The notes under the pieces are model-generated. The model worked only from the letters and a program-made list of their open reading frames with translations. It had not been told where the DNA came from and made no database searches. Shown here piece after piece: positions 1 to 64,000 of a stretch of DNA of 64,000 nucleotides. The stretch's first letter is position 1; the number at the start of each line of letters is the position of its first letter. The position numbers and the translations under genes are program-made. Source of the stretch: Trypanosoma brucei (lineage: Eukaryota); assembly GCA_000002445.1 (NCBI GenBank), contig CM000208.1, positions 3,872,001-3,936,000 on the forward strand. The letters run 5' to 3'.

Positions 1-72
1 GCGAAGGCTAAACCGTCACCCCTTGCGATGGGCTTCTGACAAGCATAGCGCAGTGTTTGTGAGTTCAATCGT

Positions 73-74
<2 letters not shown>

Positions 75-107
<33 letters not shown>
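75..107. repeat. (GT)n dinucleotide microsatellite, about 16 units
   Basis: Uninterrupted gtgtgt run read directly in the sequence. It also creates the (VC)n stretch in the spurious ORF at 23..445. Confidence 0.9.
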
Positions 108-3100
108 GGCCGCTGAAGTTGTCAGACCCCATTTTTGCACTCTGTTCAGCCAAGGACAATGGGGGGACCGGACCTTCCCAAGCCGCTTGCTTGGAGAACG
201 GAGTTTGTGGTGATGTAGAGGCCTTACTTCACATCACCAAGTGGAGCGGCAGCGGCAGCAGGGGAAAAAAAAAAAGAGACTTCCGTGAATGCGCCGGGGT
301 CGTTTATCGCGAGCGAGGGGGTGCAAGTTTCCCGCGACCCAACGGAGGAGTTGATACACGGGAGTCCCTTGCCTCCGTCGGCCCTCTCGGGACCGCAGTT
401 TCCGCCTGGAGTGCACCTAAATACGTTTCATCCTCCACGATTTGAGTGATTGTAATATGTTCCCCGAGGCGTCGGTAAGCTGGCAACGAATGATGGACAA
501 GTGTGTGTCTTGCTGTGTTGTGAAGAACCAACACTCCAAAGGGCAAGCGCCAACAGGAACAAAACTTCTGCGGCCACCTCACGCCTTACCCGCGGCGGTC
601 TTGAAGATTAGAATTCACTCCCCAGGCGGTCTGTGTGTGTGTAGTGGGGGGGGGGTATTTTTTCATTTTCTATTTTTTTTAGGTGTATAGGGTCCTTGCG
701 TTTGCTCGTTTCTAAGATTCCTACGAAGCTGTGCGCTTCTTACGCGCTAGTGGCCGTGATTCCACGTTGTTGCGCGGTGGGATCCCTTTGCAGTACTGTC
801 CGCAGGGCACCAGCGTGTAGGTTCATGCGCTTACTACGGAATTGGCCCAGTTGTGCGGGCTGAACGCTCCCAAAACACAAACTATGTTGCCAAGGCCTAT
901 GCTCGCCAACTAGCGTCTACCTTAGTTCCCCCATTACCTCGATTACAACTGGCGGCCCCTGGGGGTGATGCTGTATTTTCTCCGGGATGTTCAAGCTCTA
1001 GGATCCCTGACGTACATTTGACTCCCCAAGTGAGCGGAGCATAGCCGAATACAAAGTCCCCCTCAGTATTTCCGTCCAGTTCCATAATTACCACTTCGCC
1101 TTTTTATTCTGACAGCCGTCCCTTGCTACGAGTAGCTGAATCACCTCTAATACCCCATAGACCTCCGTGAGCGCAGGGTTTTTGCCTTGAGGCCATTTGC
1201 CCTCGTGCAACCCCAATGTTTTTGTTTTGTTTTTGCTGGCTGGGTGGTGACCACCTTAGGCGGCGGGGGGGGGGGCGCGGAGGCGCACAGAAATTTTCTA
1301 AAATTAAAATTTTTTAACCTGGTTAAACAACCTTGAAACACATAAATGCGCAGCGCGCGTAAGATATTTCACTTTCCTAGCGACTCCAACTTTCGATGCC
1401 GATTCGTCGAGCTTTCCCGTGCGGAGCGGCGGCTATCCCTCGTGGGATGCACAAGAATGTTTTCACGTCCGGTGGCCGCGAGCCTTGTGGTCACGCACCG
1501 CCCCTCTCCCCCACTACCGGAGAACCGGTTATGGCCGCCAGAGCCACTTTTACTCGGGCTTCCCAGTTGGGCCGACCAACGAGGTGTTGCTGAGCTCTGG
1601 CCCTGTTTGGTCCCCCTTTTCCACGCGCGGTTCATTTTGCACCTCCTCCAACAATTTCATCCGCATCGGCAGAGCACGTAGGCGGCTATCAAGCACTGCA
1701 CTAGATTTGCGACTGCCGCGATCCTGCTCATTTGGGTTGGGCTTGGGGTGGGTGGGATGCCGACGCCGCCGAAGGCATGCTCACAGATGCCTTCTGGTGT
1801 CGGCCAAAAGTGCCTTCACCGTTAAAAACAAACAGCAGAAGGAAGGGAAAGGGGGAAAAAGCAACCAGCGGCAGCAAGTGATTGGCTGAAAGCCGCACCC
1901 TACTTCGTCCGAGTCCCGCGCGGGGCTGGCTAATTTTAATAATTCGGGGAGGGGCGATGGCGGCAACAGCACCCCCGGGCGTGCCCAAGGGCCCTTTGGC
2001 CGTCCACGTCGCCATTTGCAGGGTCTCTTCGAACAACAAATTGTTTGATGGCCTAACCTTTCGGAAGCACAGCTTTTATCACCCAATCACCGTTTCCACA
2101 ACCCTGGTGAGGGCAAATGCGACCTGACACCGCACATCTGTTATGGTTCTCTTTATAGCGACCTGGCGAACCCTAGCTTCGCCGCAACGGGCATTTCCAG
2201 AGAAAATTAGGCCTCGGCACCGCAATGGCGCACGCCGGACGATGTGGGCTAGAGCAGGGGCGGTGACTTTGTCCATCGCCCCAACGGTTTACGCAACGTT
2301 TTCACAACCTCGTTTACCCACCACCCCTTAAAGCCCTATCGGCATTGCTTCCCACACCAAAAAAAAGGAGGCGACCACGCTTGATGTGCAGCCGGCGCCC
2401 TCTCCGACAGCGGGCCCTGACCCCAGTCCCGCACCGTATTCCTCGTTTTTTTAGTTTCCAATCTCAGCTTCGCGTTGCACACTGGAACTTCAGAGTCCGC
2501 AGCCAGCGGTATCGGGTACGGCCCCTGCCCCACATTTCCGCCGTCCCCGCGGGACCATTCCGGCAGCGGCGATCGACGCATGCCCCTGAAGACCCCGATG
2601 TGTCCTCATTTCGTGGCGCAACATGTGGAGATGGCACCGTCAAGAAAGAAGCGAGCGGAGCCAACGCACATCCCAGCCGCTTGCTTTCCGGCTGCGCTGC
2701 GCATCTCTGCACTCAAGACGAGCCTTCCAAGGGGGTGACGTGCCGTTTCTGTACCACCATCGGCCTCGGGTTGTTCGGCGGGCACGGGTCGGCAAGGGGC
2801 CATCCCCGGGTTCACATGGAGCCGACCTTGCGCTTGTGGTCACTGCATGGAGGGGGATTTTATGGGTTGTGGTCGCCCCCTTTGGATGCCCCTGCCACCT
2901 GGAGAACGTCACTGAACACGGTGACCGCTGGTCCGGGCGGCGTCAGCCTGACGGAATAGCGGTCCTTTTCTCTGTGGCGGCGGCGGTGGCGCCCGTGATC
3001 CAAGCCTGGGCATGCCTTTGTTTGGTGGCGTGCGCGGAGTCACTTAGGTGAGCGGTGGACGGTTGCTCCCTTTTTTTCGCACTATCGCGGCCGGTCTAAA

Positions 3101-4191
3101 TGGTAGGGACCGCCCGTAGAGTATATCACGCGAATGTAGTGTGTTTGCAATCCTTTGAGCATGTCAGCGATGCGAGAGGTGCACCGTTACTCCGTATGGA
3201 GAAAAAATGTAGTGATACGTAGCGAAGTCACCACCGAGTGACACGCTAGGAAACGATCATGGATTCGTCGGAGGGAGTGTCCCGGTCGTTGACGGTGTTG
3301 TTTTCGATGCGCTGCGACGTTTTCAAGGCTAATTCGTTGCGAGCGGTTAATATCCCATGTACCCGGTAACCAATGCTGGTGTGCTGTCAAGAAGGTGGCA
3401 ATACCCATCCATCCGGTCACAGCAGGTTTGTTTTACTGTTCCCCCATCCAATTCGTTGTTGATCGGTTTGAATACCGCCTCGTCGCAACGCGCACGCGGG
3501 TTCAGACGTCAATACGCCACCTGAAAGCTAACCCCCTAACGCCTCGGTGGTACTGGTGCATCTCTAACCCGCAACGTTGCAAGTGACGCTGGAGTCCTGT
3601 GCCGCAGAGCTGAACCAATGGGTTGCGCTGCGGATGCACTCTACGTCCGTATGTCGTTGCTAGTGCAAGTATTTGCGTAGCATTCGTCAACTTGCCTATG
3701 GCGCGACTACTTATATCCATCAATGCTGAAGTGATGTATATTCGCGGTTACCGGCGGGTTGTATCTACTGCAAGCGGTTTTGAAGGTTTGTACCGCGATC
3801 CTTCTATCTTCAGTACCCCAATGTGGGTTATATTTCTCATTTCTTTGTTTATTCTGTTTTGAATGCAACAAGTTATTGCAAAACAAATGTGTATATTGTA
3901 TTTTTGTCATTTCGTTTTTCTTAATCCTTGCTTCGGGGGTACCAGTGTCTTATCGCACGTTTCTCTCTATGTAACGGGCGCACGTAACACTTATGAGCGG
4001 CATTTAACAGCGGGAAAATTCGGCTCCCGTGGTATTGCAAACCTCAAGAAACTGGCTGCTAACATACCGGTATCTGCACACTTTATCCTCTTCGTCTGCT
4101 TGAAATCTCTCTGCATACTGCATTTACATTGGTAGGCAGCACTTTTATCATACCTGCAAGAACACTCCTGATTTATAACTTAGTTTTTTAA

Positions 4192-5253
4192 ATGCTTCAA
4201 CCAGAGTGTCAACCGGGGTTTTGCTTCGATTCGGTTGCGGTGGATGGGAAGACGAACGTTGTAGTTAACGTCTGTGGGCATGAATCAGTCGGTAAGGCAC
4301 TGACAAAAAGCATGGACGTCGCACCCACAAGCTATTTAGATGAATATGGAGTAGATAATCTTATTGTTCCAATATCTGTTAGGCCTCCATTGAAATGCGA
4401 AGAGGGTAGGTGTGATTTTGTTATCGACGTCGTTGTCCATCCGTCACTGACTGAGCGCTGTGTGAAGGGACACCGACTTTTTGAACATTATATAACCAGG
4501 CTAACAACCCTCGCTATTGAATGGATCTTGCAGGAGTGTGGAGTAAGGCTAAATGCACGGGACTGTAAGCTTATTAAAGGGACGAAATACTATAGTTGCA
4601 CAAAACGGGACGTCAAGCAAATGATTTCAGAGTTGATGAGATCAATGGATACACAGTTGAAGAACGAGTCAACAAAGACAGACTCAGAATCGGATTTGCT
4701 AGGGGACAAACTTAAGGTAAACACCAATAGAAAGGATGCGGAGAATAGCCGACCACCCCTTGTTACAGAAATGCCTGCAAGTAGTGGAATTCAGAAAGGT
4801 TTCCTTAGCAAGGCCAGGCTATATGGAGACAAGGGAAGTGGTGAGTGTAACGAATCTCAATCCGATCCACTTCTTCATCTCCCTGAGAACCTTAGAAAGA
4901 AATGTCAAATTGTTGATCTTCGGCAAAGTAGTTGCACGCCACAAGAACCGGGAAAGGCCGGTCTAATCTCCAAATGTGATGAAGTGCTCAAAAATACTCC
5001 TACTGTCCCTACAAAGCCACTCCACGAATGGAAGGTTATTTCTTTGAGTTGCGATGAAACGGCGGTTGTTGTACGACTACATCCACCGCCGGGCGTAACA
5101 TCAATGAAGTCGGTAAACCTGGAGGTAACGCCGGGCACTATAGAAATTGACGAAACTGTTGTTAACCTACCGAAATCCATACGCGTGGGTGAAGTATCGG
5201 CGAAATTTTTGAAATCTTCGAGCAGCTTAATTCTGACGTGTCCGATAGCTTAG
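4192..5253 (+). CDS. PIH1-domain protein (Kintoun/DNAAF2/PIH1D-like) with a C-terminal CS-like beta-sandwich region
   Basis: 353-aa ORF. The N-terminus QPECQPGFCFDS..VVVNVCGHESV matches the PIH1 signature (PGFC.K....NIC.S). The C-terminal part (VVVRLHPP..NLEVTPGTIEIDETVVNLP) resembles a CS/p23-like domain. An AT/pyrimidine-rich tract lies immediately upstream. Confidence 0.6.
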   Translation: MLQPECQPGFCFDSVAVDGKTNVVVNVCGHESVGKALTKSMDVAPTSYLDEYGVDNLIVPISVRPPLKCEEGRCDFVIDVVVHPSLTERCVKGHRLFEHYITRLTTLAIEWILQECGVRLNARDCKLIKGTKYYSCTKRDVKQMISELMRSMDTQLKNESTKTDSESDLLGDKLKVNTNRKDAENSRPPLVTEMPASSGIQKGFLSKARLYGDKGSGECNESQSDPLLHLPENLRKKCQIVDLRQSSCTPQEPGKAGLISKCDEVLKNTPTVPTKPLHEWKVISLSCDETAVVVRLHPPPGVTSMKSVNLEVTPGTIEIDETVVNLPKSIRVGEVSAKFLKSSSSLILTCPIA

Positions 5254-5523
5254 CATGTGAATTGCTCTGGTTGAAAAGCAGGAGAAATGCGGCCAAGTTT
5301 TATGGAGGATTTTTAACACGTTCAGCATCGCGACGCAATTCATTCAGCTCTGTTGCATTTAGTTTTACTGTGTGTGTATTTCAGTAGCCAACTTTTTGTG
5401 GTAAGGAGCAATTGAAGTAGTTTAAATCTTCCATATTTCTTACTTCTGTTCTCACATGTACAGTGTCTTATGAGTGTGCGAAATATTTCCGAAGGGTACC
5501 ATATTTAGTGAGTTTAAGGAAAT

Positions 5524-6621
5524 ATGGACATACCACAAGAACTGGCTTGTCCTACGGAAGATCGACGTTTATACGTTGTCCGGGGGCAAACATTTGAAGT
5601 TGGCCGTTCTCATAAACTCGTGAAATTTATTGGATCCGGGTCGTACGGGTCTGTGTGCTCGGCTGTTGATGAAGATAGCGGCGAACGTGTCGCTATCAAA
5701 AGAATACAACGCGTATTCTCAGACTTAAAGGAAGGCAAGCGTATATTGAGGGAAATGGATATTCTTACATCGCTACATCACACCAACCTCGTACGCCTAA
5801 GGCAGTTTATTCGCCCAGTACGGAAAGACGATTTTTCTGATATATACATAGTGATGGACCTTTACGACACGGATCTTCACCGGATCATCCGAAGTCGACA
5901 AAGTCTTACAAACGAACATTATCAGTACCTAATGATTCAGGCGTTTCGTGGGCTTTTCTACTTGCACACCGCAAAAGTTATACACCGTGACTTAAAACCA
6001 AGTAATTTATTAGTTAACGCTGATTGTACTCTGGCTATCTGTGACTTCGGGCTTGCTCGTGATGATCAATGTACGCAGACCTCTGCGCTCACCGAATATG
6101 TTGTAACTAGGTGGTATCGACCACCTGAAGTGTTAGGCATGGGATCCCATCGATATACAAACGCAGTGGATGTCTGGAGCCTAGGGCTCATCTTTGCTGA
6201 ATTGATGGTTGGTAAGACGCTTTTGCCGGGCTCTGATTACATTCACCAATTGATAATGATTGTCCATCTCCTAGGGACCCCCGCTTCGGAGGATATGGAA
6301 TTTCTTAGCGAGGAAGCAAAGAACTTTCTTCTTGCACAGCCTTTTCAGGAGGCTCGACCGTTTACAGAACTCTTTCCCGCTGCTACTCCTGAGGCGGCTG
6401 ATCTACTTTCAAAGCTGCTAGTATTCCATCCTGACAAGCGGCTTACGGCAAAGGAGGTGATTGAACATGCGTATTTTGCTAAGTTTAGGAACCCTGCGGC
6501 GGAGACAGGTGCTAAAGAGCCGTATGTTTGGCGACACAATGAGGGACTCACACTTGAGGGCCTTCGTGAGGAAATGTGGCGTATTATTTTGGCACATTCT
6601 CCCGGTCCAAAGGGTGACTAG
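5524..6621 (+). CDS. mitogen-activated protein kinase (TEY activation-loop type)
   Basis: 365 aa with Gly-loop IGSGSYGSV, VAIK, HRDLKPSNLLVN, DFGLAR, activation loop TEYVVTRWYRPPE and a CD-domain-like C-terminus. This is the classic ERK-type MAPK signature. It is possibly T. brucei MAPK2, but the paralogue is not resolved from sequence alone. Confidence 0.85.
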   Translation: MDIPQELACPTEDRRLYVVRGQTFEVGRSHKLVKFIGSGSYGSVCSAVDEDSGERVAIKRIQRVFSDLKEGKRILREMDILTSLHHTNLVRLRQFIRPVRKDDFSDIYIVMDLYDTDLHRIIRSRQSLTNEHYQYLMIQAFRGLFYLHTAKVIHRDLKPSNLLVNADCTLAICDFGLARDDQCTQTSALTEYVVTRWYRPPEVLGMGSHRYTNAVDVWSLGLIFAELMVGKTLLPGSDYIHQLIMIVHLLGTPASEDMEFLSEEAKNFLLAQPFQEARPFTELFPAATPEAADLLSKLLVFHPDKRLTAKEVIEHAYFAKFRNPAAETGAKEPYVWRHNEGLTLEGLREEMWRIILAHSPGPKGD

Positions 6622-6819
6622 GGTTGCATTTTCCTCATCCACTCAACGTTAGTCAATACATTTTAAATAAAATATGCACGAGATTTTGTCGGTAATGGGG
6701 CGAGGTCTGTGATGGCCTCGTTAGCGTCGACGTGCAGTATTTATGATATCAATGCTTACGGTGCTCACCGAACAGATAATTGTCCCTTTGCACCCTCTCA
6801 AGTGTGACATAATAGGGCG

Positions 6820-8685
6820 ATGAAGCATGACTTTCCAAAGCGTCCACGGGAGCCTGCACCCAGCGATTGCTGTGGCAGCGGGTGTACAAGATGTGTATGG
6901 GATGTGTATTTCGACGAAATGATGAAATACGAAGAACGCATGCAAAACGCCGTAATTAAAGACGAGTTTGCAGATGGTGATGTTAAAGGGGGATGTGATA
7001 GTTCATCTGATGATAGTGATGGTGATGGTGTTTCATCGAATTATGTGGGCTCTGTTGTGGTCAAGTATATTGACATTCCCAACGACGAAGGCCGCTGCGT
7101 AACGGCAGCGACCTCGATATCGACCATACTCGGTCGTTTTTCTGATGTTGTTGACGTTCATACAGTCTCGAGCAGCTCCCGTGGCAATTCCGGTGCTCAC
7201 TCCCCCGTCGGGAACCAAGACATACATGTGCTTGATGTAGTTTTGGGTGAAACTGATGGATTCGAAAAGCTAAAATTACCATTGTTACCGTTACCGGGGG
7301 ATGTTGTTGAGATTTTTCGCCCCAATGATTACAGTGTGGGAAATTGTGAACAACCCGGAGAGGTAGAAAAATTATGCGATCGCTTGGGTGTGTCTCCCAA
7401 CCAGTGGTGTGAACTCTATCGGTCTCCGTTTGTGCCAACAGGCCACTTTCCCCCGTGGCTTCCGTTACAACAACCCGTTCAGATCCGTACCCTTTTGGCC
7501 TATTTTGTGGACATCGGGAGTTGCAGCTACATTTTGCGCCCAACGTTTCTCCAGACGCTATTCCGTGTCGCGACGTCCGTTAAGGGTGTTCTCCCAGATT
7601 CTTTGACACCTGAGAGTCGTGATATGCTGGAGTTGCTAAAGGTGTGTGGATCGAGTGAGGTGGCGCCACTGATATACAAGGCCACCGTAAGTGGAAATGC
7701 TACGCCATGTTTTCCACGACTGATTGACGTTTTAAATGTGTTCTCATTCGTAAATTTTCCGCTTGCGCGTTTGCTCGAGGTCAGTGGACCGTTGCGGGCG
7801 AGAAAGTTCAGCGTAGCTAACTACACACTAAGTGAAACCGCTGACAGACAAGGGGGATCGTGCCTGGGCTCTGTGCAACTCTGTTTGCGTGGTGTCGACG
7901 TTGCCAAAACTGAAAGCGCCGTTGAGAAGGAATGCACCAGTGAACCTGCTCACATCTTTGCGGGTCTGCTGCGTGGCGCCGCGTTACGGCGTTGTACGGA
8001 AGGAGGAAATGGTGGGAACCACTTCACTGGGCACGTCTCAAACCCGTTGTGTTACTTTCATTCTCGTCAACATGCGCTTCGTTTGTATGTTGGCACTAAG
8101 CTGTTTGGTATGTCCTCGTTTGCGAAGAACTTGAATAGGGCTATCACCCCTGTTCGTCTGTCCACAGGACTGTCTCCAGTCCCAACGATGTTGCCATGGG
8201 TGATACTTGTGGGTGCGGGTACTGGAATTGCGCCCTTGATGAGTGCAGTGAACGAACTCGTGCGTCGCCGTGCTGATGGTTCGGCCGTTGAGCGTTGCAG
8301 TACTAAATGCTGGGTGGTGTATGGCGCAAGAAACTTCTCGGAACTCGTGTACCATGAGCAGCTACAAGAGGCACTGAGGCTAGGTGCAATCTCCCGGTAC
8401 GAAGTAGCCCTTTCACGATCGACTGCAGGTGAACACCCAAGATACGTCACGGATGTGCTGGAGTCGCATGCTGAGTTTATACGTTCTGAGCTTCTCGAAA
8501 GGAGCGGATGGATGTTTGCTTGTGGACCATTGAGTGCTATGCGGTCGCTGAGGGAACGAATGACCGCAAAAATTTTGCGCGCCGCGGACGACGACGAGAG
8601 TGTATCTGAACAACGCATTCGCTACTTGGAGGGCACAGAGCATCTTGTATTTGATATTTGGGGTTCGGTTGGCCTCTTCAGCTGA
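6820..8685 (+). CDS. oxidoreductase: N-terminal CxxC 'oxidoreductase-like' domain plus C-terminal ferredoxin-NADP-reductase-type FAD/NAD(P)-binding module
   Basis: 621 aa. N-terminus PSDCCGSGCTRCVWDVY matches the Oxidored-like motif. It is followed by an acidic Ser/Asp linker (DSSSDDSDGDG). The C-terminus has VILVGAGTGIAPLMS (NAD-binding GxGxG(I/V)AP) and FACGPLSAM, typical of the FNR/cytochrome-b5-reductase fold. Confidence 0.5.
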   Translation: MKHDFPKRPREPAPSDCCGSGCTRCVWDVYFDEMMKYEERMQNAVIKDEFADGDVKGGCDSSSDDSDGDGVSSNYVGSVVVKYIDIPNDEGRCVTAATSISTILGRFSDVVDVHTVSSSSRGNSGAHSPVGNQDIHVLDVVLGETDGFEKLKLPLLPLPGDVVEIFRPNDYSVGNCEQPGEVEKLCDRLGVSPNQWCELYRSPFVPTGHFPPWLPLQQPVQIRTLLAYFVDIGSCSYILRPTFLQTLFRVATSVKGVLPDSLTPESRDMLELLKVCGSSEVAPLIYKATVSGNATPCFPRLIDVLNVFSFVNFPLARLLEVSGPLRARKFSVANYTLSETADRQGGSCLGSVQLCLRGVDVAKTESAVEKECTSEPAHIFAGLLRGAALRRCTEGGNGGNHFTGHVSNPLCYFHSRQHALRLYVGTKLFGMSSFAKNLNRAITPVRLSTGLSPVPTMLPWVILVGAGTGIAPLMSAVNELVRRRADGSAVERCSTKCWVVYGARNFSELVYHEQLQEALRLGAISRYEVALSRSTAGEHPRYVTDVLESHAEFIRSELLERSGWMFACGPLSAMRSLRERMTAKILRAADDDESVSEQRIRYLEGTEHLVFDIWGSVGLFS

Positions 8686-8941
8686 GCGGTGCGTATTTTT
8701 TTCCCCCAGAAAGGTAAGCAATCATAGCTCTATTTGTTTGTTGCATTGTTTATTTGTTTGTTTTCCCTTCACCACAACTCATGTTGTTTCGTCATGGTCG
8801 TCCCCACTCGTGTGTTTTGTGTTCGTTTGTGTTACTTTGCCTACGCGCAGTACATAAGGAAGGTCAGTAAGCATAATAATACAGTGACAAGCGTCAAGGT
8901 TTTGGGTGGGGTGATAGGGGAGTCTGTGTGGCTCTCATAGA

Positions 8942-9481
8942 ATGTCAGATGGACTTCCGTGGCCCTCATCGACGGTGAGTGCTCTCCAAAGAATCCCTTT
9001 TCGGGAGCGCCTGAAGAACTTTTACTTCTTGATTTTTAGCGCTAAAACGAACCGATGTATCCTTGCCACATCTATTGTGCTGTTGCTAATCAGCGTGGTG
9101 AGGAGTAGCTGCGTAACGACCCTTTGGTACCATACAGCTGAAGCAATCGTAACGTTGCTTTTCGTCTGCGAAGTCACTATTCGTCTCATGGTGATGCGAG
9201 GTAACTTTTGGGATTCTTCGTACAATGTAGCGGAGGCGCTGTCTTGTGTGGTTTGTATTACTATTTTTTTCGTTCTCCACTACACACGTCAGATGAGCTC
9301 TTCAGTGGAACATCAGTTTCTTATCGCACTGCGCTATTTGGGCCAGGTGCTGCGATTGGCGGGGTTAGTTGCGGTGGACACTGTACTCTTGGGAAGTGGT
9401 GAGGCTACCCTTCATCTTTCTTTTGTCGGCACCCGGCCATGTGTGGTCAGTGGGAGAGAAAACCTGTGTGATGTACTGTGA
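8942..9481 (+). CDS. small membrane protein resembling an isolated voltage-sensor domain (S1-S4 of the ion_trans family)
   Basis: 179-aa ORF with four predicted TM segments. The S2-like segment LLFVCEVTIRLMVMRGNFWDSSYNVAE reproduces the ion_trans S2-S3 pattern (acidic residue in S2, basic residue, FW.S.WN..D/E). The S4-like segment LIALRYLGQVLRLAGLV has spaced arginines. No pore-domain ORF follows in any frame before the next gene. Confidence 0.35.
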   Translation: MSDGLPWPSSTVSALQRIPFRERLKNFYFLIFSAKTNRCILATSIVLLLISVVRSSCVTTLWYHTAEAIVTLLFVCEVTIRLMVMRGNFWDSSYNVAEALSCVVCITIFFVLHYTRQMSSSVEHQFLIALRYLGQVLRLAGLVAVDTVLLGSGEATLHLSFVGTRPCVVSGRENLCDVL

Positions 9482-10573
9482 AAATTTTTTATTTTCCTCC
9501 GTGGGCTGTCTGTGCTCTCCAGCGATTGGCACCTGGTGCGACGCGGGTGGTCACTCTTTTCTTTCCGTCTCTCTTTTACTTCTTGCTGAGTAGTGAGCCG
9601 GGGGGTGGGCCGCAACAGATATGCGGCGGCATCCAACACGCGTCTCAGGGAACCTCATGCCATGTGCACATGTGGACACATAAACACGTAAGTGTCAATT
9701 AGTGCCCATTTTGGAAGTGCGCAGTCACCACGTCTCGCGTACGCTTTTTTCTTTTTTTTTTACCTTCCTTTTGTACATACCCTCCTTTTTGACTCCTATG
9801 TCTTTGTCATTTTTTATGCAGATAGTAGGCAGGCTGGAGAAACGCAGGTGTCCGCATACCTGATTGGACGTTAGCGGGGCTTTGATCACCTTCTGACTAA
9901 TGTCCGAGGACACGTTTTTTCGCCGTGCTGCCAATTGGATGTACGGTGACTCTTCGTACCTACAGAGGACGCCGCCACCGGAGCTTGGTGATAGGCACAT
10001 CAACGAACTCTTGAGTCGCCATCCTTTTCACCCGTTTGACCCGGAGATGAGCTCCGAGCACCCTTGTAGCGAAAATAACTCGTTATTCTACTCGTGTATG
10101 ACAAGTGACGAGGTCGAGGGCTACGAACTGCACATGAAGCACGTCACCTGCTATTTTCCGTATAAAGTAAATCTGATGAAATGCCTCTCGAGAGAGCGCC
10201 GCCTGGCACGCGCGGGGGCGTCTTCGGATATAGACAAACAGAAATGACTACTCACAATGAACATTAGGCCCAGCCACACCCCCTTCCGGCTGCCGGTTAA
10301 GCACGGGGCTGAGTTTTCCATTGGGACGCCAGTATTTATTTATTATCACAATTATTTTTACCGCGCACGATCCTTAGGTTTGGTAGACATACGTGGAACA
10401 CATACAAGCACATGGATGTATATTCGTCTGTGCGCATAGTCAAACCGATAAGCTCATGTTTTCTGCAAACTTACACAGGACTCTCCCCCGACCCCCTTAA
10501 ATACAGAGTCGTCACCTACGTGCTCGTCTCCCACTCTTGCCATCTATAGTGTTACAAAGCTCCCACACACAAG

Positions 10574-11329
10574 ATGCAGACCTTACTGAGACCCCGCCCC
10601 GGAGAGCCCACTCTCTTTGGCCCACCCACCAATCAGTGCACTCAGCTATGGGGTGTCTGGGAAATGTGGTGCGTGTTGCCTGATGGCCACGAAGCAGCAA
10701 CTGCTACACCAAATGTGCGTGGCAGCGGCGCGAAGAAGGGTGGTATGTCCAAGACGAAAGTGAAGAAGGCGACATGGCTTGACCAGGTGCGAAGCATCGG
10801 TCTATTCGACAGTGCTGAAGGGTTCTGGGGGATTATTACATGTACACTCAATCCTTCGCAGCTACCGCCCGGATTTAACTACTACCTCTTCCGGCGGAAT
10901 ATCGCCCCTATGTGGGAGCACGAAGCCAACCGCAGGGGTGGGCGCTGGGTAATGCGTTTCCGCGTCTCTCAACACGATGACAGCCCCGCTACCGCTCTCG
11001 ACGGCGCTGTGGCTGCCGCAGCTGAGGGTCAACTCCCAGTGGATCGAGCATGGGAGGCGCTTTGTGTTGCAATGATTGGTGAGCAGCTCCCAGGCGATGA
11101 AACAGAGATTTGTGGAGCAGTGGTGCGGCGGGCAGAGCGTCGGCGAGACTGGAAGTTAAGCCTCTGGACCCGAACCGCCGCGGACCGCTGCACGCAGGAG
11201 CGCATCGGCTTTTTTGTGAAGGACCTGCTTCATTTGGAAGATGGTTCACTACAGTATTTCTCGCACCGCGAACTAATGCAAGCGAGTGAGAAGGGGAACT
11301 GGGATGTCCCACCCTTGTATCAATTGTGA
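10574..11329 (+). CDS. EIF4E2: cap-binding translation initiation factor eIF4E family member (likely EIF4E2)
   Basis: 251 aa. The eIF4E core FWGII..LNPSQLPPGFNYYLFRRNIAPMWEHEANRRGGRWVMRF (cap-stacking Trp, PMWED-like and GGRW motifs) is present. Its size of about 28 kDa and its neighbourhood with IMPDH and GRESAG4 fit what I recall for T. brucei EIF4E2 on chromosome 10. The symbol is recollection, not proof. Confidence 0.75.
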   Translation: MQTLLRPRPGEPTLFGPPTNQCTQLWGVWEMWCVLPDGHEAATATPNVRGSGAKKGGMSKTKVKKATWLDQVRSIGLFDSAEGFWGIITCTLNPSQLPPGFNYYLFRRNIAPMWEHEANRRGGRWVMRFRVSQHDDSPATALDGAVAAAAEGQLPVDRAWEALCVAMIGEQLPGDETEICGAVVRRAERRRDWKLSLWTRTAADRCTQERIGFFVKDLLHLEDGSLQYFSHRELMQASEKGNWDVPPLYQL

Positions 11330-13026
11330 TGGAATTAACGCGAAGGCCCATGCCTACTGTCTTTTACCGCGCGGCCTTTCAATCGAGAAGGTTTCTAATC
11401 TCTTTTCAGGAAGCGTCCTGGGAGAGAAATGAAGTAATATATTCATAGATGCAGGCACCAGTCGACGACAGACCAACACATGGTCTTCATAGAATTTATA
11501 GAAAAATAGATTACATTTTTAGGTACCCACTTAGAATTGGTACGGCTGGTGAGAGAGCAATCAAGGGTGTTTCGTGCAATAACATCGACCAACAATTTGT
11601 AGAAACGTTTGCGTTCGTTTAGTTTCCCATTTGTCCAGTTGACTAGGAATCATTAACCGGAAGTCGATGTTCTAGTTAGTAAAAATCTGTTGTGTTTTCC
11701 CCAATTATCCGTCTGGTTTGTTTCATCGCTTGTGTCGTGGCTTAGGCCTGTGTTGCCCATACATTCCTACCTCCTTTTTGCCCTTGTGTGCCCCGTACGT
11801 ACAAATGTGGTGGTTGCAAACTACGCGTGTGCGTCCGTTTGTACACCTGCTTGAAATGTTAGGGGGGAAAAAATAGGTTGGGTACCTAGACATTTTCACA
11901 AGATAGCTCAAGAATATCGAGAAGGCTCCGAGTGTAAGACACAGCATTATGTTCAGTCGCCGCGTGGCTAGCTGTTGCCCCATCCCCACAGCCATGTATG
12001 GCGCACTGCACATCAACACCAAGCGTCAGGCGTCCCGCCTCGTGTCGCCACTTGTACCGGTTGCGCCATCACTCAAACATGTTGCTGGGGCAAGTGTAAC
12101 GGTGACGGGTGTGGTACTTGGAGAGCTCTCTACCGTGAGTCTCGCCTCAAACGTGTCGTTGTTGTCTCTTGTGGGCCCTTTATCACAGCTGTTTATGAAC
12201 GGCTTTGCTTCCAACCCAGTCTTCATGCGAGTCATTTCCGATACAATGCATACTTATAGCGTTTTACTTCACTCGGTTAGGGGTGGTGCGGCACCCTCGC
12301 CACCAGGACGGACGAGCGAAATGTAGCGCGGGTGTTAGTATGTGCACACAACTTTCGGGGGCGGCTATTCCCCTTCGGCTTACATGGTGGAGAAGGCGCG
12401 GAGGAAGTTAAGAGAAGGTGAACGAAGATAAGGGCTGTTCCCATAACTTCTGTGGATGCTATAGCCTTGTTCCTTCCCTTTCATATGCAGTTTGGCACCT
12501 GTCGACGAGGTTTGTAGAAAAGGAGGTAGGTGCACGTGGAGCCTATGACGCGCACACATAGGAAGCTGGGGACGACAAGAGGAAGAATAGTGTAACGAGG
12601 AGCAGTGTGGCAACGAAGGCAACAACGGTCAATTGGGGACAGGAGTTTCGTGATAGTTGTTTAAGGGAACGAATAAAACACAGTTCAGACATATATGAAT
12701 AGTTGAGGTTTGTCTTATCTTTTGCCGTTAGCAAATGTCGTGGCATTTCCTCTGTTCTTCACTTCTAACTGCACATAACTGAGTTGGGAGATCACCAACT
12801 CAACTGTATCGGCTGAAAGGTGAGCGGAAGGATAAATTCTTTTGTTGAAGGTTTACGCTGCAAATCATACTGTGCTATGGTTTGAGAACTCTGTGAAACC
12901 CTTAGTTTTGCACTCTTCACGCCCCCGCTTCCCATCACCTCCCGCATTCATGCTCACCAGAAAGACAAAACCTCCCTCCTTGCAGGGCTCGCGAGCAAAC
13001 GGCACGAAGGGAAATAAGAGGTTGAA

Positions 13027-15489
13027 GTGCCTCCGCCCCTTTTGTGGGCAGCTACACTCTCCTACAACCTAGCAATCATGCGTAGATCGGGCAGAGGCAG
13101 TGCCGTGCGGTGGTCCTCGTTATGCAAGTGCCAGTGCTGTTTGTACCGCACGCCACTCGGTGGAACTTACTTCGAGCAAGCGCTGCCTCGGTCGTTGGGT
13201 GCCAGACAGGGAAAGGGCGTTCTCAGTACTGTCAACACGGCATTGTCCAGGAAGGCCCTGAAGCGGCGGCAATCCTTGCCACGGAAGAAGCTCAACGTCC
13301 CCCTCACAGCGGAGGGGTTGAAGGAGCGACTCAAGCAGCTGTCCGCAGAGGAGAGAGAACTTAGTATCAAAAACAACACAGAGGAATGTGATGAACCCTC
13401 ACCTAACGAGTTTACAACCACTCATGAAGCTCGTGTGGCGCTGGCGAGGGTGTTGCACCACGGAGAGAACGCAGGCGAAAGAGAAGAGGTGGCGATGCGC
13501 ATACCCAGTTTCTGTCGTTCCCCGGCTGTTAGTGAGACACAGTCGATTGTAGTTGATGACAAAGAGGGCGATATCACGAATGCCGCAGTCCACGTCGGGT
13601 GCAGCGTGCTCGGAAGTGACCTAGACCACCTGGAGCGAGATATGATACGTGACTACCATCAACGCGGAAAGAAGCTCCCAACGTTTGACAATATCTACAG
13701 GACTTTAGGTTGCGGACGCAAAGGGACGTCGGTGTCAGATACGGAGCCGGAAAATGAAAATTCCAGTGGGGCGATTCAAAGCGAATCTGGACTAGGAGAT
13801 GCAGGGCGAAGGGGGACAGTGGTTGTTGCACCTTCGCACCTTCACCACTCTAGACCACCAACCAAGGGACGAAGTGGTAAAGAGGAGGAGGAGGGTGGGT
13901 ATTTTGATACAAATACGCTACCGGCGGATGCGAATCCACACTTTCCTCCCGGGGCATGTGACAATGAAGTCCTTGCGCCTCTGAGCGGCGGATGTGCAGC
14001 TTCGGAGCAAAGCGAAATAACCGACACTGCTTCCTTTATTCCAAGCAACAGCAGGCTCTCCACGGCAGTTTACGATGCTTATAGGCAACGGCCGGCTGAT
14101 GATCGTCTGGTCGTGCTACGGGGAACTGATTTTTGGGATAACGAAGAAAACCGAGCACGTCTGCAAGAGCTGACGGATTATGCCGAAGAAGACTTTGCAC
14201 GCGAGATGCTGATGGAAGGCGCGATGGACACTAGTGAAGTTGGTTACTCCACCAACAAGGTACGAAAAGAAACGCTGCTGTACTTTCAGGCACACCCCAT
14301 TAACGAAATGATTCAAGAACCGTTTGCGCGCGTGCGGAGCATTCTCCCAAGCGACGGTGGACCGGAAGTACATTTCCCGGCCGATGACCCCGATACAGAT
14401 GTTGATATTCCCACCGCCCAAGCGCGGACCATGGCTCGCGAACTCGGCCTCGCCCTCATTCGGGTAGGTACACTGTATACACCCATAAATGACAGGCGCG
14501 TGGTGGCAGTATGCACTATCGCTGATCATCGAGAGCATATGAGGGACATGATTCGATTCAAGATTAAAAAACTTGGGGTGCAGCGGCCGCCAACAAAGGA
14601 GGGTATTGAAGTACCTTTCCGAGGTGGCACTCATCCCCATGCAGTGCGCTTTAAGAGTATCGGGATTGCAAAGCATCTACTCCTGGGCCATGTGGTGCGC
14701 ATTAATCTCACGGACTTCGGCACGGTTCGTGAAGGCTTCCCCGTCTTTGGGAGCATTCTTGACGAGGTTGCGCGACAGGCCCTCCAACTGCGTGCTTACC
14801 ACACCGCTGGCGTTGTGCGCGCTAACTATAACGAAGTTTACTGTTATCTTTACCCATCAACGGGGCGTTCGCCCAAGTCAACGGTTTTGCATCCCACGCA
14901 AGAACAACTAGCCACAGTACGTGATCGGTGTCTTCTTGAACGAGAACGTGAAGTGTACTTTGATGGCCTATACGATAAGAAGACCCCCCGAGAGCGGCTA
15001 ACCTACATGAGGAAGCTGCAGGACGGCACGGCGTGGGCTGATAGGGACGATGGCCTCTCACTGCAACGCCAGCGTGATATGAAGGTAATGTTGGGATATT
15101 TACCAAAGGGAAATCACGAACTCTACGCCGCCCGTGGTGATGTGAATGTCCCTGCTCCCTTTCGGGCGAGCCACCCCACATCTGTCGACCGCTGGACGCA
15201 CCCACAAGAATCTAACTTGGAGCAGGCGGCGCGTGGGTCAGCTGTGCTTGCTAAGCGGCTTTCCATGACAGTAAGCGAAATGCACGACCGTCAGGAAACA
15301 GCTGAAAACCCAGCAACGTTGGACCGTTTCTACTATCGCATACAGGGTCCAGCCCTGGAGGCTGGTGAGTTGAAGGAGGCTCTAGGATTGAAAGGCAACC
15401 GCAAGCGGCTACCCCGGCGTGCCCCAGGCTGGGCGACGCTGGGAATGGAGAAGGTTTCCCCTCAAGAACCGGGGCACGCGGCCAAGTAG
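13027..15489 (+). CDS. hypothetical protein (kinetoplastid-type orphan), 820 aa; the true start may be the Met at 13079
   Basis: Long uninterrupted ORF in the same orientation as its neighbours. It has a basic Lys/Arg-rich N-terminal stretch (RKALKRRQSLPRKKL) and an acidic middle. I recognised no domain. Antisense ORFs inside it are short. Confidence 0.55.
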   Translation: MPPPLLWAATLSYNLAIMRRSGRGSAVRWSSLCKCQCCLYRTPLGGTYFEQALPRSLGARQGKGVLSTVNTALSRKALKRRQSLPRKKLNVPLTAEGLKERLKQLSAEERELSIKNNTEECDEPSPNEFTTTHEARVALARVLHHGENAGEREEVAMRIPSFCRSPAVSETQSIVVDDKEGDITNAAVHVGCSVLGSDLDHLERDMIRDYHQRGKKLPTFDNIYRTLGCGRKGTSVSDTEPENENSSGAIQSESGLGDAGRRGTVVVAPSHLHHSRPPTKGRSGKEEEEGGYFDTNTLPADANPHFPPGACDNEVLAPLSGGCAASEQSEITDTASFIPSNSRLSTAVYDAYRQRPADDRLVVLRGTDFWDNEENRARLQELTDYAEEDFAREMLMEGAMDTSEVGYSTNKVRKETLLYFQAHPINEMIQEPFARVRSILPSDGGPEVHFPADDPDTDVDIPTAQARTMARELGLALIRVGTLYTPINDRRVVAVCTIADHREHMRDMIRFKIKKLGVQRPPTKEGIEVPFRGGTHPHAVRFKSIGIAKHLLLGHVVRINLTDFGTVREGFPVFGSILDEVARQALQLRAYHTAGVVRANYNEVYCYLYPSTGRSPKSTVLHPTQEQLATVRDRCLLEREREVYFDGLYDKKTPRERLTYMRKLQDGTAWADRDDGLSLQRQRDMKVMLGYLPKGNHELYAARGDVNVPAPFRASHPTSVDRWTHPQESNLEQAARGSAVLAKRLSMTVSEMHDRQETAENPATLDRFYYRIQGPALEAGELKEALGLKGNRKRLPRRAPGWATLGMEKVSPQEPGHAAK

Positions 15490-15779
15490 TTAAAAAATCA
15501 TGTCACGGCTGATTTTTTTTTTGTGGGTAGGTGTGCATTATTAACTTCTGCTTGAGTTGGCTGGTCGCTTCGACCCCCCTTACTATCTTTATCGCATATA
15601 TTGCTCACGTAGTTTGTTAACTTCACTTACCCAAGCGATATGGAGTGCTTTCCTCTTAGTGCTTTACCTCCTTTTGGTCTGTGCATTGAGAACGTTGAAT
15701 TACTCCTTGGTGCTGTCAGGACTGTGGGTTCCAAGGGAAGCACTGGGTGAAGACGACGATCGCAACACACGGCCCAACG

Positions 15780-15942
15780 GAGTGACGCCAGTAGGGAGAA
15801 TTTGTTCTTATTTCTCTTCTATTTCCCTCCTTATTTTTTTTTTCGCCCTCCTCTCCCCTCCTCCTTGTTACTACCGTAGTTGTAAAGGCACCAGAAGGGA
15901 AAAACACAAAAGAACATTACTGACCCTGTTGGAAATTATCCA
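15780..15942 (+). promoter_or_regulatory. polypyrimidine tract / probable trans-splicing acceptor region upstream of the FKBP gene
   Basis: Runs of ttctcttctatttccctccttatttttttttcgccctcctctcccctcctcc precede the ATG at 15943. This is typical of kinetoplastid SL-addition signals. Confidence 0.4.
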
Positions 15943-17220
15943 ATGAGCTCACCAGAGAGCAGTGTGACGAGCTTGGACAGTCAACCTGTTCGCGAGGTGG
16001 AGTACCCCGTCGGTGTGCAAACCGAGGTTCCGGACACGAATGGCGGTCTCTTCAAGACGGTGCTTATTGAGGGAAGCGGGACTAAGCCAATAAAGGGTTC
16101 GAAGGTGACAGTACACTACGTCGGCACGCTGGAGTCCGATGGCTCCAAGTTCGACAGCAGTCGTGACCGCGGGGAATACTTCGAGTTCACGTTGGGTCGC
16201 GGGCAGGTCATCAAAGGTTGGGATCGGGGCGTCGCCACTATGCGGGTGGGGGAGAAGGCAGTTTTGCGCTGCACACCAGAATACGGCTACGGTGCGGCCG
16301 GTAGCCCGCCAAAGATACCAGCGAACGCCACACTTCTATTTGAAGTGGAGCTATTCAGTTGGACACGGGAGGAGGATATTTCCGAGAGCAAGGACAAATC
16401 GATCATGAAAAGCCTTGCTGTCGAGGGTATCGATTACGAAAAGCCTGGATACGAATCCAAGCTGAAAGTTGACCTACGCGTGTACGCGGGGCCGCACAGC
16501 GATGATCAGCCAGGGACGCTGCTGTGCGAGCGGCTCGACTGGGAACTCACCTTGGGTGACACGCCGCTGCCACCCCACCTTGAGACATGCCTCTCAACTA
16601 TGCGGAAGCGCGAATCTGCTTCCTTCCGTATCGATCCCCGTCTTTCCACGGAACACAACGAGGAGTTCAACATATCCCCTGGCTCGCAGCTAACATACGC
16701 AGTAGAGTTGCGTGAGCTCACTACGGTCAAAACATGGATGTTCGAGGGTCCGGCACGGGTGGAAGAAGCAGAGCGACGGAGGGCACAGGGCAATGAGGCC
16801 GTAAGGAGCGGAAAGTTCAGCGTCGCAGAACGGAAATATCGTCGAGCACTGGAATTTGTCGAGGCAGATAGCGGTTTCGGCAGTGATAATGATGAGAGCT
16901 TGGCGAGTGCCCGCAAAGTCCGTCTGGTGCTTTGGGGTAACCTGGCGCAGGCCCTTCTTGCCCAAGGGTCTCACCAGGAGTGTATCCGGTACTGTAACAG
17001 GGTGCTGGAGGTTGAACCAGGTAACGCAAAGGCATTGTTCCGCCGGGCAAAGGCCTATGATGCACAGAGTGACTGGCACGAGGCGAAGGGGGATCTTGAG
17101 ACGATCCTGCAAGCAGATCCACAGAATACGGACGCCAGGGTGCTGTTGCAGCGGGTACAGGCACAACGCAAAGCCTACGAGAAAAAGCAGCGTGAGGCAT
17201 ATAAGAAGATGTTTTCGTAG
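15943..17220 (+). CDS. FKBP-type peptidyl-prolyl cis-trans isomerase with C-terminal TPR repeats
   Basis: 425 aa. The FKBP domain is GSKFDSSRDRGEYFEFTLGRGQVIKGWDRGVATMRVGEKAVL..YGYGAAGSPPKIPANATLLFEVELF. It is followed by TPR-like helices (GNEAVRSGKFSVAERKYRRALEF..AQALLAQGSHQECIRYCNRVLEVEPGNAKALFRRAKAY). Confidence 0.8.
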   Translation: MSSPESSVTSLDSQPVREVEYPVGVQTEVPDTNGGLFKTVLIEGSGTKPIKGSKVTVHYVGTLESDGSKFDSSRDRGEYFEFTLGRGQVIKGWDRGVATMRVGEKAVLRCTPEYGYGAAGSPPKIPANATLLFEVELFSWTREEDISESKDKSIMKSLAVEGIDYEKPGYESKLKVDLRVYAGPHSDDQPGTLLCERLDWELTLGDTPLPPHLETCLSTMRKRESASFRIDPRLSTEHNEEFNISPGSQLTYAVELRELTTVKTWMFEGPARVEEAERRRAQGNEAVRSGKFSVAERKYRRALEFVEADSGFGSDNDESLASARKVRLVLWGNLAQALLAQGSHQECIRYCNRVLEVEPGNAKALFRRAKAYDAQSDWHEAKGDLETILQADPQNTDARVLLQRVQAQRKAYEKKQREAYKKMFS

Positions 17221-17289
17221 ATGTGTGCTATGAAGCGGGTCTTATCTCATCCTGTGACTCAACATTATTTAAGCCACCGCTACATATAT

Positions 17290-17350
17290 GAAGCGACCAC
17301 TATTATTACTATTATTATTATTATTATTATCACTATTATTATTATTACTT
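17290..17350. repeat. (ATT/ATC)n trinucleotide microsatellite
   Basis: actattattactattattattattattattatcactattattattatt in the FKBP 3' intergenic region. It translates as poly-Ile/poly-Leu in the spurious ORFs 17221..17535 and 17288..17509. Confidence 0.85.
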
Positions 17351-19681
17351 TTTATTTCTGTTACCTTAAACGCACTGGCCTTGTCGCATTCCCCTTCCTC
17401 CTTTCCCCTCTTTGGAAGGTACCGCACCTTTATGCGTTTGATAAGAGGTCCGCCACCGTGCAATCACTCTTCTCCACTTGTCTCCCGCGTCTTCAGTTTC
17501 TTTCGATAGCATCTCTTTGTAGCGGTATGCATTAGATCGTATTTACTTTGACGAGGATGAAGTAGCGTGGGAAGGAGAAACGTTGACTGAGTTGTATAAT
17601 TAGGCCAACATCCCCCCTCTTTCCTCCCTGTGATTACCTTACTACTGCGCTTGTCCTGCTTGTGAACGTTATTGTTTACTTGTTTGCTGCCAGATAGCAC
17701 GTGTGTTCAGATGGGGTTGCTGGTGTCTTCGGTTAAACCCAGGAGAAGCTGGCGGTCCGTGGTAGCGGCCGAAAGACATCCACCGGGTGCGTAGCCGTTT
17801 CAAGTTGCACTGTACTGACAGGCCCTACGGGTTCGTTACTGCACTCATGTCTCTTACTTAGCGTGTGGCGCCTCCATAGAGATGGGACGCAATTAAAGTC
17901 GCCTCCGGAGAACTGCCTGCTAGCAGTCCGTTTGTGGGCGCAGAGGGGTGCGGACTATTTGGTGTCTATTGGGGGTACCGTCCGCACGTCAGTCTACATT
18001 CTAAACTTCAAACGGCTGGTCACCACTTCTTCGTTATGGAGTACCGCTAAGCCGGTGGTTTGTACTGTCGGCTCTACGGCTGTTTGATGCTGGCTGAGCA
18101 TCAGGTTACATGCATTGCGACTCAACTGATTCCCGCCCCATATTACTCTTACACCCTCTGCAAGACACTGTGCTGCAGTCGGTGGAAGCCCATCAATGTC
18201 CTGTTTGCCACAAACGGTCTCTTTAAAATAGTCGATTTCGACTGGGTCCCCTGTGAGATGTCACTGTACGTTCCGTCAGACACTTATGGCTCCCTCTACG
18301 GACGTGCAATCATTGGGGGTCGCACTGCACGAACCGGTCACCGGAAATTCGCAAAATGAAACCCCAACCGCGAGAAATTTCGACATTCTGTTCTGCTCTG
18401 TGGATTCCCCCCTCCCCAATTATTACTCTCAACGGCTGAAATCTTGAGTGGATTGTGGAAACCATACTACAAAATTGACCAAAGGTAGGTCCGATACGTT
18501 GAGGTTGCTTGACGAACCAGTGTGGTTCATCTCCACTTGCTACGACCACTGTCAACACCGTCACAGCGGTACCGGTGTGTGTGCGGGGTGGTCTTCGTGT
18601 AGTTGTGGGACGAGCAGTTGTTTTCCTCATTGCAGGTCCTGGGCCCCACGACTTCGTTTGACACGGTGCGGATACTTGAACCCTCACTTGCCTACCACAA
18701 ACGGTATTTAAATTTCGTCTAGCCACCAAATTTACCCACACTAGCAGAACGTGGTAGCAAGCGCTCGGAGCAGCACTTCACCACATGACAGGGGGCGGAT
18801 CATGCTCTTTAAGAAGTGATCAACGGGCGTTGGAAGTGCTGTTGAGGATGTGGATCCTTTTTTTTTTTTAAACAGAATGGACCGTCCAGTAAGTGATCCG
18901 ATTATGAGAAGAGGCCGTGCTGCGGAAGAAACAGGATGGGGGGAAAGTGACGGTAATTTTGTCACCTGAAGTAATCAGTTTCCCTTCCACGTGTTGTGAT
19001 AGATCTTTACGCTGATTAGTCGCATTTTGTACCTCCGCACAATCATGTACAAAGGTATAGTTGATTATCTCTTAATGTGCGTATTTCCCTTTCCCCTCAT
19101 CCTCAGTTCGTATCGTTTGTTTTATGTTGACGATTCTTATTTTTTTCTCCGCCTCTCTTCACGTGTGCCTGCGTCGGGTAACATTTTTTTTTTCAAGCGC
19201 ACTTGGCACCCCTTATAACTAATCACCACGATTACTGTTGCCGGTTCGGTGAAAATAGCTATACGGGGCAATACCTGTTGATAGCGGCTGCAAGAGGTTC
19301 GCCGAAAGGGGGTGGTAGGCGTTTCCAATTTGTGTGCAAAGAAACTCCAAGGACACTTCGTCTATCATACACTGGAGGAGAGCTGTCGCAGCCAGTTCGT
19401 GTTTTGTTTTCTCCGCTGTGGTGCCGCCTTTAGGTACCAGTGATAAGAGAAGTTGGTTGCGTTGGGCCGCCAACTTGTTGTTTTTTCTAGCTTCCTCTTC
19501 AGATATTACTCGTCCGTTTACTCATATATATATATATATTTTTTGTAGCACCTGCTTTTTATAAGGTGAGGCTGGGTAGGGTTTTAAAAGAATAGTTTAT
19601 TATCTTATTTCATTTACCCCAAGAGCACTTGCACACAAGCACATACATATTCAAACATACAGTCACTGACTCCAACTTCCG

Positions 19682-20842
19682 ATGTCTTACTTGACAGAGG
19701 AGGAGGAGAAGGAGCGACAGCGGGAACAGCAGCGCCGCATGTCACGGCAGCAGATCATAGAGCATGTCAAGAAAAATCTCCTCTATACCGCTTTTGATGT
19801 GAAGTGGGTTCCTCACAGCGCCTGTCTCGCCATTGTGGGGCAGTATCCGAACAACCAAGGTGCACTTTCCTTCATGCAGCTCAACAAGGGTGAGCTCACT
19901 GTACGGCATGAGATCCGTACGAAGCTTCCGTTGAAGTGCTGCACGTTTGCCCACAACAGCCGCCAGATGTCCTCAGCTGCTCTTACAATAGCAGCTGGAG
20001 ACTTCGCCGGAGGCCTTTCCCTTTGGGATGTTGAGCGCCTCAGTAGCAGTAGTGGGGACAACGGCAAATTTGACGAGAATGAGGCACTCTTTAAGGCACC
20101 ACGTGCCCATGAGAATATAATCAACGCGGTAGACGGGGCCCAGTTCACCGGCCCACCGGAAATTGCGAGTTGCGGTCGCGACGGGTGTGTGAAGGTGTGG
20201 GATGTTCGGCAGGCTGCGAAGCCGGTGGTGGTATTAAGCCCAGCGGACCCGGCGCGGGCGCGCGACTGTTGGACTGTTCGGCTCGGTAATAGCAGTGACC
20301 CCGACGAGCGGGTAGTAGTGGCAGGGTACGACAATGGCGATGTGAAGCTGTTTGACCTCCGCACGCAGAAGATGCTGCATGAATTTAATGTGGGTAACGG
20401 CGTGTGTGATGTGGAGTTTGATCGACCCGATATTCCCATGAACAAGCTCATCGTCTCACTGCTAGAGGGACGTGTGCGCGTTTATGACGTACGGACGTTA
20501 CATCCCACACTAGGATATGCCTATGTGGAAGAACGCGTCTCGAGTGGAACTGTTTGGTGCAGTCGGGCGTTGCCGCAGAATCGTGAGGTGTTCGCGTGCG
20601 GTGGTGGTGGCGAAGTGACGTTGTGCCGCTATCGGTATCCCCCTGAGCGGACCCTGCGGGATAGTGACGGCGTAGCGAAGGGGATCGCAGGATGTGTGGA
20701 GGAACTGAACAAGGCGAAGGTGGGGGACCAGCCGATTCACACGATGGATTGGAACCGTTCCAAAGAGGGGCTATTAGCCTGCGCATCCTTCGATCAAAGT
20801 ATTCGAGTTATGCTCGTGACCAAGTTGTCGCTCGTACAATGA
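19682..20842 (+). CDS. WD40-repeat protein
   Basis: 386 aa with several WD-like blades (GGLSLWDVER, CGRDGCVKVWDVRQ, GYDNGDVKLFDLR, CASFDQSIRVM). Confidence 0.6.
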   Translation: MSYLTEEEEKERQREQQRRMSRQQIIEHVKKNLLYTAFDVKWVPHSACLAIVGQYPNNQGALSFMQLNKGELTVRHEIRTKLPLKCCTFAHNSRQMSSAALTIAAGDFAGGLSLWDVERLSSSSGDNGKFDENEALFKAPRAHENIINAVDGAQFTGPPEIASCGRDGCVKVWDVRQAAKPVVVLSPADPARARDCWTVRLGNSSDPDERVVVAGYDNGDVKLFDLRTQKMLHEFNVGNGVCDVEFDRPDIPMNKLIVSLLEGRVRVYDVRTLHPTLGYAYVEERVSSGTVWCSRALPQNREVFACGGGGEVTLCRYRYPPERTLRDSDGVAKGIAGCVEELNKAKVGDQPIHTMDWNRSKEGLLACASFDQSIRVMLVTKLSLVQ

Positions 20843-21674
20843 GTGGTGAAACAGGTATGACGACAGTAGGTTACCACAATTTGCAAGTGATGACAAAATG
20901 GAGTGGAGCCATGAGAAACAAGTGAATGGAGAGACATAAGATTAAAAGGGTGTTTTCAACGCTTCCTGCATACGTGTGCACGTGTTAAGCGATGTGGCCT
21001 GCGCTGCGTCAGACTATTTTGTGGGAAACTGCAGCCGCCGCCACCGCAGCTATCTTGACCTTCCTCCGTACAGGAAGCCATCCCTGTGCAAAGGACCCAC
21101 CCATGCTTGGCTGGGGATACAAACAGAGAGGTGCAAAAAGCGTAGCCTTCCCAGAGTTCTTATATATATATATATAGCAGTGGGTTACGGGACGTACTAT
21201 AGGAAACGGGGCTGTATGTTTGTGGGGTTAGGTGGAGTGAAAGAGCTGCACACGCACGCATACACATGCTTGCATGTGCTGTAAGTGAAGCCTAATAGAA
21301 CAGTAAAAGGGATTACAGGTTTGGTAGTGAGGTCTCTGTGGCCACAACCACGTGCTATCTTTCGATTTCTGACTACATGGCCTTATTTCCCATATTATTC
21401 CTTTCCTCTTTTGAATACAGCGTGCGCTATATAACGAAAAGCAGTGACTACAGAGAGAATAAGCGGCTAATAGAGCTACCTGATAAAATTAAACTACATT
21501 TCCATATTTGCTCACCACCCATATATAAGGAGGTGTTAACTAAAGAAGGGGGATTGAATTTACGCAAACGATATATAATAATAAAGCGAGCTTGCACGCT
21601 CCTGGAGGAAGCAAACAACTTTATCCTTTAAGAGGGGACAAAACTGCATAAGACCGCAGCGCAAGTGTATCTAA

Positions 21675-23213
21675 ATGGAAAACACCAACCTACGCACCAA
21701 AACGCTGCGGGACGGTACCACTGCCGAGGAGCTCTTTTCCCAGGATGGACTATCATTCAATGATTTCATAATTTTACCCGGTTTTATTGACTTTGACTCT
21801 TCGAAGGTAAATGTCTCGGGACAGTTTACCAAAAATATTCTTCTTCACCTTCCACTGGTGTCTTCCCCTATGGACACAGTGACGGAGAGCAGCATGGCCC
21901 GTGCCATGGCACTGATGGGGGGCATCGGTGTCATTCACAACAACTGCACTGTGGAGCAGCAGGCACGGATGGTGCGAAGTGTGAAACTGTACCGCAACGG
22001 GTTTATCATGAAGCCAAAGTCTGTCTCCCCCGACGTGCCTGTCTCGACCATTAGGAATATAAAATCGGAGAAGGGTATCAGCGGCATTCTTGTCACAGAA
22101 GGGGGTAAATACGACGGTAAATTGCTGGGTATTGTATGCACCAAGGATATAGACTTCGTAAAGGATGCCAGTGCTCCGGTGTCGCAATACATGACACGGC
22201 GCGAAAATATGACAGTGGAGCGGTACCCTATCAAGTTGGAGGAGGCGATGGATGTACTGAACCGCAGCCGTCACGGATACCTCCCCGTGCTCAATGACAA
22301 GGACGAGGTGGTATGCCTCTGTTCCCGTCGTGATGCCGTCCGCGCGAGGGACTATCCAAACAGTTCTTTGGACCGCAATGGGCATTTGCTTTGTGCGGCG
22401 GCCACCTCCACTCGGGAGGCCGACAAAGGACGTGTGGCAGCTCTGTCAGAGGCGGGTATCGATGTTCTGGTACTTGACAGCTCGCAAGGCAACACAATTT
22501 ATCAGGTGTCTTTCATACGCTGGGTGAAGAAGACATACCCCCACCTCGAGGTTGTGGCCGGTAACGTCGTAACGCAGGACCAGGCGAAGAACCTGATAGA
22601 TGCCGGGGCAGATAGCCTGCGGATCGGGATGGGAAGTGGGAGCATTTGCATCACACAGGAGGTTCTTGCATGCGGTCGGCCCCAGGCAACAGCAATTTAT
22701 AAAGTTGCCCGCTACGCTGCTTCTCGTGGGGTTCCGTGTGTTGCCGATGGTGGCCTGAGGAATGTTGGTGACGTTTGCAAGGCGCTGGCGGTTGGCGCCA
22801 ACGTGGCGATGCTGGGTTCGATGATTGCGGGTACCTCCGAAACGCCTGGGGAGTATTTCTTCAAGGATGGCATGCGGCTCAAGGGCTACCGTGGAATGGG
22901 GAGCATTGATGCTATGCTGCAGGGACGGGAGTCAGGCAAACGGTACCTGTCGGAAAATGAAACCCTGCAAGTGGCACAGGGTGTGGCAGGGGCTGTGCTT
23001 GACAAGGGCTCCGTTCTGAAACTTCTGGCGTACATCCATAAGGGTTTGCAGCAGTCGGCTCAAGATATTGGGGAGGTGAGTTTTGATGCCATAAGGGAGA
23101 AGGTGTACGAAGGTCAAGTTCTCTTTAACCGGCGCAGCCTGACGGCGCAGTCAGAGGGTGCTGTTCACTCGTTGCACCACTACGAGAGGAAACTCTTTGC
23201 CTCGAAGCTCTAA
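21675..23213 (+). CDS. IMPDH: inosine-5'-monophosphate dehydrogenase (IMPDH) with C-terminal PTS1 tripeptide SKL
   Basis: 512 aa. TIM-barrel IMPDH/GMPR signatures are present: the catalytic-Cys loop [16 protein letters not shown], the GGL..GDV..A motif and GSMIAG. A tandem CBS pair is inserted ([34 protein letters not shown]). The ORF ends ..KLFASKL. Its length and the CBS insert favour IMPDH over GMP reductase. Confidence 0.88.
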
Positions 23214-25367
23214 GGCAGAAGTGCCCGCACACCCACTTGTCCACTTCCTTTTTGGCACGCAGCAACTGCTAAAGCTCCAAGGGGTTCCGGACGGGGCTGA
23301 AGACGTTCAAGTGGGGTTATATATTACCGTAGTGATGTGCATTTATCAGTGGTGTTTGGGGGCTGTTTATATTGGTTTGGGGGCCGCACCCCATCTGTCA
23401 CCGAGTGACGCTGCGGCAATACAAACGTAGTCAAAAAAAAATGTAAATGGGGATGGGGATGGGTAAAATGGTCGGGAAACACAGGGACAGTAGGAAGAAG
23501 CATATGGGAAAAGAGGCTCATGCATTTGTATTTTTGGCTGCTTGCCTTTATAGTGTTCTCTTCTCTCTCTCCTTTTCGTCCGGGAACCTCGAACCGACGC
23601 GGGTTTTCGGTTCCCCTCGTGTTTGCGGGGTAAGCCGCGACGGAGCCCTTGTTTTTCATCAACTTTCAATCAAGCAAACAAATGGACAACGCCAGAAATA
23701 ATGTGTCTGAGAGGTAATGAGAATAATAATGGTAATAATAATGGTGGTGGAGAGGGATACGAGTCAGCAGTAGGGAGGGGCTGAGAAGTGAACTATAATA
23801 AATGTATGCGTCCGCGGGTGGGGAAGCATGGAAGGGAATACGATGTGCGTGCGTCAAGATGGCGGGTAAACGTTCGGCTGATGCGTGAAGGCGAACAGAG
23901 GGCTACATTTTACCGAAACGATGAACATGAATGCTTTCCTCTGAGGTTCACAGACTACTATTATTATGCGTAATGGCGAAAACGAAGAAGCTGAGCTCAT
24001 AATTTTTTTTAGCAGGGAGAGGGACACTGTAAGTGGGTACATTTCATTACTTAGTGCTGTGTCTGAAAGTTCTTTTTTTTTTTCGCTCTGTCTCCGACCC
24101 CCCCTCACTTTGTGATTCCCACACTGCTCTCTACCAGATTTGTGGCTTTTGGCCCACTGCTATGCCGGAAGTGAAGATGATGTTGTGTTGCGTGCTCCCA
24201 TGGTGGGTACATTGGTTCCTTACGTCGACGTACCCGGAAATGAGGCACAACGCATCGATGCAGTAAGGAAGATGCGGTAAAAAAGTGTGCTGACAGGGGA
24301 GAATCGCCTGATAAAGGAACAACACGACTGATGGAAAGAAAACAAACGGCATGGCAGCTGAGCAACAGGAAGGTGATGGATTTAATGAAGTAGGATAGCG
24401 GTCGGGTTGTCATGGGCGTGGGAACTTCAGGATTCGCGCATGTCGCTCCTTCTAGGGGATGACTCGTGTCTCTGTCCGTTTTTGGATCTAGTTTTTAACA
24501 AATACCTACTTCCTTCACATGAATGCTGCACTGGTCTCAGGGACAGCAGGCCGTTCCGTGGAATGACAGGGATCGTCCCGTTTATGAATGCATACAAACG
24601 GCAGAAATCGATGCAGAGGCCAAAGCTAGAAGCCTGGGGAACTGTGCGACCGTGGATTTGTGTGGAGGAGGAACAAGCGTAAGGGATATTGTCGTCGTCA
24701 CTTTAGGTCGGTTCAACCCCCGTCACCCTGTCAGTACGGTTGGGAACATATTTTACTTTTTATTTTTTGCAGTGCTCCTTACCCGCTTTCGACATGGCGA
24801 CGGGCGCGTGACAGAACAATACATCCTTTCCCAGGATCCCTGCGGTGAAGTTAGAAATGACAGAAACCATCTGCCACGGCGGGTTGGCACAATGCCCGGG
24901 AAAGGGGAGGGGCAGCGGGTTTTTCCTCACCCAAGAATCCTGGTGCCTGTTCTCGACTCAAGCCTGGTTGTCGCGGGCCATCCGCAGCGGCATCGCAGTT
25001 TCCCAAAGAGGGCGGTAGTGCTCAGTCTCCTATTCGCATGAATAATGTACCGAACCTTAGCACCACGACGCGATATTTGCTGCGACGCCGGGGTAAGAGA
25101 GTACGTTCACAACAGTTAACAAGAATGAGAACGGCGCGGTGGAGTCCTTCTGTACATTCTGAATCGGATGATGTTGTAGCATTTGTCGGCAATTTTTTAA
25201 CGTCACTGAGAAGACGTCGGGGAGTTGTGGGCGGTTCACTAACAGTCGCACGTTCCCTCGATGTTGCTTACCTCTCCTTTACCTTTGCAGTAGCGTGCTT
25301 CCCCCTTGTGGAGCTAGTGGGAAATAGGAAAGGTTTGAGTAAGTGCCCCAACTGAAGTAGAGCGTGC

Positions 25368-26186
25368 GTGGGGGCCCACTACAACATGTCACTCCCAATT
25401 ATGAGTGTGGTGCGGATGGCGGTACAAGAACTCCCGCTGCTATCGTTTGCGCCAACCTCGCTGGTGAGCGATGGATGTGTCTTTCTTCCCACTCTCTCGG
25501 ACTGCTCCGCGTTTGCAGGTTGCAGCATCACATCCGCCACACTGCAGTGCGATGGGACACTGCTCATCAAAGTTGTGCCCGCAATTCTGCGACTCATTCC
25601 GTTAAAAGGAATTTCATCATCACACGGCTACTCTTCGTTAGCCGCGGGCGGTTCGCATAGCGAGGCAGTGGCATTACTGAAAGGTCTCCCAACGGTTCGA
25701 CTACAGGCCGTCTCGCCGGTTTTTCCACTTTTTACGCCCGGAGGTTGTGTGGAATATTTCTCCGCTACGAGCCAGCAGACAACTGCTGCCGTACCGGTAC
25801 TGACAAATACCATACGGGAACATTTGCGGCGCCTCCGTGCATACGTTCCACAACATTTAGATGAACTCGTTCCGTCAGCACCCTCCAAAGTGTCCTCATG
25901 GTTTGTTGTGTCCTACCCGGGTGCGGACGCCGTGCCAGAGCCATGTTTGTTTGTACTTCCGGACGTACTTGTTGTCCGGACAGTAATGTCACAGGTAGGT
26001 AGTAGGAAAATTCCGCCTCACCACAAACGTTCCGTGGCCGTTATGGGACAGAGCGGGGTGGCCAAATTACTTGAGGAACTAAAGTGGTCCGGGTGTGCTG
26101 TTCGCGTCGTCGACGATGCTAATCATGTTTGTGTTTTGCCTCCAACACTCACGGCGGCATCGCAGATGAAACAAGTAACCCATTGA
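25368..26186 (+). CDS. hypothetical protein, 272 aa
   Basis: This is the only sizeable same-strand ORF in the 3.4-kb interval between IMPDH and the FtsH-like gene. No recognisable domain. Support is weak. Confidence 0.3.
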   Translation: MGAHYNMSLPIMSVVRMAVQELPLLSFAPTSLVSDGCVFLPTLSDCSAFAGCSITSATLQCDGTLLIKVVPAILRLIPLKGISSSHGYSSLAAGGSHSEAVALLKGLPTVRLQAVSPVFPLFTPGGCVEYFSATSQQTTAAVPVLTNTIREHLRRLRAYVPQHLDELVPSAPSKVSSWFVVSYPGADAVPEPCLFVLPDVLVVRTVMSQVGSRKIPPHHKRSVAVMGQSGVAKLLEELKWSGCAVRVVDDANHVCVLPPTLTAASQMKQVTH

Positions 26187-26663
26187 CAGCCGTGTCATGT
26201 CCTCTCCATTTGAACACTAACGTTTGAACTTTTCTCACCCTTGTTTCTTTTCCGCCTCTCTATCGGACCTTTGGTTTATCTGATTATTTTGTTTCTTATA
26301 CTTTTGTGGTTTCATATGCTCTTCCTGTCATCTGCAAGGGGATTCCACATGCCGGCGTTGGGTAGCAGGTGTCCCCCCCCCTCCGTCGCAGTTAGCAACG
26401 TTTCCTCTTTTTTTTTTTTCGCCGCTCATGCTGGTCTAGCGCGTGTGGGTCATCACACAACCTGTTTTTTTTTTTCAAGATCCCCTATTCCTCACCTTGT
26501 GGTGTCTCTTGTTTTCGCTTGTAGGAACAAAGGAAAGGACACATCGGTGAGCACGACCGTCGGTGTGTTACTCGCGCCAGCAGCATCTAACGGGCCGGCA
26601 CGCATCCTCGTATCTATCAGGGACATCCACTGGTAGTCAGACTTCCGTATTGTATCCAATAGG

Positions 26664-28397
26664 ATGGATCCCCTGTCGCGTGATGCCCGTGCTTCCAACT
26701 TACCGTCATATTACCGTGGATTTTATGATGCTCAGCAGCGTCGGCCGACAAAGAATGTGGAACCCTCCGTCACGCAGGCGTTTGGTGGTGCTTTCTTGGC
26801 CGCAGTTCCGCTCGCTGCACTATACTTTTTTCTGAGGCGCCGATCCGCCGCTGCCGTGAAAGTTGCGGCGCCCAATGCAAAACCCTCGGGCTTTTTTGCA
26901 GACGTGATGAAAGCAATGCAAAAACAAATGAACCCACTGGGGGACAAAAATTTCCGTGTGGACGTGACAGACACCAAGTTCAAGGATGTTATTGGCATCC
27001 CAGAGGCAGTGGAAGAAATCCAGCAGTACGTTAAGTTTCTTCAGACTCCGGAGCGTTTCACACGGCTAGGGGCGCGGCTTCCCAAAGGTTGTCTGCTGAC
27101 GGGCCAGCCCGGAACGGGGAAAACGTTATTGGCGAAGGCCGTGGCTGGGGAAGCTGGTGTTCCCTTCTTCTCCTGCAGTGGGGCGGACTTCATTGAAGTG
27201 TACGCGGGCTCTGGGCCCAAGCGTGTCCGGGAGCTCTTTGCGGAAGCAAAGAAGGTGGCGCCATCCGTCGTTTTTTTAGACGAGATTGACGCTGTTGGGA
27301 CTCGTGGCGGCGAACAGGATGCTGGCGGCGTGACTTCGGAGGAAAACCGGACCGTCAATCAACTTCTTGCTGAACTTGACGGCCTCGGCGCAAGCGAGGC
27401 CGTGGTTGTGTTTGCAGCCACAAATTTTATGGATAACATAGACAAGGCTCTCCTACGTGAAGGTCGGTTTGACCGCAAGATCGAGGTGCCTATGCCCGAT
27501 CGCCAAGCACGGGAAGATCTTTTTAGGCATTACCTTAAGAGAATTGTCGCGTCTGACGTGGAGGTCAAAGCACAACGTCTCGCGGGGCTTACTCCAGGGG
27601 TGTCTCCAGCAGCCATATCGACCATCGTGAATGAGGCGGCCCTCGCGGCTGCGGTGCGGGGCGACGGCGAGGTGACGGAGCAGACATTGCTTCCGGCTGT
27701 CGATGATGTTCTTCTAGGGAAAAAGCACCGCAGTTACATGACTGACGCAGCGCTTCGCCGTGTAGCCTTGCACGAAAGCGGGCATGCGCTTGTAGCGTGG
27801 CTACTTCCACAACAACCCGACGTTGTTAAGCTGTCCGTGACGCCGCGTGGATGTGCGGCGGGTTTCACCCAGCAACTAGGAAGGGAGGCACTCGATATGC
27901 ACACTGATTTGTCACTCTTCACGGACCTCTGTGTTTTACTCGCTGGGCGCCTTGCAGAAGCCACGCGCTACGACGGACTCACAACGGGGGCACAGGACGA
28001 CTATCAACGCGCCACGCAAGCTGCCATACAGCAGTTTCTTTCATTCGGCATGTCTCAAAGCGTTGGGTTACTTGCATACGAACCGCAGAGACTGAATGAG
28101 GGTCGAATTTATCAACGTCACTCCGAGAAGGCGCAAGCGATGGCCGAGGTTGAAGCTGCACGTCTGGTCGAAGTTGCACAACGCTTTACGCAGACGCTCA
28201 TTGCTGCAAATGCAAACACTCTGCACAGAGTGGCGGATGCCCTGGTGGTCAAGCGGGAACTTCTTTCCGATGAATTGGCGGCTTTGATGGGAAAGCGGGG
28301 AACAGTACGGTTGACGAAAGAAGCAAAAGAAGCGCTTGCTGAATTTTTGAGGAAGGCTGAGGAACACAGGCCCTCGTTCAGTGATGTGACAGCCTGA
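26664..28397 (+). CDS. FtsH-like ATP-dependent zinc metalloprotease (AAA+ domain plus M41 peptidase domain)
   Basis: 577 aa. It has an N-terminal TM helix (FGGAFLAAVPLAALYFFL), Walker A GQPGTGKTLLAKAVAGE, Walker B VVFLDEIDAVG, the SRH segment TNFMDNIDKALLREGRFDRKI and the zinc-binding HESGHALVAW (HExxH). Confidence 0.8.
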   Translation: MDPLSRDARASNLPSYYRGFYDAQQRRPTKNVEPSVTQAFGGAFLAAVPLAALYFFLRRRSAAAVKVAAPNAKPSGFFADVMKAMQKQMNPLGDKNFRVDVTDTKFKDVIGIPEAVEEIQQYVKFLQTPERFTRLGARLPKGCLLTGQPGTGKTLLAKAVAGEAGVPFFSCSGADFIEVYAGSGPKRVRELFAEAKKVAPSVVFLDEIDAVGTRGGEQDAGGVTSEENRTVNQLLAELDGLGASEAVVVFAATNFMDNIDKALLREGRFDRKIEVPMPDRQAREDLFRHYLKRIVASDVEVKAQRLAGLTPGVSPAAISTIVNEAALAAAVRGDGEVTEQTLLPAVDDVLLGKKHRSYMTDAALRRVALHESGHALVAWLLPQQPDVVKLSVTPRGCAAGFTQQLGREALDMHTDLSLFTDLCVLLAGRLAEATRYDGLTTGAQDDYQRATQAAIQQFLSFGMSQSVGLLAYEPQRLNEGRIYQRHSEKAQAMAEVEAARLVEVAQRFTQTLIAANANTLHRVADALVVKRELLSDELAALMGKRGTVRLTKEAKEALAEFLRKAEEHRPSFSDVTA

Positions 28398-28604
28398 GGT
28401 GTCAAATGGTATATGTTGTTTGTTTGCGCAGTAGCGCACCTTAGTATTAGTGGAGGACTTGTTTATTTTGTTGGCACCGTTGCTATTATGGATGCCTTGC
28501 CTCTGCGACCTTATTCCCCTACCTGTAACGCTGCGCGATACCGAGTTTCTTGATAAGGATTTTTTTTTGCATTTATTTTAACAATTCGTAAGACGCAGTG
28601 GTGG

Positions 28605-28721
28605 ATGTTTTTTGATTACCCTTCACTCAGCCTTCTTCATCTCACTTTTCTTTTCTTTTCCACCTCCTTTATTCTTACTTCACTTGAGCTCTTGCAGACA
28701 CGCCGTGCGTGCAGACTTGCA
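28605..28721 (+). promoter_or_regulatory. polypyrimidine tract / probable splice-acceptor region
   Basis: cttcttcatctcacttttcttttcttttccacctcctttattcttacttcacttgagctcttgcag precedes the ATG at 28722. The track ORF starts at 28605 only because this tract happens to be open. Confidence 0.4.
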
Positions 28722-29624
28722 ATGAGCGACAGTCAAATGGACTGCACGGCTGTGTGGCCCAGCCAGGTGCAATACGTGGACGCAGGTGAACGGACACTTC
28801 TGTACCGTAGCAGGCGAGGATGTGTTTACCGCGTTTTCTCGAAAGAGCGAAATGAGTGGCTTGTGCTGAAAGAGGAGGAAGTCCTTGAGCCCAACAATCT
28901 CGTACGCGCGGTGACGGCGGTGCAGAGTTTGCAATCACAGTTCCTTCTGTATCACTATAGCGTTCGCGTTCAAGACGGCCGCATGGCGGCGCTGCTGATG
29001 GAACAAATGGACTTTACCCTCCGCGATGTGCTGGCAGTCCAAAGCCGACTTGCAGAGGCGCAAGTGAGGGCAATTGCGCTGGTTGCCCTAAATGCTCTGG
29101 CAGACCTGCACGAAAGGGCTGGAATGGTTCACGGGGATCTGAGCCCGGCGAATATTTTTTTTAGGCGAACTGGGGAAATGCGCCTCGGTGATTTTTCTAG
29201 TGCCGTCCCCATTGACGCTGCGGTGGAGTATTTTGCTAGCACGGTGTTGTACTCTCCTGTGGAAGCGTTGCGAAATCGGCAGCTGGTCTCCAGACCCAGT
29301 AGTGACATTTGGGCGCTCGGTGTCGTGCTGAATCACTGCGTTAGCGGTGAACGTCATCCCTTTGTCGCCGCGGGGGCCAGCGATTTCTGGAAATTTCTGT
29401 CAGAATTAGCCGAGGCAGAGGAAGAGACTCGCCGGTTACAGCTCCAGACTCACATCAGCGGTGAGTTTAGCGAATTACTAAGTGGGATGCTGTCCTGGAA
29501 TCCTGCGTCCCGCCCAACCGCAAAGGAATTGCTTAACAGCCGCTGCCTTTCGCAGATGAGCATGTGTTCCGCCAGAGAAACATTGTGGTCCTTGGTTTCT
29601 GAGCATTGTAGTCTGAGAAGTTAA
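28722..29624 (+). CDS. protein-kinase-like protein with degenerate catalytic motifs (possible pseudokinase)
   Basis: Kinase-fold segments are MVHGDLSPANIFF (HGD instead of HRD), RLGDFSSAV (DFS instead of DFG) and SDIWALGVVL (subdomain IX-like). No canonical GxGxxG loop. Confidence 0.5.
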   Translation: MSDSQMDCTAVWPSQVQYVDAGERTLLYRSRRGCVYRVFSKERNEWLVLKEEEVLEPNNLVRAVTAVQSLQSQFLLYHYSVRVQDGRMAALLMEQMDFTLRDVLAVQSRLAEAQVRAIALVALNALADLHERAGMVHGDLSPANIFFRRTGEMRLGDFSSAVPIDAAVEYFASTVLYSPVEALRNRQLVSRPSSDIWALGVVLNHCVSGERHPFVAAGASDFWKFLSELAEAEEETRRLQLQTHISGEFSELLSGMLSWNPASRPTAKELLNSRCLSQMSMCSARETLWSLVSEHCSLRS

Positions 29625-29755
29625 ATGTGTACATTCGCTGTTGTTTCGCACACTAGTTGAGCGTCTACCCCATCAGTGTTTTCATTTTCTGTTCGGTAAC
29701 TGTGGCCCTTCCTCTTCACTTTCTTCCCCGTGTTTTTCTTTCATTTTGTACAGCC

Positions 29756-30679
29756 ATGAGGTTCATCAACCAAGCAGCGTCTGACCGTGCGGTCATCAAT
29801 GCCGGAGGACGTCGGTTTGAAACTCTCTTCAGCACTTTGCATCGTTACCCTGACACGCCTTTCGCTCAGCTCTTTCCACTGCCCGGTCGTGGCGCCCGCC
29901 AACACCGGGGCCGTGAATTCTTTTTGGATGTCACTCCACATGTTTTCGAGTACATTCTGGGATTCCTGCGGACCAACCAACTGAACCTCCCAGCTGAGAA
30001 TTTGCAGATACGGGCGGAGGTAGTTTACTCTATGAACCAGTGGGGGCTTCTAGAGCATGCCTTCCCGCCGGAAGTTATTGAAGACGGTGAAGGTTGCAGC
30101 ACTGGAGGTGCGGTGGTTAAGCTCCCTGATGTTTGTGTCGTTCAGGTTTGCGACCACATGCAACACGACCAAGGAGTGAAGCGGCATGCGTTAACCATTA
30201 CTTACGGTGCGGATGGCTTTCAGCTCCGTTCGCTCATTCGCCGCGTGCGACGTGACCTTGAGCGCCAGCTATCGTCAACTTACTGGCAGTGCTATCAAAC
30301 CAATGAACGGGCAGCCTTCTTTGTCACGACTAAGGTGGCTAATGGAACTGCCGACCTTCTCACAACGTCCGTGACGCAGCAACTTGTAGAGCACACAGAA
30401 TCAATGGGTTACTCACTGGCTTCGTCATACGTGACGCTGAGCCCGGACGTTGTACACACCAGCGTACGCATGCTAATTCACAATTTTACCTTCCGTCGCA
30501 GTAGGCGGGTTGAAGTGGAGCCAGGTGATGGAATTGCATTAGGAGAGGGCAGTGAAACCATCGAGGCTGAGCCCAATATACCGACGATGCACGTGGGACC
30601 AAGGAGGGAACCACTTAATGCAGCCGAGTCGATTCCACCAAGAAACGAAAGGGCAGTTAATATTTGGACGGTGGACTGA
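29756..30679 (+). CDS. BTB/POZ domain protein of the K+-channel-tetramerisation (T1/KCTD) type
   Basis: VINAGGRRFETLFSTLHRYPDTPFAQLF..REFFLDVTPHVFEYILGFLRTNQLNLP matches the BTB_2/T1 pattern. The N-terminal 33 codons of the track ORF are pyrimidine-tract read-through. Confidence 0.55.
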   Translation: MRFINQAASDRAVINAGGRRFETLFSTLHRYPDTPFAQLFPLPGRGARQHRGREFFLDVTPHVFEYILGFLRTNQLNLPAENLQIRAEVVYSMNQWGLLEHAFPPEVIEDGEGCSTGGAVVKLPDVCVVQVCDHMQHDQGVKRHALTITYGADGFQLRSLIRRVRRDLERQLSSTYWQCYQTNERAAFFVTTKVANGTADLLTTSVTQQLVEHTESMGYSLASSYVTLSPDVVHTSVRMLIHNFTFRRSRRVEVEPGDGIALGEGSETIEAEPNIPTMHVGPRREPLNAAESIPPRNERAVNIWTVD

Positions 30680-31862
30680 TGGATGGAAGTCACTGAAGGG
30701 TATCGATCGCGCTTGTTTGCATCCATACCTCATGCCGTTGGTAACTCGATTTTAGGCGCAAGTAAAGTACGCTTACTGTTTCTATTCACTTCGTGACTCA
30801 TCATGCTTTTTGCTGGTGTTCATGCATGCTCTGGAAGTGCTTGAAATAGGTTCAGGGGGGGCGAGGTGCGTTAATATCCCTTGGAGATAGTGCAACTTCC
30901 AAACAAGTGTGCAATTGTCTCATCTTGGGTAGAACCATTGGGCTCCAGGAGAAGGCAAAAGCGGGGACGCTGTACCTCTGTGATTAAGTTGACTGCAAGG
31001 GGGGCAGATGTCAGGTGCCCCGTGCCGCGCCGTGCTGCCGCTAGTTGGGCGTGTTCCTACTGCGTCTCCCACTCTAGCGACTAGGACCCTGCCGATGCAA
31101 CGACATTTCAGATTGTTAGGGTGGGTTCCGTGTTGCTTCACCCAGGATATTTGAAGTAGCACCCCATACGGTGCCATCAAGGTGCGCTGTTCTCGCGTTC
31201 AACATCACAATTATCTCAATGTGTGTGTAAGGACATTCGCCTTCATACGAGACCAGGGCGCAGAAGCTGAGTCGTCTTCCCTGAGACATCCTCTTTTTTG
31301 TTTTTTTTCGAGCGTGAAGGCGGAGTGCCACTTTCTAAGACTGATTTTTGCATCACTCTCCAGCAGCCTTTCTAGAGTGCGTTCTGTGCCCTTTCTTCAT
31401 AACAGTGTGTTCCTCACCGCTGCCGGAACTCAGCCGATACACTTGGGTGGGTCCTTTCCCACGGAGAAGGAATGGTTAGGGTTACGCCACTGCTGTTCGG
31501 CCTGTCTGTTTGCACAGCATCTGGCGGGGACAAGGCTCTCTTTGAGTATTGCAATATTTTACTTACTCCGGGGAGGGCTTCGCAGCTTTTGAGAGGGGCT
31601 TGAAAACTCGGGCTGTACCTGGTGAGGGGAAGGGGAAAGTTTTGCTGTACGCCTTTTGTTTCCCTTTGATGTTACGGGCCACGGTAAGTGTAAGTTTTCC
31701 ACACGTGTTTACATGCGCACGCGTTGCGTGCTAAATTCGCTGCTGGATATTTTTCCGCCACCCCTTACGGTTTCAGTTTCACAATGTTTCTCTGAGCACT
31801 ATCCTCCGTTCGTTTACGTTGGGGTATTTAGTTAACTTCATGCATTTTGAACGTGTTGAAGT

Positions 31863-33002
31863 GTGACGTCGTCAGATGGCTCCTCTTTGCTGCAATTCGA
31901 TCTAGCCTGTGCGACGGCACTGAACCACTATACCCGATGCACGGAGCTGGGGAAGGATAAGCAAGAGCAAGGTAAACCATCTGCATCTGGGAATGAAGTG
32001 TGTTCCACCGGGCTTCGGGTGTACCATGGCGCTCATGTACTAGCCGCCTTTCTGGCTAAGTTTGGTAAATGCCTATTGCCCAGCGAAGCTGAGCACGACA
32101 CATCTGCGGGCTGCCGACCATGGGCGGTTGAATTGGGATGTGGCTGTGGATTAGTTGGCTTCACCACTGCGATGCTCTTCCCGCACCTTAGTGTGGCCTT
32201 CACGGACGCGTCCAAAGACTGCTTGAGCCTTGTGGCGGCAAGCGCGGAGCAACTTGGGTTGGCACTGCTTCAGGTTGGTAGTGATGAGTTGGTTAGGCCC
32301 CTTCCGTGCAGCATGGAGGGACGGGCGTTGCTATCTTGTGAACTGGAGTGGGGTGAAGAGGGTTCCGAGCGCCTCCTCCGTGTGCTGTCGCATCTGTGTT
32401 CAGGGTCCCATCTGCGTCGCCCTACACGCGCTATTCGGTTGGTATTGGGTTCAGATCTGATGTACTACCGCGTGGATATTAGGGAACTGCTTACCACCTG
32501 CAAGATGCTGCTTCATCCTGGTGTGGGCAATGACGATGGCGAGGCGCATTGTGAGGAAGATACGGACTGTCTCTCCCCCCGTTTCGTCGTGCTCGCTCAC
32601 TTCATGCGCATCCCGGAAGGAGATAAGAAGCTCAAGTCCTGTGCGGATAAATTGGGGTTCGGTGCTGTCCGAGTTCCAATTGACACTTTCCTTGAGCCGT
32701 GCGTAGTCCAGAGTCGAGGGTGGAATGGAACATCTGTCATTCTCCTGTTCCTCCGGTCCTTATCGTTAGGCGGCATTCGACGGGGCACGCTGCCGGCTGA
32801 CGTGGCAAGCCGGGCGTGTTCTACGGACTGTGAGCGGGAAGACCTTATCGAAGCGAAAAAGCTGTTGCATGGAGAACAGTTTTCCCTTCTCCGTGAATGC
32901 TTGACCTGTTATTCCACGGCGGCGGCTGAGGGAGGCGTTGGTAAACCCACGAATGAAGCAGGGGATATGTGTGATTTGAAAATTCTTCCATTTGCTGTGT
33001 AA
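31863..33002 (+). CDS. putative protein-lysine methyltransferase (Methyltransf_16/METTL21-like seven-beta-strand family)
   Basis: AVELGCGCGLVGFTTA (SAM motif I, cf. LELGAGTGLVGI), the following acidic residue in FTDAS, and VLGSDLMYY (cf. ILGADVVY post-II motif). Confidence 0.5.
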   Translation: MTSSDGSSLLQFDLACATALNHYTRCTELGKDKQEQGKPSASGNEVCSTGLRVYHGAHVLAAFLAKFGKCLLPSEAEHDTSAGCRPWAVELGCGCGLVGFTTAMLFPHLSVAFTDASKDCLSLVAASAEQLGLALLQVGSDELVRPLPCSMEGRALLSCELEWGEEGSERLLRVLSHLCSGSHLRRPTRAIRLVLGSDLMYYRVDIRELLTTCKMLLHPGVGNDDGEAHCEEDTDCLSPRFVVLAHFMRIPEGDKKLKSCADKLGFGAVRVPIDTFLEPCVVQSRGWNGTSVILLFLRSLSLGGIRRGTLPADVASRACSTDCEREDLIEAKKLLHGEQFSLLRECLTCYSTAAAEGGVGKPTNEAGDMCDLKILPFAV

Positions 33003-56676: not shown

Positions 56677-57699
56677 TGCGCTACGTTCATGATTATTTTG
56701 AGCATTGAATAATAATCGCTGCTTTTGGTCCTTTTCTATCATTCCCTTTTATTTGTTACTTAAATACTTGTATCTTTTTAAAATGTACGACCTATTTTCT
56801 ATCTATGTTGCTACTTTTTGATTTCCCTTACAAATAACTGAAACAGTAAGATGCATGGTTGGTTGTAGGCTTATAGGGAGACGCTGCGTCTCACAGTTTT
56901 TGTTGGACTTGGACAGGATAGAGGATACGTTTTTGGGGTGTGTATTTTCAAATTAACTAAATTCGCCATTCAAGGTACTTTTTCCCACCATTAATTTCTT
57001 TCATTCTCGAAAACATGAAAAACCTAGTTTTTCTAACTACATTATCAATGCACCAGTGTGTAAAAGGCACTACACCTCACCGTTTCTTCACAGGATTTTG
57101 ATGAACTGAAAGTTTTGTTTCTGCTTTCACTTTGATGTTTTCCACATTTTTATGGTTTCTCCTAACCTTTCCATAATTGGTTGTTACCCTCTTTTTTGGC
57201 GCAAGGTTTGATTCAATCTTCGGCTGGGTTCTTTGGGAATATTTTTTGTTACGCTTCGTTAACTCTTGTAACAAACACAGTTTTAGTTGACTTGTAGGCC
57301 TTTGTCAGCTAAATTCTCTTCAATATATTGCTCCGGATATATTATTATACTTTAAGCAGAATAACACATGCTTCAAAGATTATTTGAAGATATTGTCAGT
57401 TATCATTTTACATGCTTTTCGCTTGCACTTCCTCTTTGTATTAGTTTTTGCACTCCACTTTGTCTATTTACTGCGCTCTCTATCTCCATCTCATTATTCC
57501 TCAAGTTATCTCCTTGTTTATGATGATGCACACAGTAATATCTGTATTTTACATAGAGCATATTCCATTTTCTTATATATTTTTCTGTTGGTGTCTCACT
57601 TAAAAATAATATTTCTTTTTGTCTCTAATTTACCTATTATCGTTCTACAGCTTCCGGTTTTGGATTATATTTTTTTACCTATCCATGTTTTTCTTTACT

Positions 57700-57790
57700 A
57701 CCATTCTCTTATTACAACAATAGTATATACGCACTCACAACACACTGCTACAATCATGTCTTTTACTAATACATACCCCTAAAATATACA
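57700..57790 (-). repeat. degenerate VSG-associated 70-bp-repeat-like unit
   Basis: The minus strand reads cagtgtgttgtgagtgcgtatatactattgttgtaataag. This corresponds to the GAGTGTTGTGAGTGTGTATATACGAATATTATAATAAGAG core of the 70-bp repeat found upstream of VSG genes. Confidence 0.45.
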
Positions 57791-58058
57791 ATAAACATAA
57801 TAAACCACAATAGAAAAGCACACATTTTTTATGCCATATCATCCTACTACTTTACAACGGTAAACACTATCATATACAGGCCACTACAATATCATATTTT
57901 TTATATTTTATAAAATTTTTAACAGCTTGCGCATTTCCACCAAAAGGTCTAAAAATATGTCAATTTAAGTAAATTTTATAAAATTCTCTTAAAATAGCAA
58001 ATTATATAAGTTTCACAAATTTTCAATATTGAGCAACAATTTTTAGAATTTTAGAATT

Positions 58059-59605
58059 TTAAAATGCTATCAAACTGATAAAAGCAGCGGCCATGAGAAC
58101 CAAATTCTTGTTGACAATAATACTGGAATCCTGACATTTGCCTTCGATCCAACCGCAAACTTCTTTCTTTTCTTCGGGTATTTTGCCCTCAACCTTTTTG
58201 CATTCGTCTTCTGTTTTCGCCTCGCCACATTTTCATTCATTTTTTTCTTATTGTTTTTCTGTTTCTTCTACTGCTTGTTTGCCCTTTTCACTTAACACGC
58301 ATTTCTGTTTGTCTTAATTATAAGTGCAGTTTTCATTTTTGCCGCAATCTTTTTCTTTTTTTATTTCGTTGCAAATTTGTTCGGTTGTCTTCGTCACCAC
58401 TTTTGTGGTGCCTTGTGCTTTCTTCAGCTCTTTTTCTGTGTCTTCTAACTGCTTTTCCGTTTTTGTTTCGTAGTAGCTTAACACACTGATTAGAATATGT
58501 AGATCGTTTAATGACTCTAGTTTTGGTTTGTTCGTTTCGCCGTGCGACGGCTCACCAACTTCTGTGCTCTGCAACTTTGTCCAAAAATCCTGAATAACTG
58601 CTCCGGTTGGCGCAAAGGTATTCTTTAGAGAGTCTGTTGCTTCTTTCAGTTCTTTGGAACCTTCCGTTTTAACTTTTGTAGCCCCTAGATATGTTGCAAG
58701 TCTCTCAGCGCTTTTTGGGTTGGTGGCTGCTGTTTTAATTATGGTTGTCGCGTCGGTTGTGAATTCTGTTAGCTTTTTGTTGTTAATTATGTGTGCGTCG
58801 TATTGCGCCGCTTCCGGCAGCTTTTGGGTTGGCCGCGGTCCGTTTGCATTCAGTACCGAAGATTTTTGCGCGCTGACCGTGTCTGTGTTTGTTCCTTGTA
58901 TAAGGTCCGCTGCTAGTTTCGCCGTTGCTGAGGTTACAAATGGACCCGTTTGCCCGCCAGCCCAGACATGCAACGGTCATTTGTTTTCGTTGCTGCCCCC
59001 TGTTGCGGTGAATAAGGTACCTGCTGGATGTGCCTTGAGCCCTTCAGTGTCAAGTATGCTGGCGTCCACTTGGTCTCCGTCCGGTGAGAAACTTAAAGTT
59101 GGCGCTGTACATGTTTCAAGGCCTGTTGTAGCTGCCGTTGCAGAGTTCTCGTCACCGTTGCTTAGGCAGTAAATGCTTCCGCCGTCGTGTGCGTGACCTT
59201 TCAGTAGTGCTGGTGCCTCCGCTATCGCTCCTTTTAACTGCATCGTTGTCGCCGTCACCTCGATGGCATTGTGGGTGAATGATTGCCGTTGCCTTTGTAA
59301 CGAAAAGCGCGTTTCTGTTATTGTTTCTGCTAACGCTCTCAGTACTGCTTTAGCTTTGCGTGATGTCTGTTGCTTGCTGTATACTAGTAACTTAAGCGCT
59401 ATTTCCTCGTGCTTTTGTTCCGCTGTGGACATTGCACTTAGTTTGTGCTCTGCTATTTTGGGTATTTTGGCTAGTTCGGCACCGGTGCTACAGATGGGTT
59501 GCCATACCGATTTTTTATCGGATTTTTTGTCGCCCTTGGCTGCTTTGGGAGATGCACCAATGTAAATACTATCAAAGCCACCGCAAATGCATGTTTTTGT
59601 TTCAT
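58059..59605 (-). pseudogene. VSG: variant surface glycoprotein (VSG) pseudogene, with in-frame stops and a frameshift
   Basis: Minus-strand reading gives the signal peptide MKQKHAFAVALIVFTLVHL from the ATG at 59605, then a TAG stop. The A-type N-domain pieces are track ORFs 58977..59432 and 58314..58973. The C-terminal domain is ..EQICNEIKKEKDCGKNENCTYN then a stop. Further in frame comes ..EDECKKVEGK..CGWIEGKCQDSSIIVNKNLVLMAAAFISLIAF, a GPI-anchor signal, ending at the TAA at 58059. Confidence 0.8.
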
Positions 59606-60424
59606 TTTGATGGTTCTACTTGGTGAGAAGTGCACTTCGGCTGGCAGGGGAAGATCTGCTTCACGGTTGAGGGGTTAAGTTTATCATGGTTCTCCATGGT
59701 TTATAGGTTGGGAGACCAGCTGCACCGTTCGCTTGAGCCATAGATGTCTCTTATAGGTGAAAAACGCTGCTATAAGAGCATTTGTTATATAAGTTTACTC
59801 CGCGGTAGCTGTAATTTCTTTCTGTCTCACACATAACACTCTACAATGCTGTTTTATAGCCACATAAACAAATACAAGCTATTTTTATTCCTTATTTATC
59901 AAACCTTCTATATGGTCCACATATTCTTCTTTTAAAATAAAACCACACACCCCCTACTATGTAAAAACCAAGGATAATAGTACTTAACATTAGGAGCCGC
60001 CCTTAGATTAAAAACTAACAGTGGCAAACATTTCCGCAGCACTATCTGCCCCATTTTTGGGTCAAAAGAGCACACCATCCTCCTCCTAATGTATCGTTCT
60101 CTCCTATGTTGTGCTATTGCGCATCCAGTTGTTTCCTTCTGAATTTTCTTTCCTTCTTTTCATCTTCACTCGCTGCTTCCAGGGATCGCACAGCGGCTTC
60201 ACCTCTTTTGCATACTGCACTTTGTCTCCCCCTCATTGTCCTACCCATCATCTTGTGTTCGATGGTGGTCATAGTCATATTTTTTTTGAAACTGTGCATA
60301 TTTCATCTCTCTCATTCTTTCTGTTTTTTACGTTTCCTATAATAAGTGTAATATTTGTGCTCTCTCACTCTCAGTCATTCACTTACTATCACACCAACCT
60401 TGCCATTGTTTCAAGCGCTCCCAA

Positions 60425-60535
60425 GTCATTCGCACATTTATTATTATAATTATAGTATTCGTATATACGTACTCACAAGAGTATCCTATGATAACCATTA
60501 TTATCATCATAACCCTAACTATTATTATCCATAAA
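60425..60535 (-). repeat. 70-bp repeat (VSG upstream repeat), one to two units
   Basis: The minus strand reads ..ggataataatagttagggttatgatgataataatggttatcataggatactcttgtgagtacgtatatacgaatactataattataataataaatg. It shows TRR triplet runs plus the GTGAGT..TATATACGAATA..TATAATAA core. It lies about 0.8 kb upstream, in the minus sense, of the VSG pseudogene at 58059-59605. Confidence 0.7.
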
Positions 60536-60784
60536 AAAAAGAAAGTTAAAATAACACTTACTTTTCATACCCCATCGCACTATTACTTTACTTTATCACT
60601 ATACCACTTGACACACATAATACACTTTCACACTGCAATTTTTTCAGATTCAAAAAATTTACTAACTTTCAATTTCCATCAGAAAGCGTTAAAATATATT
60701 AAATTTTATAATATTTAAAAAATATCTTAAAATAGCAAGTTTCATAAATTTCATAAATTTGAACAAAAAACCTTTTAGAAAAAT

Positions 60785-62181
60785 TCATTTTAAGAACCCA
60801 AATTCTAGCAAAAGAAGAGCATTAATTGCAAAAGATTTGATCCATGTGGCGTTTCCTGTGGACCACGTTGTAGTGGCAACCTTAACCTTGAACTCCCCAT
60901 CCGTAAATTTAAATCCATCTCTTTCGTTGCATCTATCTTTGTTGTTTTCCTCTTTGAATTTACTTTCCTTTGCTTCAGTCACTACTGTGGGGTTATTTGC
61001 ATTCGCTTTTGTCTTTGTTAGAATCCACCGTGCTGCGTTTTCTTGTTCGCATATACTAAAAGCACGTCCGTAGTTGCTGGAACCACTTGCTAAAGCGCCC
61101 AGTGTCTCGCCGTTTTGGTTTGTGTTCGTGTCGTAAATCAGTTTTTCATTTTTTAGGGCCTCAAAAAAATACCTGTTCTATTGTTTTGGAGCCTGTCCCG
61201 AGCAATTCCTTTACTGCTGCCTCCTGTTTGTCTTTGTTACTTTTATTTGTTTTGCCTTGTGTTATTTTTACTGCAAGTTCGCCTATTTCTGTGTCACCCT
61301 TTAGATCATCGAGGGTGCATTGCCAGACGCTGGTTTCAGTTGCGATGGTCGTTTCCTGCACTACACAAAGAGCATATGCTATGGCTTTTGTGGTTATTAT
61401 GTGCTGCTTTTCCGGGTTCTCTTGTGGGATGCATGTCGCTCCCCCATGTGCTCCTTTTATGTGCACCTGTTCTGTTAGGTCTGCTTTGGTGTTATGTTTT
61501 ATTGTGTCAAGCGCCATGCCGGCTGATATGCTCCCTATATTTGGTTTCGCATTTTTTGCCGCATCCATTTTCCGCTGTTGTTTTTGATTGCATGTTGCTT
61601 CCTACGTCTTCCTTACCGAGTATTTGGACTTTGAGTTCTAGTAGCACAAAGGCTCTCTCTTACGTCAACTTCAGTGATTTTGTCAACAATAGTGCATTTG
61701 CATCTGCTAGGAGCTGCACATCTTTGGAGGCGTCTACTGGAGAGTAATCATCCTTTGGTAAAGCTTCTGTTAAGGTTAATTTGCACCTCCAGCTGTCGCC
61801 CTCTTTGGGTGATGCTGACGTAGAAGGTTCTGCGTTGCTCGCTTTAGCCTTGACAGCATTTAGTTCTGAGAGGGTTCCCACCTAGCCGACCCTCCTTGAA
61901 ATTATTGATGTGCTGTCATGGGCTGCCTCTTTGGTGTCTTTTAGTGTTGTAAGTTACAGGTTAAGTTTTATTTCTGTAATTTTCTCTAGAACCTTATAAA
62001 ATGCTTTCGCTTCGGGTCTGTTAGCTTGCAGCATGCAGCTTGCAAGTTGATGGGACCTTACTTGGCGTGTTAGTGTTTCAGCCGCAGCAGCTGCTTCTTC
62101 TAATTTGCTTTTGAAATTTGCTAAAACATGTTTGAGATACTTATGCTCATCTCACGAAAATTTTATTGTGTTTTTGCCTCA
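60785..62181 (-). pseudogene. VSG: variant surface glycoprotein (VSG) pseudogene, with multiple frameshifts and stops
   Basis: Minus-strand pieces are the signal-peptide-like MRQKHNKIF.. from the ATG at 62181, then N-domain fragments (track ORFs 61660..61881 and 61161..61568 minus, for example ..CIPQENPEKQH..AIAYALCVVQE..). The C-terminal domain ends in the hydrophobic GPI signal ..NATWIKSFAINALLLLEFGFLK at 60785. The 3' flank, cttaaaatagcaagtttcataaattt, is shared with the 3' flank of the VSG at 58059. Confidence 0.75.
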
Positions 62182-64000
62182 TTTTGCAAGAATGCTAGCC
62201 GTCAAGTAAAAAAAATGTATTTTATTTGATTGGAAAGAATTTTTTGTTGTTTAATTACTTTTAAAAGGTTCTGTACTATGTGGGCACCTAATCTTGGTGT
62301 TTGCAGAGGAAGGAGAGTTTTGGTGCTATGTGTCGGTGGTGTACAACACACCATGTACTGCACACCGTAGATCACCTTGTGTTTACAAGTTTAGTAGCTG
62401 AATATCTTCAAGAACATACCTAAGGACCCTTATTCCAATCTCCCATTCCTCGTCTTGGTATTTATCTGCGCCTGTCTCTCTTCATACAATCCAATAATAC
62501 ATATTTACTTTATCAATCGCTTTTGTGTCATTTTTTAAGCACCGTTCGTTGCCGTAGAGAGCTGTCATTTTTCTCAGAGTTGCGAGCAGCTTTGTTTATT
62601 TTCTTTGTGTATCAACAGCTGTATTCCCTATCACCCGCTCTTCTTTGTAGGCCGAGCTTTTTAGAAATGAGTCCGGTGCCTACCACTTTTCTTGTTTGTA
62701 CCCTTTGCAGTCTTTGCTCCGATCCTCGCTACCATTTTATCTGTCTCATAAAACATGTGGATCCGGCACAAGTTGCGTTTTTCCTGAGTCCTCTTTTTTT
62801 CTTAGAGATGTTTGGGCGTTCCGCAGTGTCGTCTCGTTTCTCTCATTATCAGCTGTAGCATCTGTGCGACGCCTTGTGTGCTTTCTCCGCATGGCAAGTC
62901 TAGTGTCTGCTGCCGGTCTTTTATTTTCTATACGCTTAAAGGTGTGTTTGACGCTCCTTTGCGGTCCCAAAGGCGAGTCACGAGGAGGGACTAAAGCATA
63001 TATCAAGTTCTGGCTGTCTTCACTACCGCCAATTGTTTGCACATTGATCTAAAGTAGAGGTTTTCCTATTGGAGTTCTTTGTGCTGCCGTTCTTGCAAAC
63101 GATGGAGCCCCAAATTGCTCATTCGACTTAACGGTTTGCGCCATTTGTTTAGCTCATTGCTTATATTGGCGAAACTTCCCCTCCTTTCTCGTTTCATACA
63201 GATTTAGGTTGTGTTACTTGGTTTCAGCTGGTAAGACGCTGCGCCCGAAAGTAGAAAACTCCGGCGTATGTGTCGTACTGGCTCTTCCCACTTTCCGTAA
63301 CTTCTACTTGCTGTTTCCCATGCTGAGTCCTCTGCAGAGGGTAGGTGTGCCTGATGCAGCAGGCCAATGCGAAGTAGCTCTTGTCTACTTGTACTACAAA
63401 TTGCACTTAAGGTCTGCTTTCTGGTTGCTGTCTGTTGTCCTTGGCTTCAGCATCGGTTGACTGTGACACTTAAAATTTAGCGCGCGCAGTTTTGTCCTGT
63501 TGGACGCTCCTTTGTGCAGCTTTTCCCTTCACCTATGTTTGATTTGCATATTTAGCTGTCTGTCACGCGTGGCTGTTTAGAATGCACTCCATCTAGTTGT
63601 TTAGTACAGGACATGTCCACTGAATGTGGAAGAAAAGGTAGATAACTTCAACCTCTGCTTCTTTAATTTTTACTACTTCAATCATTCCATAATTTTTCTT
63701 AACCCCACTACCTTTTCGGTATATCGCAGTTGTTTCTAGCTTAGATGGCCACACTTCAGGTTTCTTTACTACTGGTTAATCTTCCGGAAACATTAATAAG
63801 AAGCACGTCGTTTAACCAAAGGATATTCATCTTTTAAAATCCAATCTATATTATTCTATATCTGTGTCTAAAACGATTAAGATTTATAGTCCTTACTACT
63901 CCATGTTAGATGTTGATTTACAGGCTTTGTTTTTACTCGAAATAAAGAGGAAATGTTGGTTTTTCTGCCATAAATGGTTGCTATTTTGTTTGTGATTTAG

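Follow-up and report, generated by a model that had tools for sequence, protein, structure and literature searches.

Positions 8942-9481 (forward strand) of the window, the whole stretch of 64,000 nucleotides of Trypanosoma brucei DNA that was analyzed, are an expressed, conserved gene, and its whole product is one voltage-sensor domain (VSD). The ATG-started open reading frame (ORF) encodes 179 amino acids plus stop (ORF listing of the window) and is, by length and position, Tb927.10.16050 (TREU927 chr10 3952420-3952959); the offset between the window and TREU927 chr10 (+3,943,478) was checked with four genes. The product of TEOVI_000031600 from T. equiperdum is 100% identical to that of the ORF. 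The protein is devoid of a pore, an enzyme domain, and a coiled coil, and its tail comprises 33 aa.

Gene, expression, and conservation

A pyrimidine-rich tract directly 5′ of the spliced-leader (SL) site is the typical splice signal of kinetoplastids, and such a tract lies upstream of the gene (Table 1). The 5′ UTR of Tb927.10.16050 starts at chr10:3952329, corresponding to window position 8851, and 137 SL reads, 96.5% of those of the gene, are assigned to this site (Jensen et al, 2014, supplement 6). Ribosome-profiling data, which the initial annotation had proposed to consult, contained footprints in all nine of nine libraries, with footprint counts of 35-147 and mRNA counts of 200-490 in procyclic, slender, and cultured bloodstream forms. 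No entry for Tb927.10.16050 was found in the supplements examined (TrypTag, the kinetoplastid structure-annotation paper, and Vasquez et al, 2014). The length of the ORF by itself is within chance, ∼1 stop-free run of at least 179 codons being expected per 64-kb window (our own estimate, (61/64)^179 × ∼6000 ORFs). The observation is significant because of conservation, synteny, dN/dS, and expression, and not because of ORF length; a chance ORF was rejected. An antisense ORF of 183 aa adjoins the gene.

Table 1. Features of the Tb927.10.16050 locus (window positions; aa, residues of the product).
Feature	Positions	Strand	Basis
Pyrimidine-rich tract, 5′ of the trans-splice acceptor	8731..8848	+	C+T 0.70 vs 0.50 window-wide
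AG splice-acceptor dinucleotide	8849..8850	+	GCGCAG/TACAT; mRNA body from 8851
5′ UTR, 91 nt	8851..8941	+	Length in Jensen et al (2014), supplement 6
CDS of Tb927.10.16050, pore-less S1-S4 voltage-sensor protein	8942..9481	+	ORF, TREU927 match, ribosome footprints
S0, amphipathic pre-S1 helix, aa 20-31, FRERLKNFYFLI	8999..9034	+	AF2 helix
S1, aa 34-53, without acidic residue	9041..9100	+	AF2 helix, Hv1 alignment
S2, aa 61-84: H64, E67 (outer acid), F74 (hydrophobic gasket), E77 (inner acid), R81	9122..9193	+	Family conservation, alignments
S2-S3 cytosolic linker, conserved part F89-W90-D91-S92, running into N95 of S3	9206..9217	+	Family conservation
S3, aa 93-115: N95, E98 (inner acid), C102, C105	9218..9286	+	Family conservation, alignments
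S4, aa 121-146: E123-H124 (outer end), R131 (9332-9334), Q135 (9344-9346), R138 (9353-9355)	9302..9379	+	Family conservation
Cytosolic C-terminal tail, aa 147-179, little conserved except for the terminal D-V-L	9380..9478	+	pLDDT, dN/dS

Orthologues of equal length, which it had been proposed to look for in kinetoplastids, were found in five further species of Trypanosoma, so that six species of the genus have the gene at 179-183 aa between the same neighbors; T. cruzi, T. rangeli, T. conorhini, and T. theileri each carry a syntenic copy of 180 aa. The dN/dS of Tb927.10.16050 was 0.13-0.18 overall, 0.08-0.16 in the transmembrane (TM) core, and 0.25-0.72 in the tails. At the syntenic locus of Leishmania and Leptomonas, the gene was not found; it is dispensable in Leishmaniinae, at least as far as this locus is concerned. 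The next conserved gene 3′ of Tb927.10.16050 is Tb927.10.16060 (9900..10247), followed by the eIF4E gene (10574..11329; IF4E in Pfam, E-value 9.5e-38), and none of the ORFs between 9369 and 10436 matched a Pfam family. The initial annotation had seen no pore loop or S5-S6 before the eIF4E gene at 10574, which is correct, but this stretch does contain Tb927.10.16060.

As an alternative to a VSD-only protein, the initial annotation had considered a decayed fragment of a cation-channel gene, which here would mean that a gene for a six-TM cation channel had been deprived of S5-S6 in this strain and survived as a remnant or pseudogene. The only points in favor are that an S1-S4 unit a priori usually precedes a pore and that the Pfam score of the single sequence is weak (E-value 0.2). 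However, the gene has kept its length and its neighbors throughout the six Trypanosoma species, is under purifying selection, is trans-spliced at an SL site of its own, and is covered by ribosome footprints; no channel-like ORF lies downstream in any frame, and the pore is absent from all 127 relatives described below. The decayed fragment is, thus, refuted and its probability is close to nil. The initial annotation had also asked whether the syntenic loci of T. cruzi or Leishmania carry a full-length channel: T. cruzi has the 180-aa gene, and Leishmania has no copy of it there.

Voltage-sensor homology and residue conservation

When the sequence of Tb927.10.16050 alone was used, searches against Pfam, NCBIfam, and PDB gave E-values of 0.2-0.5; the match to Pfam Ion_trans (PF00520) was below threshold (0.2), as were the other Pfam matches, Cytochrom_B558a and DUF2070 (the range including Ion_trans being 0.2 to 1.6). 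Homology was significant only with family profiles and not with the single sequence. In the HMM search that had been suggested, orthologues matched Ion_trans with E-values down to 7.2e-7, and 82 of 118 family members matched PF00520 (best 1.5e-10). A profile of the 118 sequences matched, in PDB, Cav (3.5e-25) and Nav (∼1e-15), as well as Hv1 (2e-13 and 8e-12), TPTE2 (2e-12), and Ci-VSP (9e-12). The notion that Tb927.10.16050 is a generic four-helix membrane protein, its resemblance to a VSD being convergent or accidental, is refuted at the homology level: the profile matched solely VSD-containing proteins, with E-values reaching that of Cav, Ion_trans is recognized in most of the members, and functional VSD residues occur at exact spacing (E-7-F-3-E-4-R and N-x-x-D/E).

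The AlphaFold (AF2) model of Tb927.10.16050, built from 39 sequences, had a mean pLDDT of 81 (>90 in the TM core) and superseded an earlier model from five sequences (pLDDT 62). It contains the four-helix S1-S4 fold, with helices at residues 20-31 (S0), 34-53 (S1), 61-84 (S2), 93-115 (S3), and 121-156 (S4). The hydropathy peaks coincide with these helices, which bears out the 179-aa ORF with four hydrophobic segments initially described. When the model was used in Foldseek, the best 50 matches were all VSDs (Ci-VSP, TMt 0.69). In the tail, pLDDT falls below 50 at residues 158-164 and 169-179. The terminal DVL is invariant in an alignment of five Trypanosoma-group sequences (A1), as are R21, E22, and L24 of S0. 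The counterpart of S0 in the alignment to human Hv1 is the segment preceding S1.

In S1, S44 is aligned to Hv1 D112 and S51 to Hv1 E119; position 44 is Ser or Thr in 39 of 40 members of the EH clade (Ser, Thr, or Ala family-wide), and Asp or Glu anywhere in the S1 core occurs in a single one of 127 members. Conservation in S2 is high (position 67 acidic in 97%, position 74 Phe, Leu, or Met in 96%, position 77 acidic in 100%, R81 in 82%). F74, E77, and R81 align with F161, D164, and R168 of Ci-VSP, F74 and E77 with F150 and E153 of Hv1, and H64 is aligned to Hv1 H140. The linker (F/Y 90%, W/F 78%, S 80%, N 91%) agrees with the Ion_trans consensus in the Cav and Nav alignments. Position 98 in S3 is Asp or Glu in 100% (E98 is aligned to Ci-VSP D186 and Hv1 D174), position 105 is Cys in 94%, and all but one of the 40 EH-clade members have Cys at position 102 as well. 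The spacing of the charge-transfer center is canonical (E67-7-F74-3-E77-4-R81 and N95-x-x-E98). Features that had been read from the sequence initially could be assigned to these residues, the acidic residue in S2 being E77 (plus E67) and the FW.S.WN..D/E loop being F89-W90-x-S92-x-x-N95-x-x-E98; the quoted S2-S3 string and ALRYLGQVLRL are both present in the ORF product.

A classical S4, i.e., at least three basic residues at every third position, is absent. The spaced arginines previously noted in this helix do exist as R131 (97% conserved) and R138 (98%), but they are seven residues apart instead of following the classical three-residue spacing, and Q135 (91%) is located between them. In the alignments to Hv1 and Ci-VSP alike, Q135 falls on R2 and R138 on R3. 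The periodicity of S4 conservation is α-helical (95-100 degrees per residue), and each of the four helices carries a single conserved stripe (95-105 degrees per residue). Judged by the alignments and profiles, Tb927.10.16050 is a voltage-sensor homologue with an atypical sensor helix, a variant S4.

The pore-less family and its known relatives

The family comprises ∼127 short pore-less proteins of 140-460 aa; an exhaustive representative search returned 122 matches, nearly all of 140-350 aa. Members come from Trypanosoma, diplonemids, Heterolobosea, chytrids, Zoopagomycota, Basidiomycota, and many environmental eukaryotes, taxon names having been obtained for part of the matches, most of which derive from metagenome or SRA assemblies. 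A hydrophobic or TM-like window after S4 was found in none of the 127 members, and fusion to another domain in none of the 122 relatives; Ser, Asp, and Gly abound in the tails. The proposal of a VSD-only protein was supported insofar as Tb927.10.16050 is an S1-S4 voltage-sensor homologue and the pore is lacking in the protein, downstream of it, and in the relatives. S4 has the form R-x3-Q-x2-R in 110 of 127 members and R..R..R in two. In the alignments, the family shows a signature consisting of R131-x3-Q135-x2-R138, a near-invariant C105, and Ser/Thr at the position of the Hv1 selectivity-filter Asp, and it retains the full canonical framework of counter-charges and gasket (E67, F74, E77, R81, N95, and D/E98). 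Literature searches within a limited library, directed at VSD-only proteins, inventories of trypanosome channels, and surveys of Hv1 and TMEM266, yielded no description of the family, and apparently it is uncharacterized so far.

Hv1 (HVCN1) is also pore-less, consists of S0 plus S1-S4 with short loops, and is of comparable size. It has the Phe gasket and the Glu of S2 as well as the acid of S3 in common with the family, and no other single-domain relative scored as high with the family profile; human Hv1 reached 61 bits over S0-S4, and the per-domain score of Hv1 was above that of any Cav or Nav repeat. In addition, H64 is located atop S2 exactly at the position of the Zn2+-site residue H140, and E123-H124-Q-F resembles E192-H193-Q-F of Hv1. 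These similarities could be accounted for by a divergent Hv1-type proton channel, i.e., proton-selective conduction through the VSD gated by depolarization and the pH gradient. However, Hv proteins are defined by an acidic S1 selectivity filter and RxWRxxR/K in S4 (PMC10377628), and neither is present. The filter position is Ser/Thr, with the S1 core practically free of acids (see above), none of the 127 members has RxWRxx[RK], position 134 (aligned to Hv1 W207) being A/V/I/G/S/T, and R2, which is the partner of the filter Asp in activated Hv1 (PMC10377628), is replaced by Gln. Conversely, the family has E67, a Kv-type outer acid missing in Hv1, and the conserved Cys105. A C-terminal coiled coil is predicted to be absent from Tb927.10.16050, the modeled S4 helix ending at residue 156 and the last 23 residues being Gly/Ser/Pro-rich. 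The C-terminal dimerization coiled coil of Hv is also missing in a few protist Hv. A survey of Hv proteins makes no mention of trypanosomatids or kinetoplastids. Membership in Hv1 was rejected because the S1 acid and RxWRxxR/K are both missing, and function as an Hv1-type proton channel is, in our judgment, improbable.

TMEM266 (HVRP1, C15orf27) is another pore-less VSD in which the residue corresponding to Hv1 D112 is not acidic and, being a sensor without an obvious effector, a candidate functional analogue. Its S4 has three arginines in register and is extended by a coiled coil, ∼250 aa form a disordered tail, and its outer face binds Zn2+ through the His atop S2 (PMC6392501); the protein is highly conserved in vertebrates (PMC13095418). 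The present family, which is protist and fungal, is set apart by this description, as it has two arginines with Gln in between, and Tb927.10.16050 has a 33-aa tail and no coiled coil. The label Hv1/TMEM266-like, which had been attached to the ORF initially, can, thus, not be maintained in the sense of membership, neither the defining Hv motifs nor the three in-register arginines and coiled coil of TMEM266 being present. With the voltage-sensing phosphatases (VSPs; Ci-VSP, TPTE/TPTE2), the profile aligns through S4, and their S1 also has no acidic filter residue. In VSPs, however, S4 has four arginines in register and is followed by a PTEN-like phosphatase, whereas Tb927.10.16050 has neither and Gln at R2. 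Membership in the VSPs was rejected; 33 residues follow S4, and no phosphatase is among the Pfam matches.

Gln135 and possible conduction through the sensor

Because conservation forms one core-lining stripe per helix and the termini are short and fast-evolving, function probably resides in the four-helix bundle. Cytosolic S0 and the S2-S3 linker are conserved too, which speaks against a self-contained bundle, as they could be a partner-binding face. The reading that we tentatively prefer, without considering it established, is that of a self-contained sensor in which the Gln at the constriction permits a leak of the gating-pore type. The partners of R131 would be the outer acid E67 (plus E123/H124) and those of R138 the inner acids E77 and E98, and the neutral Gln135 would come to lie at or near the F74 constriction, a placement derived from sequence register and helical periodicity and not from measured distances. 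If this site is occupied by Gln instead of Arg, the water crevices on the outer and inner sides would be able to connect, and a small current of cations or protons, dependent on voltage, might flow through the sensor, i.e., a physiological gating-pore (omega) conductance of the kind created by the disease mutation Nav1.5 R222Q. In the VSD of Nav1.5 domain I, an Arg-to-Gln exchange at the constriction opens a solvated cation path (PMC4306709). In gating-pore mutants of Nav, Cav, and Kv in general, the VSD is otherwise intact and one Arg of the S4 ladder is exchanged for a neutral residue, whereby both crevices become joined and the sensor becomes leaky to cations (PMC4306709). Those are pathological point mutations in pore-bearing channels, however, whereas here Gln is 91% conserved in a pore-less family. 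In the euglenozoan clade, the outer crevice would be lined by H64, C102, C105, E123, and H124, and H+ or Zn2+-like metals on the external or luminal side may, thus, regulate the protein.

Nearly as likely as such a leak, if a little less so, is a non-conducting voltage (or pH/metal) sensor, the S1-S4 bundle of which relays a conformational change to a partner. This partner might be a pore-only channel, a transporter, a pump, or a cytosolic protein contacted via S0, the S2-S3 linker, and the basic stretch following S4, as is presumed for TMEM266. TMEM266 is a working pore-less sensor of voltage that gives no current (PMC6392501; PMC13095418), which also weighs against the leak. The conservation of the gasket (F/L/M74, V78, L47/L48) and of both flanking arginines points in the same direction, as the bundle may stay sealed in all states, and on the cytosolic side the S0 helix, the FWxS linker, and Arg/Lys at position 144 are conserved. 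According to a 2026 preprint, VSP voltage sensors co-assemble functionally with Kir2.1, and a Kir-like channel, TbIRK, exists in T. brucei. On the other hand, a conserved lipid-facing interface, as opposed to the core-lining stripes, is not evident, the tail is short and fast-evolving, and domain fusions do not occur among the relatives. A non-conducting sensor would also leave unexplained why R2 is strictly Gln and not just any neutral residue.

To our knowledge, only few kinds of working voltage sensors without a pore exist, namely, Hv1, the voltage-sensing phosphatases, TMEM266, and the sensor of SLC9C1, and each of them shifted the field's view of what such sensors are capable of. The family described here may work differently from all of these, with Gln at a position that is normally charged. 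It is conceivable, though rather unlikely in our estimation, that it constitutes an old and widespread third class of natural pore-less sensors after Hv1 and TMEM266, in which Gln at R2 would make a physiological omega channel for cations or protons that, in Euglenozoa, would be tuned by an outer His/Cys/Glu cluster binding H+ or Zn2+-like metals. Nothing comparable is listed in a review of protozoan channels from 2022. As the family spans eukaryotic supergroups, stands alone, and combines the full counter-charge framework with Gln at R2, it would be a natural model for gating-pore conduction or for voltage sensing with minimal charge. Tb927.10.16050 is small and offers clear point mutants (Q135R, R131Q, R138Q, C105S, and H64A/H124A), which makes these ideas testable, and its absence from the syntenic locus of Leishmaniinae provides a comparative handle. 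For trypanosome biology, the gene represents an expressed, unstudied component of membrane excitability in a parasite with very few annotated channels.

Tb927.10.16050 is a real, expressed and conserved gene

A single offset from window to chromosome 10 coordinates (+3,943,478) fits Tb927.10.16040, 16050, 16060 and 16070, which fixes the identity of the 179-aa ORF as Tb927.10.16050 (chr10:3952420-3952959, 540 nt, “hypothetical protein, conserved”; Jensen et al, 2014, supplementary tables, PMC4210626); the ORF lies at 8942..9481 on the + strand with an ATG start, and all sequence features quoted in the initial annotation were recovered. Between 4192 and 11329, the genes are colinear with T. brucei TREU927 chromosome 10, with exact agreement of length and spacing, which places the window near the right end of that chromosome; PIH1D2 and MAPK2 were assigned by position and gene order. 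About one ORF of such length per window is expected by chance (our own estimate), and length alone is not beyond that. An antisense ORF of 183 aa, which overlaps the oxidoreductase gene, adjoins the voltage-sensor domain (VSD) gene and is most likely a chance ORF, shows that ORF length by itself is no evidence of a gene here.

The T. equiperdum protein (TEOVI_000031600) is 100% identical, and orthologues of nearly equal length (180-183 aa, 48-55% identity) are present in T. cruzi, T. rangeli, T. conorhini and one SRA assembly; that of T. theileri (180 aa) is syntenic. The order protein kinase, oxidoreductase, VSD gene, 109-124-aa gene and IF4E is common to T. cruzi, T. theileri, T. rangeli and T. 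conorhini, with PIH1 upstream of the kinase wherever the locus extends far enough. For the VSD gene, dN/dS (Nei-Gojobori, unsaturated pairs only) is 0.13-0.18; by part, it is 0.08-0.16 in the transmembrane core and 0.25-0.72 in the termini. Ribosome footprints (normalised counts 35-147) were present in 9/9 libraries from procyclic, slender bloodstream and cultured bloodstream forms, mRNA counts were 200-490 with only 0.2% multi-aligner reads, and the 91-nt 5′UTR starts at chr10:3952329 (window 8851), a site supported by 137 spliced-leader reads (96.5%; PMC4210626). Conservation, synteny, dN/dS, expression and the spliced-leader site together exclude the decayed cation-channel fragment that had been offered as an alternative. 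In Leishmania mexicana and Leptomonas pyrrhocoris, all six frames of the syntenic interval lack a VSD, the gene being missing from the stretch that separates the oxidoreductase from the 117-118-aa gene.

The neighbourhood holds further features. The stretch before eIF4E, described initially as lacking a pore, carries a conserved gene, Tb927.10.16060, which that account had passed over. Orthologues of 109-124 aa occupy the same position in other trypanosomatids, Jensen et al (2014, PMC4210626) flagged its mRNA as more abundant in procyclic forms, and it has no Pfam match. Its C-x9-C and C-x10-C pair looks like a twin-CX9C/CHCH motif, and the product may be a mitochondrial intermembrane-space protein. 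The oxidoreductase (in the comparison loci, 3888-5766 of L001 and 910-2773 of L006) forms a single gene in T. brucei, T. conorhini and T. theileri. For T. cruzi and T. rangeli, the assemblies carry it as two called genes (368 aa plus 230, 174 or 191 aa), the result of a frameshift or of split annotation. In L. pyrrhocoris, a 169-aa ACT-domain gene occupies the slot of the VSD gene, and both L. mexicana and L. pyrrhocoris (syntenic loci L003, 10756-17101, and L004, 10753-16732) have an extra protein-kinase gene (611-621 aa) between the 117-118-aa gene and IF4E.

Features of the locus (window coordinates) and of the Tb927.10.16050 protein (aa; helices from the AlphaFold model, 39 sequences; conservation from the 127-sequence family alignment)
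Feature	Position	Strand	Remarks
PIH1D2 (16020)	4192-5253		ORF
MAPK2 (16030)	5524-6621		ORF
Tb927.10.16040, oxidoreductase	6820-8685	+	621 aa; Oxidored-like and NAD_binding_1; upstream of VSD gene
Antisense ORF	8067-8618	-	183 aa, ATG start
Pyrimidine tract before AG		+	118 nt, 70% pyrimidine
AG before spliced-leader site	8849-8850	+	site directly 3′ of AG
Tb927.10.16050, VSD CDS	8942..9481	+	179 aa, ATG start
C-terminal motif	9455-9478 (aa 172-179)		R-x-x-[YFL]-[RC]-D-[VI]-L
Tb927.10.16060	9900-10247	+	115-aa conserved ORF, “hypothetical protein, conserved”
S0 helix	aa 20-31		amphipathic, N-terminal to S1
S1 helix	aa 34-53
S2 helix	aa 61-84
S3 helix	aa 93-115
S4 helix	aa 121-156
E67	aa 67		97% acidic
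Position 74	aa 74		F, L or M
E77	aa 77		100% acidic
R81	aa 81		82% Arg
F89	aa 89		69% F (90% F/Y)
W90	aa 90		58% W (78% W/F)
S92	aa 92		80% S
N95	aa 95		91%
Position 98	aa 98		D or E, 100%
C105	aa 105		94% Cys
R131	aa 131		97%
Q135	aa 135		91%
R138	aa 138		98%

A pore-less voltage-sensor family

As a single sequence, the protein matched voltage-sensor families weakly (Ion_trans E 0.2, Hv1 E 0.25, CatSper3 E 0.28); significance was reached with its orthologues (Ion_trans, 7e-7) and with the family profile. When 1.84 billion representatives were searched exhaustively with a profile (E up to 1e-3), 122 relatives emerged, nearly all of 140-350 aa. Against solved structures, a 118-sequence family profile matched Cav (3.5e-25), Nav (∼1e-15), Hv1 (2e-13 and 8e-12), TPTE2 (2e-12) and Ci-VSP (9e-12), and 82/118 members matched Pfam Ion_trans. 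The AlphaFold model (mean pLDDT 81, core >90) contains the four hydrophobic segments recognized initially as helices S1-S4 and adds S0 to them; the best 50 Foldseek matches in the PDB were all VSDs (50/50). The protein is a voltage-sensor domain, and the proposal that it is VSD-only is supported by these matches and by the lack of any hydrophobic segment after S4 in all 127 family members, whose tails beyond S4 (median 48 aa) are rich in Ser, Asp and Gly.

S2, with the spacing E-7-F-3-E-4-R, and S3, with N-x-x-D/E, conform to the canonical charge-transfer centre, and these residues align with F161, D164, R168 and D186 of Ci-VSP and F150, E153 and D174 of Hv1. The spaced S4 arginines noted initially number two, lie at a distance of seven residues and flank Gln135: R-x3-Q-x2-R is found in 110/127 members and R..R..R in 2/127. 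Against both Hv1 and Ci-VSP, Q135 takes the R2 position and R138 the R3 position in the profile alignments, with R131 at R1 offset by one residue. Conservation in every transmembrane helix has an alpha-helical periodicity (95-105 degrees per residue) and hence forms a single stripe per helix, composed of known core-lining residues. In a clade of 40 members that includes the Trypanosoma proteins (EH clade), E123-H124 is invariant, Cys102 is present in 39/40 and H64 in 25/40; H64 aligns exactly with the Zn2+-site residue H140 of Hv1.

Several observations concern individual members or the termini. The C-terminal motif is kept across Trypanosoma while the remaining tail drifts, and it may serve as a signal for trafficking or ER export; family members usually end in a hydrophobic residue (V or L in 27/40 EH-clade members), which in the fungal-looking members is often F, L or I after a run of acidic residues. 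The member P0071 (313 aa) has two tandem VSD repeats, the first with a degenerate S4, a hint that dimers may be the functional form of the family. The first 116 residues of P0007 (163 aa), from the representative search, nearly equal the T. cruzi orthologue (one mismatch) before diverging completely; a frameshifted allele or a faulty assembly in a single T. cruzi dataset probably accounts for it.

Relation to known pore-less sensors and distribution

The label “Hv1/TMEM266-like” does not hold as a family assignment. Hv channels are recognised by an acidic S1 selectivity filter and an S4 RxWRxxR/K motif (PMC10377628). In contrast, the equivalent of Hv1 D112 is Ser/Thr in this family, an S1-core acid occurs in just 1/127 members and the S4 motif in 0/127, and Hv identity was rejected on both counts. 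The published description of TMEM266 (three in-register Arg, a coiled-coil extension, a disordered tail of ∼250 aa; vertebrate-conserved) sets it apart, as none of its three structural features applies here. Voltage-sensing phosphatases (VSPs) carry a phosphatase after S4, whereas nothing follows S4 in Tb927.10.16050. The best per-domain profile scores were to pore-less proteins, aligned through S4, whereas Cav and Nav matches end after S3; the family is therefore probably nearest to the Hv1/VSP group.

Members with a named source belong to Trypanosoma species, diplonemids (Diplonema papillatum, Lacrimia lanifica), one heterolobosean, chytrids (Rhizophlyctis, Polyrhizophydium, Globomyces), Neoconidiobolus of the Zoopagomycota and Tilletia of the Basidiomycota, all labelled “hypothetical protein” or, automatically, “Ion transport domain-containing protein”; the remainder are mostly from environmental assemblies. 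One member is filed under Colponema, and may stem from kinetoplastid prey in the culture. No Leishmania protein was among the matches of the homologue searches, the direct genomic scan covering the syntenic interval only.

Possible function

No family member is fused to another domain. Together with the conserved core-lining residues and the short, relaxed termini, this indicates that function most likely resides in the four-helix bundle itself. Side-chain positions were deduced from register and helical periodicity rather than from measured distances; the register suggests that in the outer crevice R131 would have E67 and E123/H124 as partners, and that in the inner crevice R138 would have E77 and E98, which would leave Gln135 at or near the F74 constriction. 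In Nav1.5, the mutation R222Q puts Gln in place of the constriction Arg, and cations gain a solvated route across the sensor (PMC4306709). By analogy, we tentatively favour a small, voltage-dependent gating-pore conductance, although a sensor that carries no current and acts on a partner, as presumed for TMEM266, is nearly as likely. If the gating-pore reading applies, protons or metals acting at the His/Cys/Glu cluster may tune the conductance in Euglenozoa. Trypanosomatids are not mentioned in the Hv survey, no protein of this type is listed in a 2022 review of protozoan ion channels, and no description of the family was found in the limited collection of literature searched. Tb927.10.16050 is expressed and belongs to a pore-less voltage-sensor family that is apparently undescribed and in which S4 is fixed as R1-Gln-R3.
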